The notes beneath the pieces are model-generated. The model saw nothing but the letters and a program-made list of their open reading frames with translations, made no database searches and was not told the DNA's origin. The translations under genes and the position numbers were made by a program. Source: Escherichia coli (lineage in GTDB: Bacteria; Pseudomonadota; Gammaproteobacteria; Enterobacterales; Enterobacteriaceae). From it: a DNA stretch of 64,000 bases. The stretch lies in assembly GCF_046105845.1 (NCBI RefSeq), contig NZ_CP151004.1; one strand, given 5' to 3'. Below are positions 1 through 64,000 of the stretch, one piece after another. Positions within the stretch are counted from its first letter, which is position 1. The number at the start of each line of letters is the position of its first letter.

Positions 1-26
1 AGGTCTGGTCCCTAAAGGAGAGGACG

Positions 27-2261
27 ATGGTTGCGGTAAGAAGTGCACATATCAATAAGGCTGGTGAATTTGATCCGGAAAAATGGATCGCAAGTCTGGG
101 TATTACCAGCCAGAAGTCGTGTGAGTGCTTAGCCGAAACCTGGGCGTATTGTCTGCAACAGACGCAGGGGCATCCGGATGCCAGTCTGTTATTGTGGCGT
201 GGTGTTGAGATGGTGGAGATCCTCTCGACATTAAGTATGGACATTGACACGCTGCGGGCGGCGCTGCTGTTCCCTCTGGCCGATGCCAACGTAGTCAGCG
301 AAGATGTGCTGCGTGAGTGCGTCGGTAAGTCGGTCGTTAACCTTATTCACGGCGTGCGTGATATGGCGGCGATCCGCCAGCTGAAAGCGACGCATACCGA
401 TTCTGTTTCCTCCGAACAGGTCGATAACGTTCGCCGGATGTTATTGGCGATGGTCGATGATTTTCGCTGCGTGGTCATCAAACTGGCGGAGCGTATTGCT
501 CATCTGCGCGAAGTAAAAGACGCGCCGGAAGATGAACGCGTACTGGCGGCAAAAGAGTGCACCAATATCTACGCGCCGTTGGCGAACCGTCTTGGGATTG
601 GACAACTGAAATGGGAGCTGGAAGATTACTGCTTCCGTTATCTCCACCCGACCGAATACAAACGCATCGCAAAACTGCTGCATGAACGCCGTCTCGACCG
701 CGAACACTATATCGAAGAGTTTGTCGGCCATCTGCGCGCTGAGATGAAAGCTGAAGGCGTTAAAGCTGAAGTGTATGGTCGTCCGAAACACATCTACAGC
801 ATCTGGCGCAAAATGCAGAAAAAGAACCTCGCCTTCGATGAGCTGTTTGATGTGCGTGCGGTACGTATTGTCGCCGAGCGTTTACAGGATTGTTATGCCG
901 CACTGGGGATAGTGCACACTCACTATCGCCACCTGCCGGATGAGTTTGACGATTACGTCGCTAACCCGAAACCAAACGGTTATCAGTCTATTCATACCGT
1001 GGTTCTGGGACCAGGTGGCAAAACCGTAGAGATCCAAATCCGCACCAAACAGATGCATGAAGATGCAGAGTTGGGTGTTGCTGCGCACTGGAAATATAAA
1101 GAAGGCGCGGCAGCTGGCGGCGCACGTTCGGGACATGAAGACCGAATTGCCTGGCTGCGTAAACTGATTGCGTGGCAGGAAGAGATGGCTGATTCCGGCG
1201 AAATGCTCGACGAAGTACGCAGCCAGGTCTTTGACGACCGGGTGTACGTCTTTACGCCGAAAGGTGACGTCGTTGATTTGCCTGCGGGATCAACGCCGCT
1301 GGACTTCGCTTACCACATCCACAGTGATGTCGGACACCGCTGCATCGGGGCAAAAATAGGCGGGCGCATTGTGCCGTTCACCTACCAGCTGCAGATGGGC
1401 GACCAGATTGAAATTATTACCCAGAAACAGCCGAACCCCAGCCGTGACTGGTTAAACCCAAACCTCGGTTACGTCACAACCAGCCGTGGGCGTTCGAAAA
1501 TTCACGCCTGGTTCCGTAAACAGGACCGTGACAAAAACATTCTGGCTGGGCGGCAAATCCTTGACGACGAGCTGGAACATCTGGGGATCAGCCTGAAAGA
1601 AGCAGAAAAACATCTGCTGCCGCGTTACAACTTCAATGATGTCGACGAGTTGCTGGCGGCAATTGGTGGCGGGGATATCCGTCTCAATCAGATGGTGAAC
1701 TTCCTGCAATCGCAATTTAATAAGCCGAGTGCCGAAGAGCAGGACGCCGCCGCGCTGAAACAGCTTCAGCAAAAAAGCTATACGCCGCAAAACCGCAGTA
1801 AAGATAACGGTCGTGTGGTGGTTGAAGGTGTCGGTAACCTGATGCACCACATCGCGCGCTGCTGCCAGCCGATTCCTGGAGATGAGATTGTCGGCTTCAT
1901 TACCCAGGGACGCGGTATTTCAGTACACCGCGCCGATTGCGAACAACTGGCGGAACTGCGCTCCCATGCGCCAGAACGTATTGTTGATGCGGTATGGGGC
2001 GAGAGCTACTCCGCCGGATATTCGCTGGTGGTCCGCGTGGTGGCTAATGATCGTAGTGGGTTGTTACGTGATATCACGACCATTCTCGCCAACGAGAAGG
2101 TGAACGTACTTGGCGTTGCCAGCCGTAGCGACACCAAACAGCAACTGGCGACCATCGACATGACCATTGAGATTTACAACCTGCAAGTGCTGGGTCGCGT
2201 GCTGGGTAAACTTAACCAGGTGCCGGATGTTATCGACGCGCGTCGGTTGCACGGGAGTTAG
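27..2261 (+). CDS. relA: GTP pyrophosphokinase, (p)ppGpp synthetase I
   Basis: 744-aa ORF; N-terminus MVAVRSAHINKAGEFDPEKW and length match RelA as recalled; followed by mazEF as in K-12. Confidence 0.95.
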   Translation: MVAVRSAHINKAGEFDPEKWIASLGITSQKSCECLAETWAYCLQQTQGHPDASLLLWRGVEMVEILSTLSMDIDTLRAALLFPLADANVVSEDVLRECVGKSVVNLIHGVRDMAAIRQLKATHTDSVSSEQVDNVRRMLLAMVDDFRCVVIKLAERIAHLREVKDAPEDERVLAAKECTNIYAPLANRLGIGQLKWELEDYCFRYLHPTEYKRIAKLLHERRLDREHYIEEFVGHLRAEMKAEGVKAEVYGRPKHIYSIWRKMQKKNLAFDELFDVRAVRIVAERLQDCYAALGIVHTHYRHLPDEFDDYVANPKPNGYQSIHTVVLGPGGKTVEIQIRTKQMHEDAELGVAAHWKYKEGAAAGGARSGHEDRIAWLRKLIAWQEEMADSGEMLDEVRSQVFDDRVYVFTPKGDVVDLPAGSTPLDFAYHIHSDVGHRCIGAKIGGRIVPFTYQLQMGDQIEIITQKQPNPSRDWLNPNLGYVTTSRGRSKIHAWFRKQDRDKNILAGRQILDDELEHLGISLKEAEKHLLPRYNFNDVDELLAAIGGGDIRLNQMVNFLQSQFNKPSAEEQDAAALKQLQQKSYTPQNRSKDNGRVVVEGVGNLMHHIARCCQPIPGDEIVGFITQGRGISVHRADCEQLAELRSHAPERIVDAVWGESYSAGYSLVVRVVANDRSGLLRDITTILANEKVNVLGVASRSDTKQQLATIDMTIEIYNLQVLGRVLGKLNQVPDVIDARRLHGS

Positions 2262-2274
2262 GCCGAAATTAGCT

Positions 2275-2320
2275 CGTATCTACAATGTAGATTGATATAT
2301 ACTGTATCTACATATGATAG
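2275..2320 (+). promoter_or_regulatory. mazEF promoter/operator with palindromes
   Basis: Perfect palindrome ATCTACA-A-TGTAGAT at 2278-2292 and related GTATCTACATATGATAG at about 2304-2320, 20-60 nt upstream of mazE start; matches the known MazE-MazF autoregulatory operator. Confidence 0.55.
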
Positions 2321-2338
2321 CGGTTTGAGGAAAGGGTT

Positions 2339-2587
2339 ATGATCCACAGTAGCGTAAAGCGTTGGGGAAATTCACCGGCGGTGCGGATCCCGGCTACGTT
2401 AATGCAGGCGCTCAATCTGAATATTGATGATGAAGTGAAGATTGACCTGGTGGATGGCAAATTAATTATTGAGCCAGTACGTAAAGAGCCCGTATTTACG
2501 CTTGCTGAACTGGTCAACGACATCACGCCGGAAAACCTCCACGAGAATATCGACTGGGGGGAGCCGAAAGATAAGGAAGTCTGGTAA
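2339..2587 (+). CDS. mazE: antitoxin MazE
   Basis: 82-aa [28 protein letters not shown]..., AbrB/MazE-like; 1-nt overlap with mazF. Confidence 0.93.
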
Positions 2588-2922
2588 TGGTAAGCCGATA
2601 CGTACCCGATATGGGCGATCTGATTTGGGTTGATTTTGACCCGACAAAAGGTAGCGAGCAAGCCGGACATCGTCCGGCTGTTGTCCTGAGTCCGTTCATG
2701 TACAACAACAAAACAGGTATGTGTCTGTGTGTTCCTTGTACAACGCAATCAAAAGGATATCCGTTCGAAGTTGTTTTATCCGGTCAGGAACGTGATGGCG
2801 TAGCGTTAGCTGATCAGGTAAAAAGTATCGCCTGGCGGGCAAGAGGAGCAACGAAGAAAGGAACGGTTGCCCCAGAGGAATTACAGCTCATTAAAGCCAA
2901 AATTAACGTGCTGATTGGGTAG
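2587..2922 (+). CDS. mazF: toxin MazF, ACA-specific endoribonuclease
   Basis: 111-aa [40 protein letters not shown]..., PemK/MazF family. Confidence 0.93.
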   Translation: MVSRYVPDMGDLIWVDFDPTKGSEQAGHRPAVVLSPFMYNNKTGMCLCVPCTTQSKGYPFEVVLSGQERDGVALADQVKSIAWRARGATKKGTVAPEELQLIKAKINVLIG

Positions 2923-2993
2923 GTGTTACTAACTCACTTCTATTCTGGTCACAGGTTTCCACCTGACAGACCCGCAATTTTCAGGACATTCTA

Positions 2994-3785
2994 ATGAATC
3001 AAATCGACCGTTTGCTCACTATTATGCAGCGCCTGCGCGATCCGGAAAATGGCTGCCCGTGGGATAAAGAGCAGACATTTGCCACCATTGCGCCTTACAC
3101 CCTTGAAGAAACCTACGAGGTGCTGGACGCCATCGCCCGTGAAGATTTTGACGATCTTCGCGGTGAACTGGGCGATCTGCTGTTCCAGGTGGTGTTTTAC
3201 GCACAAATGGCCCAGGAAGAAGGGCGCTTTGACTTTAATGATATTTGCGCCGCGATCAGCGATAAATTAGAACGTCGCCATCCGCATGTTTTTGCTGACA
3301 GTTCTGCCGAAAACAGTAGTGAAGTGCTTGCCCGTTGGGAGCAAATCAAAACCGAAGAGCGCGCGCAGAAAGCGCAGCATTCGGCGCTGGACGATATTCC
3401 TCGTAGTTTACCGGCTTTAATGCGTGCGCAAAAAATCCAGAAACGTTGCGCCAACGTTGGTTTTGACTGGACGACGCTTGGTCCGGTAGTCGATAAAGTC
3501 TACGAAGAGATCGACGAGGTGATGTACGAGGCACGGCAGGCTGTTATCGACCAGGCTAAACTGGAGGAGGAAATGGGCGACCTGCTGTTTGCCACGGTCA
3601 ATCTGGCTCGTCATTTAGGGACAAAAGCGGAAATCGCATTGCAAAAAGCGAACGAAAAATTCGAGCGTCGTTTTCGCGAAGTGGAGCGTATTGTTGCCGC
3701 GCGTGGACTGGAAATGACAGGTGTTGACCTCGAAACAATGGAAGAAGTCTGGCAACAGGTAAAACGGCAGGAAATTGATCTCTAA
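2994..3785 (+). CDS. mazG: nucleoside triphosphate pyrophosphohydrolase MazG
   Basis: 263-aa ORF, tandem MazG domains, position downstream of mazEF. Confidence 0.9.
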   Translation: MNQIDRLLTIMQRLRDPENGCPWDKEQTFATIAPYTLEETYEVLDAIAREDFDDLRGELGDLLFQVVFYAQMAQEEGRFDFNDICAAISDKLERRHPHVFADSSAENSSEVLARWEQIKTEERAQKAQHSALDDIPRSLPALMRAQKIQKRCANVGFDWTTLGPVVDKVYEEIDEVMYEARQAVIDQAKLEEEMGDLLFATVNLARHLGTKAEIALQKANEKFERRFREVERIVAARGLEMTGVDLETMEEVWQQVKRQEIDL

Positions 3786-3997
3786 GGGAATTACGTGGTC
3801 AAGCGCGATTTGTGTCATTTTTTAAATGACAAGCGCTTGATTTGCGTCAAAAACATTTACCCCAAAGGGGCTATTTTCTCACTCCTGATTTCAATAGTGC
3901 GCTGGCGAAGAGGAGGGATAATGAAAGTTTGTGGCACAGGTCATGTTCGGGTATACTGCTTTCCCGTCTTGGTTATTCCATCGTCTTTTCAACCTAA

Positions 3998-5650
<1,653 letters not shown>

Positions 5651-5669
5651 GTAAAAAAGTTAGAACGGC

Positions 5670-5700
5670 AACGCGTACCCTGGGTACGCGTTGTTTGTCT
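5670..5700 (+). terminator. putative intrinsic terminator after pyrG
   Basis: Hairpin AACGCGTACCC/GGGTACGCGTT followed by T-rich tract, about 20 nt after pyrG stop. Confidence 0.45.
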
Positions 5701-5722
5701 GGAGTTTCAGTTTAACTAGTGA

Positions 5723-7036
<1,314 letters not shown>

Positions 7037-7055
7037 GTCTGACTTTATCTGATTT

Positions 7056-7087
7056 AAAAATGCCAGCCTTCGGGCTGGCATTTTTTA
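7056..7087. terminator. bidirectional intrinsic terminator between convergent eno and ygcG
   Basis: AAAAA-TGCCAGCC-TTCG-GGCTGGCA-TTTTTT: perfect 8-bp stem, 4-nt loop, A-run upstream and T-run downstream. Confidence 0.7.
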
Positions 7088-7095
7088 TGGTTGAG

Positions 7096-7968
7096 TTACC
7101 AGCGACCGGACGCGCCGCCACCGCCAGAAGAACCGCCCCCGCCGCTAAATCCGCCGCCACTTGAGCCGCCACCGGAACCGCTGTTGTCTGAATGATAACT
7201 TCTACCAGATGCTTTTTTCTGAAGTACACATAAACAGGTAAAGACCATAAATATGGTGAAAGTAAAAAAGAAGGAAAATACAGCAATGGAAAAAGTTTTA
7301 TCGGAGAACAGGAATAAATCTAAAAGATAGATTGCTGAAATACAGACTCCACTTTTACATGCGCGACAAAAATTACTGCCTTGATGAAAAAACCAGAAAG
7401 GGAAGAACATCACTGCAAATACCCAAAAAATAGCAAAGTAATAATGATCACTGGAAGACGTTGATTCACTTTCTGAAGGTTTAGCCGGATATTGGTGTTG
7501 TGAAGTGAGTTGGTTATTCAAAGCGTTTATAGCTAGCTCTAATCCCTGAGCTAATTTTTGTTGTTCAAATGCGGGTATCATGTTGCTACGGATGATATCT
7601 CCAGCCAGAGCATCGGTTACCTTTTCTTCCAGCCCATAACCTACCTGGATGCGGACAGTACGATCCGACCAGGCAACAATGATCAGTATCCCATCATTAC
7701 GTTTGGCATCTCCTAAACGCCAATTGTCAAAAACTCTTGTAGCATATTGTTCAATTGTCTCGTCTTTGGTTGTGGGAACAATTAATACAGCAATTTGCAC
7801 TTGGGTATTATTGAAAATAGATTCTAACTTGTACGTCAGTTCTTTCTTTTCTTGTGAGTTTAAGCTACTCGTAAGATCCGTAACTTGTTGCTGTAATGAT
7901 GGGACAATAGTTGGTTGGGCTGCAACAAAGGAACACACGAATGTGAACATTAGTATGAAATAGCGCAT
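7096..7968 (-). CDS. ygcG: TPM-domain protein YgcG with Gly/Ser-rich C-terminal tail
   Basis: ORF extends to 8037 but likely start is [18 protein letters not shown] (signal-peptide-like), giving 290 aa; C-terminal [20 protein letters not shown] low-complexity tail. Confidence 0.8.
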
Positions 7969-8261
7969 TATAAATTTCTCATTAAATCTGGATAAATAAA
8001 TTGACGGCGGCATCGGTAATTTGAGATTCGTTATCATTAAAAACGAACACAGAAAAAATAAATATAAATTTGGTGAATGTTTTTGACATGATTAAATCCA
8101 TTTGCTTTATTTTCTTCTGACATAATACGTTACTCCCTTTAATTATTAACGATATGTTTCGCATTTTTCTTGAAACCTGCCTGTAACAGAATGTTAATAA
8201 GACATGATTGTTGTGGCAGGATCTGCAATAATTAACAATTATCCACTTCACAGAGAATGCT

Positions 8262-8933
8262 ATGCAGTACCCGATTAACGAGATGTTCCAGACCCTGCAA
8301 GGTGAGGGTTACTTTACCGGCGTCCCCGCTATTTTTATTCGTTTACAGGGATGCCCGGTTGGCTGTGCCTGGTGCGACACCAAACACACCTGGGAAAAGC
8401 TTGAGGATCGGGAAGTCTCCCTTTTCAGCATTCTGGGTAAAACGAAAGAGAGTGATAAGTGGGGAGCAGCAAGCAGTGAAGACTTACTCGCAGTCATCGG
8501 TCGTCAGGGATACACCGCGCGTCACGTGGTGATTACGGGTGGTGAACCTTGTATTCATGACTTGATGCCACTAACTGACCTGCTCGAAAAGAACGGTTTT
8601 AGCTGCCAGATCGAAACCAGTGGTACTCATGAAGTACGCTGCACACCGAATACCTGGGTTACCGTATCGCCAAAGCTGAACATGCGCGGCGGCTATGAAG
8701 TGTTGTCACAGGCACTGGAGCGAGCCAACGAAATCAAGCATCCAGTGGGACGCGTACGTGATATTGAAGCACTGGATGAACTTTTGGCGACGCTGACCGA
8801 TGATAAACCGCGAGTCATTGCACTGCAGCCGATTAGCCAAAAGGATGATGCCACACGTTTGTGCATTGAAACTTGCATTGCGCGTAACTGGCGTTTGTCG
8901 ATGCAAACACATAAATATTTAAATATTGCCTGA
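8262..8933 (+). CDS. queE: 7-carboxy-7-deazaguanine synthase (radical SAM)
   Basis: 223-aa ORF MQYPINEMFQTLQGEGYFTGVPAIFIRLQGCPVGCAWCDTK..., radical SAM Cys motif. Confidence 0.9.
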   Translation: MQYPINEMFQTLQGEGYFTGVPAIFIRLQGCPVGCAWCDTKHTWEKLEDREVSLFSILGKTKESDKWGAASSEDLLAVIGRQGYTARHVVITGGEPCIHDLMPLTDLLEKNGFSCQIETSGTHEVRCTPNTWVTVSPKLNMRGGYEVLSQALERANEIKHPVGRVRDIEALDELLATLTDDKPRVIALQPISQKDDATRLCIETCIARNWRLSMQTHKYLNIA

Positions 8934-8954
8934 TTACACATTTATATGCGTTAT

Positions 8955-8998
8955 AAATGGGTGGAACCTGTAAAGACTTCCACTCATTTATATTTTTT
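8955..8998 (+). terminator. putative intrinsic terminator after queE
   Basis: Stem AAATGGGTGGAA / TTCCACTCATTT (one mismatch) followed by ATATTTTTT. Confidence 0.5.
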
Positions 8999-9099
8999 GT
9001 CGCCTCTGAAAACTCATCCATTTTGCCCATTCTGGACTAATCATTGTCATTCTCTACAAATTCTGTAGCGTTAATTTTTCTCTGGGGTGAAAATTATTA

Positions 9100-9271
9100 C
9101 GTCGGAGTTTGGTAGATTTTAGTTTGTATAGAGTTATTTTAAATATTTACCTTTTCAATCAATGGATTAAGTGCTCTTTAACATAATAGATGTGTTGTTT
9201 GTGTGATACTGTAAAGTTGGTAGATTGTGACTGGCTTAAAAAATCATTAATTAATAATAGGTTATGTTTAG
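9100..9271 (+). promoter_or_regulatory. CRISPR leader (AT-rich) of orphan array
   Basis: AT-rich tract ending ...TTATGTTTAGA immediately 5' of first repeat; same TTTAGA junction as the cas-adjacent leader; 5' boundary approximate. Confidence 0.6.
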
Positions 9272-10643
9272 AGAGTTCCCCGCGCCAGCGGGGATAAACC
9301 GTTGTCCTGCTGAACCAAGTAAGCCACTGACAAGAGTTCCCCGCGCCAGCGGGGATAAACCGCATTATATCCTGTGCGTCGTTCATTTATTTACGAGTTC
9401 CCCGCGCCAGCGGGGATAAACCGGCCGCCGCATGGCAAAACAAACATCGGGGTACGAGTTCCCCGCGCCAGCGGGGATAAACCGGAACGGCGGCTATACG
9501 GATTCGACAGGTCAGCGAGTTCCCCGCGCCAGCGGGGATAAACCGGATTGAATGCAGATGGTTCAATGCTCGCATTCGAGTTCCCCGCGCCAGCGGGGAT
9601 AAACCGCCACGCGTGCTTTGAGTGGATGGTGTCGCTTGGAGTTCCCCGCGCCAGCGGGGATAAACCGATACATTATTAAGCGGGCAATTTTTCCAGTTTG
9701 AGTTCCCCGCGCCAGCGGGGATAAACCGAACGGCACGGCCTGCCGCCACGTCCCGCAGCTGAGTTCCCCGCGCCAGCGGGGATAAACCGGGGCCGTGTTT
9801 TCTAACGGATTCGCACATTGCGAGTTCCCCGCGCCAGCGGGGATAAACCGCAGCAGTTCAATACTGAAATCAACATGCCGATGAGTTCCCCGCGCCAGCG
9901 GGGATAAACCGCGCGGTGGGGTTTCATTCGCATCAATTCAAGGGAGTTCCCCGCGCCAGCGGGGATAAACCGGCGGTGAGTGAGAAAATCAGGACGGCTG
10001 CGAGGAGTTCCCCGCGCCAGCGGGGATAAACCGCGCCAAATATGCTGGTGGACTTCTACGCCGATGAGTTCCCCGCGCCAGCGGGGATAAACCGCTATCG
10101 ACGGTCAAGAAAATCCACCGGAAGAAGAGTTCCCCGCGCCAGCGGGGATAAACCGGCAGCAATATATTTGACATAATAGATAACCCGGAGTTCCCCGCGC
10201 CAGCGGGGATAAACCGACGCCAGGGGAGATATAACGCGCCTGTTATGGGAGTTCCCCGCGCCAGCGGGGATAAACCGGTCTTAACTAAAAGATGACCATT
10301 CAGTCGCAGGAGTTCCCCGCGCCAGCGGGGATAAACCGCGGCCCATAATATTAATATAATCCACATGAGGGAGTTCCCCGCGCCAGCGGGGATAAACCGC
10401 GCCGGAAATCATCGTTCTGTAATTGTCTAGCGAGTTCCCCGCGCCAGCGGGGATAAACCGCCCTGTTTGTTATTCCCATTATACGTATAAGAGAGTTCCC
10501 CGCGCCAGCGGGGATAAACCGCTTCTGGCTGGAGGTGGAGAAACGGAGGCAATGAGTTCCCCGCGTTAGCGGGGATAAACCGGATTTAGAGAGCCAGACG
10601 TTGGTCAGTTATTCGAGTTCCCCGCGTCAGCGGGGATAACCAT
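9272..10643 (+). CRISPR. orphan type I-E CRISPR array, 23 repeats / 22 spacers
   Basis: 29-bp repeat GAGTTCCCCGCGCCAGCGGGGATAAACCG at 61-bp period (first interval 62); last two repeats degenerate (GCGTTAGCGGGG; GCGTCAGCGGGGATAACCAT); no cas genes adjacent. Confidence 0.97.
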
Positions 10644-10654
10644 TCAGGTATGTT

Positions 10655-10685
10655 CAGGCCGGGCAGTTTCCCGCCCGGCCTTCCT
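10655..10685. terminator. putative hairpin between CRISPR array end and ygcE stop
   Basis: GC-rich hairpin CAGGCCGGGC-AGTTTCC-CGCCCGGCC; T-rich only on + side, so orientation uncertain. Confidence 0.35.
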
Positions 10686-10688
10686 CAC

Positions 10689-12167
10689 TTACGCATTCGA
10701 CCAGCTCTGGATCGAATCTTCATTCCCCAATTCCCCATGCATCACTTCATACGATTTTTTCAGGATCACATCAGTGTGTTTGGTTAGGTCTTTGAAAATG
10801 CCTTTATTCATCGCGTCGTAGCGTTTGGCGTTGCTCTCAACAGGCATAAAGATATCTTTCACGCGAACCATTTTGTCGACAGCCGTTGCGTAATCCGGGT
10901 ATAGCCCCAGACCTACCGCCGTATTAATCGCTGCCCCCAGGCTTGCACAACCATTAATGGCGTTACGGCGTGCCGGAAGGTTGAACACGTCGGCAAAAAT
11001 CTGCATAAACAGATCGCTGTTCGAACCGCCGCCAGTAATGATCACATGCTTTGCAAAGTGATTCATTTCATTACACATATTGTCGTAATTGTTCTTCAGC
11101 GTCAGCGCCACGCTTTCCAGTATCGAACGATATATCCATGCGTAATCCATGCTGGAATCAAAGCCGATCATAATCCCGCGTTTGTACGGTTCCCACGGAT
11201 TGGTCAGCCAGTCCAGCACCGTCATCAGACCATTACAGCCAGGCGGCACACAAGACGCTTTTTTGTTGAGCAAATCTTCCGGTGAAAGATCCTGTGCTTT
11301 GGCATCCTGAATTAACGACTCGCCTAACATGTCGCGTAGCCAGCTCACCGTCCACATGCCTTTGCGGATACCGTAACCTTCATACAGCAAGGTTTGTGGA
11401 ATAGAAGACATAATCGGCCAGTACGCTACCGGATCTTTCGGCAGTGCTTTGCCGTTCATCATCAACGCGATGTAAGTGCCAAGAGAAATTACCGCAGTTT
11501 CATCATCCAGTAACCCGGCTCCCAGTGCTTCTACCGGTTTATCACTGGTGGTACAAACAACCGGCAGCCCAGCCGGGAAATGTGTAGCCAGCGCGGCTTG
11601 AGGAGTGATATGCCCAAGAACAGTGCCCGGCATTTGCACATCAAACAGCATATGACGGGGGATATTAAACTTCTCCATGACTGCGGCATCTTCACTCCAT
11701 GCCCAGGTCTTATAATCCACCGGCCACTGACCAAAATAGTTGGCGATATTGTCTTTAAACTCGCCGGTTAAGCGATGCGTCAGATAACCTGAAAAAGAGG
11801 TGACATATGCCACGTCAGGATTCGTATGTTCGTAAGGGCGTGTAACGCGTGCATCCTGCCAGCTAATCAACGGCGCAGCTGGCGTGCCATCGGCTTTCAA
11901 TAACGCACGGCAGCAACGGATGGATCCCAGACCAATACCGACAATATCTTCTTTATTTCCGGCAAACTGACTCATCAAATCGTGACCGGCAAAACATAAT
12001 GATGCCCATAAATCGTCGTCAGGATGTTCTGCGGTATCGGCATCTGGCGTGTGCATCGGCTGTAATAAGCCTTTGCCTTCGCAAACCACGTTACCTTCCA
12101 GATCGTACATCACCACTTTTGTGCTCTGACTTCCGCCATCAATCCCTATGATGTATTTTTTCGACAT
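10689..12167 (-). CDS. ygcE: FGGY-family carbohydrate kinase
   Basis: 492-aa ORF MSKKYIIGIDGGSQSTKVVMYDLEGN..., FGGY kinase N- and C-domains. Confidence 0.85.
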   Translation of the reverse strand: MSKKYIIGIDGGSQSTKVVMYDLEGNVVCEGKGLLQPMHTPDADTAEHPDDDLWASLCFAGHDLMSQFAGNKEDIVGIGLGSIRCCRALLKADGTPAAPLISWQDARVTRPYEHTNPDVAYVTSFSGYLTHRLTGEFKDNIANYFGQWPVDYKTWAWSEDAAVMEKFNIPRHMLFDVQMPGTVLGHITPQAALATHFPAGLPVVCTTSDKPVEALGAGLLDDETAVISLGTYIALMMNGKALPKDPVAYWPIMSSIPQTLLYEGYGIRKGMWTVSWLRDMLGESLIQDAKAQDLSPEDLLNKKASCVPPGCNGLMTVLDWLTNPWEPYKRGIMIGFDSSMDYAWIYRSILESVALTLKNNYDNMCNEMNHFAKHVIITGGGSNSDLFMQIFADVFNLPARRNAINGCASLGAAINTAVGLGLYPDYATAVDKMVRVKDIFMPVESNAKRYDAMNKGIFKDLTKHTDVILKKSYEVMHGELGNEDSIQSWSNA

Positions 12168-12193
12168 GATTTTTCTCCTGTAATTTTCTGGAC

Positions 12194-13471
12194 TTACTTG
12201 CTGCTAGCCATAGCAGGGGCGCTATCAGCAGTACGAATTTTTTGGAACAGCAAAAAGGTAAAGACGATCACCATGGCAAGCGCCGCCATGCCCATCAGCC
12301 ACATATTGCGGTAGGCTTCTGCAGCGGGCAGGGTGTCTTGCCAGTAGCCGATAATCGGGTAAACGAAGACATCCGGCAGGAATCCAATCACCGAACAAAT
12401 ACCTACCGTGGTGCCCATAATGTAAGACGGTGTTCTCGCTTCGCCAGGGCAGGCCCAGTACAGCCCGCGTGAGGCGTAACAGGTGAATCCCAGCAGTAAA
12501 ATCAGGCCAATCCCCATCGCGACCGATTGCGGGTTAGAGTTCGTGACGAGCAGGGCAGTTAACGCCAGCAAGCCGAGTACGGAAAGGATTTGGATCACGC
12601 GGGTAGGGGATTTCACTTTGCTGTAGGTGGTGATAATGCCACCAAGTGGGCCGCACAGCGCGCGGAAGATTTTGTTGATCACAATCCCCATGTAGCTCGC
12701 CGCCACCAGCGACATGCCGTACATTTCGGTCAGATAGTTGGTGGAGTAACTCAGAATGGCGTAGATGGTGAAGACACCAAAAATCACCATGCTGCAATAC
12801 CAGGTGGTTCTGATGCGCAAAACGGCCAGGATGTCGCTAAGCTGGAATGAATGTTTTTCTTCGTTATTGGTATTGCGCAGGTTGTTGTTATCGCTGACAA
12901 AAAACCAACACAAAATGCCCAGCAGAATGTAAACCACACTATAGATAATAATGACCGTTTTCAGGCTGGCGCTGTCATCCGGTGCAAAGCGAGAAAAGAC
13001 CCACATGGTAAACACCGCCAGCGACATTACACCGACGCCGCGCAGCCCTTCCATCCAGCCCATAATTTTCCCTTGCTCGCTATGATCGCCCAGCAACGAT
13101 GCGGCTTTAATCGACACCGACCACAGCATTAAAATCGTCGTTATCGCAAAGGCGACCTGAATACAGAGCATTACCCACAGCGGTGGATATGTTGCCATTA
13201 ACAGACCCAGTAATCCGGTAATGATCATCGCGGAAGTAATCATTTTGCGGTGTGAAAATTTATCGGCAATAACGCCGCTGGGGGCATAAAGAATAATAGC
13301 CGCAATACCAAAGGTACTCATTATTAAACCTATCTCGGTATTGCTGAATCCCATAAATTTCGCCATGGGAATTTGATAAATATAACGTAAATAAGCCAGG
13401 TCGAAACTAACGCCGCCGCTAAAACTAATTATCGCGAGGGTTATCCAACGGCGATATGAGTTGTGTTGCAT
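12194..13471 (-). CDS. yqcE: MFS transporter
   Basis: 425-aa ORF with about 12 hydrophobic segments; immediately upstream of ygcE on same strand. Confidence 0.8.
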   Translation of the reverse strand: MQHNSYRRWITLAIISFSGGVSFDLAYLRYIYQIPMAKFMGFSNTEIGLIMSTFGIAAIILYAPSGVIADKFSHRKMITSAMIITGLLGLLMATYPPLWVMLCIQVAFAITTILMLWSVSIKAASLLGDHSEQGKIMGWMEGLRGVGVMSLAVFTMWVFSRFAPDDSASLKTVIIIYSVVYILLGILCWFFVSDNNNLRNTNNEEKHSFQLSDILAVLRIRTTWYCSMVIFGVFTIYAILSYSTNYLTEMYGMSLVAASYMGIVINKIFRALCGPLGGIITTYSKVKSPTRVIQILSVLGLLALTALLVTNSNPQSVAMGIGLILLLGFTCYASRGLYWACPGEARTPSYIMGTTVGICSVIGFLPDVFVYPIIGYWQDTLPAAEAYRNMWLMGMAALAMVIVFTFLLFQKIRTADSAPAMASSK

Positions 13472-13495
13472 ATCGTATTCCCATTTGTAATAGAC

Positions 13496-13543
13496 AAAAA
13501 AAAGAGAAAAGTAAGCCGCCCTTTCAGGTGGATTACTTTTCTC
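13496..13543 (-). terminator. leader hairpin + T8 run upstream of yqcE
   Basis: Minus-strand reading: stem GAGAAAAGTAA / TTACTTTTCTC (11 bp perfect), 18-nt loop, then TTTTTTTT (13496-13503), 24 nt before yqcE ATG. Confidence 0.6.
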
Positions 13544-13592
13544 AGGTCTCTAGTAATTGCAATAAGAAATAACATGGAAAGCAGTGGTGTTG

Positions 13593-13608
13593 TGTGAGAG
13601 TAATCACG
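13593..13608. promoter_or_regulatory. CRP-like binding site (TGTGA-N6-TCACG)
   Basis: TGTGAgagtaaTCACg in divergent yqcE/ygcW control region. Confidence 0.5.
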
Positions 13609-13649
13609 CTTCTGCTTTTTAAAATTATTTGACAATTCGAATATCACAC

Positions 13650-13665
13650 TGTGATTACGATCACA
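13650..13665. promoter_or_regulatory. CRP-like binding site (TGTGA-N6-TCACA)
   Basis: Perfect consensus half-sites TGTGAttacgaTCACA; about 20 bp upstream of a TATGAT -10-like hexamer. Confidence 0.6.
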
Positions 13666-13719
13666 TTAGCGATTATGCCCTTATGATAAAAATTATCTCC
13701 AGTTACCAGAGATAATGAG

Positions 13720-13766
13720 AAAGGTAACTTCCCTCTCGCGGGGGAAGTTACCTTTCTTTTTTTTTG
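13720..13766 (+). terminator. leader hairpin + T9 run upstream of ygcW
   Basis: Stem AAAGGTAACTTCCC / GGGAAGTTACCTTT (14 bp perfect), 8-nt loop, then CTTTTTTTTT; 23 nt before ygcW ATG; upstream AGTTACC segment could pair with the stem as an alternative structure. Confidence 0.65.
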
Positions 13767-13789
13767 CCTTACGGAAATTGGAGCTAACT

Positions 13790-14575
13790 ATGTCAATCGA
13801 ATCTCTCAATGCGTTCTCAATGGATTTTTTCTCCCTGAAAGGTAAAACCGCAATTGTTACCGGCGGGAATAGCGGTTTAGGCCAGGCATTTGCCATGGCG
13901 CTGGCCAAAGCAGGCGCAAATATCTTTATTCCAAGCTTCGTTAAAGATAACGGAGAAACAAAGGAAATGATTGAAAAACAGGGTGTTGAGGTGGACTTCA
14001 TGCAGGTGGATATCACCGCAGAAGGCGCGCCGCAGAAGATAATCGCCGCCTGTTGCGAACGTTTCGGTACCGTCGATATTCTGATTAACAATGCCGGTAT
14101 TTGTAAGCTGAATAAGGTGCTGGACTTCGGTCGTGCCGACTGGGACCCGATGATTGATGTGAACCTGACCGCCGCATTCGAGTTAAGCTATGAAGCGGCA
14201 AAAATTATGATCCCGCAGAAAAGCGGTAAAATCATTAATATCTGTTCATTGTTCTCTTACTTAGGTGGACAATGGTCACCTGCTTATTCTGCCACTAAAC
14301 ATGCTCTTGCCGGATTCACCAAAGCCTATTGCGATGAATTAGGTCAATATAATATTCAGGTGAATGGTATTGCTCCGGGATATTACGCTACCGATATCAC
14401 TCTGGCGACCCGTAGTAATCCAGAAACTAACCAGCGCGTTCTTGATCATATTCCGGCAAACCGTTGGGGCGATACTCAGGATTTAATGGGCGCAGCCGTA
14501 TTCCTCGCAAGTCCGGCATCGAATTATGTCAACGGACATTTATTAGTGGTTGATGGCGGTTATTTAGTGCGCTAA
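13790..14575 (+). CDS. ygcW: short-chain dehydrogenase/reductase
   Basis: 261 aa from MSIESLNAFSMDFFSLKGKTAIVTGGNSGLGQ (Rossmann TGxxxGxG), catalytic YxxxK present. Confidence 0.85.
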   Translation: MSIESLNAFSMDFFSLKGKTAIVTGGNSGLGQAFAMALAKAGANIFIPSFVKDNGETKEMIEKQGVEVDFMQVDITAEGAPQKIIAACCERFGTVDILINNAGICKLNKVLDFGRADWDPMIDVNLTAAFELSYEAAKIMIPQKSGKIINICSLFSYLGGQWSPAYSATKHALAGFTKAYCDELGQYNIQVNGIAPGYYATDITLATRSNPETNQRVLDHIPANRWGDTQDLMGAAVFLASPASNYVNGHLLVVDGGYLVR

Positions 14576-14644
14576 TCCATAACGGTGGTTTCTGTTTTCT
14601 CTTATTAATGATTATTCCATTTTTATTATCAGGAAGGAATTACT

Positions 14645-16099
14645 ATGTCTTTATCTCGCGCAGCGATTGTCGACCAGCTAAAGGAAATTGTTGGTGCAGA
14701 TCGCGTAATTACCGATGAAACAGTATTAAAGAAAAACAGTATTGACCGTTTTCGTAAATTTCCGGATATTCATGGTATTTATACTTTGCCGATTCCGGCA
14801 GCGGTCGTAAAACTCGGTTCCACAGAACAAGTCTCCCGTGTGCTGAATTTTATGAATGCGCACAAAATTAACGGTGTGCCGCGTACCGGCGCTTCCGCCA
14901 CTGAAGGTGGGCTGGAAACCGTTGTGGAAAACTCGGTGGTGCTCGACGGCTCCGCCATGAATCAAATCATTAATATTGATATTGAGAATATGCAGGCCAC
15001 GGCGCAATGTGGTGTTCCGCTGGAAGTGCTGGAAAACGCGTTGCGTGAAAAAGGTTACACCACGGGGCATTCTCCGCAGTCAAAGCCGCTGGCGCAGATG
15101 GGCGGCCTGGTAGCAACCCGCAGTATCGGGCAGTTCTCCACACTCTACGGCGCAATCGAAGATATGGTCGTTGGTCTGGAAGCGGTACTGGCAGATGGCA
15201 CCGTAACACGCATTAAAAACGTACCACGCCGCGCGGCAGGCCCGGACATTCGCCACATCATCATCGGCAACGAAGGTGCATTGTGCTATATCACTGAAGT
15301 AACAGTGAAAATCTTTAAGTTCACCCCGGAAAACAACCTCTTCTACGGCTATATCCTGGAAGACATGAAAACCGGCTTCAACATCCTGCGTGAAATCATG
15401 GTGGAAGGGTATCGTCCGTCGATCGCTCGTTTGTATGACGCTGAAGATGGCACCCAACACTTCACCCATTTTGCCGATGGTAAATGTGTGCTGATCTTTA
15501 TGGCTGAAGGTAACCCTCGCATTGCGAAGGCGACAGGCGAAGGGATTGCGGAAATCGTGGCACGTTACCCGCAATGCCAGCGAGTGGACAGCAAGCTGAT
15601 CGAAACCTGGTTTAATCACCTGAACTGGGGGCCGGATAAAGTGGCCGCTGAACGTGTGCAGATCCTCAAAACCGGCAACATGGGCTTTACCACCGAAGTG
15701 TCCGGCTGCTGGAGCTGCATCCACGAAATCTACGAAAGCGTTATTAACCGTATTCGTACCGAGTTCCCGCACGCCGACGACATCACCATGCTGGGCGGTC
15801 ACTCCTCTCACAGCTACCAGAACGGCACCAACATGTACTTCGTTTACGACTACAACGTTGTTGACTGTAAGCCGGAAGAGGAAATCGACAAGTACCACAA
15901 TCCGCTCAACAAAATCATCTGCGAAGAAACCATTCGCCTCGGCGGTTCGATGGTGCACCACCACGGTATTGGTAAACATCGCGTTCACTGGAGCAAACTG
16001 GAACACGGCAGCGCGTGGACGTTGCTGGAAGGTCTGAAAAAACAGTTCGATCCTAACGGCATTATGAATACGGGTACTATCTATCCGATTGAAAAATAA
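14645..16099 (+). CDS. ygcU: FAD-linked oxidase (GlcD-like)
   Basis: 484-aa ORF with FAD-binding PCMH-type domain features. Confidence 0.8.
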   Translation: MSLSRAAIVDQLKEIVGADRVITDETVLKKNSIDRFRKFPDIHGIYTLPIPAAVVKLGSTEQVSRVLNFMNAHKINGVPRTGASATEGGLETVVENSVVLDGSAMNQIINIDIENMQATAQCGVPLEVLENALREKGYTTGHSPQSKPLAQMGGLVATRSIGQFSTLYGAIEDMVVGLEAVLADGTVTRIKNVPRRAAGPDIRHIIIGNEGALCYITEVTVKIFKFTPENNLFYGYILEDMKTGFNILREIMVEGYRPSIARLYDAEDGTQHFTHFADGKCVLIFMAEGNPRIAKATGEGIAEIVARYPQCQRVDSKLIETWFNHLNWGPDKVAAERVQILKTGNMGFTTEVSGCWSCIHEIYESVINRIRTEFPHADDITMLGGHSSHSYQNGTNMYFVYDYNVVDCKPEEEIDKYHNPLNKIICEETIRLGGSMVHHHGIGKHRVHWSKLEHGSAWTLLEGLKKQFDPNGIMNTGTIYPIEK

Positions 16100-16191
16100 T
16101 ATGTCAGGCAGCGTTCCGCTATGAGGGGCGTTGCCTTTTCGGCTTCTCAGGCGAGAAGCCGTTCTTATTACCGGACAATGAAGGGGTAAAG

Positions 16192-17529
16192 ATGAACACT
16201 TCACCGGTGCGAATGGATGATTTACCGCTTAACCGTTTTCACTGTCGAATTGCTGCGCTCACTTTCGGCGCGCACCTGACCGACGGTTATGTTCTCGGCG
16301 TCATTGGTTACGCCATTATTCAGCTTACACCCGCCATGCAACTGACGCCGTTTATGGCGGGAATGATTGGCGGCTCAGCACTCCTTGGTTTGTTTCTTGG
16401 CAGCCTGGTTCTGGGCTGGATCTCCGACCATATTGGGCGACAAAAAATCTTCACCTTCAGCTTTTTGCTGATTACGCTTGCTTCGTTTTTACAATTTTTT
16501 GCCACCACGCCAGAGCATCTTATTGGACTGCGCATTTTGATTGGCATTGGTCTGGGAGGCGATTACTCAGTCGGTCACACCTTGCTGGCTGAATTTTCCC
16601 CGCGCCGCCATCGCGGTGTTTTGCTGGGCGCATTCAGCGTAGTGTGGACGGTGGGCTATGTGCTGGCAAGCATTGCCGGACATCACTTTATTAGCGAAAG
16701 CCCGGAGGCCTGGCGCTGGCTGCTGGCATCGGCAGCTCTGCCCGCATTGTTGATTACGTTATTACGCTGGGGAACGCCAGAATCGCCACGCTGGCTACTG
16801 CGCCAGGGGCGTTTTGCAGAAGCTCACGCTATCGTGCATCGCTATTTTGGTCCCCATGTTTTACTGGGCGATGAAGTGGCAACGGCGACCCATAAACACA
16901 TCAAAACCTTGTTCTCTTCGCGCTACTGGCGGCGCACGGCGTTTAACAGCGTCTTCTTTGTCTGCCTCGTAATCCCATGGTTTGTGATTTATACCTGGCT
17001 GCCAACTATCGCCCAGACTATTGGTCTGGAAGATGCGTTGACTGCCAGCCTGATGCTTAATGCGTTGTTAATTGTGGGTGCGCTGCTGGGATTAGTTCTG
17101 ACGCACCTGCTGGCACATCGCAAATTTTTGCTGGGAAGTTTTTTGCTGCTGGCGGCAACGCTGGCAGTGATGGCTTGTTTGCCTTCCGGCAGTTCATTAA
17201 CGCTGCTGCTTTTTGTTCTCTTCAGCACCACCATTTCGGCAGTCAGTAATCTGGTGGGCATTTTGCCTGCGGAAAGTTTTCCTACTGACATTCGCTCGCT
17301 GGGCGTCGGTTTTGCCACCGCCATGAGTCGACTTGGCGCGGCGGTAAGTACTGGCCTGCTGCCGTGGGTGCTGGCGCAGTGGGGAATGCAAGTCACCTTA
17401 TTGCTCCTGGCGGCAGTGTTGTTGGTTGGTTTTGTTGTGACCTGGCTATGGGCACCAGAAACCAAAGCACTCTCGCTGGTGGCGGCGGGAAATGTAGGAG
17501 GTGCGAATGAACATTCTGTTAGCGTTTAA
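16192..17529 (+). CDS. ygcS: MFS sugar-porter-type transporter
   Basis: 445-aa ORF, 12 predicted hydrophobic segments, MFS motifs. Confidence 0.8.
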   Translation: MNTSPVRMDDLPLNRFHCRIAALTFGAHLTDGYVLGVIGYAIIQLTPAMQLTPFMAGMIGGSALLGLFLGSLVLGWISDHIGRQKIFTFSFLLITLASFLQFFATTPEHLIGLRILIGIGLGGDYSVGHTLLAEFSPRRHRGVLLGAFSVVWTVGYVLASIAGHHFISESPEAWRWLLASAALPALLITLLRWGTPESPRWLLRQGRFAEAHAIVHRYFGPHVLLGDEVATATHKHIKTLFSSRYWRRTAFNSVFFVCLVIPWFVIYTWLPTIAQTIGLEDALTASLMLNALLIVGALLGLVLTHLLAHRKFLLGSFLLLAATLAVMACLPSGSSLTLLLFVLFSTTISAVSNLVGILPAESFPTDIRSLGVGFATAMSRLGAAVSTGLLPWVLAQWGMQVTLLLLAAVLLVGFVVTWLWAPETKALSLVAAGNVGGANEHSVSV

Positions 17530-18286
17530 AGCCGAACCGGATGCCGGAATGCTGGCGGAAAAAGAGTGGCAGGCGGCGGCTCAGGGTAATAGCGGACCGG
17601 ATGTTTCGCTTCTGCGAAGTTTACTCGGTGCTGATGAACAGGCTGCCGCCGCGCTGCTGTTGGCGCAGAGAAAAAACGGTACGTCGATGTCTTTAACCGC
17701 GTTGAGCATGGGGGATGAACGGGCGTTGCACTGGCTGCGCTATCTCATGGCCCTTGGGTTTGAGGAAGCTGTATTGCTGGAGACAGCGGCAGATCTGCGC
17801 TTTGCGCCGGAATTTGTCGCTCGCCATATTGCCGAATGGCAGCGTCAGAATCCGCTGGATCTGATAATTACCGGCTGCCAAAGCAGCGAAGGGCAGAATG
17901 GGCAAACGCCATTTTTGCTGGCGGAAATGCTGGGCTGGCCCTGCTTCACCCAGGTGGAGCGTTTCACTCTCGACGCGCCGTTTATCACCCTCGAACAGCG
18001 TACTGAACATGGGCTGCGCTGTTGCCGGGTTCGCTTGCCTGCGGTGATTGCCGTGCGCCAGTGCGGTGAAGTGGCCTTGCCAGTACCGGGAATGCGCCAG
18101 CGAATGGCGGCGGGGAAAGCAGAAATTATCCGTAAAACTGTTGCTGCCGAATTGCCAGCGATGCAGTGTCTGCAACTGGCAAGAGCAGAGCAACGACGCG
18201 GAGCGAGGCTGATTGATGGGCAAACGGTAGCAGAAAAAGCGCAAAAGCTATGGCAGGACTATTTACGCCAAAGGATGCGGCCATGA
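17507..18286 (+). CDS. ygcR: electron transfer flavoprotein beta-subunit-like (FixA-like)
   Basis: 259 aa from MNILLAFKAEPDAG...; ETF-beta-like start; overlaps ygcS end. Confidence 0.75.
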   Translation: MNILLAFKAEPDAGMLAEKEWQAAAQGNSGPDVSLLRSLLGADEQAAAALLLAQRKNGTSMSLTALSMGDERALHWLRYLMALGFEEAVLLETAADLRFAPEFVARHIAEWQRQNPLDLIITGCQSSEGQNGQTPFLLAEMLGWPCFTQVERFTLDAPFITLEQRTEHGLRCCRVRLPAVIAVRQCGEVALPVPGMRQRMAAGKAEIIRKTVAAELPAMQCLQLARAEQRRGARLIDGQTVAEKAQKLWQDYLRQRMRP

Positions 18287-19143
18287 ATATCGCAATTGTG
18301 ACAATAAATCAGGAGAATGCCGCAATAGCGAGCTGGCTGGCGGCGCAGGATTTCAGCGGTTGTACCCTGGCGCACTGGCAGATTGAACCTCAGCCCGTAG
18401 TGGCGGAACAGGTGCTGGATGCGCTGGTGGAACAGTGGCAGCGAACGCCTGCGGACGTTGTTCTCTTTCCGCCGGGAACGTTTGGCGATGAACTGTCGAC
18501 CCGGCTGGCCTGGCGTTTACATGGTGCAAGCATCTGCCAGGTGACTTCGTTAGATATTCCAACCGTAAGCGTGCGCAAATCCCACTGGGGAAATGCGCTA
18601 ACGGCGACGCTGCAAACAGAAAAACGCCCGCTATGCCTTTCCCTGGCGCGTCAGGCGGGAGCAGAGAAAAACGCCACGTTGCCCTCTGGTATGCAGCAAC
18701 TGAATATTGTCCCGGGTGCGCTTCCCGACTGGCTGGTTAGCACAGAGGATCTGAAAAATGTTACCCGCGACTCATTAGCTGAAGCCAGACGGGTGCTGGT
18801 GGTGGGGCAGGGCGGAGAGGCAGATAACCAGGAAATCGCTATGCTGGCAGAAAAGCTGGGAGCCGAAGTGGGCTACAGTCGGGCGCGAGTGATGAACGGT
18901 GGCGTTGATGCTGAAAAAGTGATTGGTATTTCCGGACATTTGCTGGCACCTGAGGTGTGTATTGTTGTTGGCGCTTCCGGCGCAGCAGCGTTAATGGCGG
19001 GCGTACGCAATAGCAAGTTTGTGGTGGCGATTAATCATGACGCCAGCGCGGCGGTATTTTCACAGGCAGATGTTGGCGTGGTTGATGACTGGAAAGCGGT
19101 GCTGGAGGCACTGGTGACAACCATTCACGCAGATTGCCAATAA
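18283..19143 (+). CDS. ygcQ: electron transfer flavoprotein alpha-subunit-like (FixB-like)
   Basis: 286 aa from MNIAIVTINQEN...; ETF-alpha C-terminal FAD-binding region; overlaps ygcR. Confidence 0.75.
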   Translation: MNIAIVTINQENAAIASWLAAQDFSGCTLAHWQIEPQPVVAEQVLDALVEQWQRTPADVVLFPPGTFGDELSTRLAWRLHGASICQVTSLDIPTVSVRKSHWGNALTATLQTEKRPLCLSLARQAGAEKNATLPSGMQQLNIVPGALPDWLVSTEDLKNVTRDSLAEARRVLVVGQGGEADNQEIAMLAEKLGAEVGYSRARVMNGGVDAEKVIGISGHLLAPEVCIVVGASGAAALMAGVRNSKFVVAINHDASAAVFSQADVGVVDDWKAVLEALVTTIHADCQ

Positions 19144-19149
19144 CGTGCT

Positions 19150-19262
19150 GCCGGATGATCCTGCCTACGGTTCTGGGCTGGGGACTTGTAAGCCTGATAA
19201 GACGCGTCAAGCGTCGTATCAGGCGCTGAATGTCGGATGTGGCGTGCAGCCTACAAAGCACA
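19150..19262. repeat. REP/BIME-like palindromic units
   Basis: GCCTGATAAGACGCG...CGTCGTATCAGGC imperfect palindromes and CGGATG motifs between convergent ygcQ and ygcP. Confidence 0.6.
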
Positions 19263-19289
19263 TAAATTCAACTCGTTACGAGTATCCCG

Positions 19290-19865
19290 TCAAAGCAATT
19301 TTTTCGCTAACGTCCAGACCCCGGTATTCGTGGTGGAAAGCGCCACAACACCCGCGTTAATCGCATTACGCGCATCTTCTTCATCGCACACCAGCCCGCC
19401 GGCAATCAGCGGTTGGCGGATTTTCTCCGTCACCCAGCCCAGCACTTTAGGCATACAGCCTGGCAGGATCTCAATACAATCCGGATTCGATTGCGCAACT
19501 TGCTTATCAATGTTGTGAAACGAAATTGAATCAACAATAAACAGGCGATGAATACAGAAAAAACCTTCCGCTCTTGCCGCTTTCAACATTGAGGCTTTGG
19601 TACTGATAATGCCGTCCGCCTCAGTCACCAGTTTCAAAAACTGAATCACCACTTCTTTATTTGACGCGCCTTCCAGCAAATCAACATGAATAAAAGCATA
19701 TTTTCCGGCATTTTTAATCTTTTTAACGATTTGACTAATGGTGCAGATATTGCCGTACAACACGGAAATAAACTGGCATTCAGAGTCGATTGCCAGTTGC
19801 AGGCTGGCATTATCTTTAACGGCAGCAATCACCGGATTCTGGCGGAGCAGGTGTAAGAGGGGCAT
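19290..19865 (-). CDS. ygcP: GlpP-family putative RNA-binding transcription antiterminator
   Basis: 191-aa ORF MPLLHLLRQNPVIAAVKDNASLQLAIDSE..., GlpP-like. Confidence 0.75.
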   Translation of the reverse strand: MPLLHLLRQNPVIAAVKDNASLQLAIDSECQFISVLYGNICTISQIVKKIKNAGKYAFIHVDLLEGASNKEVVIQFLKLVTEADGIISTKASMLKAARAEGFFCIHRLFIVDSISFHNIDKQVAQSNPDCIEILPGCMPKVLGWVTEKIRQPLIAGGLVCDEEDARNAINAGVVALSTTNTGVWTLAKKLL

Positions 19866-19881
19866 AAATTATCCTTATTAT

Positions 19882-20142
19882 TTATCCAAAACGGTAGGTG
19901 ATGCCGAATCCGGAAGGCGGATAGCGCCACTGTTGTAGTGTTGATTCGTCGCACAGCAAACGGCAGGTGCCACACTCCAGGCAGCCGCGATAATCAACGC
20001 GTAAGTCACCTTCCGGTGTGAGCGAAAAAAGACCAGCCGGACAAGCGTTAATCAACCGTTGTACCGTCTGGCGCTCAACGGAGTCAGCCGGAACAATGTG
20101 CGGCGCATCGGCAACGCGCCAGAGATTACGGGCTACAGACAT
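19882..20142 (-). CDS. ygcO: ferredoxin-like protein (FixX-like)
   Basis: 86 aa from MSVARNLW...; Cys motif CLECGTCRLLC. Confidence 0.7.
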   Translation of the reverse strand: MSVARNLWRVADAPHIVPADSVERQTVQRLINACPAGLFSLTPEGDLRVDYRGCLECGTCRLLCDESTLQQWRYPPSGFGITYRFG

Positions 20143-21404
20143 CGCAGACTCCTGATAACATCGCCCGCCAGATGCCACAGGCCGTGACGACGTAAATGAC
20201 GCCAGAGCAACTGGCGCAGCGGCGGAACAGGTTTATCACCCTGATCCCATAAATCACGGGAAATATCCTGCATTAACGCAGGCCACGCCCGATACCAGCC
20301 AGGGCGTTGCAAAAGCGCCGGAACATGCTGATAACGTTGTAGAACATCCCATAGCAGGCTGCGCTCGACGTTGTGATGATAAAGCGCAAACAGATTTTGC
20401 GGCTCGCGGTGCTGGCAGGCGCTTATCAGCGTTTGTGCCGCCGCCTGCGCGCCAGTTAGCGCCATATCCATGCCGCGCACGGAAATTCCGGTATTGACGC
20501 AACTGCGCAACGCATCGCCCACCAGCAGCCAGCCGTTACCGGCGTATTGCACCGGCATACTGTGCAAGCCACCTTCTGGCACCAGATGCGCACCATACTC
20601 CAGTGATTCCGTGTTTTTGATAAGCGGGCGCACTGCCGGATGCGTTTTAAAGCGAGCCAGCAGCTCGCTTGCCGGAACACGACTTTGCGTAAGGGAAGAG
20701 AGCGGGCAAACAATCCCTAACGAGAGCGTTTGTTGATTAGTATAAAGAAATGCGCCGCCGGGTAAGTCATCACAGATTCCGCCGCTGAACAGCAACGCTG
20801 CGCCTTCGTTATTCTCCAGATGAAAACGTTCTTCAATAGCGGATGTTTCCAGCGACAGCACTTCTTTGATCCCCAACGCCATCGCTTCGCCAGCAGGACG
20901 AGTCACTAACCCGTGACGCTCAGCCAGGACGCTGTTGGCACCTTCTGCCAGCACCACATAACGGGCGCGGAGAATATCGTCACCACAAATGACACCACAC
21001 ACCATGCCGTTTTCTTCATACAGCGCATCCACCGTCGCACCGGGGATGCATTCGACACCTTCTTTTTCGGCTTCGGCAACCAGCCACGGATCGAACCGTG
21101 CACGTAATACACTCCAGGATTCACCGCCGGGCTGTAAGCTGGAAAACGTCGTTGCGCCATCCGGCGTTAACAGGGAAAGGCTTTCGTGAGTGATGCGTCG
21201 TTCAAGAGGCGCGGTCAGATGAAATTGTGGGAGGAGTTCCGCGAGCGCCTGGGTATATAAACGCCCGCCGGAAAGATTTTTGCTGCCGGGGATTTCAGCG
21301 CGTTCCAGTAACAAAACGGATAAACCTGCCCGCGCGCAGCGTAAAGCACAAGCGGTGCCTGCTATACCCGCACCAATAATAATAATGTCGCAGTCGTCTT
21401 CCAT
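20133..21404 (-). CDS. ygcN: FAD-dependent oxidoreductase (FixC / ETF-QO-like)
   Basis: 423 aa from MEDDCDIIIIGAGIAGTACA (FAD GxGxxG). Confidence 0.8.
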   Translation of the reverse strand: MEDDCDIIIIGAGIAGTACALRCARAGLSVLLLERAEIPGSKNLSGGRLYTQALAELLPQFHLTAPLERRITHESLSLLTPDGATTFSSLQPGGESWSVLRARFDPWLVAEAEKEGVECIPGATVDALYEENGMVCGVICGDDILRARYVVLAEGANSVLAERHGLVTRPAGEAMALGIKEVLSLETSAIEERFHLENNEGAALLFSGGICDDLPGGAFLYTNQQTLSLGIVCPLSSLTQSRVPASELLARFKTHPAVRPLIKNTESLEYGAHLVPEGGLHSMPVQYAGNGWLLVGDALRSCVNTGISVRGMDMALTGAQAAAQTLISACQHREPQNLFALYHHNVERSLLWDVLQRYQHVPALLQRPGWYRAWPALMQDISRDLWDQGDKPVPPLRQLLWRHLRRHGLWHLAGDVIRSLRCL

Positions 21405-21481
21405 GTCGTGCCCCATATATCCAGAGCGCAACACCCTAACATAGCGTTACTTAAGGGAAATTGACCGCCGACACACTCTTA

Positions 21482-21847
21482 TCATTCGCCGCGATAGATG
21501 CAACCTGCGGTGCAGGTTTCTTTCACCATAACCGCACTTAACAGCGGAACAACCGGTTTAACCTGATCCCAAATCCATTTTGCTAAAACCTCGCTGGTCG
21601 GGTTTTCCAGACCTGGAATATCATTGAGATAATGGTGATCGAGGCGCTCATAAGTTGGCTTAAACGCCGCTTTCAGTTCAGCGAAATCGATAATCCAGCC
21701 CGTATGCGGATCGACTTCCCCGGTAATTTCCAGTCGCACCATAAAGGAATGCCCGTGCAGGCGACCACATTTATGCCCTTCCGGGACGTGTGGTAAGCGG
21801 TGAGCGGCTTCGAAGGTGAAATCTTTAAATAACGTGGTGGACATCAT
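21482..21847 (-). CDS. queD: 6-carboxy-5,6,7,8-tetrahydropterin synthase
   Basis: 121 aa from [35 protein letters not shown]... (PTPS family motifs). Confidence 0.85.
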
Positions 21848-22162
21848 AATTTCTCTACAGGACGATAAAACCGCCGTAGAGTACCGGAAAGGCTGTTTTT
21901 TCGCATTATCTAAAACGACTTTGTTGCGCAAAATCGCTGATTTATCTTAATGATTGGCTAAATTCATTTGTTTTTCATTGGGTTGGTTAATCTGTTTTGT
22001 TGTTAAAGACTATTGCTAAAACAGGTTAGTCGATTTGGTTATTAGTTATCGCTATCCCGTCTTTAATCCACACCGTTCACCCCGTTAACCTTACCTTCTC
22101 TTCTGTTTTATGGGCGCTGACAGGGCGCAGAAACAGCTTTGCTTACTGGAACATAACGACGC

Positions 22163-23962
22163 ATGACGACACAGGTCCCACCTTCCGCGTTGCTTCCGTT
22201 GAACCCGGAGCAACTGGCACGCCTTCAGGCGGCCACGACCGATTTAACTCCTACCCAGCTTGCCTGGGTTTCTGGCTATTTCTGGGGCGTGCTCAACCAG
22301 CAGCCTGCTGCGCTTGCAGCGACGCCAGCGCCCGCCGCAGAAATGCCGGATATAACTATTATCTCCGCTTCGCAAACCGGCAATGCGCGCCGGGTTGCTG
22401 AAGCATTACGCGATGATTTATTAGCGGCAAAACTGAACGTTAAGCTGGTGAACGCGGGCGACTATAAATTCAAACAAATCGCCAGCGAAAAACTGCTCAT
22501 CGTGGTGACGTCAACGCAAGGGGAAGGGGAACCGCCGGAAGAAGCCGTCGCGCTGCATAAGTTCCTGTTCTCCAAAAAAGCGCCAAAGCTGGAAAACACT
22601 GCATTTGCCGTGTTTAGCCTCGGCGATAGCTCTTATGAATTTTTCTGCCAGTCCGGGAAAGATTTTGACAGCAAGCTGGCGGAACTGGGCGGTGAACGCC
22701 TGCTCGACCGTGTCGATGCCGACGTTGAATACCAGGCTGCTGCCATCGAGTGGCGCGCCCGCGTGGTTGATGCGCTTAAATCGCGTGCGCCTGTCGCGGC
22801 ACCTTCGCAATCCGTCGCTACTGGCGCGGTAAATGAAATCCACACCAGCCCGTACAGCAAAGACGCGCCGCTGGTGGCGAGCCTCTCTGTTAACCAGAAA
22901 ATTACCGGGCGTAACTCTGAAAAAGACGTTCGCCATATCGAAATTGACTTAGGTGACTCTGGCCTGCGTTACCAGCCGGGTGACGCGCTGGGCGTCTGGT
23001 ATCAGAACGATCCGGCACTGGTGAAAGAACTTGTCGAACTGCTGTGGCTGAAAGGCGATGAAACTGTCACCGTTGACGGCAAAACGCTGACCCTGAGCGA
23101 AGCGCTACAGTGGCACTTTGAACTCACCGTCAACACCGCGAATATTGTTGAGAACTACGCCACGCTTACCCGCAGCGAAACGCTGCTGCCGCTGGTGGGC
23201 GATAAAGCCAAGTTACAGCATTACGCCGTGACCACGCCGATTGTTGACATGGTGCGTTTCTCTCCGGCGCAACTGGATGCCGAAGCGCTGATTAACCTGC
23301 TGCGCCCGCTGACCCCGCGCCTGTATTCCATCGCCTCCTCGCAGGCGGAAGTCGAGAACGAAGTACACGTTACCGTTGGTGTGGTGCGTTACGACGTGGA
23401 AGGCCGCGCCCGTGCCGGTGGTGCCTCCAGTTTCCTCGCGGACCGTGTGGAAGAAGAGGGCGAAGTCCGCGTCTTTATCGAACATAACGATAACTTCCGC
23501 CTGCCAGCCAATCCGGAAACGTCGGTGATTATGATTGGCCCAGGCACCGGCATCGCGCCGTTCCGCGCCTTTATGCAGCAACGCGCCGCCGACGAAGCGT
23601 CGGGGAAAAACTGGCTGTTCTTTGGCAACCCGCACTTTACGGAAGATTTCCTCTACCAGGTGGAATGGCAGCGCTACGTCAAAGAGGGCGTGCTGACGCG
23701 TATCGATCTTGCCTGGTCGCGCGATCAAAAAGAAAAAATTTACGTACAAGACAAACTGCGCGAACAGGGCGCGGAGCTGTGGCGCTGGATCAATGACGGT
23801 GCCCACATTTATGTCTGCGGCGACGCTAATCGCATGGCGAAAGACGTTGAGCAGGCACTTCTGGAAGTGATTGCCGAATTTGGTGGCATGGACACCGAAG
23901 CGGCGGATGAATTTTTAAGTGAGCTGCGCGTAGAGCGCCGTTATCAGCGAGATGTCTACTAA
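22163..23962 (+). CDS. cysJ: sulfite reductase flavoprotein alpha subunit
   Basis: 599-aa ORF, flavodoxin + FAD/NADPH domains; followed by cysI and cysH. Confidence 0.95.
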
Positions 23963-25674
23963 TGAGCGAAAAACATCCAGGGCCTTTAGTGGTCGAAGGA
24001 AAACTGACAGACGCCGAGCGCATGAAGCTTGAAAGCAACTACCTGCGCGGCACCATTGCGGAAGATTTAAACGACGGTCTGACCGGTGGTTTTAAGGGCG
24101 ACAACTTCCTGCTGATCCGCTTCCACGGCATGTATCAGCAGGATGACCGCGACATCCGCGCCGAACGTGCTGAACAGAAGCTGGAGCCACGTCATGCAAT
24201 GCTGTTGCGCTGTCGTCTGCCGGGTGGGGTGATTACCACCAAACAGTGGCAGGCGATCGATAAATTTGCCGGTGAAAACACCATCTATGGCAGCATTCGC
24301 CTGACCAACCGCCAGACGTTTCAGTTTCACGGCATTCTGAAAAAGAACGTCAAACCGGTGCACCAGATGCTGCACTCGGTCGGTCTTGATGCGCTGGCGA
24401 CCGCCAACGATATGAACCGTAACGTGCTGTGCACTTCGAACCCTTACGAGTCGCAGTTGCACGCGGAAGCATATGAATGGGCGAAGAAAATCTCTGAACA
24501 TCTGCTGCCACGTACCCGCGCGTATGCGGAGATCTGGCTCGATCAGGAAAAAGTCGCCACTACTGATGAAGAGCCGATCCTTGGTCAGACCTACCTGCCG
24601 CGTAAGTTCAAAACCACGGTAGTGATCCCGCCGCAGAACGATATCGATCTGCACGCCAACGACATGAACTTCGTGGCGATCGCCGAAAACGGCAAGCTGG
24701 TGGGCTTTAACCTGCTGGTGGGCGGTGGGCTTTCCATCGAGCACGGCAACAAGAAGACCTACGCCCGCACGGCGAGTGAGTTTGGTTATCTGCCGCTGGA
24801 GCATACGCTAGCGGTGGCGGAAGCCGTCGTGACAACTCAGCGTGACTGGGGTAACCGAACCGATCGTAAAAATGCCAAAACCAAATACACGCTGGAGCGC
24901 GTGGGGGTTGAGACGTTTAAAGCGGAAGTGGAGCGTCGCGCGGGGATCAAATTTGAACCGATCCGTCCGTATGAGTTTACCGGACGCGGCGATCGTATTG
25001 GCTGGGTTAAGGGCATTGATGATAACTGGCACCTGACGCTGTTTATCGAAAATGGTCGCATCCTTGATTATCCTGGGCGTCCGCTGAAAACCGGCCTGCT
25101 GGAGATCGCGAAGATCCACAAAGGCGATTTCCGCATTACGGCGAACCAGAATCTAATCATCGCCGGTGTGCCGGAAAGCGAGAAAGCGAAGATCGAGAAG
25201 ATCGCCAAAGAGAGCGGGTTAATGAATGCCGTCACGCCGCAGCGTGAAAACTCAATGGCCTGCGTGTCATTCCCGACTTGCCCGCTGGCGATGGCGGAAG
25301 CAGAGCGTTTCCTGCCGTCTTTTATCGACAACATCGATAATTTAATGGCGAAACATGGTGTCAGCGATGAGCATATCGTGATGCGTGTAACAGGCTGCCC
25401 GAACGGTTGTGGTCGCGCGATGCTGGCGGAAGTGGGCCTGGTGGGTAAAGCGCCGGGTCGCTACAACCTGCATCTTGGCGGCAACCGCATTGGGACACGT
25501 ATCCCACGGATGTATAAAGAAAACATCACCGAGCCGGAAATCCTGGCGTCGCTTGATGAACTGATAGGGCGCTGGGCGAAAGAGCGCGAAGCGGGTGAAG
25601 GCTTCGGCGACTTTACGGTGCGTGCGGGCATCATTCGCCCGGTGCTCGATCCGGCGCGGGATTTGTGGGATTAA
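23962..25674 (+). CDS. cysI: sulfite reductase hemoprotein beta subunit
   Basis: 570-aa [39 protein letters not shown]... Confidence 0.95.
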
Positions 25675-25677
25675 CCA

Positions 25678-25730
25678 TCAGCCCGGTCTTGTAGGCCTGA
25701 TAAGACGTGTGAGCGTCGCATCAGGCAAGG
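25678..25730. repeat. REP-like palindromic unit
   Basis: GTAGGCCTGATAAGACG...CGTCGCATCAGGC between cysI and cysH. Confidence 0.55.
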
Positions 25731-25747
25731 CAAACAGTGAGGAATCT

Positions 25748-26482
25748 ATGTCCAAACTCGATCTAAACGCCCTGAACGAACTGCCGAAGGTAGATCGCAT
25801 TCTGGCGCTGGCGGAAACTAACGCCGAACTGGAAAAACTGGACGCTGAAAGCCGCGTTGCCTGGGCGCTGGATAATCTGCCCGGTGAATATGTACTTTCT
25901 TCCAGCTTTGGCATTCAGGCGGCGGTGAGCCTGCATCTGGTGAATCAGATTCACCCGGATATCCCGGTGATCCTGACCGATACGGGTTATCTGTTTCCGG
26001 AAACCTACCGCTTTATTGACGAGTTAACGGACAAACTCAAGCTCAACCTGAAAGTGTACCGTGCTACCGAAAGCGCCGCCTGGCAGGAAGCGCGCTACGG
26101 CAAACTGTGGGAGCAGGGTGTTGAAGGCATTGAAAAGTACAATGACATCAACAAAGTCGAACCAATGAACCGGGCGCTGAAAGAACTGAATGCGCAAACC
26201 TGGTTTGCTGGCCTGCGCCGTGAACAATCCGGCAGCCGCGCCAATTTACCGGTGCTGGCAATTCAGCGTGGCGTATTTAAAGTGCTGCCGATTATCGACT
26301 GGGATAACCGAACTATTTATCAGTACCTGCAAAAGCATGGCCTGAAATATCACCCATTATGGGACGAAGGATATTTATCGGTGGGCGATACCCATACAAC
26401 CCGTAAATGGGAACCCGGCATGGCGGAAGAAGAAACGCGTTTCTTTGGCTTAAAAAGGGAATGTGGGTTACACGAAGGGTAA
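25748..26482 (+). CDS. cysH: phosphoadenosine phosphosulfate reductase
   Basis: 244 aa from [21 protein letters not shown]...; PAPS reductase fold. Confidence 0.93.
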
Positions 26483-26499
26483 ATATTGCCGGATAAATT

Positions 26500-26538
26500 A
26501 AACGCCTCTGTCAGAAATGATGGGGGCGTTTTTATTTT
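26500..26538 (+). terminator. putative intrinsic terminator after cysH
   Basis: Stem AAACGCC / GGCGTTT with flanking extension, then TTTTATTTT. Confidence 0.5.
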
Positions 26539-26840
26539 GCGAGCAGCATTCCTGATTTTAAACGTGAACGCCGCTGGAAGAATCAACAGGTATATAATGG
26601 TGTCGGGTGCTTGAGGCTGTCTGGCGTTAAGCATTCGCGAGGTTCCAGATGGACAAAAGCCCCAGGCGATATTTCTATCAACCTGAGGCCAGCGTTCGAA
26701 CCCAAACAATTCGAATGTTAGTCTCTTCTTTGCAGGGAGGCAAGACATGTGTATATCACTGTAATTCGATATTTATGAGCAGCATCGAAAAATAGTCCAC
26801 TGATATCATCGATAATACTAAAAAAACAGGGAGGCTATTA

Positions 26841-29507
26841 ATGGAACCTTTTAAATATATATGTCATTACTGGGGGAAATCCTCAAAAAGCCTGACGAAA
26901 GGAAATGATATTCATCTGTTGATTTATCATTGCCTGGATGTTGCAGCTGTTGCAGATTGCTGGTGGGATCAATCAGTCGTACTACAAAATGCTTTTTGCC
27001 GAAATGAAATGCTATCAAAACAGAAGGTGAAAGCCTGGCTGTTATTTTTCATTGCCCTTCATGATATCGGAAAGTTTGATATACGATTCCAATATAAATC
27101 AGCAGAAAGTTGGCTGAAATTAAATCCTGCAACGCCATCACTTAATGGTCCATCAACACAAATGTGCCGTAAATTTAATCATGGTGCAGCCGGTCTGTAT
27201 TGGTTTAACCAGGATTCACTTTCAGAGCAATCTCCCGGGGATTTTTTCAGTTTTTTTGATGCCGCTCCTCATCCTTATGAGTCCTGGTTTCCATGGGTAG
27301 AGGCCGTTACAGGACATCATGGTTTTATATTACATTCCCAGGATCAAGATAAGTCGCGTTGGGAAATGCCAGCTTCTCTGGCATCTTATGCTGCGCAAGA
27401 TAAACAGGCTCGTGAGGAGTGGATATCTGTACTCGAAGCATTATTTTTAACGCCAGCTGGGTTATCTATAAACGATATACCACCTGATTGTTCATCACTG
27501 TTAGCAGGTTTTTGCTCGCTTGCTGACTGGTTAGGTTCCTGGACCACAACGGATACCTTTCTATTCAAAGAAGATGCACCTTCAGGCATACAAGCGCTAA
27601 GAACATATTTTCAGTATAGACAACAGGATGCGTGTCGGGTACTGGAGTTGAGTGGCCTTGTATCAAATAAGCGTAGTTATGACGGCGTACATGCCTTACT
27701 GGACAATGGCTATCAACCAAGACAATTACAGGTGTTGGTTGATGCTCTTCCTACAGCTCCCGGGCTGACGGTGATTGAGGCACCTACGGGATCAGGTAAA
27801 ACCGAAACAGCGCTGGCCTATGCCTGGAAACTTATTGACCAACAACTTGCGGAGAGTGTTATTTTTGCCCTCCCTACACAAGCTACTGCAAATGCAATGC
27901 TCAGTAGAATGGAAGCGAACGCGAGCCGTTTATTTACCTCCCCAAATCTTATTCTTGCTCATGGTAATTCACGTTTTAACCACCTTTTTCAATCAATAAA
28001 ATCACGCGCATTTACTGAGCAGGGGCAAGAAGAAGCATGGGTTCAGTGTTGCCAATGGTTGTCACAAAGTAATAAGAAAGTGTTTCTAGGGCAAATAGGC
28101 GTTTGCACGATTGATCAGGTATTGATATCGGTATTGCCAGTTAAACATCGCTTTATCCGTGGTTTGGGAATTGGTCGAAGTATTTTAATTGTTGATGAAG
28201 TTCATGCTTACGACACGTATATGAACGGCTTGCTGGAGGCTGTGCTCAAGGCTCAGGCTGATGTGGGAGGGAGTGTTATTCTTCTTTCCGCAACTCTACC
28301 AATGAAACAAAAACAGAAACTTCTGGATACTTATGGTCTGCATACAGATCCAGAGGAAAATAACTCCGCATATCCACTCATTAACTGGCGAGGTGTGAAT
28401 GGTGCACAACGTTTTGATCTGTTAGCTCATCCAGAACAACTCCCGCCCCGCTTTTCGATTCGGCCAGAACCTATTTATTTAGCTGACATGTTACCTGACC
28501 TTAGGATGTTAGAGCGAATGATCGCAGCGGCAAATGCGGGTGCACAAGTCTGTCTTATCTGCAATTTGGTTGATGTTGCACAACTATGCCACCAACGGTT
28601 AAAGGAACTAAATAACACGCAAGTAGATATAGATTTGTTTCATGCGCGCTTTACGCTGAACGATCGTCGTGAAAAAGAGAATCGAGTTATTAGCAATTTC
28701 GGCAAAAATGGGAAGCGAAATGTTGGACGGATACTTGTCGCCACCCAGGTCGTGGAACAATCACTCGACGTTGATTTTGATTGGTTAATTACTCAGCATT
28801 GCCCCGCAGATTTACTTTTCCAACGATTGGGCCGTTTACATCGCCATCATCGCAAATATCGTCCCGCTGGTTTTGAGGTTCCTCTTGCCACCGTTTTGCT
28901 GCCTGATGGCGAAGGTTACGGACGACATGAGCATATTTATAGCAACGTTAGAGTCATGTGGCGGACGCAGCAACATATTGAGGAACTTAATGGAGCATCC
29001 TTATTTTTCCCCGATGCCTACCGGCAATGGCTGGATAGCATTTACGATGATGCTGAAATGGATGAGCCAGAATGGGTCATCAAAGGCATGGATAAGTTTG
29101 AAAGCGCTGAGTGTGAAAAGAGGTTCAAGGCTCGCAAGGTTCTGCAGTGGGCTGAAGAATATAGCTTGCAGGATAACGATGAAACAATTCTTGCGGTAAC
29201 GAGGGATGGGGAAATGAGCCTGCCATTATTGCCTTATTTACAAACGTCTTCAGGTAAACAACTGCTCGATGGCCAGGTCTACGAGGACCTAAGTCATGAA
29301 CAGCAGTATGAGGCGTTAGCACTTAATCGCGTCAATGTACCCTTCACCTGGAAACGTAATTTTTCTGAAGTAGTAGATGAAGATGGGTTACTTTGGCTGG
29401 AAGGGAAACAGAATCAGAATGGATGGATCTGGCAGGGTAATAATATTGTTATTACCTACACTCGGGATGAAGGGATGACCAGAGTCATCCCTGCAAATCC
29501 CAAATAA
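26841..29507 (+). CDS. cas3: Cas3 nuclease-helicase (type I-E)
   Basis: 888-aa ORF; N-terminal HD domain (HxxxxD, IALHDIGK), DEAD/DEAH helicase motifs (GSGKTE, DEVH). Confidence 0.95.
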   Translation: MEPFKYICHYWGKSSKSLTKGNDIHLLIYHCLDVAAVADCWWDQSVVLQNAFCRNEMLSKQKVKAWLLFFIALHDIGKFDIRFQYKSAESWLKLNPATPSLNGPSTQMCRKFNHGAAGLYWFNQDSLSEQSPGDFFSFFDAAPHPYESWFPWVEAVTGHHGFILHSQDQDKSRWEMPASLASYAAQDKQAREEWISVLEALFLTPAGLSINDIPPDCSSLLAGFCSLADWLGSWTTTDTFLFKEDAPSGIQALRTYFQYRQQDACRVLELSGLVSNKRSYDGVHALLDNGYQPRQLQVLVDALPTAPGLTVIEAPTGSGKTETALAYAWKLIDQQLAESVIFALPTQATANAMLSRMEANASRLFTSPNLILAHGNSRFNHLFQSIKSRAFTEQGQEEAWVQCCQWLSQSNKKVFLGQIGVCTIDQVLISVLPVKHRFIRGLGIGRSILIVDEVHAYDTYMNGLLEAVLKAQADVGGSVILLSATLPMKQKQKLLDTYGLHTDPEENNSAYPLINWRGVNGAQRFDLLAHPEQLPPRFSIRPEPIYLADMLPDLRMLERMIAAANAGAQVCLICNLVDVAQLCHQRLKELNNTQVDIDLFHARFTLNDRREKENRVISNFGKNGKRNVGRILVATQVVEQSLDVDFDWLITQHCPADLLFQRLGRLHRHHRKYRPAGFEVPLATVLLPDGEGYGRHEHIYSNVRVMWRTQQHIEELNGASLFFPDAYRQWLDSIYDDAEMDEPEWVIKGMDKFESAECEKRFKARKVLQWAEEYSLQDNDETILAVTRDGEMSLPLLPYLQTSSGKQLLDGQVYEDLSHEQQYEALALNRVNVPFTWKRNFSEVVDEDGLLWLEGKQNQNGWIWQGNNIVITYTRDEGMTRVIPANPK

Positions 29508-29921
29508 CTTCGGGAATGATTGGTATCAATGACGATAACAAGACCAATAACGGTTTATCCCTACTTAAGTAGGGAAGGTGCACAATGTACATCTTCTTTT
29601 AATTTCCCGGTATGAGATTTTATATTCACAGTATGAATATTTTATGTAATAAAATTCATGGTGATTATTATAACTAAAAATTTCTTTGATAATAAAACGA
29701 ATAACTTGCAGATTTGAAATGCATGCATTATTGTCTTTAAACAATTCAACACATCTTAATATATGCATAGGTTAATTGTATTAAACCAATGGATATATTT
29801 TTGCAGTGAATGTGATTATTGAATTAATTACGCCGTATTTTTTCTTTGTTTTTACCGATAACGGAAGTGTGCCGACGTATAGAAATGCAGGAGAAATGTC
29901 GGAGCATATGAAGGAGAACAA
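29508..29921 (+). promoter_or_regulatory. AT-rich intergenic region upstream of cse1 (Cascade operon promoter region)
   Basis: 414-bp strongly AT-rich tract between cas3 and cse1; in K-12 the corresponding region holds the H-NS-repressed, LeuO-activated Pcas promoter. Confidence 0.55.
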
Positions 29922-31430
29922 ATGAATTTGCTTATTGATAACTGGATCCCTGTACGCCCGCGAAACGGGGGGAAAGTCCAAATCATAAATCTGCAATCGC
30001 TATACTGCAGTAGAGATCAGTGGCGATTAAGTTTGCCCCGTGACGATATGGAACTGGCCGCTTTAGCACTGCTGGTTTGCATTGGGCAAATTATCGCCCC
30101 GGCAAAAGATGACGTTGAATTTCGACATCGCATAATGAATCCGCTCACTGAAGATGAGTTTCAACAACTCATCGCGCCGTGGATAGATATGTTCTACCTT
30201 AATCACGCAGAACATCCCTTTATGCAGACCAAAGGTGTCAAAGCAAATGATGTGACTCCAATGGAAAAACTGTTGGCTGGGGTAAGCGGCGCGACGAATT
30301 GTGCATTTGTCAATCAACCGGGGCAGGGTGAAGCATTATGTGGTGGATGCACTGCGATTGCGTTATTCAACCAGGCGAATCAGGCACCTGGTTTTGGTGG
30401 TGGCTTTAAAAGCGGTTTACGTGGAGGAACACCTATAACCACCTTCGTATGTGGGATCGATCTTCGCTCGACGGTGTTACTCAATGTCCTCACAATACCT
30501 CGTCTTCAAAAACAATTTCCCAATGAATCAAATACGGAAAACCAACCTACCTGGATTAAGCCTGTCAAGCCCAATGAATCTGTGCCAGCTTCGTCAATTG
30601 GGTTTGTCCGTGGCTTATTCTGGCAACCAGCGCATATTGAATTATGCGATCCCATTGGGATTGGTAAATGTTCTTGCTGTGGACAGGAAAGCAATTTGCG
30701 TTATACAGGTTTTCTTAAGGAAAAATTTACCTTTACAGTTAATGGGCTATGGCCCCATCCGCATTCCCCTTGTCTGGTAACAGTCAAGAAAGGGGAGGTT
30801 GAGGAAAAATTTCTTGCTTTCACCACCTCCGCACCATCATGGACACAAATCAGCCGAGTTGTGGTAGATAAGATTATTCAAAATGAAAATGGAAATCGCG
30901 TGGCGGCGGTTGTGAATCAATTCAGAAATATTGCGCCGCAAAGTCCTCTTGAATTGATTATGGGGGGATATCGTAATAATCAAGCATCTATTCTTGAACG
31001 GCGTCATGATGTGTTGATGTTTAATCAGGGGTGGCAACAATACGGCAATGTGATAAACGAAATAGTGACTGTTGGTTTGGGATATAAAACAGCCTTACGC
31101 AAGGCGTTATATACCTTTGCAGAAGGGTTTAAAAATAAAGACTTCAAAGGGGCCGGAGTCTCTGTTCATGAGACTGCAGAAAGGCATTTCTATCGACAGA
31201 GTGAATTATTAATTCCCGATGTACTGGCGAATATTAATTTTTCCCAAGCTGATGAGGTAATAGCTGATCTACGAGACAAACTTCATCAATTGTGTGAAAT
31301 GCTATTTAATCAATCTGTAGCTCCCTATGCACATCATCCTAAATTAATAAGCACATTAGCGCTTGCCCGCGCCACGCTATACAAACATTTACGGGAGTTA
31401 AAACCGCAAGGAGGGTCATCAAATGGCTGA
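29922..31430 (+). CDS. casA: Cascade large subunit Cse1/CasA
   Basis: 502-aa ORF MNLLIDNWIPVRPRNGGKVQIINLQSL... Confidence 0.93.
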   Translation: MNLLIDNWIPVRPRNGGKVQIINLQSLYCSRDQWRLSLPRDDMELAALALLVCIGQIIAPAKDDVEFRHRIMNPLTEDEFQQLIAPWIDMFYLNHAEHPFMQTKGVKANDVTPMEKLLAGVSGATNCAFVNQPGQGEALCGGCTAIALFNQANQAPGFGGGFKSGLRGGTPITTFVCGIDLRSTVLLNVLTIPRLQKQFPNESNTENQPTWIKPVKPNESVPASSIGFVRGLFWQPAHIELCDPIGIGKCSCCGQESNLRYTGFLKEKFTFTVNGLWPHPHSPCLVTVKKGEVEEKFLAFTTSAPSWTQISRVVVDKIIQNENGNRVAAVVNQFRNIAPQSPLELIMGGYRNNQASILERRHDVLMFNQGWQQYGNVINEIVTVGLGYKTALRKALYTFAEGFKNKDFKGAGVSVHETAERHFYRQSELLIPDVLANINFSQADEVIADLRDKLHQLCEMLFNQSVAPYAHHPKLISTLALARATLYKHLRELKPQGGSSNG

Positions 31431-31905
31431 TGAAATTGATGCAATAGCTTTATATCGAGCCTGGCAACAACTGGATAATGGAGCATGTGCGCAAATTAGA
31501 CGTGTTTCAGAACCTGATGAATTACGCGATATCCCTGCGTTTTATAGGCTGGTGCAACCTTTTGGTTGGGAAAACCCACGTCACCAGCAGGCTCTTTTGC
31601 GCATGGTGTTTTGCCTGAGCGCAGGAAAGAATGTCATCCGACATCAGGACAAAAAACCGGAGCAAATAACAGGTATCTCGTTGGGAAGAGCTTTAGCCAA
31701 TAGTGGAAGAATTAACGAGCGCCGTATCTTTCAATTAATTCGGGCTGACAGAACAGCCGATATGGTCCAGTTACGTCGATTACTTACTCACGCCGAACCC
31801 GTACTTGACTGGCCATTAATGGCCAGGATGTTGACCTGGTGGGGAAAGCGCGAACGCCAGCAACTTCTGGAAGATTTTGTATTGACCACAAACAAAAATG
31901 CGTAA
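31423..31905 (+). CDS. casB: Cascade small subunit Cse2/CasB
   Basis: 160-aa ORF, 8-nt overlap with cse1. Confidence 0.9.
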   Translation: MADEIDAIALYRAWQQLDNGACAQIRRVSEPDELRDIPAFYRLVQPFGWENPRHQQALLRMVFCLSAGKNVIRHQDKKPEQITGISLGRALANSGRINERRIFQLIRADRTADMVQLRRLLTHAEPVLDWPLMARMLTWWGKRERQQLLEDFVLTTNKNA

Positions 31906-31917
31906 GGAAACCTTTCT

Positions 31918-33009
31918 ATGTCTAACTTTATCAATATTCATGTTCTGATCTCTCACAGCCCTTCATGTCTGAACCGCGACGATATGAACATGCAGAAAGA
32001 CGCTATTTTCGGCGGGAAAAGACGAGTAAGAATTTCAAGTCAAAGCCTTAAACGTGCGATGCGTAAAAGTGATTATTACGCACAAAATATTGGTGAATCC
32101 AGTCTCAGAACAATTCATCTTGCACAATTACGTGATGTTCTTCGGCAAAAACTTGGTGAACGTTTTGACCAAAAAATCATCGATAAGACATTAGCGCTGC
32201 TCTCCGGTAAATTAGTTGATGAAGCCGAAAAGATTTCTGCCGATGCGGTTACTCCATGGGTTGTGGGAGAAATAGCCTGGTTCTGTGAGCAGGTTGCAAA
32301 AGCAGAGGCTGATAATCTGGATGATAAAAAGCTGCTCAAAGTTCTTAAGGAAGATATTGCCGCCATACGTGTGAATTTACAGCAGGGTGTTGATATTGCG
32401 CTTAGTGGAAGAATGGCAACCAGCGGCATGATGAGTGAGTTGGGAAAAGTTGATGGTGCAATGTCCATTGCGCATGCGATCACTACTCATCAGGTTGATT
32501 CTGATATTGACTGGTTCACCGCTGTAGATGATTTACAGGAACAAGGTTCTGCACATCTGGGAACTCAGGAATTTTCATCGGGTGTTTTTTATCGTTATGC
32601 CAACATTAACCTCGCTCAACTTCAGGAAAATTTAGGTGGAGCCTCCAGGGAGCAGGCTCTGGAAATTGCAACCCATGTTGTTCATATGCTGGCAACAGAG
32701 GTCCCTGGAGCAAAACAGCGTACTTATGCCGCTTTTAACCCTGCGGATATGGTAATGGTTAATTTCTCCGATATGCCACTTTCTATGGCAAATGCTTTTG
32801 AAAAAGCGGTTAAAGCGAAAGATGGCTTTTTGCAACCGTCTATACAGGCGTTTAATCAATATTGGGATCGCGTTGCCAATGGATATGGTCTGAACGGAGC
32901 AGCTGCGCAATTCAGCTTATCTGATGTAGACCCAATTACTGCTCAAGTTAAACAAATGCCTACTTTAGAACAGTTAAAATCCTGGGTTCGTAATAATGGC
33001 GAGGCGTGA
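31918..33009 (+). CDS. casC: Cascade backbone Cas7/CasC
   Basis: 363-aa [52 protein letters not shown]... Confidence 0.93.
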
Positions 33010-33011
33010 AC

Positions 33012-33686
33012 ATGAGATCTTATTTGATCTTGCGGCTTGCTGGGCCAATGCAAGCCTGGGGGCAGCCGACCTTTGAAGGAACGCGACCTACCAGAAGATT
33101 TCCGACCCGAAGCGGGTTATTAGGGCTACTCGGGGCTTGTCTTGGGATCCAACGTGATGATACTTCTTCATTACAGGCGTTATCAGAGAGTGTGCAATTT
33201 GCAGTGCGCTGCGATGAACTCATTCTTGACGATCGTCGTGTGTCTGTAACGGGGTTGCGTGATTACCATACAGTCCTTGGAGCGCGAGAAGATTACCGTG
33301 GTTTGAAAAGTCATGAAACGATTCAAACATGGCGCGAATATTTATGTGATGCCTCCTTTACCGTCGCTCTCTGGTTAACACCCCATGCAACGATGGTTAT
33401 CTCAGAACTTGAAAAAGCAGTATTAAAGCCTCGGTATACACCCTACCTGGGGCGAAGAAGTTGCCCACTAACACACCCGCTTTTTTTGGGGACATGTCAG
33501 GCATCGGATCCTCAGAAGGCGCTATTAAATTATGAGCCCGTTGGCGGCGATATTTATAGTGAGGAATCAGTTACAGGGCATCATTTAAAATTTACGGCGC
33601 GCGACGAACCGATGATCACCTTACCTCGACAATTTGCTTCCCGAGAATGGTATGTGATTAAAGGAGGTATGGATGTATCTCAGTAA
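33012..33686 (+). CDS. casD: Cascade Cas5/CasD
   Basis: 224 aa from MRSYLILRLAGPMQAWGQPTFEG... Confidence 0.9.
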   Translation: MRSYLILRLAGPMQAWGQPTFEGTRPTRRFPTRSGLLGLLGACLGIQRDDTSSLQALSESVQFAVRCDELILDDRRVSVTGLRDYHTVLGAREDYRGLKSHETIQTWREYLCDASFTVALWLTPHATMVISELEKAVLKPRYTPYLGRRSCPLTHPLFLGTCQASDPQKALLNYEPVGGDIYSEESVTGHHLKFTARDEPMITLPRQFASREWYVIKGGMDVSQ

Positions 33687-34272
33687 AGTCATCATTGCCA
33701 GGGCCTGGAGCAGGGATCTTTACCAACTTCACCAGGGATTATGGCATTTATTTCCAAACAGACCGGATGCTGCTCGTGATTTTCTTTTTCATGTTGAGAA
33801 GCGAAACACACCAGAAGGCTGTCATGTTTTATTGCAGTCAGCGCAAATACCTGTTTCAACTGCCGTTGCGACAGTCATTAAAACTAAACAGGTTGAATTT
33901 CAACTTCAGGTTGGTGTTCCACTCTATTTTCGGCTTCGGGCAAATCCGATCAAAACTATTCTCGACAATCAAAAGCGCCTGGACAGTAAAGGGAATATTA
34001 AACGCTGTCGGGTTCCGTTAATAAAAGAAGCAGAACAAATCGCGTGGTTGCAACGTAAATTGGGCAATGCGGCGCGCGTTGAAGATGTGCATCCCATATC
34101 GGAACGGCCACAGTATTTTTCTGGTGATGGTAAAAGTGGAAAGATCCAAACGGTTTGCTTTGAAGGGGTGATCACCATCAACGACGCGCCAGTGTTAATA
34201 GATCTTGTACAGCAAGGTATTGGGCCAGCTAAATCGATGGGATGTGGCTTGCTATCTTTGGCTCCACTGTGA
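33673..34272 (+). CDS. casE: Cas6e/CasE crRNA endoribonuclease
   Basis: 199-aa ORF MYLSKVIIARAWSRDLYQLHQGLWHLF...; overlaps cas5 end. Confidence 0.93.
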   Translation: MYLSKVIIARAWSRDLYQLHQGLWHLFPNRPDAARDFLFHVEKRNTPEGCHVLLQSAQIPVSTAVATVIKTKQVEFQLQVGVPLYFRLRANPIKTILDNQKRLDSKGNIKRCRVPLIKEAEQIAWLQRKLGNAARVEDVHPISERPQYFSGDGKSGKIQTVCFEGVITINDAPVLIDLVQQGIGPAKSMGCGLLSLAPL

Positions 34273-34287
34273 TTGAGGTGTAATAAA

Positions 34288-35491
<1,204 letters not shown>

Positions 35492-35596
35492 AAACAAAGA
35501 ATTAGCTGATCTTTAATAATAAGGAAATGTTACATTAAGGTTGGTGGGTTGTTTTTATGGGAAAAAATGCTTTAAGAACAAATGTATACTTTTAGA
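35492..35596 (+). promoter_or_regulatory. CRISPR leader of cas-adjacent array
   Basis: AT-rich ...ATGCTTTAAGAACAAATGTATACTTTTAGA directly 5' of first repeat. Confidence 0.8.
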
Positions 35597-37089
35597 GAGT
35601 TCCCCGCGCCAGCGGGGATAAACCGTCCGATCCGAAAAAACGGGTAGTCGCCTACGAGAGTTCCCCGCGCCAGCGGGGATAAACCGCCCAGTGGCGAAGG
35701 GCAACGTAAGCATAAAACGAGTTCCCCGCGCCAGCGGGGATAAACCGGGGTAACACCGTGGCAGCAAGTCGATCCGCTGGAGTTCCCCGCGCCAGCGGGG
35801 ATAAACCTGATGCGCGCCGACTTGAATCACTGCGCATGGCGAGTTCCCCGCGCCAGCGGGGATAAACCGATGGACCGTGCCGCTTTTCGCCACCTGACGC
35901 CGAGTTCCCCGCGCCAGCGGGGATAAACCGTGGCTCCGGTCGGGGCCCGCCGCTTGCGGTGGGAGTTCCCCGCGCCAGCGGGGATAAACCGGTGCGTGAA
36001 TTATCTATCCAGGCAAAAGTAACGAGTTCCCCGCGCCAGCGGGGATAAACCGCATATTTTTCAGGATATCTATAAATGGGCGGGGAGTTCCCCGCGCCAG
36101 CGGGGATAAACCGCTCATCAAAATAATCGGCATTGTCAGAAATCCGAGTTCCCCGCGCCAGCGGGGATAAACCGTGCACTGGCTGACTACGCCGCAGCAC
36201 ATAAATGAGTTCCCCGCGCCAGCGGGGATAAACCGATAATTGATGCGATCTGGTCCACTACAGTGGCGAGTTCCCCGCGCCAGCGGGGATAAACCGTAGT
36301 TGCTGTTTAGGCTGTGTTGTGGTTACCAGAGTTCCCCGCGCCAGCGGGGATAAACCGACCTGCTCGCGATGCGTCTGCCGCTGGAACCCGAGTTCCCCGC
36401 GCCAGCGGGGATAAACCGTTGCGCGATCCATCGCTCAGCTTTGATCATGAGAGTTCCCCGCGCCAGCGGGGATAAACCGCGCAGCGCCGACGAACTGGAC
36501 GGCGCTATAAAGAGTTCCCCGCGCCAGCGGGGATAAACCGATGTGGCAGAAATTGATGGAGCGGATGTGCGAGAGTTCCCCGCGCCAGCGGGGATAAACC
36601 GATTTAGATACGGCACACAGGAATGCGCTGGATGAGTTCCCCGCGCCAGCGGGGATAAACCGCGGCTGGCTGTAATAATGCACGGCAGTGTGACGAGTTC
36701 CCCGCGCCAGCGGGGATAAACCGTGAATAATAAGGCGCTGACGGGCGATATTACGGAGTTCCCCGCGCCAGCGGGGATAAACCGGAACAACCTGAACGGA
36801 TGCCACCTTTTCACCTGAGTTCCCCGCGCCAGCGGGGATAAACCAACCGTCAGCATAGACCCATCTAGTCAGATTCTGTGTTCCCCGCGCCAGCGGGGAT
36901 AAACCGGCCCATTCCCCCCATACCGGCGGCAAGTTTAAGTGTTCCCCGCGCCAGCGGGGATAAACCGATTCCGTCAAATTTATCACTCAACGCCAGTTCG
37001 TGTTCCCCGCGCCAGCGGGGATAAACCGGGCGCACTGGATGCGATGATGGATATCACTTAGAATTCCCCGCCCCTGCGGTAGAACTCGC
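35597..37089 (+). CRISPR. type I-E CRISPR array, 25 repeats / 24 spacers
   Basis: 29-bp repeat GAGTTCCCCGCGCCAGCGGGGATAAACCG at strict 61-bp period; last three full repeats begin GTGTTCCCC; terminal repeat degenerate (GAATTCCCCGCCCCTGCGGTAGAACTCGC). Confidence 0.98.
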
Positions 37090-37109
37090 AGCTCTCATTT
37101 TCAACCCCA

Positions 37110-38147
37110 TCAAGACGCCTTCGCCAGCTCCTTCACCAGAGGTAGCATTATCCGCATAACATCACGGCAGCGACGTTCTATTCTTCCTGGAAGTGCCTTA
37201 TCAATATGTTGTTGATTATCCAGTCTTACGTCATGCCAGCTATTTCCCGCAGGGAATGCAGCTGTTTTTGCGCGTTGCTGATAACCATCCTTATTCCCAA
37301 GATTCCAATTTGTTGCTTCTACCGAAAGTACGGCAATACCGGCTTTGTCGAAAACTTCGGCGTCATTACAACAGCCAGTACCCTTCGGATAATTTTTATT
37401 CAAACCCGGATTGGTCGTTGCGGCAATTCCATGACTACGCGCAATTGCCAGTGCCCTGTCGCGCGTTAATTTCCTTACTGCTTCAGGGGTTTTTACACCA
37501 CTATTGAAATACAATTTATCGCCAACAATTAAGTTATCGAGATTAATCACCAGCAGCGTATTTTTCTTTTCGGTGTCACTCATCCGCTTGAGTAAATTCT
37601 CAGCGCCTAATTTCCCTTCCTCTTCACCGCTGGTCGCCACAAATCGAATACCATACTCGGTAGGCGTATTTTTCAGGCGTTCTGCCAGTTCCAGCATAAC
37701 ACCTAAACCTGCGGCGTTATCATCTATTCCTTGTAACGTCAGCCCGCCGAGATTGGCATCGGCGTCAGCATCGCTCAGCGGAGCGTAAGTATCCAGATGC
37801 GCCATAATGATGATCTGCTGCGGCGCTTTGCCTTCATGAGCGGCAATCACCGTACTTCCCGTCACGTTATGCCAGCTCTTGCGATTATCGCGGGCGGTAT
37901 AAATATACCGACTATTAAATGTCCGAATATCACTGCGATAACCCATTTGCTGAAACTGCTGGCGAATATAATCGGCAGATAACATTTCTGCAGGAGTTCC
38001 GGTCATGCGTCCCGGAAAGAAAGTAGCAATATGTCGTGCCTGGGTATTAGCAAAATCGCCAGGTTTAGGTGACGAGGCGTGTACGGGGAGAATAAAGCAT
38101 ACGCCGAGCGCCAGGGCAGCGGTACGGTGGCGCAATGCGGAAAACAT
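37110..38147 (-). CDS. iap: alkaline phosphatase isozyme conversion aminopeptidase
   Basis: 345-aa ORF with signal peptide, M28-type peptidase; position between array and cysD as in K-12. Confidence 0.88.
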   Translation of the reverse strand: MFSALRHRTAALALGVCFILPVHASSPKPGDFANTQARHIATFFPGRMTGTPAEMLSADYIRQQFQQMGYRSDIRTFNSRYIYTARDNRKSWHNVTGSTVIAAHEGKAPQQIIIMAHLDTYAPLSDADADANLGGLTLQGIDDNAAGLGVMLELAERLKNTPTEYGIRFVATSGEEEGKLGAENLLKRMSDTEKKNTLLVINLDNLIVGDKLYFNSGVKTPEAVRKLTRDRALAIARSHGIAATTNPGLNKNYPKGTGCCNDAEVFDKAGIAVLSVEATNWNLGNKDGYQQRAKTAAFPAGNSWHDVRLDNQQHIDKALPGRIERRCRDVMRIMLPLVKELAKAS

Positions 38148-38398
38148 AGTGAGTCCTTAAATACCATGCAAATTTTTTTACCGCCATAGTATGAAACTGC
38201 CGCTGCGCTAAAACAATTTCAAATCTTCCTAAACGCCCGAAATCCGGTGCCTTAAGCACTTTTTGATATTAGCTTTGCCAAATCGTTATTCCGTTAAGGA
38301 ACTACTCATTCTAATTGGTAATTTCATTCGTTCTCTTACGCTCCCTATAGTCGAAACATCTGATGGCAAGAAAATAGCGGTATTGCAAAGGAACGGTT

Positions 38399-39307
38399 AT
38401 GGATCAAAAACGACTTACTCACCTGCGGCAACTGGAGGCGGAAAGCATCCACATTATTCGCGAGGTGGCGGCAGAATTCTCAAATCCGGTGATGCTCTAC
38501 TCTATCGGTAAAGATTCCAGCGTCATGCTGCATCTGGCGCGCAAGGCGTTTTATCCAGGTACGCTGCCTTTCCCGTTGCTGCATGTCGATACCGGCTGGA
38601 AATTCCGCGAGATGTATGAGTTCCGCGATCGTACGGCTAAAGCCTACGGCTGCGAGCTGCTGGTGCATAAAAACCCGGAAGGCGTGGCGATGGGGATTAA
38701 TCCATTCGTACACGGCAGCGCGAAACATACCGATATTATGAAAACTGAAGGCCTGAAACAGGCGCTGAACAAATACGGTTTTGATGCCGCCTTCGGTGGT
38801 GCGCGCCGTGACGAAGAAAAATCCCGCGCTAAAGAGCGAATTTACTCTTTCCGTGACCGCTTCCATCGCTGGGATCCGAAAAATCAGCGCCCGGAGCTGT
38901 GGCACAACTACAACGGGCAAATTAACAAAGGCGAAAGCATTCGCGTCTTCCCGCTCTCTAACTGGACCGAGCAGGATATCTGGCAATACATCTGGCTGGA
39001 AAATATCGACATTGTTCCGCTGTATCTCGCTGCAGAACGTCCGGTTCTGGAACGCGACGGTATGTTGATGATGATTGATGACAACCGTATCGACCTGCAA
39101 CCGGGCGAAGTGATTAAAAAACGGATGGTGCGTTTCCGTACGCTGGGCTGCTGGCCGCTGACCGGTGCGGTGGAGTCAAATGCACAAACACTGCCGGAGA
39201 TCATCGAAGAGATGCTGGTTTCCACCACCAGTGAACGTCAGGGCCGCGTGATTGACCGCGACCAGGCGGGGTCTATGGAGCTGAAAAAACGTCAGGGGTA
39301 TTTTTAA
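38399..39307 (+). CDS. cysD: sulfate adenylyltransferase subunit 2
   Basis: 302-aa [30 protein letters not shown]... Confidence 0.95.
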
Positions 39308-39308
39308 G

Positions 39309-40736
39309 ATGAACACCGCACTTGCACAACAAATCGCCAATGAAGGCGGCGTCGAAGCCTGGATGATTGCGCAACAACATAAAAGCCTGCTGCGTTTTCT
39401 GACCTGTGGTAGCGTCGATGACGGCAAAAGTACTCTGATTGGTCGTCTGCTGCATGATACCCGCCAAATCTACGAAGATCAGCTCTCATCGCTGCATAAC
39501 GACAGTAAGCGTCACGGCACTCAGGGCGAAAAGCTGGATCTGGCACTGCTGGTGGACGGCCTGCAAGCTGAGCGCGAACAGGGCATCACCATTGACGTGG
39601 CTTACCGTTATTTCTCTACCGAGAAGCGCAAATTTATTATCGCCGACACCCCTGGGCACGAGCAGTACACCCGCAATATGGCGACCGGCGCATCGACATG
39701 CGAACTGGCGATCTTACTGATCGACGCCCGTAAAGGCGTGCTCGATCAAACCCGTCGTCACAGTTTTATCTCCACACTGTTGGGGATCAAACATCTGGTC
39801 GTGGCGATCAACAAAATGGATCTGGTGGGTTACAGTGAAGAGACGTTCACCCGTATTCGCGAAGATTATCTGACGTTTGCCGGGCAGCTGCCGGGTAATC
39901 TGGATATCCGCTTTGTGCCGCTCTCTGCACTGGAAGGCGACAACGTGGCTTCGCAAAGTGAAAGTATGCCGTGGTACAGCGGTCCGACACTGCTCGAAGT
40001 GCTGGAAACCGTGGAGATCCAGCGAGTGGTGGATGCCCAGCCAATGCGCTTCCCGGTGCAGTACGTTAATCGCCCGAATCTCGATTTTCGTGGCTACGCC
40101 GGAACGCTGGCATCCGGTCGAGTGGAAGTCGGGCAACGTGTCAAAGTGCTGCCCTCTGGTGTGGAATCAAACGTCGCGCGGATCGTGACTTTTGATGGCG
40201 ATCGCGAAGAAGCCTTTGCCGGAGAAGCGATCACCCTGGTGCTGACGGATGAGATCGACATCAGCCGTGGCGATCTGCTGCTGGCGGCAGACGAATCGTT
40301 ACCGGCTGTGCAGAGCGCGTCGGTGGATGTGGTATGGATGGCGGAACAGCCGCTTTCCCCAGGCCAGAGTTACGACATCAAAATTGCCGGTAAGAAGACG
40401 CGTGCTCGTGTTGATGGCATTCGTTATCAGGTTGATATTAATAACCTTACCCAACGCGAAGTTGAAAACCTGCCGCTGAACGGCATCGGCCTGGTGGATC
40501 TCACTTTTGACGAGCCACTGGTGTTAGATCGTTATCAGCAAAATCCGGTTACCGGTGGGCTGATTTTTATCGATCGCCTGAGCAATGTGACCGTGGGTGC
40601 CGGTATGGTGCACGAGCCAGTTAGCCAGGCAACTGCTGCGCCATCTGAATTCAGTGCATTCGAACTGGAATTGAATGCCCTGGTTCGCCGCCACTTTCCA
40701 CACTGGGGCGCGCGCGATTTACTGGGGGATAAATAA
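39309..40736 (+). CDS. cysN: sulfate adenylyltransferase subunit 1 (GTPase)
   Basis: 475-aa ORF with GTP-binding motifs ([18 protein letters not shown]). Confidence 0.95.
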
Positions 40737-40738
40737 TA

Positions 40739-41344
40739 ATGGCGCTGCATGACGAAAACGTCGTCTGGCATAGCCATCCAGTCACTGTACAACAACGCGA
40801 GCTACACCACGGTCATCGCGGTGTAGTGCTGTGGTTTACCGGCCTCTCCGGGTCCGGTAAATCAACGGTCGCCGGGGCGCTGGAGGAGGCGTTACATAAA
40901 CTCGGCGTCAGTACGTATCTGCTGGATGGCGATAATGTTCGCCACGGATTATGCAGCGATCTCGGTTTTAGCGATGCCGATCGTAAAGAAAATATCCGTC
41001 GCGTCGGTGAAGTGGCGAATTTGATGGTTGAAGCCGGACTGGTGGTGCTGACCGCATTCATCTCGCCACACCGCGCCGAACGCCAGATGGTTCGCGAACG
41101 CGTAGGAGAAGGGCGCTTTATCGAAGTGTTTGTCGATACACCGCTGGCGATTTGCGAAGCCCGCGATCCAAAAGGCTTATATAAGAAAGCGCGTGCCGGT
41201 GAACTGCGTAACTTTACGGGAATAGATTCTGTTTACGAAGCGCCTGAATCGGCAGAAATTCATCTCAATGGTGAACAATTAGTAACAAATTTGGTACAGC
41301 AATTATTAGATCTGTTGAGACAGAACGATATTATCAGATCCTGA
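40739..41344 (+). CDS. cysC: adenylylsulfate kinase
   Basis: 201-aa ORF with P-loop GLSGSGKST. Confidence 0.95.
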
Positions 41345-41393
41345 GACACCACCGGGTTTCCATGCCCGGTTCGTCAAAGTAACAGGATCAAAT

Positions 41394-41717
41394 ATGCGTA
41401 ATAGCCATAACATTACACTAACAAATAACGACAGCCTTACTGAGGATGAAGAAACCACATGGTCACTGCCTGGTGCCGTGGTCGGTTTTATCTCATGGTT
41501 ATTTGCGCTGGCGATGCCGATGTTGATTTATGGCTCTAACACGCTGTTCTTCTTTATCTACACCTGGCCTTTCTTTCTGGCACTGATGCCTGTCGCGGTA
41601 GTGGTGGGGATTGCGCTGCATTCATTGATGGACGGAAAGCTACGCTACAGTATTGTTTTCACCCTGGTGACAGTAGGCATTATGTTTGGCGCACTGTTTA
41701 TGTGGCTACTGGGCTAA
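41394..41717 (+). CDS. ygbE: small inner-membrane protein YgbE
   Basis: 107-aa ORF with hydrophobic segments; position between cysC and ftsB. Confidence 0.7.
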   Translation: MRNSHNITLTNNDSLTEDEETTWSLPGAVVGFISWLFALAMPMLIYGSNTLFFFIYTWPFFLALMPVAVVVGIALHSLMDGKLRYSIVFTLVTVGIMFGALFMWLLG

Positions 41718-41910
41718 TTTGTACTTTCTTGTCTCCTCTGTTCATAATTCAAACCGTAACTAATAATGAGATTATGTTCTGCACGCCCTGGGTATACGTA
41801 ACAATGGACAAATGTGGTACATTTGCCCGCGTTGTCGCGGTATCCCCAACAGAGGATGTAGAGTCGTCTTCGGATGCATGGGATGATGATGCCGTTTTTC
41901 AGGGGGCAGG

Positions 41911-42222
41911 ATGGGTAAACTAACGCTGCTGTTGCTGGCTATTCTGGTCTGGCTACAGTATTCGCTGTGGTTCGGTAAGAACGGTATACATGACTATACC
42001 CGCGTCAATGATGATGTGGCGGCACAGCAAGCTACAAACGCGAAACTTAAAGCGCGAAACGATCAACTTTTTGCCGAAATTGACGATCTCAATGGCGGCC
42101 AGGAGGCGCTCGAAGAGCGTGCGCGTAATGAACTCAGCATGACCAGGCCGGGCGAAACTTTTTATCGTCTGGTGCCTGACGCGTCGAAGCGCGCACAGTC
42201 TGCGGGGCAAAACAATCGATAA
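41911..42222 (+). CDS. ftsB: cell division protein FtsB
   Basis: 103-aa [32 protein letters not shown]..., coiled coil. Confidence 0.9.
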
Positions 42223-42240
42223 ATCAGCCCAGGAATTAAC

Positions 42241-42951
42241 ATGGCAACCACTCATTTGGATGTTTGCGCCGTGGTTCCGGCGGCCGGATTTGGCCGTCGA
42301 ATGCAAACGGAATGTCCTAAGCAATATCTCTCAATCGGTAATCAAACCATTCTTGAACACTCGGTGCATGCGCTGCTGGCGCACCCCCGGGTGAAACATG
42401 TCGTCATTGCCATAAGTCCTGGCGATAGCCGTTTTGCACAACTTCCTCTGGCGAATCATCCGCAAATCACCGTTGTAGATGGCGGTGATGAGCGTGCCGA
42501 TTCCGTGCTGGCAGGTTTGAAAGCCGCTGGCGACGCGCAGTGGGTATTGGTGCATGACGCCGCTCGTCCTTGTCTGCATCAGGATGACCTCGCGCGATTG
42601 TTGGCGTTGAGCGAAACCAGCCGCACGGGGGGGATCCTCGCCGCACCAGTGCGCGATACGATGAAACGTGCCGAACCGGGCAAAAATGCCATTGCTCATA
42701 CCGTTGATCGCAACGGCTTATGGCACGCGCTGACGCCGCAATTTTTCCCTCGTGAGCTGTTACATGACTGCCTGACGCGCGCTCTAAATGAAGGCGCTAC
42801 CATTACCGACGAAGCCTCGGCGCTGGAATATTGCGGATTTCATCCGCAGTTGGTCGAAGGCCGCGCGGATAACATTAAAGTCACGCGCCCGGAAGATTTG
42901 GCACTGGCCGAGTTTTACCTCACCCGAACCATCCATCAGGAGAATACATAA
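42241..42951 (+). CDS. ispD: 2-C-methyl-D-erythritol 4-phosphate cytidylyltransferase
   Basis: 236-aa ORF; overlaps ispF start. Confidence 0.93.
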
Positions 42952-43430
42952 TGCGAATTGGACACGGTTTTGACGTACACGCCTTTGGCGGTGAAGGCCC
43001 AATTATCATTGGTGGCGTACGCATTCCTTACGAAAAAGGATTGCTGGCGCATTCTGATGGCGACGTGGCGCTCCATGCGTTGACCGATGCATTGCTTGGC
43101 GCGGCGGCGCTGGGGGATATCGGCAAGCTGTTCCCGGATACCGATCCGGCATTTAAAGGTGCCGACAGCCGCGAGCTGCTACGCGAAGCCTGGCGTCGTA
43201 TTCAGGCGAAGGGTTATACCCTGGGCAACGTCGATGTCACTATCATCGCTCAGGCACCGAAGATGTTGCCGCACATTCCACAAATGCGCGTGTTTATTGC
43301 CGAAGATCTCGGCTGCCATATGGATGATGTTAACGTGAAAGCCACTACTACGGAAAAACTTGGATTTACCGGACGTGGGGAAGGGATTGCCTGTGAAGCG
43401 GTGGCGCTACTCATTAAGGCAACAAAATGA
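42951..43430 (+). CDS. ispF: 2-C-methyl-D-erythritol 2,4-cyclodiphosphate synthase
   Basis: 159-aa [42 protein letters not shown]... Confidence 0.95.
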
Positions 43431-44456
43431 TTGAGTTTGATAATCTCACTTACCTCCACGGTAAACCGCAAGGCACCGGGCTGCTGAAAGCCAATCCGGA
43501 AGACTTTGTGGTGGTGGAAGATTTGGGCTTTGAGCCTGATGGTGAAGGTGAGCATATTCTGGTTAGAATCCTCAAAAACGGCTGCAATACCCGTTTTGTG
43601 GCGGATGCACTGGCGAAATTCCTTAAAATTCATGCCCGTGAAGTCAGCTTCGCTGGGCAAAAAGACAAACATGCTGTAACGGAACAGTGGTTATGTGCTC
43701 GCGTGCCGGGCAAGGAAATGCCCGATCTGAGCGCCTTTCAACTGGAAGGCTGCCAGGTGCTGGAGTATGCGCGGCACAAGCGCAAGCTGCGTTTAGGCGC
43801 GCTGAAAGGTAACGCCTTTACCCTGGTTCTGCGCGAAGTGAGCAATCGCGATGACGTTGAACAACGTCTGATCGATATTTGCGTAAAAGGTGTACCGAAC
43901 TACTTCGGTGCCCAACGTTTTGGGATTGGCGGTAGCAACTTGCAGGGCGCGCTGCGCTGGGCGCAAACCAATACTCCGGTGCGCGATCGCAATAAACGGA
44001 GTTTTTGGTTGTCGGCAGCCCGCAGTGCGTTGTTTAATCAGATTGTTGCTGAGCGCCTCAAAAAAGCAGACGTTAATCAAGTTGTTGACGGCGATGCGCT
44101 ACAATTAGCCGGACGTGGTAGCTGGTTTGTCGCAACCACCGAAGAACTGGCGGAATTACAGCGTCGCGTCAACGATAAAGAGCTGATGATAACCGCCGCA
44201 TTGCCGGGCAGTGGCGAATGGGGAACTCAGCGTGAAGCGTTAGCATTCGAACAAGCAGCTGTCGCCGCAGAAACTGAATTACAAGCCTTACTGGTGCGCG
44301 AAAAAGTTGAAGCCGCGCGCAGAGCGATGCTGCTGTATCCGCAACAATTAAGCTGGAACTGGTGGGATGACGTCACCGTAGAAATCCGTTTCTGGCTTCC
44401 GGCGGGAAGTTTTGCAACCAGCGTTGTCAGGGAACTTATCAACACAACAGGTGATT

Positions 44457-44476
<20 letters not shown>
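43427..44476 (+). CDS. truD: tRNA pseudouridine(13) synthase
   Basis: 349-aa ORF; overlaps ispF and surE. Confidence 0.9.
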
Positions 44477-45838
<1,362 letters not shown>

Positions 45839-45977
45839 AACGTGAGGAAATACCTGGATTTTTCCTGGTTATTTTGCCGCAGGTCAGCGTATCGTGAACA
45901 TCTTTTCCAGTGTTCAGTATGGTGCCTTGCACGGTAATTATGTCACTGGTTATTAACCAATTTTTCCTGGGGGATAA

Positions 45978-47117
45978 ATGAGCGCGGGAAGCCCAAAATT
46001 CACCGTTCGCCGCATTGCGGCTTTGTCACTGGTTTCGCTATGGCTGGCAGGCTGTTCTGACACTTCAAATCCACCGGCCCCGGTAAGCTCCGTTAATGGC
46101 AATGCGCCTGCAAATACCAATTCTGGTATGTTGATTACGCCGCCGCCGAAAATGGGGACGACGTCTACAGCTCAGCAACCGCAAATTCAGCCGGTACAGC
46201 AGCCACAAATTCAGGCAACTCAACAACCGCAAATCCAGCCGGTGCAGCCAGTAGCTCAGCAGCCGGTACAGATGGAAAACGGACGCATCGTCTACAACCG
46301 TCAGTATGGGAACATTCCGAAAGGCAGTTATAGCGGCAGTACCTATACCGTGAAAAAAGGCGACACACTTTTCTATATCGCCTGGATTACTGGCAACGAT
46401 TTCCGTGACCTTGCTCAGCGCAACAATATTCAGGCACCATACGCGCTGAACGTCGGTCAGACCTTACAGGTGGGTAATGCTTCCGGTACGCCAATCACTG
46501 GCGGAAATGCCATTACCCAGGCCGACGCAGCAGAGCAAGGAGTTGTGATCAAGCCTGCACAAAATTCCACCGTTGCTGTTGCGTCGCAACCGACAATTAC
46601 GTATTCTGAGTCTTCGGGTGAACAGAGTGCTAACAAAATGTTGCCGAACAACAAGCCAACTGCGACCACGGTCACAGCGCCTGTAACGGTACCAACAGCA
46701 AGCACAACCGAGCCGACTGTCAGCAGTACATCAACCAGTACGCCTATCTCCACCTGGCGTTGGCCGACTGAGGGCAAAGTGATCGAAACCTTTGGCGCTT
46801 CTGAGGGGGGCAACAAGGGGATTGATATCGCAGGCAGCAAAGGACAGGCAATTATCGCGACCGCAGATGGCCGCGTTGTTTATGCCGGTAACGCGCTGCG
46901 CGGCTACGGTAATCTGATTATCATCAAACATAATGATGATTACCTGAGTGCCTACGCCCATAACGACACAATGCTGGTCCGGGAACAACAAGAAGTGAAG
47001 GCGGGGCAAAAAATAGCAACCATGGGTAGCACCGGAACCAGTTCAACACGCTTGCATTTTGAAATTCGTTACAAGGGGAAATCCGTAAACCCGCTGCGTT
47101 ATTTGCCGCAGCGATAA
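45978..47117 (+). CDS. nlpD: lipoprotein NlpD (LysM + M23 peptidase-like)
   Basis: 379-aa ORF with lipobox (LAGCS), QQPQIQ tandem repeats, LysM and C-terminal M23 domain; in K-12 the main rpoS promoter lies inside this gene (not verified here). Confidence 0.93.
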
Positions 47118-47179
47118 ATCGGCGGAACCAGGCTTTTGCTTGAATGTTCCGTCAAGGGATCACGGGTAGGAGCCACCTT

Positions 47180-48172
47180 ATGAGTCAGAATACGCTGAAA
47201 GTTCATGATTTAAATGAAGATGCGGAATTTGATGAGAACGGAGTTGAGGTTTTTGACGAAAAGGCCTTAGTAGAAGAGGAACCCAGTGATAACGATTTGG
47301 CCGAAGAGGAACTGTTATCGCAGGGAGCCACACAGCGTGTGTTGGACGCGACTCAGCTTTACCTTGGTGAGATTGGTTATTCACCACTGTTAACGGCCGA
47401 AGAAGAAGTTTATTTTGCGCGTCGCGCACTGCGTGGAGATGTTGCCTCCCGCCGCCGGATGATCGAGAGTAACTTGCGTCTGGTGGTAAAAATTGCCCGC
47501 CGTTATGGCAATCGTGGTCTGGCGTTGCTGGACCTGATCGAAGAGGGCAACCTGGGGCTGATCCGCGCGGTAGAGAAGTTTGACCCGGAACGTGGTTTCC
47601 GCTTCTCAACATACGCAACCTGGTGGATTCGCCAGACGATCGAACGGGCGATTATGAACCAAACCCGTACTATTCGTTTGCCGATTCACATCGTAAAGGA
47701 GCTGAACGTTTACCTGCGAACCGCACGCGAGTTGTCCCATAAACTGGACCACGAACCAAGTGCGGAAGAGATCGCAGAGCAACTGGATAAGCCAGTTGAT
47801 GACGTCAGCCGTATGCTTCGTCTTAACGAGCGCATTACCTCGGTAGACACCCCGCTGGGTGGTGATTCCGAAAAAGCGTTGCTGGACATCCTGGCCGATG
47901 AAAAAGAGAACGGTCCGGAAGATACCACGCAAGATGACGATATGAAGCAGAGCATCGTCAAATGGCTGTTCGAGCTGAACGCCAAACAGCGTGAAGTACT
48001 GGCACGTCGATTCGGTTTGCTGGGGTACGAAGCGGCAACACTGGAAGATGTAGGTCGTGAAATTGGCCTCACCCGTGAACGTGTTCGCCAGATTCAGGTT
48101 GAAGGCCTGCGCCGTTTGCGCGAAATCCTGCAAACGCAGGGGCTGAATATCGAAGCGCTGTTCCGCGAGTAA
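47180..48172 (+). CDS. rpoS: RNA polymerase sigma factor sigma-S
   Basis: 330 aa from [14 protein letters not shown]...; sigma-70 family regions 2-4. Confidence 0.96.
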
Positions 48173-48187
48173 GTAAGCATCTGTCAG

Positions 48188-48226
48188 AAAGGCCAGTCTC
48201 AAGCGAGGCTGGCCTTTTTCTTTTGT
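48188..48226 (+). terminator. intrinsic terminator after rpoS
   Basis: AAAGGCCAGTCTC-AAGC-GAGGCTGGCCTTTTTCTTTTG hairpin plus T-run. Confidence 0.65.
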
Positions 48227-48292
48227 TTGGGAAGTCGGTGTGTTTTGTCGCCTGGATAAGACTCGTCAGCGTCCTACCCGGCAATCAGCATC

Positions 48293-48637
48293 CTATTTGC
48301 TCATCATCTTGCGCACCAACTGCATAAACAGCTCCTTCTCTTCTGCACTCAAACGCCCCAAAAATTCCTCATCCACACTGTCACCAATCGGTATCGCCGC
48401 AGCAAGTACCTTTTCTCCTTCGGCAGTCAGCCAGACAAAGCGACGCCGCTTGTCAGCGGCGTCATGTTCACGTCTGACTAAGCCACGATTTTCCATTCTT
48501 GCCAACATTTCTGCCAGCGTTGCTTTGGTGCTGACTGCTGCTTCTATCAGTGCCACCTGTTCGATACCAGGCTTATCAGCAATGGCGCGCATCACCGCGT
48601 ACTGTGGTTTGGTCAGGTCAGGTAACTCGACCCCGGC
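48293..48637 (-). pseudogene. 5'-truncated MarR/SlyA-family regulator remnant
   Basis: Frame encodes ...LPDLTKPQYAVMRAIADKPGIEQVALIEAAV...RMENRGLVRR... (winged-helix MarR core) but is closed by an in-frame TGA at 48638-48640; about 25 N-terminal residues and any promoter missing. Confidence 0.55.
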
Positions 48638-48793
48638 TCAAGCCCGGCCGGGATCACCGACAAGCTGATTATCGACGCCACCACGCCTGTCGCCCCGGAC
48701 AACCGTGGTCACTACAGCCAGCCCGTGGTGGATTTGCCGGAAACCAAAGCCTGGGCTGAAAAACTGACCGCTATGCTGGCCGCACGTAAATAA
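48626..48793 (+). pseudogene. 3' remnant of a UbiD-family decarboxylase gene
   Basis: 55 in-frame codons (...GITDKLIIDATTPVAPDNRGHYSQPVVDLPETKAWAEKLTAMLAARK*) preceded by an in-frame TAA and no start; sits 10 nt upstream of the 78-aa subunit-D-like ORF. Confidence 0.45.
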
Positions 48794-48803
48794 GGAGAAC
48801 AAG

Positions 48804-49040
48804 ATGATTTGTCCACGTTGTGCCGATGAACAGATTGAAGTGATGGCGAAATCGCCGGTAAAAGATGTCTGGACGGTCTACCAGTGCCAGCATTGCCTCT
48901 ATACCTGGCGCGATACCGAACCGCTACGCCGCACCAGCCGCGAACATTATCCCGAAGCGTTCCGCATGACGCAGAAAGATATTGATGACGCGCCGATGGT
49001 GCCGAGCATCCCGCCGCTGCTGGCGGCAGATAAGCGTTAA
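48804..49040 (+). CDS. small zinc-ribbon protein resembling subunit D of UbiD-type phenolic acid decarboxylases (orphaned)
   Basis: 78-aa ORF MICPRCADEQIEVMAKSPVKDVWTVYQCQHCLYTWRD... with CxxC...CxxC; RBS AAGGAG 7 nt upstream. Confidence 0.55.
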   Translation: MICPRCADEQIEVMAKSPVKDVWTVYQCQHCLYTWRDTEPLRRTSREHYPEAFRMTQKDIDDAPMVPSIPPLLAADKR

Positions 49041-49080
49041 TAAAAAGTGCCGGGTAGTGGCTTTGCTTTACCCGGCCTCA

Positions 49081-49737
49081 TTACTTTATTTTATAAAATG
49101 ACAGCCGCCCGCTTTTCGGCGATCCGGTATCAATATAAATCTGGTTAGCGAACGTCTGAATGTTATCAAACATCATATGTCCAAATATAAAATAATCAGC
49201 GCCGTTTATTTGTTGTAACTCGCCATTAAGCGATTTCTGCACACGATCAACAGGCCAGAGTAGTTCTCTCTCCGCTATTTCTTTGTCAAAGAGATATTCA
49301 TTCCCCGGATAATCTGCATGTGCGATGACATATTTTATTATGTCGTTAGTGATTTCAATAATATGTGGAAGGCGATGAAATTTCAGCAACAGATTTATTG
49401 CTTCTTGTTGTTCCGTCTCATTTAATTCAAAGAACCAGTCGCCGCCGCTGGCAAGCCACATATTTCCATCGCCAGTTTCGAATGCATCAAGCGCCATCGC
49501 TTCATGGTTGCCTTTAACCGACGTAAACCAGGGTTGGTTTAGCAGGTGCAGCACGTTAAGACTCTCCGGCCCACGATCAATATTATCGCCGACAGAAATA
49601 AGTAAGTCGGTTTCAGGGCAAAAAGAGAGTTGATGTAAGCGGGATTGTAATAATTGATAGTCACCATGAATATCACCAACGGCCCATATATGGCGATAGT
49701 GATGGGTATTGATTTTTTGATAGCGTGTAGATGGCAT
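49081..49737 (-). CDS. pphB: serine/threonine protein phosphatase 2
   Basis: 218-aa ORF with metallophosphatase motifs (GDIHG, GDNIDRG, GNHE). Confidence 0.88.
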   Translation of the reverse strand: MPSTRYQKINTHHYRHIWAVGDIHGDYQLLQSRLHQLSFCPETDLLISVGDNIDRGPESLNVLHLLNQPWFTSVKGNHEAMALDAFETGDGNMWLASGGDWFFELNETEQQEAINLLLKFHRLPHIIEITNDIIKYVIAHADYPGNEYLFDKEIAERELLWPVDRVQKSLNGELQQINGADYFIFGHMMFDNIQTFANQIYIDTGSPKSGRLSFYKIK

Positions 49738-49842
49738 GGTTTTACCCTGTAAAATAAGCTTTCCTATTATACAGGGTATTTTTATTTGATTCGTCAGTTG
49801 TCGTTAATATTCCCGATAGCAAAAGACTATCGGGAATTGTTA

Positions 49843-52404
49843 TTACACCAGACTCTTCAACCGATAAATCCACTCCAGCGCCTGACGCGGAGTCAGTGAA
49901 TCCGGGTCGAGGTTTTCCAGTGCCTCGACCGCAGGCGAAGTTTCTTCTGGTACGGGCAGCAAAGACATTTGCGTACCATCCACTTGCGTAGCGGCGGCGT
50001 TCGGCGAAATGCTTTCCAGCTCACGCAGTTTTTGCCGTGCGCGCTTAATCACCTCTTTTGGCACGCCCGCCAGAGCAGCAACCGCCAGGCCGTAGCTTTT
50101 GCTCGCCGCGCCATCCTGCACGCTATGCATAAAGGCAATGGTGTCGCCGTGCTCCAGTGCATCGAGATGCACGTTGGCGACGCCTTCCATTTTCTCCGGT
50201 AACTGGGTCAGCTCGAAATAGTGGGTAGCAAACAGCGTCAATGCCTTAATCTTATTCGCCAGATTTTCTGCGCACGCCCACGCCAGCGACAGACCATCGT
50301 AAGTGGACGTTCCACGCCCGATCTCATCCATTAACACCAGACTGTATTCGGTGGCGTTATGTAAAATATTGGCGGTTTCAGTCATCTCCACCATAAAGGT
50401 TGAGCGCCCGGAAGCCAGGTCATCTGCCGCGCCTACGCGGGTAAAGATGCGATCGATAGGTCCAATCTCGACTTTTTGTGCCGGTACATAGCTGCCGATG
50501 TAGGCCATCAGCGCAATCAGTGCGGTCTGGCGCATATAGGTACTTTTACCGCCCATATTCGGACCGGTAATGATCAACATGCGACGCTGCGGCGACAGGT
50601 TCAGCGGGTTGGCGATAAATGGCTCGTTCAGTACCTGTTCAACCACCGGATGGCGGCCTTCGGTGATGCGAATACCCGGTTTATCAATGAAGGTCGGGCA
50701 GGTGTAGTTCAGCGTATAGGCCCGTTCCGCCAGGTTCACCAGCACGTCGAGTTCCGCCAGCGCGCTCGCGCTCTGTTGCAACGCTTCCAGATGCGGCAAC
50801 AGCAGGTCGAACAACTCTTCATAAAGCTGTTTTTCCAGTGCTAGTGCTTTGCCTTTTGAAGTGAGAACTTTGTCTTCGTACTCTTTTAGCTCTGGAATAA
50901 TGTAGCGCTCGGCGTTTTTCAGCGTCTGGCGACGCATGTAATTGATGGGTGCCAGATGGCTTTGTCCACGGCTGATCTGAATGTAATAACCATGAACCGC
51001 GTTAAAGCCGACTTTCAGCGTGTCCAGGCCAGTACGTTCACGCTCGCGGACTTCCAGACGCTCCAGATAATCGGTCGCGCCGTCAGCCAGCGCGCGCCAC
51101 TCATCCAGCTCTTCGTTATAGCCCGATGCGATAACACCACCGTCGCGTACCAGCACTGGCGGTGTGTCGATGATTGCTCGCTCCAGCAGATCGCGCAGCT
51201 CGGCAAACTCGCCCATCTTCTCACGTAGCGCCTGTACCGGAGCGCTATCGACAGTTTCTAACTGCGCACGCAGCTCCGGCAGTTGCTGGAAAGCGTGACG
51301 CATACGGGCCAGATCGCGTGGGCGAGCAGTTCGTAAAGCCAGACGCGCCAGAATACGTTCCAGGTCGCCGACCTGACGCAGTACCGGCTGCAGCTCGGCG
51401 GTGAAATCCTGCAATGCGCCAATAGTTTGCTGGCGCTCAAGCAACACGCGGGTATCGCGCACTGGCATATGCAGCCAGCGTTTCAGCATACGACTACCCA
51501 TCGGCGTTACAGTGCAGTCGAGCACTGAAGCCAGCGTGTTTTCCGCACCGCCCGCCAGGTTCTGAGTAATTTCCAGGTTACGACGTGTCGCGGCATCCAT
51601 AATGATGCTGTCCTGCTCACGTTCCATGGTGATAGAACGAATATGTGGCAGGGTCGTACGTTGGGTATCTTTCGCATACTGCAACAGACAACCGGCAGCA
51701 CAAAGTCCGCGCGGCGCGTTCTCGACGCCAAAACCGACCAGATCGCGGGTGCCAAATTGCAGATTCAACTGCTGGCGCGCGGTGTCGATTTCAAACTCCC
51801 ACAGCGGGCGACGGCGCAGGCCGCGACGGCCTTCAATTAACGACATTTCAGCAAAATCTTCTGCATACAGCAGTTCCGCAGGATTAGTGCGTTGCAGTTC
51901 TGCCGCCATCGTTTCCCGGTCAGCCGGTTCGCTCAGGCGAAAACGACCGGAACTGATATCCAGCGTCGCGTAGCCGAAACCTTTGCTGTCCTGCCAGATA
52001 GCCGCCAGCAGGTTGTCCTGACGCTCCTGCAACAGGGCTTCATCGCTGATGGTGCCTGGCGTAACGATACGCACAACTTTGCGCTCAACCGGACCTTTGC
52101 TGGTCGCCGGATCGCCAATTTGTTCGCAGATGGCAACGGACTCGCCCTGATTCACCAGTTTGGCGAGGTAGTTTTCCACCGCATGGTAGGGAATCCCCGC
52201 CATCGGGATCGGCTCTCCCGCCGAAGCACCGCGTTTGGTCAGTGAAATATCCAGCAGTTGCGATGCGCGTTTTGCGTCGTCATAAAACAGTTCATAAAAA
52301 TCACCCATCCGGTAAAACAGCAGGATCTCGGGATGCTGGGCTTTCAGCTTGAGATACTGCTGCATCATGGGCGTATGGGCGTCGAAATTTTCTATTGCAC
52401 TCAT
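49843..52404 (-). CDS. mutS: DNA mismatch repair protein MutS
   Basis: 853-aa [43 protein letters not shown]...; Walker [10 protein letters not shown]. Confidence 0.97.
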
Positions 52405-52644
52405 GGGGTTATGTCCGGTTCCCTGATATTAAATGGGGTGTGATGGTTTTTATTTTCGTTGTAATCACATAAGGCGCACATGATACCGGAGTTAATCATT
52501 TCAGGGGAAGAAGCGAACGGCGAGTTCTTGATGCTGGTTCCGGGAAAGATGCTGTTTTGCAGCTTTTGCGTGATGCTTATGAAGCAAGTACGCAAAATTG
52601 TATCGGTTGGCTAACCCTTCTTCTTTAGAGTCATAGTGCCTTTT

Positions 52645-52673
52645 AAGATTAAGTTGTAATATAAATGCATCTT
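52645..52673. promoter_or_regulatory. putative NsrR operator upstream of ygbA
   Basis: AAGATTAAGTTGTAATATAAATGCATCTT: right half AAATGCATCTT matches the NsrR half-site, left half partial; ygbA is a known NsrR regulon member in K-12. Confidence 0.45.
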
Positions 52674-52690
52674 AATGAGGTGGAGGCAGC

Positions 52691-53035
52691 ATGTCCGGCA
52701 AGCGTATCTCTCGTGAAAAACTGACGATTAAAAAAATGATCGATCTTTATCAAGCGAAATGCCCGCAGGCGTCAGCGGAGCCGGAGCATTACGAGGCGTT
52801 GTTTGTTTACGCGCAAAAGCGGCTGGATAAATGTGTGTTCGGCGAAGAGAAACCAGCCTGTAAGCAGTGTCCGGTGCACTGTTACCAGCCTGCAAAGCGT
52901 GAAGAGATGAAACAGATTATGCGTTGGGCCGGGCCGAGAATGCTGTGGCGTCATCCGATCTTAACCGTGCGTCATCTCATCGATGACAAGCGTCCGGTGC
53001 CGGAGTTGCCAGAAAAATATCGTCCAAAGAAATAA
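52691..53035 (+). CDS. ygbA: nitrous oxide-stimulated promoter family protein YgbA
   Basis: 114-aa ORF, Cys-rich (CPQ...CKQCPVHC). Confidence 0.8.
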   Translation: MSGKRISREKLTIKKMIDLYQAKCPQASAEPEHYEALFVYAQKRLDKCVFGEEKPACKQCPVHCYQPAKREEMKQIMRWAGPRMLWRHPILTVRHLIDDKRPVPELPEKYRPKK

Positions 53036-53073
53036 ATCTGCCGGAGAGCCATACTCTCCGGCAAATAAGGCGT

Positions 53074-53502
53074 TTACGCTTTGGTGGCAATCAGGATGGC
53101 TGATGCTTTGATCAATGCAATAACGCGTGAGCCAGTGGTGAGTTTCATTTCATCCTGACTTTCATTTGTTACCACTGCCACAATTTCAAAACCCGCATCC
53201 GTTTTGATATGGACAGTGGCGTTCACTGCGCCTTCGGTGATTGTCGACACGCTGCCAGCAAACTGGTTGCGAGCAGAGAATTTCAGTCCACAGTCTTCCG
53301 TTGCCAGCGTTACCCACGGGGCTTTAATCAGGGCAATCGCTTCTTTCCCTTTCGCCAGACCCAGAGCCTGCTGGCTGCTGTGAGTCACAATTGCCACCAG
53401 CTTTGCACCACCTGCCAGCGTCAGTTCTACTTCGTCATTCACCGCGCCCATTGCTACTGCGCTAACTGTTCCGGTTAATTGATTTCTTGCTGAAACTGCC
53501 AT
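53074..53502 (-). CDS. stand-alone di-Mop (tandem TOBE) molybdate/oxyanion-binding-like protein
   Basis: About 142 aa from MAVSARNQLTGTVSAV...; two TOBE-like repeats (SARNQLTG...; SARNQFAG...); AAGGAGG RBS 4 nt before ATG; alternative start 15 nt upstream. Confidence 0.65.
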   Translation of the reverse strand: MAVSARNQLTGTVSAVAMGAVNDEVELTLAGGAKLVAIVTHSSQQALGLAKGKEAIALIKAPWVTLATEDCGLKFSARNQFAGSVSTITEGAVNATVHIKTDAGFEIVAVVTNESQDEMKLTTGSRVIALIKASAILIATKA

Positions 53503-53546
53503 ACTGCCTCCTTTCATTGAATGTTGATCGAGTATAACCACATCTG

Positions 53547-55625
53547 TTAAATCAATGCCGATTTATCAATTCCCAGTCGCTTCATCCGTGACAGCAGAGT
53601 CGTGCGTTTCAGCCCCAGACGTTGCGCAGCGCCTTTAGGCCCGGCAACCACGCCGTTGGTTTCTTTCAGCACGCGAACAATCAACTGATATTCATCTTCG
53701 CCCTCCTGGGCGACAACCGTTGCGGCAGGCGGCGTTTCTGGTTCCGGTAAAACAATATCTGGCAGTGACAGCTGCAGCACGTTGCCGCGTGTTAGCAATA
53801 CCGCGCGCTCAATGACGTTTTCCAGTTCGCGTACGTTACCCGGCCACTCCATGTTGCTCAGGATGCGCAGCGTCTCGGCAGGAATGCTGTCGATATTGCG
53901 CCCCAGACGACGGGCAATTTTGAAGGTAAAGGCTTTCGCCAGCAGCGGAATATCTTCCGGACGCTCGCGTAGTGGCGGCAGGTGAATCGGGAATACGTTC
54001 AGGCGGTAATAGAGATCGCTACGGAACTCACGGTCGGCGACCATTTTTTTCAGATCGCGGTTAGTTGCGGCGATTAGACGCACGTCCGTCTGAATGATTT
54101 TGTTGCTGCCGAGACGTTCAAACTCCTGTTCCTGTAATACACGCAGCAACTTCGGCTGTAACTCCAGTGGCATATCGCCCACTTCGTCGAGGAACAGGGA
54201 GCTTTTATCCGCCAGTTCAAAACGACCGATACGCTGGGCGCTGGCACCGGTAAAAGCCCCACGCTCATGACCAAACAGATCGCTCTCTAGCAATCCGGCA
54301 GGCATCGCCGCGCAGTTCATTTTTACCATGCGGCGATTATTACGCCCACTGAGATTATGGATCGCGCGGGCAATCAGCTCTTTACCCGTGCCAGTTTCAC
54401 CGAGGATCAGCACGGTACTGTCGCTTTGCGCCACCATTTCAACTTGTTTAAGTACGCTGTACATGGCTTCGCTGCGGCCAATAATCTCGCCAAATTCACT
54501 ATCAACATTGTTGAGCTGCTCGGTCAGGGCGAGGTTTTCATCAACCAGCCGTTCTTTCAGACGATGGATTTCCTGATAGGCGAGGGCGTTATCGACAGCG
54601 ATTGCCACACGTTCGGCAATCTGGCGCAGTAAATTCAGATTGGTAGTGGTAAACACTTTCTCTTCGCATTGCGCCAGTTTCAGCACGCCCAGCATGGTGT
54701 CGCCAGACATCAGCGGTAACAGGCACAAGGTTTGAATCTGGTTGCCCCAGGTGTCGAACAACATGCGTTCATAGGGGGCTAAATCGTCCCGCTCGTGGAG
54801 ATTAATCAGCAGCATCTCTTTGCTTTTGAACACGCGTTCGGTGAGGGTTCCGGCTTCATCGACTTCGCTCTGTTCGTGGGCGGGATGCTGTTTATCAAGA
54901 TAGTGAGTGGAGTAGATGTTGAGTTTGTTTTTACGGTGGCTGCGTAAGACGATGCTGATATCGTCAATGTCGAAGTAGTAATGGATTTCTTTGGCGACTT
55001 CGCTGACCAGTTCGTCCATATCCAGGCGGGAAAGCACCGCGTTGGTAATGGCAACCAGGATGCGGAAGTTATCGCGCTCCCGGCATAACAACTCATAGTC
55101 GACATTATTGACGACGCGGCTCTGGATTTGTTCGGTGACGACAGAAACGATCTGCGTAAATGTTTGCAGACGATTGAACTCTTTTTCGCTCCAGGGGCGA
55201 TCGTCATAACGAATAAATTCACAGCCACCAAAAATATGCCCTTCCGCCGCCAGTGGCATCAGGCAATAGTGACCAAATTTGGGGTATAGCCCACCTGCGG
55301 CCAGCTGCGGCCAGGTTTCACAAAATTCTTCGTAACTGCAATGCAGCGTATCAGGGCGCGACAAAATGCTGCGTACCGGACCGTGTGCCAGAACAGTTTC
55401 GTCTTCATATTTAATGGGGGTGTCTTTTTCACGCGATGCGTAATAAGACGCACGTTGAGTCTGCGCTTGCCACAACACAATAGCCGCGTTGTCGGCGAGC
55501 GCAGAACGCTTTACCAGTTGCGAAAGAGCCTCACACAGCGAGGCCAGATCGGGCTGCTGCAATAGTGTCCGAGTGATGTCGAACAACCCTTGTTGTCCGA
55601 GATCACTCATCGGTGTATATGACAT
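53547..55625 (-). CDS. fhlA: formate hydrogenlyase transcriptional activator (sigma-54 dependent)
   Basis: 692 aa from MSYTPMSDLGQQGLFDITRTLLQQPDL...; GAF domains, AAA+ sigma-54 interaction (GETGTGKE, GAFTGA), C-terminal HTH. Confidence 0.95.
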   Translation of the reverse strand: MSYTPMSDLGQQGLFDITRTLLQQPDLASLCEALSQLVKRSALADNAAIVLWQAQTQRASYYASREKDTPIKYEDETVLAHGPVRSILSRPDTLHCSYEEFCETWPQLAAGGLYPKFGHYCLMPLAAEGHIFGGCEFIRYDDRPWSEKEFNRLQTFTQIVSVVTEQIQSRVVNNVDYELLCRERDNFRILVAITNAVLSRLDMDELVSEVAKEIHYYFDIDDISIVLRSHRKNKLNIYSTHYLDKQHPAHEQSEVDEAGTLTERVFKSKEMLLINLHERDDLAPYERMLFDTWGNQIQTLCLLPLMSGDTMLGVLKLAQCEEKVFTTTNLNLLRQIAERVAIAVDNALAYQEIHRLKERLVDENLALTEQLNNVDSEFGEIIGRSEAMYSVLKQVEMVAQSDSTVLILGETGTGKELIARAIHNLSGRNNRRMVKMNCAAMPAGLLESDLFGHERGAFTGASAQRIGRFELADKSSLFLDEVGDMPLELQPKLLRVLQEQEFERLGSNKIIQTDVRLIAATNRDLKKMVADREFRSDLYYRLNVFPIHLPPLRERPEDIPLLAKAFTFKIARRLGRNIDSIPAETLRILSNMEWPGNVRELENVIERAVLLTRGNVLQLSLPDIVLPEPETPPAATVVAQEGEDEYQLIVRVLKETNGVVAGPKGAAQRLGLKRTTLLSRMKRLGIDKSALI

Positions 55626-55698
55626 TTTGTTCTTCCAGGAAAGCACCGCAAAGCGGTGCAAAAGGTCATTGACTAACTATAGGAGATTTAGAATTTTA

Positions 55699-56709
55699 TT
55701 AGCATATACGCGGAAGCGGTTCGGCGTGCGGTAGATCGAGGGTTCGTTTCACGCCATACAGACCGGCAAGACGAACACCTTTACGTTCCACCACTTCACC
55801 AATCAGCGCCGCGTCTTTTCCCAGTGGATGGGAATGTAACGCTGCCAGCACTTGCTCTGCCGCGTTGCGTTCAACGGCGATCACCAGTTTGCCTTCGTTG
55901 GCAAAGTTAAGGGCGTCCAGTCCCAGCAGTTCGCAAACGCCGCGCACAGCAGGTTTAACCGGCAGTGCCGCTTCTGAAAGTTCAATACCGCAACCGCAGG
56001 CTGCCGCGAACTCATGAACTACCGCGTTCACACCACCACGGGTGGCATCACGCAGCGCTTTCACGCCGGGAATGTCACGCAGCGTCTGAATAAGCGGCGT
56101 TAGTACCGCGCAGTCGCTGACCAGTTCGCCGTCCAGCCCCAGTTGCTCACGCAGGTTAAGGATAGTCGCCCCGTGGTCCCCGAGTGTACCGCTAACCAGC
56201 AATACATCGCCTGCGGTTAGCGTCTGTGCGCCCCAGTGAATATTCGCCGGAATTGCGCCCATGCCAGCGGTGTTGATAAACAGTTTATCTGCCGCGCCGC
56301 GCTGCACCACTTTAGTATCGCCAGTGACGATGGCAATGCCTGCCGCGCGGGCGGTTTCTGCCATGCTGGTCACTACGGCTTTCAGTGTCTCCATCGGCAA
56401 TCCTTCTTCGAGGATAAAGCCACAGGAGAGATAGCGCGGAATAGCGCCACTGACCGCAACGTCATTCGCGGTGCCGCAAATCGCCAGCTTGCCGATATTA
56501 CCGCCAGGAAAGAACAGCGGGTCAATGACGTAACTGTCGGTGGAGAACGCCAGACGGTCGCCTTCCGCTACCAGCTGCGCCAGATCAAGACGTGCCTGAT
56601 CTTCCTGCTCTGCCAGCCACGGGTTGGCAAAGGCTTCCATAAACAGGCTGTTGATTAATTGCTGCATCGCCTGGCCGCCGCTACCGTGGGCGAGTTGGAT
56701 ATTATTCAC
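55699..56709 (-). CDS. hypE: hydrogenase maturation protein HypE
   Basis: 336-aa ORF, AIR synthase-like, C-terminal ...PRIC. Confidence 0.92.
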   Translation of the reverse strand: MNNIQLAHGSGGQAMQQLINSLFMEAFANPWLAEQEDQARLDLAQLVAEGDRLAFSTDSYVIDPLFFPGGNIGKLAICGTANDVAVSGAIPRYLSCGFILEEGLPMETLKAVVTSMAETARAAGIAIVTGDTKVVQRGAADKLFINTAGMGAIPANIHWGAQTLTAGDVLLVSGTLGDHGATILNLREQLGLDGELVSDCAVLTPLIQTLRDIPGVKALRDATRGGVNAVVHEFAAACGCGIELSEAALPVKPAVRGVCELLGLDALNFANEGKLVIAVERNAAEQVLAALHSHPLGKDAALIGEVVERKGVRLAGLYGVKRTLDLPHAEPLPRIC

Positions 56710-57827
56710 GCTTCACTCTCCTGCTGACGATACTGATACCACGCGGCGCACGCTCCTTCGGAGGAAACCATCAGCGCACCAAACGCGGTTTGAGGATTAC
56801 AGGTGTTACCAAACAGCGGGCATTGATGCGGCTTACATTTGCCCGTTAATACTTCGCCACAACGTGCGCGCGGGTCATCGCAGACCTGCTGCGGTGCCGG
56901 GCGGAAATGCGCTTCGGCATCGAATCGTTGATAATCCGGCGTCAGGTGTACACCAGAAGATTCAATCACGCCTAAGCCGCGCCATTCGCTGTCGCCGTTG
57001 ACACAGAACACATCGGCAATCGCCTGTTGCGCCAGCAGGTTACCGGCATCCGGCACCACCCGACGATACTGATTCTCTACCTTGCTGTGGGCCGCTATTT
57101 TCTGCTCCACCAGCATGACCACGCCTTGCAGTAGATCAAGCGGTTCGAAACCAGCGACCACCAGCGGACGATGAAAATCGCTGGCGATAAAATTATAGGC
57201 ATCAGTGCCGATAACCATACTAACGTGACCGGGCGCAAGAAACGCGTCGATACCGTTATCCGGCTCTTCCAGCAAACTGCGCAGCGTCGGGATAAGCGTA
57301 ATATGCTGGCAGAAGAAGTAAAAATTCTGCACATCACGCGCTTTCGCCTGTTGCAGAGTGATGGCCGTCGTCGGCATGGTGGTTTCAAAACCTAAGCCGA
57401 AGAACACCACTTTGCGGGTTGGATTCTCCTGCGCCAGTTTCAACGCATCCATCGGCGAGTAAACGATGCGCACATCGGCACCGCGTGCTTTTGCCTGCAA
57501 CAGCGATCCCTGTTTCCCCGGCACGCGCATGGCGTCGCCAAAGGTACAGAAGATGACTTCCGGATGGCTGGCAATCTCCACGCAGGTGTCGATTCTACCC
57601 ATCGGCAGTACACACACCGGGCAACCGGGACCGTGGATAAACTCAACGTTTTCCGGCAGCAACTGGTCGAGGCCGAATTTAAAAATGGCGTGGGTATGAC
57701 CACCGCACACTTCCATAATCCGCAGAGGGCGTTCGGCGGTGTAAGAGAGATGTGAAGCACGTTCGCGCAGATGCTCAATTAACTGCATCACCTGTTCCGG
57801 CGCGCGATATTCATCAACAAAACGCAT
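56706..57827 (-). CDS. hypD: hydrogenase maturation protein HypD
   Basis: 373-aa ORF with HypD Cys motifs (CGGHTHA, GPGCPVC). Confidence 0.92.
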   Translation of the reverse strand: MRFVDEYRAPEQVMQLIEHLRERASHLSYTAERPLRIMEVCGGHTHAIFKFGLDQLLPENVEFIHGPGCPVCVLPMGRIDTCVEIASHPEVIFCTFGDAMRVPGKQGSLLQAKARGADVRIVYSPMDALKLAQENPTRKVVFFGLGFETTMPTTAITLQQAKARDVQNFYFFCQHITLIPTLRSLLEEPDNGIDAFLAPGHVSMVIGTDAYNFIASDFHRPLVVAGFEPLDLLQGVVMLVEQKIAAHSKVENQYRRVVPDAGNLLAQQAIADVFCVNGDSEWRGLGVIESSGVHLTPDYQRFDAEAHFRPAPQQVCDDPRARCGEVLTGKCKPHQCPLFGNTCNPQTAFGALMVSSEGACAAWYQYRQQESEA

Positions 57828-58099
57828 TATTTTTCCTCGCCATACAACAGCGCACCGACATCCGGCTCAACGTCAAACATGTTTTGTAAGGCGTCGAGAG
57901 TGTCGCGCGCTTCGGCTTCATTAATTACGCTCATGGCAAAGCCAACGTGAACCAGTACCCACTGGCCCACGCGCGGCTGACCGTTTTCATCGCAGCTGCC
58001 GACTAACGTTAAATCGACATCGCGCTGAATGCCGCAGACGTCGACTTTCGCCTGGTTGCCGTCAATGGTGCGGATCTGGCCGGGAACGCCTATGCACAT
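57827..58099 (-). CDS. hypC: hydrogenase maturation chaperone HypC
   Basis: 90 aa from [14 protein letters not shown]... Confidence 0.9.
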
Positions 58100-58962
58100 C
58101 GCTGTGTCTCCAGCCAGTTCAGCCACTGGTCCATCCCTTCGCCGCTGGTGGCGGAAATAAGGATGATTTCAATTTCTGGATTGACTTCGCGGGCGCAGGC
58201 GATGCACTTCTCAACGTCAAAGTTGAGATACGGCAACAGGTCAACTTTGTTGAGCAGCATCAGCGAGGCGGCGGCAAACATATGCGGATATTTCAGCGGT
58301 TTGTCTTCACCTTCGGTAACGGAAAGCACCGCCACTTTGTGTTTTTCACCGAGATCGAAGCTGGCCGGGCATACAAGGTTGCCAACGTTTTCGATAAACA
58401 GAATACCGTTATCGTCCAGTGGCAGACGCGGTGCGGCGTCGGCAATCATCTGTGCGTCAAGATGGCAGCCTTTACCGGTGTTCACCTGAATCGCTGGTGT
58501 GCCGGTAGCGCGAATGCGTGCGGCATCGTTCACGGTTTGCTGGTCGCCTTCAATAACCGCGCACGGAACGCTGTCTTTCAGGCGCATTAAGGTTTCCGTC
58601 AGCAGGGTGGTTTTACCGGAACCAGGGCTGGAAACCAGGTTGAGCACCAGTTGCTTGCGGGCAGCAAAGCGCGCGCGGTTGCGTTCAGCCAGACGGTTAT
58701 TTTTGTCCAGCACGTCAATTTCGACTTCCAGCATCCGACGCTGGCTCATGCCCGGCGCGTGAGTGCCCGCTTCGCCATGACCGTAATGCAGGTCGCCTTC
58801 TTCAGTCTGGCTGGGGGTAAATTCAGGCGCTTTAATGCCGGTGATTTTCATCTTCGGGCGTGCCGCCGGGGCAAATGGCGCGCTACGAAACGCGGAATGA
58901 GGGTTATGTTCATCACCCTCAATATAGAGGTTGCCTTCACCGCAACCGCATGTTGTACACAT
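58090..58962 (-). CDS. hypB: hydrogenase nickel incorporation GTPase HypB
   Basis: 290-aa [13 protein letters not shown]..., His-rich N-terminus, P-loop GSGKTT. Confidence 0.93.
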
Positions 58963-58965
58963 CGC

Positions 58966-59316
58966 TCACTCCTGGTCTATTTCTATCCGCCGAATCTGTA
59001 AACCGTCGTCTGCCACAATCTGTAGCATGTCACCATGACACTGTGGACAGCGGCGGACGCGCTGGGTCAGTAGCGTCACATACTGTTGGCATGTTTCACA
59101 CCAGCATTCGGCCTCTTGTTCTTCGAGGTGCAGTTTACAACCTTCCGCCACGCTGCCGCGGCAAACCAGATCAAAACAAAAGGCAAGAGAGCTGGTTTCG
59201 ACACAAGAAAATGCGCCAATTTTGAGCCAGACCCCAGTTACGCGTTTTGCGCCGTGTTTTGCGGCCTGCTGTTCGATCAATTCCAGTGCCCGTTGGCAGA
59301 GGGTTATTTCGTGCAT
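58966..59316 (-). CDS. hypA: hydrogenase nickel incorporation protein HypA
   Basis: 116 aa from MHEITLCQRALELIEQQAAKHGAKRVTGVWL...; zinc-binding CxxC pairs. Confidence 0.9.
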   Translation of the reverse strand: MHEITLCQRALELIEQQAAKHGAKRVTGVWLKIGAFSCVETSSLAFCFDLVCRGSVAEGCKLHLEEQEAECWCETCQQYVTLLTQRVRRCPQCHGDMLQIVADDGLQIRRIEIDQE

Positions 59317-59346
59317 ATCGCCTCCCATTAACTATTGCCAGCTACA

Positions 59347-59362
59347 AGCAATAATTGTGCCA
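59347..59362 (-). promoter_or_regulatory. sigma-54 (-24/-12) promoter for hyp operon
   Basis: Minus-strand reading CTGGCACaattaTTGC: exact GG-N10-GC sigma-54 consensus spacing, about 30 nt upstream of hypA. Confidence 0.6.
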
Positions 59363-59475
59363 GTGTTGATTATCCCTGCAGTGAATAATGTCGATGATGT
59401 CGAAATGACACGTCGACACGGCGACGAAATTCATCTTTAGCTTAAAAATCGCTTTAATAACAATGAATTAAAAGT

Positions 59476-59491
59476 TGGCACAGAAAATGCT
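59476..59491 (+). promoter_or_regulatory. sigma-54 (-24/-12) promoter for hyc operon
   Basis: TTGGCACagaaaaTGCTT with GG-N10-GC spacing, about 40 nt upstream of hycA; FhlA (sigma-54 activator) encoded nearby. Confidence 0.6.
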
Positions 59492-59527
59492 TAAAGCTGG
59501 CATCTCTGTTAAACGGGTAACCTGACA

Positions 59528-59989
59528 ATGACTATTTGGGAAATAAGCGAGAAAGCCGATTACATCGCACAGCGGCATCGTCGCCTACAGGACCAGTGGC
59601 ACATCTACTGCAATTCGCTGGTTCAGGGGATCACGTTATCGAAAGCGCGCCTGCATCACGCCATGAGCTGCGCGCCGGACAAAGAACTCTGTTTCGTCCT
59701 TTTTGAACATTTTCGTATTTACGTCACCCTGGCGGATGGCTTTAACAGCCACACCATCGAGTATTACGTCGAAACAAAAGATGGTGAAGACAAACAGCGG
59801 ATTGCGCAGGCGCAACTGAGCATTGACGGCATGATTGATGGCAAGGTCAACATCCGCGATCGCGAACAGGTTCTGGAACACTATCTCGAAAAAATCGCTG
59901 GCGTTTACGACAGCTTATACACCGCCATTGAAAACAATGTGCCGGTGAATTTAAGCCAACTGGTAAAGGGACAAAGCCCGGCAGCATGA
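59528..59989 (+). CDS. hycA: formate hydrogenlyase regulatory protein HycA
   Basis: 153-aa ORF MTIWEISEKADYIAQRHRRLQDQWHIY... Confidence 0.88.
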   Translation: MTIWEISEKADYIAQRHRRLQDQWHIYCNSLVQGITLSKARLHHAMSCAPDKELCFVLFEHFRIYVTLADGFNSHTIEYYVETKDGEDKQRIAQAQLSIDGMIDGKVNIRDREQVLEHYLEKIAGVYDSLYTAIENNVPVNLSQLVKGQSPAA

Positions 59990-60113
59990 GCTGAGGCTTT
60001 GCCCGTTTTGCAGGCGTTACGCCTGTTTGGGGATGGGCGTGTCGATGAGTGTCGAAAATGACATTTTATCGGCATGTTTTCGTCAAAAATGACAATCACC
60101 TGAGGAATGCCTG

Positions 60114-60725
60114 GTGAATCGTTTTGTAATTGCTGACTCCACGCTCTGTATCGGCTGCCACACCTGTGAGGCCGCCTGTTCAGAGACGCATCGCCAGCAC
60201 GGCCTGCAATCAATGCCGCGCCTGCGAGTGATGCTCAATGAAAAAGAATCTGCGCCGCAGCTCTGTCACCACTGTGAAGATGCGCCCTGTGCGGTGGTTT
60301 GCCCGGTTAACGCCATCACCCGCGTTGATGGGGCCGTGCAGTTAAATGAAAGTCTGTGCGTAAGCTGCAAACTGTGCGGCATCGCCTGCCCGTTTGGCGC
60401 AATTGAATTTTCCGGCAGCCGTCCGCTGGATATTCCGGCAAATGCCAATACCCCGAAAGCGCCACCGGCACCGCCTGCTCCGGCGCGTGTCAGCACATTG
60501 CTTGACTGGGTGCCAGGTATTCGCGCGATCGCCGTCAAATGTGACCTTTGTAGTTTTGATGAACAAGGTCCGGCCTGCGTGCGGATGTGCCCGACTAAAG
60601 CCCTGCATCTGGTGGATAACACCGATATCGCCCGCGTCAGCAAACGTAAGCGTGAGCTGACTTTTAACACGGACTTTGGCGATCTCACCTTGTTTCAGCA
60701 GGCTCAAAGTGGAGAGGCTAAATGA
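60114..60725 (+). CDS. hycB: formate hydrogenlyase subunit 2 (4Fe-4S ferredoxin-type)
   Basis: 203-aa ORF with multiple CxxCxxCxxxCP motifs. Confidence 0.92.
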   Translation: MNRFVIADSTLCIGCHTCEAACSETHRQHGLQSMPRLRVMLNEKESAPQLCHHCEDAPCAVVCPVNAITRVDGAVQLNESLCVSCKLCGIACPFGAIEFSGSRPLDIPANANTPKAPPAPPAPARVSTLLDWVPGIRAIAVKCDLCSFDEQGPACVRMCPTKALHLVDNTDIARVSKRKRELTFNTDFGDLTLFQQAQSGEAK

Positions 60726-62548
60726 GCGCAATTTCCCTGATCAATAGCGGCGTGGCGTGGTTTGTCGCCGCCGCTGTTCTGGCATTTCTCTTTTCTTTTC
60801 AAAAGGCGCTAAGCGGCTGGATAGCCGGAATTGGCGGCGCGGTTGGTAGCCTGTATACGGCAGCCGCGGGCTTTACTGTGCTGACTGGCGCGGTTGGCGT
60901 GAGCGGTGCGCTGTCGCTGGTAAACTACGATGTGCAAATCTCTCCGCTTAACGCGATTTGGCTGATTACGCTCGGTCTGTGCGGTCTGTTTGTCAGCCTC
61001 TACAACATTGACTGGCATCGCCACGCGCAGGTGAAGTGCAACGGCTTGCAGATCAATATGTTGATGGCTGCCGCCGTCTGCGCCGTCATCGCCAGCAACC
61101 TCGGCATGTTCGTGGTAATGGCTGAAATCATGGCCCTGTGCGCGGTGTTCCTTACCAGCAACAGCAAAGAGGGCAAACTGTGGTTTGCGCTGGGGCGTCT
61201 TGGCACTCTGCTGCTGGCGATTGCCTGCTGGCTGCTGTGGCAGCGTTACGGCACGCTGGATCTGCGCCTGCTGGATATGCGTATGCAACAGCTGCCGCTC
61301 GGTTCCGATATCTGGCTGCTCGGTGTGATTGGCTTTGGCCTGCTGGCCGGGATTATTCCGCTGCACGGCTGGGTGCCGCAGGCACATGCGAACGCCTCTG
61401 CGCCAGCTGCCGCGTTGTTTTCTACGGTAGTCATGAAAATTGGCCTGCTGGGCATTTTAACCCTGTCGCTGCTGGGCGGTAATGCACCGCTGTGGTGGGG
61501 GATCGCGCTGCTGGTGCTCGGCATGATCACCGCGTTCGTCGGCGGTCTGTATGCGCTGATGGAGCACAACATCCAGCGCCTGCTGGCTTACCACACCCTG
61601 GAAAATATCGGCATCATCCTGCTGGGGCTGGGCGCTGGCGTAACGGGTATCGCGCTCGAACAACCGGCGCTGATTGCTCTTGGCCTGGTTGGTGGTCTGT
61701 ATCATCTGCTTAACCATAGCCTGTTCAAAAGCGTACTGTTCCTCGGGGCGGGGAGCGTCTGGTTCCGTACCGGTCATCGCGATATCGAAAAACTCGGTGG
61801 TATAGGCAAGAAAATGCCGGTTATCTCCATCGCCATGTTGGTCGGGCTGATGGCAATGGCTGCGCTGCCGCCGCTGAACGGTTTTGCCGGGGAATGGGTT
61901 ATCTATCAATCCTTCTTCAAATTGAGCAATAGTGGCGCGTTTGTTGCCCGTCTGCTGGGGCCACTGCTTGCTGTGGGTCTGGCAATTACCGGTGCGCTGG
62001 CGGTGATGTGTATGGCGAAAGTCTATGGCGTCACGTTCCTCGGTGCGCCGCGTACCAAAGAAGCCGAAAACGCCACCTGTGCGCCGCTCCTGATGAGCGT
62101 AAGCGTAGTGGCACTGGCGATTTGCTGCGTAATTGGCGGTGTTGCTGCGCCGTGGCTGCTGCCGATGCTCTCTGCTGCTGTACCTCTGCCGCTGGAGCCT
62201 GCTAACACCACCGTTTCTCAACCCATGATCACGTTGCTGCTGATTGCCTGCCCGCTGCTGCCATTCATCATTATGGCGATTTGCAAAGGCGACCGTTTGC
62301 CGTCGCGTTCCCGCGGCGCGGCCTGGGTGTGCGGCTACGACCACGAAAAATCAATGGTGATTACCGCTCACGGTTTTGCCATGCCGGTGAAACAGGCGTT
62401 TGCGCCAGTGCTGAAACTGCGCAAATGGCTGAATCCGGTGTCGCTGGTGCCGGGCTGGCAGTGCGAAGGCAGTGCGTTGCTGTTCCGCCGGATGGCGCTG
62501 GTTGAACTGGCGGTGCTGGTGGTGATTATTGTTTCACGAGGAGCCTGA
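60722..62548 (+). CDS. hycC: formate hydrogenlyase subunit 3 (membrane, NuoL/antiporter-like)
   Basis: 608-aa polytopic membrane ORF; overlaps hycB end. Confidence 0.92.
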   Translation: MSAISLINSGVAWFVAAAVLAFLFSFQKALSGWIAGIGGAVGSLYTAAAGFTVLTGAVGVSGALSLVNYDVQISPLNAIWLITLGLCGLFVSLYNIDWHRHAQVKCNGLQINMLMAAAVCAVIASNLGMFVVMAEIMALCAVFLTSNSKEGKLWFALGRLGTLLLAIACWLLWQRYGTLDLRLLDMRMQQLPLGSDIWLLGVIGFGLLAGIIPLHGWVPQAHANASAPAAALFSTVVMKIGLLGILTLSLLGGNAPLWWGIALLVLGMITAFVGGLYALMEHNIQRLLAYHTLENIGIILLGLGAGVTGIALEQPALIALGLVGGLYHLLNHSLFKSVLFLGAGSVWFRTGHRDIEKLGGIGKKMPVISIAMLVGLMAMAALPPLNGFAGEWVIYQSFFKLSNSGAFVARLLGPLLAVGLAITGALAVMCMAKVYGVTFLGAPRTKEAENATCAPLLMSVSVVALAICCVIGGVAAPWLLPMLSAAVPLPLEPANTTVSQPMITLLLIACPLLPFIIMAICKGDRLPSRSRGAAWVCGYDHEKSMVITAHGFAMPVKQAFAPVLKLRKWLNPVSLVPGWQCEGSALLFRRMALVELAVLVVIIVSRGA

Positions 62549-62550
62549 GA

Positions 62551-63474
62551 ATGAGTGTTTTATATCCGTTAATTCAGGCGCTGGTGTTATTTGCCGTTGC
62601 GCCGCTGCTCTCCGGTATAACCCGCGTGGCGCGCGCCCGCTTGCATAACCGTCGCGGGCCGGGCGTGTTGCAGGAGTATCGCGACATTATCAAACTGCTG
62701 GGTCGCCAGAGCGTTGGCCCGGATGCCTCCGGCTGGGTGTTCCGCCTGACGCCGTATGTGATGGTGGGCGTCATGCTGACTATCGCTACTGCGCTGCCGG
62801 TGGTGACCGTTGGTTCTCCGCTGCCGCAGCTGGGCGATTTGATCACTTTACTGTATCTCTTTGCCATCGCGCGTTTCTTCTTTGCCATTTCTGGTCTGGA
62901 TACCGGTAGCCCGTTTACCGCTATCGGCGCGAGCCGTGAAGCGATGCTTGGCGTGCTGGTTGAACCGATGCTGCTGCTTGGTCTGTGGGTCGCCGCACAG
63001 GTTGCCGGTTCCACCAACATCAGCAACATCACCGACACCGTTTATCACTGGCCGCTGAGCCAGAGCATTCCGCTGGTGCTGGCGCTTTGTGCCTGTGCAT
63101 TCGCCACCTTTATCGAAATGGGCAAACTGCCGTTCGACCTGGCGGAAGCCGAGCAGGAGTTGCAGGAAGGTCCGCTCTCTGAGTATAGCGGCAGCGGCTT
63201 TGGCGTCATGAAATGGGGTATCAGCCTGAAACAGCTGGTGGTGTTGCAGATGTTCGTCGGGGTGTTTATTCCGTGGGGACAAATGGAAACCTTCACCGTC
63301 GGTGGGTTGCTGCTGGCGCTGGTGATTGCCATCGTCAAACTGGTGGTTGGCGTCCTGGTTATCGCGCTGTTCGAAAACAGCATGGCCCGTCTGCGTCTTG
63401 ATATTACTCCGCGCATTACCTGGGCTGGGTTTGGCTTTGCATTTTTAGCGTTCGTCTCCTTGCTGGCGGCGTGA
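62551..63474 (+). CDS. hycD: formate hydrogenlyase subunit 4 (membrane, NuoH-like)
   Basis: 307-aa polytopic membrane ORF. Confidence 0.92.
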   Translation: MSVLYPLIQALVLFAVAPLLSGITRVARARLHNRRGPGVLQEYRDIIKLLGRQSVGPDASGWVFRLTPYVMVGVMLTIATALPVVTVGSPLPQLGDLITLLYLFAIARFFFAISGLDTGSPFTAIGASREAMLGVLVEPMLLLGLWVAAQVAGSTNISNITDTVYHWPLSQSIPLVLALCACAFATFIEMGKLPFDLAEAEQELQEGPLSEYSGSGFGVMKWGISLKQLVVLQMFVGVFIPWGQMETFTVGGLLLALVIAIVKLVVGVLVIALFENSMARLRLDITPRITWAGFGFAFLAFVSLLAA

Positions 63475-63489
63475 TTAAAGAGAGTTTGA

Positions 63490-64000
63490 GCATGTCTGAA
63501 GAAAAATTAGGTCAACATTATCTCGCCGCGCTGAATGAGGCATTTCCGGGCGTCGTGCTGGACCACGCCTGGCAGACCAAAGATCAGCTGACTGTCACCG
63601 TAAAGGTGAACTATCTGCCGGAAGTAGTGGAGTTTCTCTATTACAAGCAGGGTGGCTGGCTGTCGGTGCTGTTTGGTAACGACGAACGCAAACTGAATGG
63701 TCATTACGCCGTTTATTACGTGCTGTCGATGGAGAAGGGCACCAAATGCTGGATAACCGTGCGCGTTGAAGTTGACGCCAACAAACCGGAATATCCGTCC
63801 GTAACGCCGCGCGTTCCGGCGGCGGTATGGGGCGAGCGTGAAGTGCGCGATATGTACGGTTTGATTCCGGTAGGGCTGCCGGATGAACGTCGTCTGGTGC
63901 TGCCGGATGACTGGCCGGATGAACTTTATCCGCTGCGTAAAGACAGCATGGATTATCGTCAACGTCCGGCACCGACTACCGATGCTGAAACCTACGAGTT
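63490..64000 (+). CDS. hycE: formate hydrogenlyase large subunit HycE (5' partial, continues past window end)
   Basis: Starts MSEEKLGQHYLAALNEAFPGVVLDHAWQTKDQL...; open to window edge. Confidence 0.9.

Follow-up and report, generated by a model that had tools for sequence, protein, structure and literature searches.

Non-consensus repeats in an Escherichia coli type I-E CRISPR2.1 array: a probable flipped spacer, a three-base difference and an inherited GTG block

Organization of the CRISPR2.1 locus

The analyzed window, a stretch of 64,000 nucleotides from an Escherichia coli contig (NZ_CP151004.1), contains an intact type I-E cas operon, a leader, a cas-adjacent CRISPR array with iap on its trailer side, and a separate orphan array (Table 1). 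All eight I-E cas open reading frames gave NCBIfam equivalog matches well over the curated cut-offs, and this complete cas set adjoins the array. The array consisted of 24 full 29-nt repeats of the GWGTTCCCCGCGCCAGCGGGGATAAACCG type (35597-37028), separated by 32-nt spacers at an exact 61-nt spacing, with the consensus GAGTTCCCCGCGCCAGCGGGGATAAACCG, which did not occur when the window was shuffled 100 times. In homologous E. coli loci, the annotated order is cas2e-CRISPR-iap. Because the eight I-E cas genes and iap, the 61-nt period and the exact consensus repeat occur together, the array is identified as CRISPR2.1, the ordinary I-E array next to the cas genes in E. coli. The leader side is the established entry side for new spacers in the E. 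coli I-E system (PMC3338789, PMC4081107). As a whole, the array was present in none of 5,426 complete E. coli genomes, among which the best match was 77% over the array.

Table 1. Features of the CRISPR2.1 locus and of the orphan array in the window
Feature	Position	Strand	Basis or remark
Type I-E cas operon, intact: cas3, cse1, cse2, cas7, cas5, cas6e, cas1e, cas2e	26841..35491	+	
Leader, AT-rich, from the cas2e stop to repeat 1	35492..35596	+	sequence
CRISPR2.1 array: 24 repeats, 24 spacers and a degenerate terminal repeat	35597..37089	+	
Repeat 4, T at position 29 (35808)	35780..35808	+	
Spacer 4 (GATGCGCGCCGACTTGAATCACTGCGCATGGC), probable flipped insertion	35809..35840	+	NY1601 mirror partner; overlapping spacer in 24 genomes
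Repeat 21, A at position 29 (36845); final GAG-type repeat, adjoining the GTG block	36817..36845	+	
Spacer 21 (ACCGTCAGCATAGACCCATCTAGTCAGATTCT)	36846..36877	+	positions 4-32 match SSU5-like phage-plasmids 29/29
Inherited trailer block: GTG-initial repeats 22-24 and the spacers 22 and 23 between them	36878..37028	+	
Anchor spacer 24 (GGCGCACTGGATGCGATGATGGATATCACTTA)	37029..37060	+	common across E. coli, including K-12
Degenerate terminal repeat	37061..37089	+	homologous terminal copy in K-12-like arrays
iap (aminopeptidase), conserved trailer-side flank	37110..38147	-	
Orphan CRISPR2.3-type array: 22 full repeats and a degenerate terminal copy	9273..10643	+	

The CRISPR2.1 repeats other than 4, 21 and 22-24 were exact copies of the consensus, without any deviation. 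Repeats 4 and 21 differed in their last base, and repeats 22-24 (starting at 36878, 36939 and 37000) were GTG-initial. The degenerate terminal repeat had 18/29 identity to the consensus, as counted by eye. The orphan array had 21 perfect repeats, with a CC to TT change in the hairpin loop of repeat 22 (10554-10582), and its terminal copy (10615-10643) showed one substitution and a shortened 3' end. The ordinals, coordinates and spellings given in an earlier sequence-only reading for repeats 4 and 21, the GTG repeats and the orphan trailer were right base for base. The loop variant of orphan repeat 22, GCGTTAGCG, recurs as repeat 11 of the K-12 CRISPR2.1 array.

Position 29 and PAMs of the control spacers

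The last base of the I-E repeat is the third PAM base, which is brought in with the prespacer (Swarts 2012, PMC3338789). As a control, each spacer of the two arrays was taken together with the position 29 before it, and the resulting 33-mers were joined and searched against phages and plasmids. Seven spacers preceded by G at position 29 gave matches of 32-33/33, and the flank of the protospacer was AAG in six of them and GAG in one. All seven protospacers had G at -1 in the expected register, as in I-E PAMs (AAG/AWG), and these flanks agreed with the PAM-derived rule for the last repeat base (PMC3338789). In the CRISPR2.1 array, spacers 1 and 10 matched phage P7/P1, spacer 6 matched IncF plasmids and spacer 9 an IncHI1B-type plasmid; orphan-array spacers 8, 16 and 17 matched F traI, an IncN plasmid and R27, respectively. 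The targets identified for both arrays were mostly plasmids or phage-plasmids: IncF (traI, GAG PAM), IncHI R27, IncN, IncHI1B-type, P1/P7 and an SSU5-like phage-plasmid. The P7/P1 targets of spacers 1 (35625-35657) and 10 (36174-36206) were separated by 604 bp on one and the same strand, close to parB/gp23 (L047 61-93 and 665-697), both with AAG PAMs, a pattern that resembles primed acquisition.

Complementary spacer pairs and their orientation bias have been described in E. coli (Shmakov 2014, PMC4027179), AAG protospacers favouring the functional orientation by at least 30-fold (PMC4027179), and both slips and flips of prespacers have been described (bioRxiv 10.1101/2020.02.10.942821). Natural units without G at position 29 were surveyed in other species by scanning one genome per species, which yielded 30 such units. 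A terminal C of the spacer, the signature of a flip, was weakly enriched among them (43% versus 30%, p=0.07-0.08, n=30), and with so weak a trend flips were rejected as the general cause of natural non-G bases at position 29. The signature of a -1 slip, A at position 29 followed by a spacer starting with G, was found in 7/11 of the units with A (p=0.02). Because the flip signature was weak and the -1 slip signature clearer, natural non-G units are a mixture of causes. Within E. coli, DETEC-S792 offers a candidate -1 slip of an AAG PAM: its leader-proximal repeat (L055 1116-1176) has A as the last base, and the spacer of this repeat has G as the first.

GTG-initial repeats and the trailer block

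In the same one-genome-per-species scan, the arrays of all 24 other enterobacterial species (24/24) used GTG-initial repeats (GTGTTCCCC...). Because all of them use GTG, this spelling is the general enterobacterial allele and GAG an E. coli variant. ECONIH4 and MS 115-1 had GTG throughout save for the last repeat, and K-12 had GAG save for the last repeat.

The spacers of the trailer block were found in four other genomes. JNE23-011 and JNE112863 had both spacer 22 and spacer 23, 2012C-4502 had only the first of the two, and DETEC-S792 had only the second. Three of these four relatives were parsed, which showed that the anchor spacer was present and that the trailer-block repeats were GTG. Among the parsed relatives, the junction between GAG and GTG repeats preceded spacer 22 in two and spacer 23 in one; in the window, GTG stood upstream of both spacers. 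Between spacer 23 and the anchor, the relatives kept two or three further spacers that were missing from the window, and repeat 24 of the window had CC at positions 13-14 where the relatives had TC (window 36968-37060 compared with L053-L055). These spacer-block and repeat patterns are those that recombinational deletion between repeats produces, and repeat 24 of the window is a hybrid left by such a deletion. In a hybrid of this kind, the 5' end derives from the upstream one of the two repeats, and position 29 remains linked to the spacer downstream. Inter-repeat deletions thus shift the GAG/GTG boundary between strains.

The sequence-only reading had taken the trailer-end variants as marks of the ancestral end and also as signs of decay. 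The first view agrees with the data, the iap side being the old end and the block being common to four genomes. The second does not, as GTG is the widespread enterobacterial allele and the block is inherited.

Two further observations were made on single spacers. Spacer 22 (36907-36938) was one base off the copies in JNE23-011 and 2012C-4502, its fifth base being A and theirs G; point substitutions therefore accumulate in old spacers. ECONIH4 (L016 1066-1187) carried two identical adjacent spacers, CATGAACATGGACGATGAAAAAATAAGGGAGG, of which MS 115-1 has one, and the second copy is a tandem duplication of the repeat-spacer unit.

Repeat 4 and spacer 4

The T of repeat 4 and spacer 4 together form the 33-mer TGATGCGCGCCGACTTGAATCACTGCGCATGGC (window 35808-35840). 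Spacer 2 of the CRISPR2.3 array of strain NY1601 reads ...AAACCG-CCATGCGCAGTGATTCAAGTCGGCGCGCATCA-GAGTT, and the G plus CCATGCGCAGTGATTCAAGTCGGCGCGCATCA was the exact reverse complement, 33/33, of the window 33-mer (T plus GATGCG...ATGGC), with both boundaries identical. Spacer 4 thus showed three marks of a flip: an opposite-strand copy preceded by G; a leader-distal terminal C (...ATGGC), which is the complement of that G; and a base at position 29 of the upstream repeat, T, which is the complement of the PAM-distal base, the last A of NY1601 spacer 2.

An overlapping spacer, G-AATTAAATGATTTTGATGCGCGCCGACTTGAA, was found in 24 other genomes (e.g. ECONIH4 and MS 115-1), and the last 19 nt of AATTAAATGATTTTGATGCGCGCCGACTTGAA were the first 19 nt of the window 33-mer. 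The upstream part of the donor was reconstructed from it as ...ATGATTT-TGATGCGCG..., in which the T is contiguous with the spacer-4 sequence. The T was therefore co-acquired with the spacer, and no mutation of the repeat is involved. The flank of spacer 4 in its inserted orientation was TTT, a non-AAG flank. A slip was rejected for spacer 4, because no AAG lies within 2 nt in the upstream donor flank (...ATGATTT). Repeat 4 hence appears to end in T through back-to-front insertion of a 33-bp prespacer, that is, by a flip and not by a slip or an atypical PAM choice. We call this unit a flip because it has a specific mirror-image partner, not on statistical grounds. A flip of a canonical prespacer predicts an AAG on the opposite strand at the far flank of the protospacer. 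A non-AAG NNG motif yielding both orientations may be an alternative source of spacer 4.

It had been proposed from the sequence that the final repeat nucleotide is co-acquired with the spacer and that a non-G base marks a non-AAG protospacer, slipped or atypical. Co-acquisition is true for repeat 4, given the overlapping spacer of the 24 genomes and the published rule (PMC3338789). The TTT flank of spacer 4 is likewise in line with a non-AAG protospacer, but the route was apparently a flip.

The three spacers, namely window spacer 4, NY1601 CRISPR2.3 spacer 2 (on the opposite strand) and the spacer of the 24 genomes, belong to different E. coli lineages but fall on one donor stretch of at most 47 bp, which was reconstructed as AATTAAATGATTTTGATGCGCGCCGACTTGAATCACTGCGCATGGC (window 35808-35840, L002 1508-1540 and L016 1188-1219). 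The element that donated this stretch was in none of the collections searched (phages, PLSDB, E. coli genomes, IMG/VR and JGI metagenomes). For spacer 4 itself, blastn at word size 11 gave no usable protospacer in phages, PLSDB or the 5,426 E. coli genomes; the 46-nt reconstructed donor, searched inside a concatenated query, was absent from PLSDB, and scans of IMG/VR and the JGI metagenomes for an exact 24-mer were negative. Four codon-degenerate IMG/VR scans, covering the four open frames, gave no usable match. The sole non-CRISPR matches were at chance level; MT836205 (25/29, E=0.3) was considered as a target and rejected, because the spacer would place a stop codon in the frame of the gene. 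The crRNA of spacer 4, facing a TTT flank, would probably not be directly protective. To our knowledge, TTT is not among the established interference PAMs (AAG, ATG, AGG and GAG).

Repeat 21 and spacer 21

Spacer 21 matched 15 E. coli plasmids, 14 PLSDB plasmids, phage PhiR41_1 and five IMG/VR contigs, in each case at positions 4-32 only. The SSU5-like phage-plasmids with the full match over these positions are about 110 kb in size and come from E. coli, Shigella and E. albertii. Flanks were read in 6 of the 35 sampled relatives (one plasmid and the five IMG/VR contigs), and all six read CTATG-GCTGTCAGC...GATTCT-CACC; the remaining matches stop at the same spacer position. In the flanks read, the protospacer in the expected register had the PAM ATG with G at -1, and the canonical form of spacer 21 is GCTGTCAGCATAGACCCATCTAGTCAGATTCT. 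In comparison with these sources (ATG-GCT), the array had A for G at -1, A for G at +1 and C for T at +3, all of them transitions, and the next 29 bases were identical (29/29). With G at -1 in the sources and A in the array, the last base of repeat 21 is not explained by the PAM of any known source.

The A of repeat 21 had also been taken as a co-acquired atypical PAM base, for which the G at -1 and the ATG PAM of the flanks read give no support. A canonical AAG PAM in the expected register had been named as the finding that would indicate simple point mutation of the repeat; the data came close to this, with G at -1 in register but in an ATG and not an AAG PAM.

The target site of spacer 21 encodes Met-Ala-Val-Ser. 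Of the listed members of the 90% cluster of this protein, 13 span the site, and every one of them has Met-Ala (13/13). Among distant homologues with 45-72% identity, Met was kept in the two nearest only, most had Asn-Ala, and none had the Thr that would be encoded by the ACC of the array. A donor variant with AACC was found neither in IMG/VR with a wobble-degenerate pattern nor in the JGI metagenomes with an exact 24-mer. It was likewise absent from the results of a related-loci search, from tblastn against PLSDB, from the Klebsiella homologues, and from a search of 5.8 billion proteins that included the cluster members.

A flip was rejected for spacer 21 on two counts: its last base is T, and its other flank gives TGA. 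A slip was rejected as well, because no AAG lies within 2 nt (upstream ...CCCTATG) and the spacer starts with A. A single mutation of the repeat is inadequate, because +1 and +3 also differ. The spacer could have come from an unsampled donor variant, or it could have changed at or after integration.

A chimeric origin of spacer 21 is unlikely in our view but has several points in its favour. An in-register deletion or replication slippage between a GAG-type upstream repeat and the GTG repeat of a canonical G-GCTGTCAGC... unit, resolved about 4 nt past the repeat, would have left the A at position 29 and the ACC at spacer bases 1-3 from a now-deleted upstream unit. Such an event would explain why the 61-nt register is kept, why the differences cluster at the repeat-proximal end and are followed by a perfect match, and why repeat 21 is the junction repeat between GAG and GTG. 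Inter-repeat deletions are also frequent in this array family, as the two or three missing spacers and the hybrid repeat 24 show. However, the junctions of such deletions are expected within the 28-nt identity and not past it, and no donor unit starting with A-ACC was identified.

It is distinctly improbable that both non-G bases are the last PAM bases of slipped or atypical non-AAG protospacers inserted in the normal orientation. The co-acquired T and the direct TTT flank of spacer 4 fit this explanation, and the A-plus-G units of other species described above suggest that slips are common in nature. However, besides lacking a nearby AAG, spacer 4 has a reversed and otherwise identical 33-mer with G first, which a slip does not predict, and for spacer 21 the G at -1 of the sampled sources, the lack of a nearby AAG and the starting A all stand against it.

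Post-acquisition point mutation of the repeat at both sites is very improbable. The one-base change of spacer 22 relative to JNE23-011 and the repeat loop variants indicate that single substitutions arise, and for repeat 21 the sampled PAM predicts G. For repeat 4, however, mutation is refuted by the donor T, which is recorded independently by two other spacers, and in repeat 21 the change is accompanied by two more substitutions in a span of 4 nt, followed by 29 nt without a mismatch, which would take three independent mutations, a very unlikely course.

It is hardly credible that spacer 21 was captured from a CRISPR array as AACCG, bases 25-29 of the repeat, followed by the first 28 nt of an earlier spacer, G-TCAGC...TTCTCACC, itself a flipped protospacer with a bottom-strand ATG PAM (L001 3033 to 3001): this would explain 33/33 bases without substitution and would place the left edge of the homology (L001 3001) at the end of the 33-mer set by the opposite-strand ATG, but it requires two rare events and loss of the first spacer, the earlier spacer was in no array of the 5,426 E. 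coli genomes, and among 722 unique 33-mers repeat-fragment ends of at least 4 nt were observed 9 times against about 21 expected by shuffling. With no excess of such ends, array-derived spacers were also rejected as a recurrent class.

Proposed origin of the repeat variants

Taken as a whole, the variants are probably best explained by a flip at repeat 4, a three-base difference at repeat 21 and an inherited GTG block at repeats 22-24. In every acquisition event, Cas1-Cas2 copies positions 1-28 of the leader-proximal repeat and adds a 33-bp prespacer, the first base of which turns into position 29 of the upstream repeat. Position 29 comes from the prespacer and is therefore linked to the spacer, and positions 1-28 record the template repeat of that time. 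At repeat 4, the G-anchored end of the prespacer would have been placed at the far side, where it forms the terminal C of the spacer, and the T would have been supplied by the PAM-distal base. At repeat 21, the A would be part of the three-base difference (-1, +1 and +3) from the sampled protospacer copies; one example of how it could have arisen is an in-register inter-repeat deletion with its junction 4 nt inside the spacer. Repeats 22-24 would be an old inherited GTG block, laid down before the leader-proximal template became GAG, and inter-repeat deletions would then have shifted the GAG/GTG boundary differently in each strain.

More speculatively, and with considerable doubt on our part, the unit of spacer 21 might be a natural scar of imprecise array maintenance and not of PAM choice. 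This unit has four deviations, namely position 2 of repeat 21 (A, versus T in repeat 22) and positions -1, +1 and +3. As a scar, all four would fall on one 33-nt non-template tract that is newly synthesised beside the leader during integration. A gapped integration intermediate has been described (PMC4081107). An equivalent form of this idea would be a deletion junction reaching 4 nt into the spacer. If the scar were real and recurrent, repair or recombination at repeat-spacer borders would yield seed-mismatched spacers in wild arrays, and these would be prone to priming and not to interference.

The main value of these data is that of a worked natural example, and nothing in them alters the understanding of type I-E adaptation. 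Everything seen is known type I-E biology, and the sole loose end is the cluster of three bases at the start of spacer 21. Position 29 of the I-E repeat can be read as a per-spacer record of prespacer processing. Here it identifies what appears to be a flipped spacer in a wild strain, the mirror-image partner of which survives in another strain. A caution also follows for the reading of such arrays: a slipped PAM should not be deduced from a non-G base at position 29 alone. The protospacers can speak against it, as they did for spacer 21.

Comparison with known systems

The array was compared with CRISPR I of K-12 (CRISPR2.1; between cas2 (ygbF) and iap), with which it agrees in the repeat consensus, the leader side, the iap flank and the presence of a degenerate terminal repeat. 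The K-12 anchor spacer, GGCGCACTGGATGCGATGATGGATATCACTT, is common to the window and differs at the last base only, and the repeat before it is GTG-initial in K-12 too. However, the number of spacers is 24 in the window array and 13 in K-12, with none shared beyond the anchor. The last K-12 repeat also carries extra changes (GCATCAGCG), and three repeats of the window array are GTG-initial.

Spacer loss by recombination between repeats offers a second comparison. As in known cases, related arrays differed by internal spacer blocks and hybrid repeats. If spacer 21 is chimeric, the break would differ in lying just outside the repeat; we know of no description of such a position in a deletion of this kind.

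Spacer 4 resembles the published flipped spacers in that one 33-bp segment is found in both orientations and in that the canonical orientation has the G adjoining the upstream repeat (PMC4027179; bioRxiv 10.1101/2020.02.10.942821). The published pairs were found by deep sequencing within laboratory populations, whereas the spacer 4 pair is divided between wild strains and between CRISPR2.1 and CRISPR2.3.

A parallel for the position 29 variants was described by Swarts (2012, PMC3338789), who gave the consensus repeat as GWG... and reported a natural CCT repeat in K-12 CRISPR2.3. In that study, as in the window, position 29 varied with the following spacer and was not propagated to newer repeats, and the natural CCT of K-12 CRISPR2.3 repeat 2 parallels repeat 4 of the window. 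In the Swarts cases, the base is the third PAM base of a protospacer in direct orientation. By contrast, the T of window repeat 4 appears to be the PAM-distal end of a reversed prespacer, and the A of window repeat 21 mismatches the known PAM.

Follow-up and report, generated by a model that had tools for sequence, protein, structure and literature searches.

Close to its 5′ end the nlpD gene of Escherichia coli contains a short tandem repeat that encodes a Gln- and Pro-rich stretch of an outer-membrane lipoprotein. The question raised by this locus is what the repeat is for: the peptide may act as a spacer, as a binding motif or as filler, and the DNA might itself be a regulatory element or a switch. 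Here we consider these readings for the repeat in a 64,000-nt stretch of E. coli DNA (contig NZ_CP151004.1; hereafter the window), together with its alleles in complete genomes and its counterparts in other genera.

The repeat is already known and ordinary. By the account in PMC2736372, it gave the 1994 gene description (Ichikawa et al., as cited there) its title, and in 2009 the region was redescribed as a Pro/Gln-rich repeat region (PMC2736372). Gene, position and repeat in the window are the same as in the E. coli and Salmonella NlpD of that paper, and there is no difference in kind. A literature search for nlpD repeat polymorphism in E. coli found no publication. The additions made here – a survey of alleles and their frequencies, the microhomology at deletion junctions, the recurrence of a 48-nt deletion, its association with O157:H7 and Shigella, and a comparison across genera – are minor, and beyond bookkeeping their significance is small.

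The gene and its product

It is essentially certain that the gene carrying the repeat is nlpD, which encodes the murein hydrolase (AmiC) activator NlpD. The product matches the NCBIfam equivalog NF008123 with 679 bits (cut-off 311) over residues 4–379, and the ORF is flanked in the window by pcm (45212–45838) and rpoS (ATG at 47180); the gene order surE-pcm-nlpD-rpoS is seen both in the window ORFs and in the RefSeq annotations of matching loci. An nlpD annotation is present in 5,421 of 5,426 complete E. coli genomes. The parts of the gene outside the repeat are as follows.

45978..47117, + strand: nlpD coding sequence, 379 aa plus stop (ORF, NCBIfam, Pfam, Shine-Dalgarno-like site); outer-membrane lipoprotein, AmiC activator
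45978..46055, + strand: lipoprotein signal peptide with lipobox LAGC and lipidated Cys26 (read from the translation)
46056..46172, + strand: first part of the linker, residues 27–65 (conservation; residues 29–64 are the segment removed in NlpD(del29-64))
46344..46472, + strand: LysM peptidoglycan-binding domain, residues 123–165 (Pfam PF01476, E = 2.7e-12)
46812..47093, + strand: degenerate LytM / peptidase M23 domain, residues 279–372 (Pfam PF01551, E = 4.6e-33)

The lipobox cysteine expected of NlpD is present, and both G25 and C26 are invariant in 118 NlpD orthologues. Also as expected, a LytM/M23 domain with an incomplete set of metal ligands lies C-terminal to the LysM domain: the canonical LytM/M23 metal-ligand motifs are HxxxD and HxH, and by inspection the first position reads N279-K-G-I-D283 and the second H360-F-E362. 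Relatives in the PDB cover residues 235–379 only.

A Shine-Dalgarno-like sequence, GGGGGA, lies 5 nt upstream of the ATG at 45978. In current RefSeq records nlpD begins at an internal TTG (46023), which yields a protein of 364 aa whose lipoprotein signal peptide has lost its Lys/Arg n-region; translation from the ATG at 45978 gives the 379-aa NlpD, which is the form used in the experimental literature.

The first-pass annotation of the window had called the function of the Pro/Gln-rich linker unclear. That is somewhat too strong for the N-terminal linker as a whole, which is predicted to be disordered and has been the subject of experiments (PMC5533458; bioRxiv 10.1101/2021.01.05.425367). Both NlpD linkers are predicted to be disordered by DISOPRED, and the degenerate LytM domain activates AmiC (PMC5533458). 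Many outer-membrane lipoproteins have a long, disordered N-terminal linker, which helps their Lol-dependent sorting; in NlpD(del29-64) about 60% of the protein is retained in the inner membrane, a defect rescued by deleting lpp (bioRxiv 10.1101/2021.01.05.425367). The linkers of this class (El Rayes et al.) are more than ∼22 residues long, come immediately after the +2/+3 sorting residues and have no predicted structure; residues 27 to ∼120 of NlpD, for which there is no PDB coverage, fit by position and composition. An AlphaFold2 model built on 118 close orthologues has a mean pLDDT of 33 and is poor throughout, including the M23 domain, such that it does not discriminate for disorder.

The endpoint of NlpD(del29-64) lies one residue before the repeats, all of which are kept. 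Because this protein keeps the repeats and is still ∼60% inner-membrane, the repeats alone are insufficient for normal sorting.

Within the 29–64 sorting segment there is a 10-residue motif at residues 49–58 (46122–46151), at least 90% conserved in the 118 orthologues and with M51 invariant. It is far more conserved than the adjoining Q/P repeats, and on this conservation it is a candidate for the part of the linker that has a specific function.

An in-frame array of three units and a remnant

Direct reading of the sequence bears out what had been reported of the repeat at first pass, namely in-frame 24-nt units with the consensus and translation given there, in the NlpD linker. The linker concerned is the N-terminal one, which runs from the lipidated Cys26 to the LysM domain. 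The copy number, put at three or four, resolves into three good 24-nt units and one degenerate unit (hereafter 3+1). The location was also right, although the span of 46165–46270 is 8 nt too long at the 5′-end and 2 nt too long at the 3′-end: the array occupies 46173–46268.

46173..46196, + strand: unit 1, QQPQIQPV, CAGCAACCGCAAATTCAGCCGGTA
46197..46220, + strand: unit 2, QQPQIQAT, CAGCAGCCACAAATTCAGGCAACT
46221..46244, + strand: unit 3, QQPQIQPV, CAACAACCGCAAATCCAGCCGGTG
46245..46268, + strand: degenerate unit 4, QPVAQQPV, followed by Q98, CAGCCAGTAGCTCAGCAGCCGGTA; 14/24 nt identical to unit 1

The four 8-residue units make up NlpD residues 66–97, all in the frame of the 379-aa ORF. The three good units are 63–88% identical at the nucleotide level (21/24 between units 1 and 3, 17/24 between 1 and 2, 15/24 between 2 and 3). 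Tandem Repeats Finder (TRF) reports 46171–46240 with a period of 24, 2.9 copies, a score of 77 and 69% matches; none of 300 codon-shuffled coding sequences reached that score (maximum 51). The pattern CAGCANCCNCAAATNCAG taken from the first-pass annotation is matched three times with up to one mismatch, against 0.00 expected from 100 shuffles.

The periodicity is equally evident in the protein. The best period-8 self-identity of NlpD is 16/24, and in 2000 shuffles of the whole protein it never exceeded 11. Glutamine and proline account for 62% of residues 62–98, and when the Q/P-rich segment alone was shuffled only 8 of 20000 shuffles attained the observed value; the period-8 signal therefore goes beyond composition.

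Copy number is nearly fixed in E. coli

Alleles were counted in 5,426 complete E. coli genomes with allele-specific queries of 140–313 nt at E-value limits of 1e-40 or 1e-105. Queries of this kind matter for the counts: BLAST splits the 48-nt-deletion alleles into two joined pieces with at least 80% coverage, in which form they stay hidden when the matches of a 201-nt query are sorted by identity and coverage, and are inseparable at the default E-value. The 3+1 layout was found in ∼98.6% of ∼5,420 complete genomes. The variants are listed below.

48-nt deletion (363 aa; one core unit plus the degenerate unit): 61 complete genomes
72-nt deletion (355 aa; one unit): 2 complete genomes
48-nt duplication (five core units): 1 complete genome
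9-nt deletion (QPV): at least 7 complete genomes
9-nt duplication (QPV): at least 2 complete genomes
small indels in total: at most 12 complete genomes (9-nt indels ∼9–12)

The 61 and 2 deletion alleles tally with 63 ‘high-identity’ records, and in evenly spaced samples of matching genomes lengths were identical. An allele-specific query for a 72-nt duplication returned none among the 5,426 complete genomes, and neither a deletion nor a duplication of 24 nt was found among ∼5,420. The protein databases contribute further alleles: a 16-residue deletion in Shigella dysenteriae, S. flexneri and S. boydii, one 19-residue deletion and one 24-residue duplication. All natural length variants found are in frame, and natural alleles span 1 to 7 core units.

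Repeat number is not identical in all strains, as the 48-nt, 72-nt and 9-nt variants attest, and to that extent the first-pass description of the repeats as length-variable between strains stands; as a statement of general variability it is overstated, with ∼98.6% of 5,420 genomes sharing one layout. Nor does the array resemble a hypervariable VNTR. The units are not near-identical (15–21 of 24 nt; 69% matches by TRF), copy-number differences are not frequent, and with a 24-nt unit and all variants in frame, a change of copy number does not switch expression.

Deletions fall on the longest internal direct repeats

Which deletions occur is foreshadowed by the sequence of the array. Of the exact direct repeats found here, the two longest coincide with the junctions of the 72-nt and 48-nt deletions.

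46176..46234, + strand: 11-nt exact direct repeat pair CAACCGCAAAT, 48 nt apart (46176–46186 and 46224–46234); junction of the 48-nt deletion
46188..46271, + strand: 12-nt exact direct repeat pair CAGCCGGTACAG, 72 nt apart (46188–46199 and 46260–46271); junction of the 72-nt deletion

The former junction was read from alignments of the deletion alleles of EC4115, PK8566 and ECCWS199, the latter from Z142-6 and USMARC-49610. The longest exact repeat at 24-nt spacing is only 9 nt, and deletions of 24 nt number 0 in 5,420 genomes; the 9-nt indels are located on CAGCC repeats spaced 9 nt. That the junctions lie on the longest internal direct repeats points to replication slippage or unequal exchange at microhomology, and by such events between short internal direct repeats the array grows and shrinks. 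Synonymous drift between units has probably eroded their DNA identity, leaving copy number nearly fixed at 3+1. The locus is in this respect a tidy natural case where the length of microhomology predicts the deletions that occur.

The 48-nt deletion has happened repeatedly. Apart from the gap, the deletion allele of EC4115 (O157:H7) is identical to the standard allele found in a second O157:H7 strain. Compared with the EC4115 allele, that of PK8566 has 6 site differences and that of ECCWS199 has 10; the latter is nearest to K-12-like haplotypes. The 48-nt deletion thus arose at least three times, on different nlpD haplotypes.

Selection on the peptide

The nucleotide differences among the three QQPQIQ cores are all synonymous (CAA/CAG, CCG/CCA, ATT/ATC), and the four differences between the window and K-12 within the repeat are likewise all synonymous. 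That all differences in the core are silent argues that selection acts on the peptide. The same holds beyond E. coli. Escherichia fergusonii also has the 3+1 layout, with unit endings SV, SA and PV and QQPQIQ in all three units. A further Escherichia species with ∼91% nucleotide identity to the window (L006:3001-4218, GCA_026283405.1) carries seven QQPQIQxx units, of which units 0–2 are perfectly duplicated as units 3–5, that is, by a recent 72-nt tandem duplication. Across the units of both, third codon positions and residues 7–8 vary while QQPQIQ is kept. Conservation of the peptide core but not of the DNA argues against a role at the level of DNA or RNA.

An antisense ORF that overlaps the repeat (46165–46368, − strand, 67 codons) was considered and rejected as a gene, because its second codon positions coincide with the wobble positions of nlpD, and the synonymous nlpD SNPs between strains would all be amino-acid changes in it.

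The linker across genera

To place the array in a wider context we compared 78 distinct linkers from Citrobacter, Salmonella, Kosakonia, Enterobacter, Lelliottia, Atlantibacter and others. The Q/P segment is the most variable part of NlpD among the 118 orthologues; in the 78 linkers it is 40–60% Gln plus Pro and 23–68 residues long, with a median of 36 and most lengths between 32 and 44. The heptapeptide PQIQPVQ occurs in 56 of the 78, usually as a single copy with degenerate Q/P/V/T units after it, and in linkers across genera ENGRIVY is preceded by a conserved QPVA(E/Q)QPVQ; Q71-P72-V73-Q74 is at least 90% conserved. Judged from these sequences, the clean triplication is specific to Escherichia. 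Salmonella has its own small in-frame indels at the Q/P segment (a 4-residue QQTP/QQAP difference), and Yersinia NlpD is without the repeat region (PMC2736372).

A length-tolerant spacer and its rivals

We consider it probable that the Q/P repeat is a flexible or extended disordered spacer, which adds length to a tether and evolves by slippage. Residues 66–98 would tether the lipid anchor in the outer membrane to the LysM and degenerate LytM domains acting on septal peptidoglycan; the spacer would be unstructured and extended, contributing perhaps a third of the tether length. Its exact length would not be critical, and selection would preserve the QQPQIQ core peptide. This reading is favored because the peptide is under purifying selection, overall length is conserved, anything from 1 to 7 units is tolerated and the region is absent in Yersinia. 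Tolerance of length is further seen in the persistence of the 16-aa deletion in an O157:H7 lineage and in Shigella. Counting against it, QQPQIQ is strictly invariant and PQIQPV is found in 56 of 78 linkers, a degree of sequence constraint beyond what a pure spacer would need.

There are precedents for such a spacer. The disordered linkers of RcsF, Pal and NlpD (bioRxiv 10.1101/2021.01.05.425367; for Pal, a ‘molecular ruler’, PMC12826056) sit directly after the lipobox and sorting residues; disorder-promoting residues are abundant in them, and in those studies length and unstructuredness outweigh sequence. Unlike NlpD, the other outer-membrane lipoprotein linkers have no clear tandem repeat. 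A repeat is found in a second, more distant parallel. TonB, anchored in the inner membrane, has a periplasm-spanning spacer of Pro-rich Glu-Pro and Lys-Pro repeats, that is, of charged dipeptides. In both proteins a Pro-rich repetitive segment joins a membrane anchor to a domain that acts across the periplasm, and changes in length are tolerated; the NlpD unit, however, is uncharged, consists of eight residues (Gln/Pro/Ile/Val) and has no sequence relationship to that of TonB. For the spacer reading, the natural alleles of 1 to 7 units constitute a ready-made length series, and the published linker experiments stop one residue short of the repeats.

An alternative is that PQIQPVQ serves as a short linear motif that binds peptidoglycan or a partner in the divisome or envelope, and that its triplication in Escherichia raises avidity and tunes the recruitment or regulation of NlpD. 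Much of what exceeds the needs of a spacer speaks for this: in three Escherichia species no unit departs from QQPQIQ although synonymous changes have occurred, PQIQPV recurs across genera, and Q71-P72-V73-Q74 hardly varies. In addition, a linker-only mCherry fusion (residues 1–115) shows weak midcell enrichment (PMC5533458). Every natural deletion allele also keeps at least one unit; yet a deletion between repeats always leaves one unit behind, so that retention is no evidence of need, and alleles with one unit persist in successful lineages. The compared orthologues are 78–90% identical overall, at which level a common 7-mer may reflect mere ancestry. LysM, moreover, is necessary and sufficient for strong septal localization (PMC5533458), and the Yersinia protein works in cell morphogenesis without the region (PMC2736372). 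On balance we regard a binding motif as unlikely.

Slightly less likely still is that the segment is tolerated low-complexity filler, made by slippage, without a function of its own and neutral in its loss. Such filler would account for the most variable region of NlpD, for natural alleles with anything from 1 to 7 units and for the absence of the region in Yersinia (PMC2736372). It fits less well with the differences in the core, which are synonymous only, within and between species, with a segment length held near 36 aa across genera, and with the ∼98.6% of E. coli genomes that keep 3+1 despite recurrent deletion; these three observations together indicate purifying selection.

We think it very improbable that the repeat is a regulatory element for rpoS at the level of DNA or RNA, either an array of protein-binding sites or a structured part of the nlpD-rpoS transcript. 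The suggestion has some appeal given that nlpD and rpoS form an operon and that the main rpoS promoter lies inside nlpD (PMC3391293). The repeat, however, is in the 5′ quarter of nlpD and starts ∼1,000 nt upstream of the rpoS ATG; scans of 45700–47400 found no Rfam match at E up to 1 and no promoter-like site at the repeat; and variation is found at wobble positions with the peptide kept intact, contrary to what a role of the nucleotide sequence itself would predict. In S. Typhimurium UK-1 a published 12-bp in-frame deletion in nlpD was judged to be outside the rpoS promoter region (PMC3391293).

Least credible of all is a phase- or antigen-variable contingency VNTR that switches rapidly between strains, for although this is a tandem repeat in the gene of an envelope protein and one and the same deletion has several independent origins, a unit length divisible by three means that copy change cannot shift the frame, the units are only 63–88% identical, length differs in only ∼1.4% of complete genomes, and NlpD faces the periplasm (outer-membrane lipoprotein literature; PMC5533458, bioRxiv 10.1101/2021.01.05.425367). 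What the array shares with coding VNTRs and contingency loci is in-frame tandem units and copy change by slippage; it differs from them in the divergence of its units, in its low polymorphism, and in that phase or antigenic switching is neither possible nor expected.

The repeat as a strain marker

It had been proposed, in the first-pass annotation, that the repeat could serve as a strain marker. Within a lineage the idea has merit, in that the 48-nt deletion cleanly tags a group of O157:H7 strains; species-wide it has little. The repeat is a poor general marker because ∼98.6% of genomes are identical, and the 48-nt deletion is an unreliable one across the species because it arose at least three times on different haplotypes. 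The deletion is thus informative within O157:H7 and homoplasic across the species.

Of the 61 complete genomes that have lost the 48 nt, approximately 29 seem to belong to O157:H7, some so named and the rest inferred from strain names and genomes of 5.39–5.57 Mb. Among the members of the group are TW14359, EC4115, RM6067W (spinach), SS17, SS52, JEONG-1266, Balcarce_14.2 and 9.1_Anguil, and it includes strains of the 2006 spinach outbreak. Independent work places TW14359, SS52, 9.1Anguil and Balcarce14.2 in one clade-8 cluster (PMC8553066) and groups SS17 with spinach-outbreak strains (PMC4321836). The standard allele is present in many other O157:H7 genomes. When the O157 standard haplotype served as the query, 1,288 genomes matched, K-12 among them, so that the result gives no measure of the share of O157:H7 that carries the deletion. 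A search of the literature for a link between nlpD and O157:H7 clade 8, or for mention of the 48-nt deletion, found no publication.

A bolder reading, to which we give little credence, is that QQPQIQPV is a functional motif whose copy number sets the reach or strength of NlpD's engagement with the septum, and that the recurrent 16-residue deletion is adaptive rather than neutral. This would concern the O157:H7 clade-8 sub-lineage of spinach-outbreak and super-shedder strains, in which the deletion would be fixed, and Shigella, in which it is present. If true, daughter-cell separation, envelope behaviour or the outer-membrane sorting of NlpD would be altered in those pathogens.

Other features of nlpD and the window

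Residues 166–278 (46473–46811) form the second NlpD linker, which is rich in Thr, Ser, Pro and Val. It too has natural in-frame indel alleles: one protein of 340 aa (P0030) has a 39-residue deletion and another (P0033) has an extra SSSTSS. In three further database proteins (P0045, P0092 and P0087) UbiD-like domains or a sigma-70 region 4 follow the N-terminal 81–85% of NlpD, which matches at 100% identity; they appear to result from natural deletions or frameshifts by which rpoS, beside nlpD, is lost or truncated.

Finally, the whole-window TRF run also surfaced two CRISPR arrays, at 9455–10522 and 36268–36784, with the E. coli type I-E repeat GAGTTCCCCGCGCCAGCGGGGATAAACCG and a 61-nt period.

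Follow-up and report, generated by a model that had tools for sequence, protein, structure and literature searches.

What is the short spacer between rpoS and pphB in this Escherichia coli chromosome, how did it arise, and does anything in it still work? In the window, the whole 64,000-nucleotide stretch of DNA that was analysed, the gene order is nlpD, rpoS, a spacer of ~0.86-0.9 kb, pphB and mutS (Table 1). The mutS-rpoS interval is a documented mosaic and a recombination-prone hotspot (Ewers et al. 2014, PMC4209514); the initial annotation of this DNA, which interpreted the spacer as a deletion scar, had likewise called it a known polymorphic hotspot. We consider it very likely that the 0.86-kb rpoS-pphB spacer (48219-49081) is the inactive remnant of an accessory MarR-vdcBCD cassette, left behind by one 2,074-bp deletion from one AACTCG repeat to another.

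Table 1 Features of the nlpD-mutS segment, in window coordinates
Feature	Position	Strand	Remarks
nlpD	45978-47117		
rpoS	47180-48172		330 aa, intact
rpoS intrinsic terminator hairpin	48186-48219	plus	terminator scan; U-run after the stem; fold of -24.5 kcal/mol (z = -3.5)
MarR-family (slyA-like/kpdR) pseudogene remnant	48293-48628	minus	codons 25-135 plus stop
Deletion junction, sole remaining AACTCG copy	48624-48629		
vdcC 3' remnant (UbiD-family decarboxylase subunit C)	48626-48793	plus	codons 421-475 (55 codons) plus stop
vdcD	48804-49040	plus	intact, 78 aa; zinc-ribbon subunit D
Hairpin between convergent vdcD and pphB, bidirectional-terminator-like	49049-49078		fold
pphB	49081-49737	minus	218 aa, intact; right-hand boundary gene; NCBIfam PRK09968, 459.5 bits
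mutS	49843-52404	minus	

The layout of the intact cassette was read from annotated O157-type and other complete E. coli genomes, for example strain 2009C-3554, whose rpoS-pphB locus (L002) serves as reference below; its segment corresponding to the deletion is identical to that of O157:H7 strains. A MarR gene of 408 bp on the minus strand is followed by a 146-bp spacer, vdcB (594 bp), vdcC (1,428 bp) and vdcD (237 bp). The cassette, also known as slyA-like/pad1/yclC or kpdR-kpdBCD, encodes a prFMN-dependent, non-oxidative decarboxylase of the 4-hydroxybenzoate/vanillate type, in which VdcB is UbiX-like and VdcC is UbiD-like. In the 146-bp spacer, vdcB is preceded by a promoter-like site and by TGTTCGTATACGAACA, a perfect palindrome of 16 bp. 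Located at L002 3118-3133, this palindrome adjoins a -10-like element and shares its last base. It is likely the operator for the MarR-family regulator, and the spacer would be the divergent promoter/operator expected for a repressor of the MarR type.

Alignment of the scar to intact cassettes, including those of O157:H7-type genomes, had been proposed in the initial annotation, and it maps the breakpoints to the base. By BLAST, window positions 48100-48629 align to L002 2404-2932 and positions 48624-49200 to L002 5001-5577, the two blocks overlapping by 6 bases. These bases are the direct repeat AACTCG, which is present at both breakpoints of intact cassettes (L002 2927-2932 and 5001-5006) and of which the scar has kept one copy. 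The two gene fragments had been reported to abut at about 48626-48640, and the precise junction is this hexanucleotide. The loss amounts to 2,074 bp, that is, 2,068 bp between the repeats and one repeat copy, and comprises MarR codons 1-24, the 146-bp divergent spacer, all of vdcB and codons 1-420 of the 475 in vdcC (88%). The two-block alignment therefore bears out the earlier proposal that one deletion had removed the divergent promoter region, a ubiX-like gene and most of a ubiD-like gene. The pattern is not a product of chance: thousands of genomes with intact cassettes match the flanks at 96-99% identity.

The two-block alignment to L002 leaves no room for foreign or mobile-element sequence at the junction. 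A search for mobile-element ends or long repeats as the cause of the deletion returned only chance-level matches of 10-20 nt, and neither extended homology nor structure was found around the two breakpoints in the intact cassette. The deleted DNA has not been relocated within the 64-kb window, where blastn and tblastn detect neither vdcB nor the missing part of vdcC. The opposite polarity, with the short form ancestral and the cassette an insertion, was rejected, given that each of the two flanking genes is truncated in frame.

The event was a single 2,074-bp deletion between the AACTCG repeats, mediated by this microhomology; as its mechanism we infer slipped-strand or illegitimate recombination. 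At the joint, the minus-strand regulator gene, cut at codon 25, meets plus-strand vdcC at codon 421. Both divergent promoters and the likely operator palindrome went with the deleted DNA, as did vdcB, the gene for the prFMN synthase, and the portion of vdcC that encodes the catalytic body. The survivors are two gene fragments that cannot be translated and a complete vdcD, placed behind the rpoS terminator and devoid of a recognisable promoter.

Of 5,426 complete E. coli genomes, 2,381-2,410 (~44%) contain the 2,068 bp that are deleted here. The identical scar junction occurs in six of the 5,426 (~0.1%), namely AST215, KE55, VCSW5, VCSW7, 19KM1831 and the O158:H23 strain CFIAFB20140388, with human, dog and soil sources spread over Japan, the USA, Hong Kong, Switzerland and Canada. 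PGAP annotates all six with two pseudogene fragments, each flagged 'incomplete; missing N-terminus', beside an intact subunit D gene. The junction was also found in one metagenome contig, and the exact junction has no match among the GTDB species-representative genomes. That the junction reflects an assembly collapse or mis-join and not the real chromosome can practically be dismissed, given its recurrence in six independently sequenced complete genomes and the metagenome contig; moreover, a 6-bp repeat is much too short for collapse by an assembler. The scar is a rare allele, of an ordinary kind, in a long-known polymorphic interval, and is already annotated publicly as pseudogenes. Its description adds a precisely mapped rare allele to the mosaic rpoS-mutS interval, and in this sense matters little.

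The left-hand fragment is a regulator gene without its beginning. The minus-strand frame 48293-48637 matches the Pfam MarR family PF01047 (E 5.7e-12; 45.8 bits, cut-off 24.6), whose winged-helix domain is complete and covers residues 8-64 of the remnant. Full-length MarR-family NCBIfam models match the remnant only from profile position ~25-37, and in tblastn the intact 135-aa orthologue places its residues 25-135 on 48628-48293 with 95.5% identity. The initial annotation had the MarR/SlyA frame lacking its first roughly 25 codons; the truncation stands, and the exact loss is 24 codons. The in-frame TGA at 48638-48640 upstream of the remnant frame, also described there, is read directly from the DNA. 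Residues 1-24 being deleted, the first possible start is the GTG at 48595, which opens a 100-aa ORF and corresponds to V36, or else M37. An intact alternative N-terminus, which would have spoken against a truncated gene, does not exist. In agreement, PGAP marks the MarR fragment in the six genomes as 'incomplete; missing N-terminus'.

The completeness of the winged-helix domain, together with a frame that is open in all scar carriers, raises the question of whether a 99-100-aa MarR protein is made from GTG 48595 or ATG 48592 and still regulates something. We regard this as extremely unlikely, since 35-36 residues at the N-terminus have been lost along with the operator and the native promoter. 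The missing N-terminal residues of the MarR fold include the first dimerisation helix. The minus-strand DNA upstream is the antisense of vdcD and lies behind the pphB terminator hairpin, the target operon is gone, and PGAP calls the gene a pseudogene.

Two hairpins delimit the scar. That of the rpoS terminator insulates it from rpoS read-through. The second, between vdcD and pphB, folds with -18.4 kcal/mol on the plus strand and -19.9 kcal/mol on the minus strand (z = -2.8 and -3.5, respectively); its minus-strand stem is followed by CUUUUUAUU, and it keeps pphB transcription from running into the MarR remnant. Searched against Rfam, the scar gives only sub-threshold matches, located on the rpoS terminator. 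The stretch 48214-48300, from the rpoS terminator to the 3' end of the MarR gene, is hypervariable: at least five allele classes, differing at 20 or more of ~85 positions, are distributed as a patchwork among scar-bearing and intact-cassette genomes. The stretch has the look of a boundary of recombination. As to rpoS itself, codon 33 of the full-length gene is GAG (Glu), neither the Gln of K-12 nor the amber variant known at this position.

The right-hand fragment had been described as a start-less, 55-codon C-terminal piece of a UbiD-family decarboxylase, and this identification holds. With E 3.3e-15 it matches the NCBIfam VdcC model NF041204 over profile positions 418-466 of 467, and tblastn aligns it at 100% identity with intact VdcC, residues 421-475. 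Its score of 55.5 bits falls far below the model's cut-off of 650, the level expected of a full-length VdcC with its prFMN-binding and catalytic domains. The remnant has no start codon, and no ORF of at least 30 aa is listed in its frame. For vdcB, the UbiX-like prFMN synthase gene, neither blastn nor tblastn gives a match within the 64-kb window. As subunit B is absent and subunit C is cut to 55 of 475 residues, the decarboxylase enzyme cannot exist at the scar. Automated annotation nevertheless shows an intact "decarboxylase subunit D" here, which is not to be taken as decarboxylase capacity.

This subunit D gene is the one member of the cassette that remains whole. The 78-aa zinc-ribbon protein matches the NCBIfam equivalog NF041205 over the entire profile (positions 1-70 of 70; 121.2 bits, cut-off 30; E 1.2e-35) and the solved zinc-ribbon ShdD/VdcD structure PDB 7AE4 (E 3.5e-11), and it is 97.5% identical to O157-type VdcD in tblastn. 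Homology searches thus uphold the MarR, VdcC and VdcD identities alike. Cysteines C3, C6, C28 and C31 form two CxxC knuckles (residues 3-6 and 28-31) that align to 7AE4; in ShVdcD, the same four cysteines constitute a zinc ribbon with a structural role (PMC8379154). A ribosome-binding site, AAGGAG, is located 7 nt upstream of the start codon, and all eight scar carriers (the window, the six genomes and the metagenome contig) have an intact vdcD, as does an independent decay form mediated by IS91. No full-length VdcC neighbours it: upstream there are merely codons 421-475, and the 64-kb window contains no other vdcC. A sigma-70 consensus scan, which weak or non-sigma-70 promoters may escape, detected no promoter-like site on the plus strand between 48220 and 48803; vdcD could be transcribed from a promoter of such a kind.

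VdcC is inactive without VdcD, which is a tightly bound allosteric subunit of the VdcC hexamer (Marshall et al. 2021, PMC8379154). Non-cognate VdcD can activate a foreign VdcC in part (PMC8379154), and in engineering studies D subunits had negligible or deleterious effects on non-cognate decarboxylases (PMC5779730). The scar locus is almost certainly non-functional and the cassette dead. Enzyme and cofactor synthase are both missing, no promoter is evident and VdcD has no demonstrated role away from VdcC; the locus most likely does nothing. The gene vdcD is best read, from its sequence and setting, as an orphan that has not yet degraded.

A different explanation would be that the orphan is kept for a function, either in modulating another UbiD-family enzyme (UbiD) or as an independent small zinc-ribbon protein. 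The ORF, the ribosome-binding site and the four zinc-binding cysteines have stayed intact in every carrier and in the IS91 decay form, which could be a sign of retention; however, at the present divergence 237 bp have no power as a test, and an ORF of this length is expected to remain open for long by chance. The partial activation of a foreign VdcC by non-cognate VdcD (PMC8379154) also speaks for such a role. Yet the gene is preceded by the rpoS terminator and has no promoter-like site, its sole demonstrated role is within the VdcCD complex (PMC8379154), and D subunits without their cognate C were of negligible or deleterious effect (PMC5779730). In addition, two scar carriers already have the substitution P40L. 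Function of the orphan is accordingly very unlikely. We know of no VdcC-independent function of VdcD.

The alleles around the junction bear on whether the scar has one origin or several. All six E. coli scars carry 48679T. This allele was considered as a scar-private marker and rejected, as 190 of the 196 genomes that carry it among the 5,426 are without the scar junction; it marks the haplotype under the six scars. Several other carriers have scar-only changes in the vdcC fragment, namely 48671C (I to L), 48704A (R to S) and a P to Q exchange, and P40L in VdcD is confined to two other scar carriers. These vdcC-fragment changes and P40L are found in none of five intact cassettes that were translated, and at the nucleotide level the same alleles occur in none of ten cassettes without this deletion (nine with full-length vdcC, one disrupted by IS91). 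The shared scar-only alleles show that at least six carriers descend from a common ancestor and have recombined since, and the amino-acid changes also show relaxed constraint.

The window itself has neither 48679T nor any scar-only allele such as 48671C or 48704A. In the outer left flank it shares 99.3% identity with the intact-cassette strains MEW and 43905, against 93-95% with the other scars, and scar haplotypes in general are mosaic, with differences as near as 5-50 bp to the junction on either side. Each of these observations would fit a recurrent hotspot, a preferred site of illegitimate recombination in place of one inherited allele, at which the AACTCG-to-AACTCG deletion arose more than once and the scar of the window has an origin apart from the scar in the six RefSeq genomes. 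Chance reuse of exactly this pair is improbable, however: the intact cassette offers 1,142 maximal direct-repeat pairs of at least 6 bp, of which 342 are longer than the AACTCG pair, and neither structure nor extended homology singles out the breakpoints. From 48389 to the junction, moreover, the window carries the alleles of most other scars and not those of MEW and 43905, which fits the import of a scar-bearing tract, and derived scar-only alleles are common to scar sub-haplotypes. Conversion of flanks up to the boundary of heterology is to be expected in a recombination hotspot (PMC4209514). We hence regard a separate origin of the window scar as unlikely.

Because 1,142 repeat pairs were available and no extended homology exists at the breakpoints, we favour one old deletion that would have moved between backgrounds while its flanks were converted by homologous recombination. 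That the AACTCG pair is a recurrent deletion site with an independent scar in the window, and/or that the orphan VdcD is kept for a VdcC-independent role, appears to us quite unlikely. If either were true, the locus would be a small case in which a phenolic-acid decarboxylase was lost in parallel, possibly under selection, while its activator subunit was retained.

Some features elsewhere in the window and in neighbouring loci were recorded in passing. The window contains two CRISPR arrays, at 9455-10522 and 36268-36784, with the type I-E repeat GAGTTCCCCGCGCCAGCGGGGATAAACCG. Its first 25 kb are 96.5% identical to E. coli and its first 10 kb are 95.5% identical to the best-matching E. coli genome; these values are low because the CRISPR spacers at 9-10.4 kb differ. 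A non-coli Escherichia lineage, which the 96.5% over 25 kb might suggest, was rejected, as the DNA outside the CRISPR spacers is 97.5-99.5% identical to sequenced E. coli strains. A 155-aa ORF on the minus strand at 53074-53541, between ygbA and fhlA, occupies a position annotated elsewhere as 'TOBE domain-containing protein' (c3292-type molybdenum-pterin-binding gene). It is missing from the scar-bearing metagenome contig, which has 48 bp in place of 514 bp, and is another known presence/absence polymorphism of the interval. In strain N3 (NZ_CP031609.1, locus 4159-4692), an extra 534-bp hypothetical gene lies between pphB and mutS; it is absent from the window and from the other loci examined.

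How does the scar relate to the known types of the rpoS-mutS region? The K-12 genes ygbN-ygbI had been reported as absent, and none of them is found anywhere in the 64-kb window. Of the region 48100-49200, K-12-type genomes match only 48100-48218 and 49082-49200. Save for a few point substitutions, the window has O157-type sequence at the rpoS-MarR and vdcD-pphB joints and in the terminator hairpin, and O157-type genomes never carry ygb genes at the vdcD-pphB joint. As the joint matches these always ygb-free genomes, the absence of ygbN-ygbI lies outside this scar, and the relevant ancestor is pattern I (EDL933-type) and not K-12. The initial annotation was right that the spacer is a scar, but the absence of the ygb genes, which it had noted, is no part of the scar; it is a separate, older polymorphism. 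One genome, NZ_CP026085.1, combines MarR-vdcBCD with ygbN-ygbI between rpoS and pphB. It is labelled 'DH5alpha', and since the K-12 derivatives S17-1 and HB101 are, unlike this genome, without the cassette, the strain label is probably wrong.

Pattern I, the EDL933/O157:H7 type of the o454-nlpD region, comprises slyA-like, pad1, yclC and a small ORF beside pphB. The window agrees with it in having a slyA-like sequence by rpoS, yclC/vdcC by pphB-mutS and no ygbN-ygbI (o454 etc.), with both markers partial, and differs from it by the 2,074 bp missing inside the cassette. The yclC typing-primer site of Ewers et al. (PMC4209514), GACAACCGTGGTCACTACA, is kept at 48698-48716. PCR typing with mutS-yclC and slyA-nlpD therefore probably scores scar strains as complete pattern I and misses the deletion.

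Compared with hydroxyarylic acid decarboxylase operons such as VdcBCD, BsdBCD, KpdBCD, EcdBCD and ShdBCD, the scar shares an authentic VdcC C-terminus and a full member of the D family, but B is absent, C is reduced to 55 of 475 residues and the activator subunit alone is left. The same cassette has decayed in other ways in other E. coli strains. In strain 7_33_80A (NZ_CP074815.1, locus 903-3502), an IS91-family transposase and a hypothetical gene replace roughly the same genes next to a truncated MarR gene, followed by an 85-codon 3' fragment of vdcC, an intact vdcD and then ygbN. Strain BEC1-S17-ESBL-09 (NZ_AP022298.1, locus 2957-6170) has a copy of IS200C between rpoS and the MarR gene, and its vdcC is annotated as frameshifted. 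The remnants in 7_33_80A are of the kind seen in the window: part of the MarR gene, the 3' end of vdcC and the whole of vdcD. The breakpoints differ, however, and decay in these two strains is IS91-associated or due to a frameshift, whereas the window displays a clean microhomology deletion without a mobile element. Evidently, the optional hydroxyarylic-acid decarboxylase cassette can be dispensed with; it decays repeatedly and along different routes, namely microhomology deletion, IS91 and frameshift.

Follow-up and report, generated by a model that had tools for sequence, protein, structure and literature searches.

In the window (the whole stretch of 64,000 nucleotides of Escherichia coli DNA that was analysed), fhlA is followed on the same strand by a small gene, here called mop. 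The raw sequence and the ORF list placed its ATG at 53502 and its TAA at 53074-53076 (MAVSARNQLTG...IATKA). An earlier note, made from the letters of this DNA, had described an ORF of about 142 amino acids with a strong AAGGAGG ribosome-binding site, lying about 45 bp past the fhlA stop on the same strand and convergent with ygbA. We observed that this description held throughout (142 amino acids, the ribosome-binding site 4 nt before the ATG, a distance of 44 nt, and ygbA on the plus strand). The interval that the note had given, 53036-53546, takes in the ORF together with its spacer and terminator. The coordinates are collected in Table 1.

Table 1. Features at the fhlA-mop-ygbA locus (positions are those of the window)
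Feature	Position	Strand	Remarks
ygbA, 114 aa	52691..53035	+	Convergent with the mop ORF
Intrinsic-terminator-like hairpin, 14 pairs, tail TTATTTCTTT	53036..53066	-	Terminator scan
Segment missing from K-12-type genomes, 476 bp	53067..53542		blastn against MG1655 and MAFFT junction alignment with outgroups
mop CDS, 142 aa, di-Mop (tandem TOBE) molbindin (predicted)	53074..53502	-	WP_000301062.1; RefSeq name 'TOBE domain-containing protein'
fhlA-mop spacer, 44 nt	53503..53546	-	fhlA stop TAA at 53547-53549
Ribosome-binding site AAGGAGG	53507..53513	-	4 nt 5' of the mop ATG; read from the sequence
fhlA, formate hydrogenlyase transcriptional activator, 692 aa	53547..55625	-	Gene upstream of mop in the putative transcription unit

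The (A/T)GGAGG motif 5' of mop was kept in nearly all the orthologous loci. The ORF lister had also offered a 155-aa version with a GTG start, but this was dropped, since its 5' extension was not conserved while the ATG and its ribosome-binding site are the start that is conserved across genera. The hairpin begins 7 nt past the mop stop and abuts the ygbA stop on the opposite strand, and its tail is T-rich. FhlA of the window was 99.6% identical to K-12 FhlA, and the gene is annotated as fhlA in A16, CFT073 and 042. The composition of mop (GC 50.8%, GC3 48.3%, against 51.3% for the whole window) is native; the earlier note had judged the codon usage to look native. We conclude that mop is a genuine and intact gene, which closes the hydrogenase-maturation/fhlA operon.

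Some observations were also made elsewhere in the window. A small 'hypothetical protein' ORF is annotated between mutS and ygbA (44 aa; 52480-52614, plus strand); at this place A16 has an ORF of 59 aa (5445-5624) and 042 one of 44 aa on the opposite strand (4615-4749). The annotation of this ORF, within the divergent promoter region of mutS and ygbA, is probably an artefact. Between pphB and rpoS, A16 and 042 carry genes B, C and D of a hydroxyarylic acid decarboxylase together with a MarR regulator. Compared with these genomes, the window lacks about 2 kb at ~48624-48629 (the whole of subunit B, the greater part of subunit C and the beginning of the MarR gene), and this gap is a deletion within the polymorphic mutS-rpoS region. 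The window also has a complete type I-E cas operon (cas3, casA-E, cas1; 26841-35205, plus strand) of the K-12-like sequence variant, whereas A16, otherwise syntenic, has the other, non-alignable I-E variant at the same place. The two variants are an existing polymorphism of E. coli.

We further examined the mop product using profile and structure searches. It contains two Mop/TOBE domains and no other domain: the TOBE model of Pfam (PF03459, E=8.8e-35) and the Mop model of NCBIfam (TIGR00638, E=4.1e-42) each matched in two stretches. The tandem repeats named in the earlier note were thus recovered, and the HMM check that it had proposed gave a very strong match. When all PDB sequences were searched with phmmer, the best match was ModG (1H9J, E=5e-33; query residues 1-140 against chain residues 4-143), followed by the E. 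coli ModE di-Mop domain and then by single-domain Mop/Tub proteins. The identity with ModG of Azotobacter vinelandii was 48.6% over 140 aligned residues. The AF2 model of the monomer, made from 34 aligned sequences, had a pLDDT of 96.1 and a pTM of 0.88, and Foldseek ranked 1H9J first for this model (TM 0.95, rmsd 1.3 Å).

The models of related families matched only in part. NF007957, the ModE model, was matched over profile positions 124-261 of 263 with 88 bits, against a cut-off of 369. The mop product has no N-terminal winged-helix DNA-binding domain, and its ORF starts 44 nt past the fhlA stop. The ModC and WtpC models were matched through their C-terminal TOBE portions only, far below the cut-offs, and the layout of ModC and ABC transporters (an ABC ATPase domain N-terminal to a single TOBE) was not found in the mop product.

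To compare the binding sites, the oxyanion-contact positions of Tub/Mop/ModE-type sites were taken from the literature (PMC11980592). In Tub, the type-1 sites are formed by the backbone of A20-V21-N22, and the type-2 sites by S4, R6, K60 and A61 along with S40 from the neighbouring subunit (PMC11980592). The first repeat of the mop product has S4, R6, A20-V21-N22, T40, K60 and A61, which are the residues of Tub at the same numbers except for T40 in place of S40. The second repeat has the equivalents at +72 (S76, R78, A92-V93-N94, T112, K132 and A133). All 16 contact positions were kept in 45-46 of the 46 enterobacterial orthologues and were identical in ModG; twelve of them did not vary at all, and three were kept in 45 of the 46. 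The second repeat of ModE, unlike that of the mop product, is degenerate at these positions. Judged by its sequence, the mop product is an orthologue of A. vinelandii ModG, hence a ModG-type molbindin and not a ModE, with both repeats predicted to be competent for binding. By analogy with ModG, it should form a trimer with about eight molybdates at two types of interface site, and its ligand would be molybdate or tungstate, bound with nM-uM affinity.

We also evaluated how mop might be transcribed. The terminator scan found no terminator on the minus strand between fhlA and mop, and the consensus scan found no sigma-70 consensus promoter in the fhlA 3' end or the spacer. With a spacer of 44 nt, no terminator within it and a terminator directly after mop, co-transcription with fhlA is plausible, and read-through from fhlA is the simplest reading. 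The hyp promoters are FhlA/sigma-54- and FNR-dependent, and with such read-through mop would be expressed from them.

Just past the fhlA stop, the spacer contains a -10-like hexamer, TATACT (53531-53536, minus strand), at 34 nt 5' of the mop ATG. This hexamer was identical at -34 in Escherichia, Citrobacter and Pseudocitrobacter, and a TATACT/TATAAN hexamer was seen at -34 to -54 in 29 of the 36 loci in which fhlA precedes mop, but in only 1 of the 10 loci (plus 2 distant relatives) without fhlA upstream. It may be a -10 element without a recognisable -35, which leaves room for a separate, dedicated mop promoter at this site. A search for a ModE operator (CGNTATATA-N6-TATATANCG, with up to 3 mismatches) gave 0 matches in the whole window, and a partial 'GTTATAC' half-site, noticed in the spacer on inspection by eye, does not qualify as a ModE box.

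When we compared the window with MG1655, we observed that the homology ended at 53032 and restarted at 53546 (blastn). In MG1655 the stops of fhlA and ygbA are 36 bp apart with no gene between them; the earlier note, too, had given the K-12 order without a gene there. The missing block of 476 bp comprises the mop CDS, its ribosome-binding site and most of the spacer. K-12 keeps the homologous terminator hairpin directly after fhlA, and the changes in its stem are compensatory between the two alleles. The comparison of window positions 53020-53066 with positions 6440-6470 of the K-12 sequence also brought out a difference in YgbA, which has 117 aa in K-12 (...KKPHE) and 114 aa in the window (...KK). 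The difference comes from an 8-bp insertion in K-12, next to the deletion scar. The K-12 C-terminus is the derived one, since the 114-aa form is common to E. albertii, Escherichia sp. and Citrobacter.

The distribution of mop was assessed in 5426 complete E. coli genomes. The gene was present in 1892 of these (35%), in each case as a single chromosomal copy annotated as 'TOBE domain-containing protein' or 'molybdopterin-binding protein', while the K-12-type junction, counted with a 59-bp probe across it, was found in 3502. The two together account for 5394 genomes, and 32 show neither. Among the carriers are CFT073, 042, ATCC 25922, IAI39 and one ST648 strain, and among the non-carriers are K-12 derivatives, C41/Rosetta (BL21 background), W, O111 and O157:H7. 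We take the carriers to belong to phylogroups B2, D and F, and the non-carriers to A, B1 and E; this pattern (kept in B2/D/F, lost in A/B1/E) fits one old deletion. We also noted that the 511-bp mop segment (53036-53546) was 100% identical to A16, although the surrounding 10.9 kb were only 97.7% identical, and that WP_000301062.1, which is identical to the window protein, occurs in both CFT073 (B2) and 042 (D). The identity of this segment suggests either very strong constraint or recombinational mosaicism at the locus.

A scan with one genome per species found close mop orthologues, of 69-99% identity, at 46 enterobacterial loci, and their flanks were checked by tblastn. fhlA lay immediately upstream of mop in 36 of the 46, from more than 10 genera (E. 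albertii, an unnamed Escherichia species, Citrobacter, Pseudocitrobacter, Raoultella, Klebsiella, Kluyvera, Enterobacter, Pluralibacter, Yokenella, Lelliottia and Kosakonia), usually with ygbA convergent downstream. The order fhlA-mop-ygbA is kept in E. albertii, Citrobacter, Klebsiella, Raoultella, Kluyvera, Enterobacter and Kosakonia. In Phytobacter and Kosakonia S29, mop comes directly after hypE, without fhlA, and the orthologues of Serratia, Cedecea and Edwardsiella are solitary genes in unrelated surroundings. In Enterobacter sp. EA-1, residues 1-107 matched in one frame of a 427-bp stretch (6001-6427) and ORF extraction gave no intact ORF of 130-150 aa; this may be a frameshifted copy.

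Against its orthologues, mop showed a dN/dS of 0.03-0.09. Its dS values, 0.36 with E. albertii and about 1.0 with Citrobacter, were comparable to those of fhlA and ygbA. Since the dN/dS is low, the dS is like that of the flanks and the synteny is conserved, mop was ancestral and was then lost in the K-12 lineage. The earlier note had suggested that the gene may be strain-variable. This stood (1892 genomes with the gene against 3502 with the K-12-type junction), with the refinement that the variation comes from the loss of an ancestral gene (K-12/B1/O157) and not from a gain. We conclude that mop has been passed on vertically under strong purifying selection, that part of E. coli has lost it, and that the fhlA-mop arrangement is ancestral for Enterobacteriaceae.

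The explanation that we favour, and consider likely, is that the mop product is a ModG-type cytoplasmic buffer or store for molybdate/tungstate, made alongside the proteins of hydrogenase-3 maturation and regulation. The protein would be a small cytoplasmic molbindin made of two Mop/TOBE domains only and, if it behaves as ModG of A. vinelandii does, would assemble into a trimer with several molybdate/tungstate oxyanions bound at its subunit interfaces. mop would close the hyp-fhlA transcription unit and most likely depend on read-through from fhlA for its expression. Formate dehydrogenase H (FdhH) is a molybdenum-selenium enzyme, and Mop would be made under anaerobic, formate-induced conditions, when FdhH and other anaerobic molybdoenzymes are assembled. 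K-12, BL21, W and O157:H7 would owe the absence of the gene to a single 476-bp deletion in the lineage from which they descend. The basis of this explanation is the domain composition, the fold, the conservation of the ligand residues, the synteny, the distribution and the purifying selection, and from these we infer the trimer, the bound oxyanion, the co-transcription with fhlA, the physiological role and the contribution to FdhH synthesis. Any role in the formate hydrogenlyase system must be dispensable, because about 65% of E. coli genomes are without mop. The synteny with fhlA may simply be inherited gene order, considering that the orthologues of Serratia, Cedecea and Edwardsiella are unlinked.

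The occurrence of mop in only 35% of E. coli genomes could also be read as the acquisition of an accessory gene by some lineages, and genes are known to be gained and lost at the fhlA-mutS interval, a hotspot that is also the insertion site of SPI-1 (PMC7232297). This reading is contradicted by the outgroup synteny (the same position in E. albertii, Escherichia sp., Citrobacter, Klebsiella, Raoultella, Kluyvera, Enterobacter and others) and by a dS that tracks the flanking core genes. The GC content is native, mobile-element features are absent, and K-12 retains the terminator hairpin that follows mop elsewhere. Horizontal acquisition is hence very improbable, and we rejected it. The label 'transcriptional regulator modE' under which the gene appears in the same paper (PMC7232297) might instead point to a decaying remnant of a modE paralogue that has no function of its own. 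A decaying gene would not, however, be expected under purifying selection of the strength seen here, with frame, start codon and ribosome-binding site intact across genera and both predicted sites complete. There is also no upstream trace of a helix-turn-helix, because fhlA ends 44 nt before the mop start. We found this reading scarcely credible and rejected it too.

The remaining alternatives accept a binding protein and differ from a buffer or store in what it would do. Mop could preferentially sequester tungstate, and so shield molybdoenzyme synthesis from tungstate poisoning or supply tungsten. Molbindins bind both oxyanions, the homologue Tub stores tungstate with the same ligand set, and the TudG/ModG architecture is reported in more species predicted to use tungsten than in species predicted to use molybdenum (PMC11980592). 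The closest sequence is nevertheless the molybdate-binding ModG, and sequence alone cannot tell molybdate from tungstate. We know of no tungsten-dependent enzyme and no TupABC system in E. coli, and we regard a role directed at tungstate as decidedly unlikely. Another possibility, raised in general form in the earlier note, is that Mop is a regulatory sensor through which the formate hydrogenlyase regulon would respond to molybdate status. It might contact FhlA, assemble into mixed oligomers with the di-Mop domain of ModE, or compete with ModE for molybdate. Such a role would agree with the fixed position of mop directly after fhlA across more than 10 genera, and with the likeness (37% identity, TM ~0.89) to the domain through which ModE dimerises. 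It is also general knowledge that the expression of hyc and fdhF in E. coli is molybdate-dependent, through ModE and MoeA. This regulation was, however, worked out in K-12, which has no mop and is still molybdate-responsive for hyc and fdhF expression. Moreover, Phytobacter and Kosakonia S29 have kept mop behind hypE although fhlA is not there, in Serratia and Edwardsiella it is unlinked to fhlA, no ModE-box consensus occurs anywhere in the window, and full ModG-like predicted sites in both repeats are typical of storage molbindins. A sensor therefore appears unlikely. In a more far-reaching version, which we consider highly unlikely, Mop would be an ancestral molybdate relay dedicated to the formate hydrogenlyase system. 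Translated from the hyp-fhlA transcript, it would either supply the Moco pathway with molybdate for FdhH or act, through Mop-Mop contacts, on transcription that depends on FhlA and ModE. If this were true, the K-12-based models of molybdate control of hyc/fdhF would describe a derived, reduced state, and the retention of mop in B2/D/F (which are rich in ExPEC) would reflect a fitness gain where molybdate is scarce or tungstate is present.

Molybdenum homeostasis and formate hydrogenlyase regulation have E. coli K-12 as their reference organism, and this strain has, to our knowledge, no free-standing molbindin. The enterobacterial ancestor had a molbindin attached to hyp-fhlA, and about one third of sequenced E. 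coli, among them the model pathogens CFT073 and 042, keep it, which makes K-12 a reduced reference for molybdenum homeostasis. The natural presence/absence contrast would allow a cytoplasmic molybdate store to be related to anaerobic molybdoenzyme synthesis, tungstate tolerance or fitness in the gut and urinary tract.

The gene already has a RefSeq annotation, and there is one mention of it in the literature, under a wrong name. Lerminiaux et al. (2020), in their study of the fhlA-mutS hotspot, labelled it 'modE' (PMC7232297); this is a misnomer, since the protein has no DNA-binding domain and both its repeats are complete. In the literature searched we found no functional study of the gene and no paper joining 'modG' and 'hydrogenlyase', and its RefSeq accession and locus tag gave no relevant match. 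The finding thus fills a gap and corrects a published mislabel, but opens no new field. The mop product is an uncharacterised but unsurprising member of a well-known family, whose fold and likely chemistry are known.

Among the members of this family, ModG (PDB 1H9J/1H9K/1H9M) has the same length as the mop product and the same architecture of two tandem Mop domains. ModG of A. vinelandii was reportedly described by Delarbre et al. in 2001. In that organism modG lies in the mod molybdate-transport locus and serves molybdenum homeostasis for nitrogenase, whereas mop stands at the end of the hyp-fhlA operon in a non-diazotroph; given this different gene context, the role of mop may differ from that of modG. 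The di-Mop domain of ModE (PDB 1H9R/1H9S, 1O7L, 1B9M) shares the tandem Mop fold, and the ligands of its first repeat (S, R, T, K, A) are common to the mop product. However, its second repeat has lost the SARN and KA motifs (N/D/P/N there), and it is attached to an N-terminal DNA-binding domain, while the mop product keeps both repeats complete and has no such domain. The single-domain Mop/Tub proteins (C. pasteurianum MopII, 1GUG; S. ovata Mop, 1FR3; E. limosum Tub, 9BEB) correspond to one repeat each, with the type-1 (A-V-N) and type-2 (S, R, T/S, K, A) ligand positions seen in each repeat of mop. These molbindins have about 70 aa and form hexamers; the mop product fuses two such domains, and a trimer of it would give the equivalent assembly.

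Follow-up and report, generated by a model that had tools for sequence, protein, structure and literature searches.

The hyp and hyc operons of Escherichia coli diverge from a spacer of 211 bp, which corresponds to positions 59317-59527 of the window, i.e., of the whole stretch of 64,000 nucleotides analyzed here. An initial annotation, made from the sequence alone, raised the question of whether two short GG-N10-GC motifs in this spacer, one on each strand, are back-to-back sigma-54 promoters, and with it the question of which activator sites might serve them. The evidence presented here indicates that the motifs are the known divergent sigma-54 (RpoN) promoters controlling the formate hydrogenlyase genes of E. 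coli, and to this reading as a whole, comprising FhlA, its enhancers, and DNA looping, we attribute a probability of about 95%. The finding is correct but ordinary, as the promoters are already known.

The window stems from an E. coli strain other than K-12. Its segment 59100-59760 recurs with 100% identity in many complete E. coli genomes, a match being present in 5425 of 5426 genomes, and in the annotation of the matching genomes hypA is on the minus and hycA on the plus strand. Segment 59250-60150 aligns without indels to K-12 MG1655, where coordinates (NC_000913.3) are obtained by subtracting the window coordinate from 2909963, and four SNPs distinguish the two spacers (59380, 59451, 59465, and 59483). 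On the minus strand the gene order is hypA, hypB, hypC, hypD, hypE, fhlA. The genes that matter most for the argument are:

58966..59316, minus strand: hypA, first gene of the hyp operon (annotation; Pfam HypA, E = 7.6e-31), with its ATG at 59316
59528..59989, plus strand: hycA, first gene of the hyc operon, coding for an FhlA antagonist (annotation; Pfam HycA_repressor, E = 1.3e-90), with its ATG at 59528
53547..55625, minus strand: fhlA, coding for the formate-sensing enhancer-binding protein of 692 aa, last gene of the hyp transcription unit (K-12 annotation)

As had been proposed, fhlA closes the hyp operon, after hypE, and the operons are given as hycABCDEFGHI and hypABCDE-fhlA in the literature (PMC8743547). 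FhlA is the cognate enhancer-binding protein encoded in this genome, with a sensory domain (Pfam GAF), a sigma-54-interacting AAA+ domain (Sigma54_activat, E = 1.1e-72), and a helix-turn-helix domain, for which the HTH_8 match, at 21.0 bits, is just below the curated cut-off of 22 bits.

Both motifs are present at the places and in the directions that the initial annotation had given for them, pointing toward hypA and hycA, respectively:

59363->59347, minus strand: P_hyp, sigma-54 -24/-12 promoter of hypABCDE-fhlA, CTGGCACAATTATTGCT, with GG at 59361-59360 and GC at 59349-59348; predicted +1 at 59336 (20 nt upstream of the hypA start codon)
59475-59491, plus strand: P_hyc, sigma-54 -24/-12 promoter of hycABCDEFGHI, TTGGCACAGAAAATGCT, with GG at 59477-59478 and GC at 59489-59490; predicted +1 at 59502 (26 nt upstream of the hycA start codon)

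In each of them GG and GC stand 10 bp apart within an extended consensus, a short distance upstream of the gene that the motif faces. The centers of the two motifs are about 128 bp apart, close to the separation of about 130 bp claimed earlier, whereas the distance is 114 bp between the T residues of the two TGGCA elements and 166 bp between the predicted starts.

One might argue that both motifs are only chance resemblances to sigma-54 sites and that the two operons are driven by other promoters. Indeed, the bare GG-N10-GC pattern occurs in the window at chance frequency (664 matches vs. 654 +/- 26 expected) and is therefore uninformative alone; the signal sits in the extended motif, YTGGCACGrNNNTTGCW. 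The 16-mer TGGCACNNNNNTTGCW (TGGCAC-N5-TTGCW) has one exact match in the window, which is P_hyp, with 0.13 matches expected, and P_hyc deviates from it by one mismatch. When scored with a matrix constructed from the 133 other sigma-54 sites of Tables 1 and 2 in PMC4591121, P_hyp (20.2 bits) and P_hyc (17.3 bits) are the two best sites of the window, and P_hyp exceeds all 133 training sites, which have a median of 14.3 and a maximum of 18.5 bits. On an iid background, 0.002 sites with the score of P_hyp and 0.06 sites with that of P_hyc are expected per window, and for a site scoring as P_hyc within the spacer the expectation is 2e-4. When the window was simulated 1000 times with a first-order Markov model, 20.2 bits were reached in 0.6% and 17.3 bits in 18% of the cases, so that P_hyc on its own is only moderately unusual at the scale of the window. 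However, the occurrence of the pair in one divergent spacer of 211 bp, in correct orientation and with starts 20 and 26 nt from the ATGs, is far beyond chance. Also, promoters of another type that could replace them are not apparent, as a scan for sigma-70 promoters in the region 58900-60200 gave one weak match vs. 1.3 expected and none above chance in the spacer. An Rfam scan of the same region (E <= 1) identified no family, only a spurious microRNA match.

Some other patterns surfaced in these scans. A CRISPR array with a period of 61 bp and the repeat GAGTTCCCCGCGCCAGCGGGGATAAACCG, situated at 9455-10522 of the window, appeared as a series of periodic GG-N10-GC matches; its repeat is presumably the E. 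coli type I-E repeat. Two sigma-54-like motifs lie on the plus strand 141 bp apart, TTGGTACTGATAATGCC at 19597-19613 (13.0 bits) and ATGGTGCAGATATTGCC at 19738-19754 (13.3 bits), each of them individually at chance level. A 27-nt inverted repeat, GCTT..AGCTGGCA, makes the two promoters of the hypA-hycA spacer resemble each other beyond the -12 element, and an inverted duplication or a shared downstream element was considered, but as its hyp-side copy is not conserved outside Escherichia it was rejected as a functional element.

Published occupancy data bear most directly on the chance reading. In ChIP-seq experiments on sigma-54 of K-12, site OS27 was assigned to hycA (TTGGCACAAAAAATGCT, FAT 91) and site OS28 to hypA (CTGGCACAATTATTGCT, FAT 201), with predicted starts 26 and 20 nt from hycA and hypA, respectively; OS28 has the highest occupancy as well as the highest PSSM score among all 135 sites, and both promoters are flagged in Table 1 as experimentally confirmed in EcoCyc (PMC4591121). 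These experiments were carried out in aerobic minimal medium, and both promoters were occupied without induction (PMC4591121). K-12 hycAp and hypAp (OS27, OS28; PMC4591121) belong to the same locus, with the same genes and the same spacer of 211 bp, and P_hyp is identical in both strains. In contrast, P_hyc differs from its K-12 counterpart by one base, G instead of A at 59483, which falls between the -24 and -12 elements, where the sequence is not conserved; it is the only one of the four SNPs to lie within a promoter. E. albertii, E. whittamii, and E. coli strain E69 carry the same G. In gSELEX experiments, an in vitro approach, RpoN holoenzyme yielded a peak within the hypA-hycA spacer (PMC8743547), and in Salmonella LT2 ChIP-chip combined with microarrays detected the back-to-back pair and assigned it to FhlA (PMC3844500, PMC4987338). 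Formate- and FhlA-dependent expression of hyc and hyp is stated in several reports (PMC4591121, PMC3844500, PMC11841067).

Membership in the FhlA-dependent formate regulon, as suggested by the initial annotation, is therefore supported by ChIP-seq, gSELEX, the Salmonella ChIP-chip and microarray data, and the EcoCyc flag, and the feature is already known. The primary mapping of the start sites of these promoters is reportedly that of Lutz and colleagues, published in 1990 in Mol Microbiol. As intact and correctly oriented textbook promoters of the formate regulon, the two motifs confirm that sequence and orientation are sound, so that the earlier suggestion to use them as an internal checkpoint of sequence integrity is justified, although this matters little beyond quality control.

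Conservation was studied with 80 orthologous loci, one genome per species, that cover about 20 genera of enterobacteria (Escherichia, Salmonella, Citrobacter, Enterobacter, Klebsiella, Kluyvera, Raoultella, Kosakonia, Lelliottia, Pseudocitrobacter, and others). The loci were retrieved with the HycA protein as query and the sample is thus independent of the promoters; together with the window they make up 81 sequences. In all 81, hypA and hycA diverge from a spacer of 188-223 bp that contains both promoters, with scores of 17.2-20.0 bits on the hyp side and 14.0-18.1 bits on the hyc side. The distance from predicted start to ATG is 18-24 nt for hyp (32 nt in one locus) and 24-27 nt for hyc. In the spacer alignment, the promoters, the ribosome-binding regions, and the enhancer core and IHF-like block treated further below make up the conserved islands that stand out from otherwise divergent DNA:

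the hypA ribosome-binding site
P_hyp
ATGTCGAnGATGnCGAAATGACAYGTC
the A/T-rich stretch AAATCAATnnATTAAAA
P_hyc
the hyc leader TCTC..TTAAACGGGTAACCTGAC

The persistence of both motifs at fixed distances from the start codons throughout some 20 genera, the occupancy by sigma-54 in vivo and in vitro, and the rarity of a score like that of P_hyp in random windows make it extremely improbable that the motifs arose by chance, even though a third sigma-54-like site of chance-level score exists nearby. As a separate observation, the 5' leader of hycA (TCTCTGTTAAACGGGTAACCTGAC, 59503-59526, plus strand) is conserved in many genera, far better than the hypA leader, and contains only a weak Shine-Dalgarno-like GGG.

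The third site just mentioned, GTGGCACATCTACTGCA at 59596-59612 on the plus strand, is situated inside hycA and, if it were to fire, would give rise to a hyc transcript lacking hycA. With 13.9 bits it is the third best site of the window, but by chance a window should contain about 1.1 (iid) to 2.6 (Markov) sites that score like this. Over 28 nt it is 71% identical to P_hyp, and all 81 loci have it at the same codon, with up to 17.3 bits in some species; this position, however, coincides with a conserved peptide, W-x-x-Y-C, in which the single Trp codon provides the GG and the Cys codon TGC provides the GC. In 21 of the 81 loci the Cys codon is the synonymous TGT, so that nothing points to selection acting on the DNA motif itself. 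Although E. coli has many sigma-54 sites inside genes (PMC4591121), the ChIP-seq tables contain no peak at this place, and a term search of the supplementary text files gave no match. We therefore think that the site most likely owes its existence to the conserved W-x-x-Y-C codons and that its functioning as a promoter is quite unlikely. Another intragenic motif, GTGGCGCGTTTGTTGCC at 61932-61948 (plus strand) inside hycC, scores 12.6 bits and is the published weak ChIP-seq site IS31 (FAT 1), which is identical here.

If the two motifs are FhlA-dependent sigma-54 promoters, enhancer sequences should be recognizable in their surroundings. Two blocks of similar sequence are candidates for this role:

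59388..59430, no strand assigned: UAS1, FhlA-type enhancer block between the promoters, ATGTCGATGATGTCGAAATGACACGTCGACACGGCGACGAAAT, candidate FhlA site with its core conserved in 81 of 81 loci and with two dyads, TGTCGaaaTGACA (59398-59410) and CGTCGacacggCGACG (59411-59426)
60039..60094, no strand assigned: UAS2, second FhlA-type block, in the hycA-hycB spacer, GTGTCGATGAGTGTCGAAAATGACA ... TTTTCGTCAAAAATGACA, candidate FhlA site

UAS2 lies outside 59317-59527, at 703-758 bp upstream of the predicted P_hyp start. It is a near-copy of UAS1 and more strongly conserved than the latter; its TTTCGTCAAAAATGAC is nearly invariant in the 81 loci and better conserved than the adjoining 3' end of hycA. 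GTC..GAC dyads similar to those of UAS1 and UAS2 are present upstream of K-12 fdhF and hydN, roughly 60-150 nt upstream of the -24 element, whereas none was picked out in the region upstream of hyfA. A conserved upstream enhancer block is thus common to the hyp-hyc pair and other members of the FhlA regulon. A terminator-like match at 59426-59411 turned out to be simply the CGTCG..CGACG dyad of the enhancer.

The FhlA upstream activating sequences envisaged between the two promoters in the initial annotation are therefore represented by a conserved block of FhlA type (59388-59430), but not by a match to the consensus. For FhlA, PMC4987338 quotes an idealized 16-bp consensus, CATTTCGTACGAAATG, from Leonhartsberger et al. 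(2000). No match to it with up to 3 mismatches exists anywhere in the window; the hyp-hyc spacer comes no closer than 7 mismatches (9 of 16 bases), and the neighborhood no closer than 5, at 60076 inside UAS2. The only part of the consensus found exactly is the half-site CGAAATG at 59401-59407, inside UAS1. For this reason CATTTCGTACGAAATG was dropped as an enhancer detector, and the assignment rests on conservation, on the recurrence of the block at a second place, and on its likeness to other regulon members. As the consensus is an idealized palindrome, the failed match weakens it as a search tool more than it weakens the membership of hyp and hyc in the regulon.

Footprinting experiments by Schlensog and colleagues and by Hopper and colleagues, both of 1994 in J Biol Chem, are said to have located FhlA on the hyc enhancer and on a second site, in the hycA-hycB spacer, through which the hyp promoter is served; the former study, on the purification and footprinting of FhlA, reportedly found the hycA-hycB site to be required for hyp activation, and IHF is said to bind between the hyc enhancer and the hyc promoter. 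The conserved UAS2 is located exactly where these accounts place the hyp-serving site and is consistent with them.

A putative site for IHF is present as well:

59458..59470, plus strand: IHF-like core TAACAATGAATTA, between UAS1 and P_hyc, with one mismatch to WATCARNNNNTTR; putative

An A/T tract (59442-59452) is located 5' of this core. The IHF consensus WATCARNNNNTTR is matched exactly at this position in 32 of the 81 loci, and the distance between the IHF-like block and the TGGCA of P_hyc is fixed at 15 nt (16 nt in 9 of the 81 loci). IHF has been named as activator of both hyc and hyp (PMC2636881). In K-12, the IHF-like block AATAACAGTAAATTAAAAACTGGCA also precedes hydN, where its distance to TGGCA is the same as in P_hyc. 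When the hydN upstream region of K-12 is compared with 59455-59480 of the window, a near-identical AATAACA(G/A)T(A/G)AATTAAAA is followed in both by two variable bases and TGGCA. This common block spans the IHF-like site and the -24 element, and suggests either a shared origin or a shared architectural constraint.

How the two enhancer blocks might be divided between the two promoters was approached through their spacing, measured from the alignment columns of the 81 loci with the GACA that is invariant in the enhancer core and the TGGCA of either promoter as reference points:

P_hyp to UAS1 core: 43-45 nt (57 loci) or 54-56 nt (24 loci)
UAS1 core to P_hyc: 47 nt (3 loci), 58-61 nt (43 loci), or 69-70 nt (35 loci)
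promoter to promoter: 92, 102-103, or 112-116 bp

Intermediate spacing values do not occur among the 81 loci. The classes differ by 10-12 bp, i.e., by about one helical turn; the loci were counted individually and presumably represent few independent indel events. Such stepwise spacing is as expected if an activator had to face the polymerase, although the small number of independent indels, or the internal 10-11-bp repeat of the enhancer, may also yield steps of this kind. UAS1 could accordingly be in helical phase with both promoters, and one FhlA assembly may face both closed complexes, making UAS1 a shared or competing bidirectional enhancer, an idea that we put forward only tentatively.

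A model in which UAS1 is the shared enhancer of P_hyc and P_hyp, with UAS2 being auxiliary or acting on P_hyc from downstream, competes with one in which the blocks are strictly divided, UAS1 acting for hyc and UAS2 for hyp. The distance on the hyp side is as sharply quantized as that on the hyc side, which suggests a face-of-the-helix constraint toward both promoters and leaves room for UAS1 to act on both, and UAS1, at about -52 to -94 relative to the predicted start of hyp, is at a workable distance for an enhancer. However, the stronger conservation of UAS2 argues for an essential role of this block and against a shared UAS1, as does the hycA-hycB site if it is indeed needed for hyp activation, as reportedly found in the 1994 work of Schlensog and colleagues, and the spacing classes perhaps reflect only the handful of indels or the enhancer repeat mentioned above. 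A shared UAS1 thus seems rather doubtful to us.

For the preferred reading of two FhlA-activated sigma-54 promoters, the observations on the sequence are the motifs with their strength, orientation, position, and conservation, the enhancer and IHF-like blocks, and the quantized spacing, and the following sequence of events would account for them. Sigma-54 RNA polymerase would form a closed complex on each -24/-12 element and be unable to start transcription alone. Formate would activate FhlA, an enhancer-binding ATPase, which would bind to the blocks of GTC..GAC dyads at 59388-59430 and 60039-60094. DNA looping, probably aided by an IHF-induced bend just upstream of P_hyc (near -47), would bring FhlA to the polymerase, and ATP hydrolysis by FhlA would open the promoter. 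P_hyc would then lead to the expression of hycA-I, i.e., of hydrogenase 3 and the FhlA antagonist HycA, and P_hyp to that of hypABCDE-fhlA, i.e., of the maturation proteins and FhlA. As P_hyp would yield FhlA and P_hyc would yield HycA, one positive and one negative feedback loop might act on the activator. In this scheme the enhancer-to-promoter assignment, the exact start sites, and the looping geometry are inferred or taken from background knowledge, and for the steps that go further than motif, position, and conservation we draw on what is established about bacterial enhancer-binding proteins and the formate regulon (PMC4987338, PMC11841067). This picture of the control region across Enterobacteriaceae, with both promoters in every locus, a fixed IHF-like site, two enhancer blocks flanking hycA, and spacing in helical turns, opens no new question but might serve as a guide for the engineering of hydrogen-producing strains and for the design of formate-responsive promoters.

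The arrangement has close and more distant counterparts. In Salmonella Typhimurium LT2, the hycA and hypA promoters (STM2853, STM2854; PMC3844500) are likewise back to back, with the same 114-bp spacing of the TGGCA elements, bound by sigma-54, and assigned to FhlA, but their motifs, TGGCATGGAAAATGCTTA and TGGCATAAATATTGCTTT, have TGGCAT in place of TGGCAC and other spacer bases. The zraP and zraS promoters of E. coli (OS38, OS39; PMC4591121) also form a back-to-back sigma-54 pair in one spacer, about 150 bp apart. As in the hyp-hyc case, both promoters answer to a single enhancer-binding protein whose gene belongs to one of the two operons, although here ZraR is the activator and zinc the signal. 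We know of no second enhancer inside a downstream operon for zraP/zraS. The fdhF, hydN-hypF, and hyfA promoters of E. coli belong to the FhlA regulon and depend on sigma-54 as hyc and hyp do, but they are single and not part of a divergent pair. Their published PSSM scores (9.2-11.0) are weaker than those of the hyc/hyp pair (12.4 and 14.1; PMC4591121).
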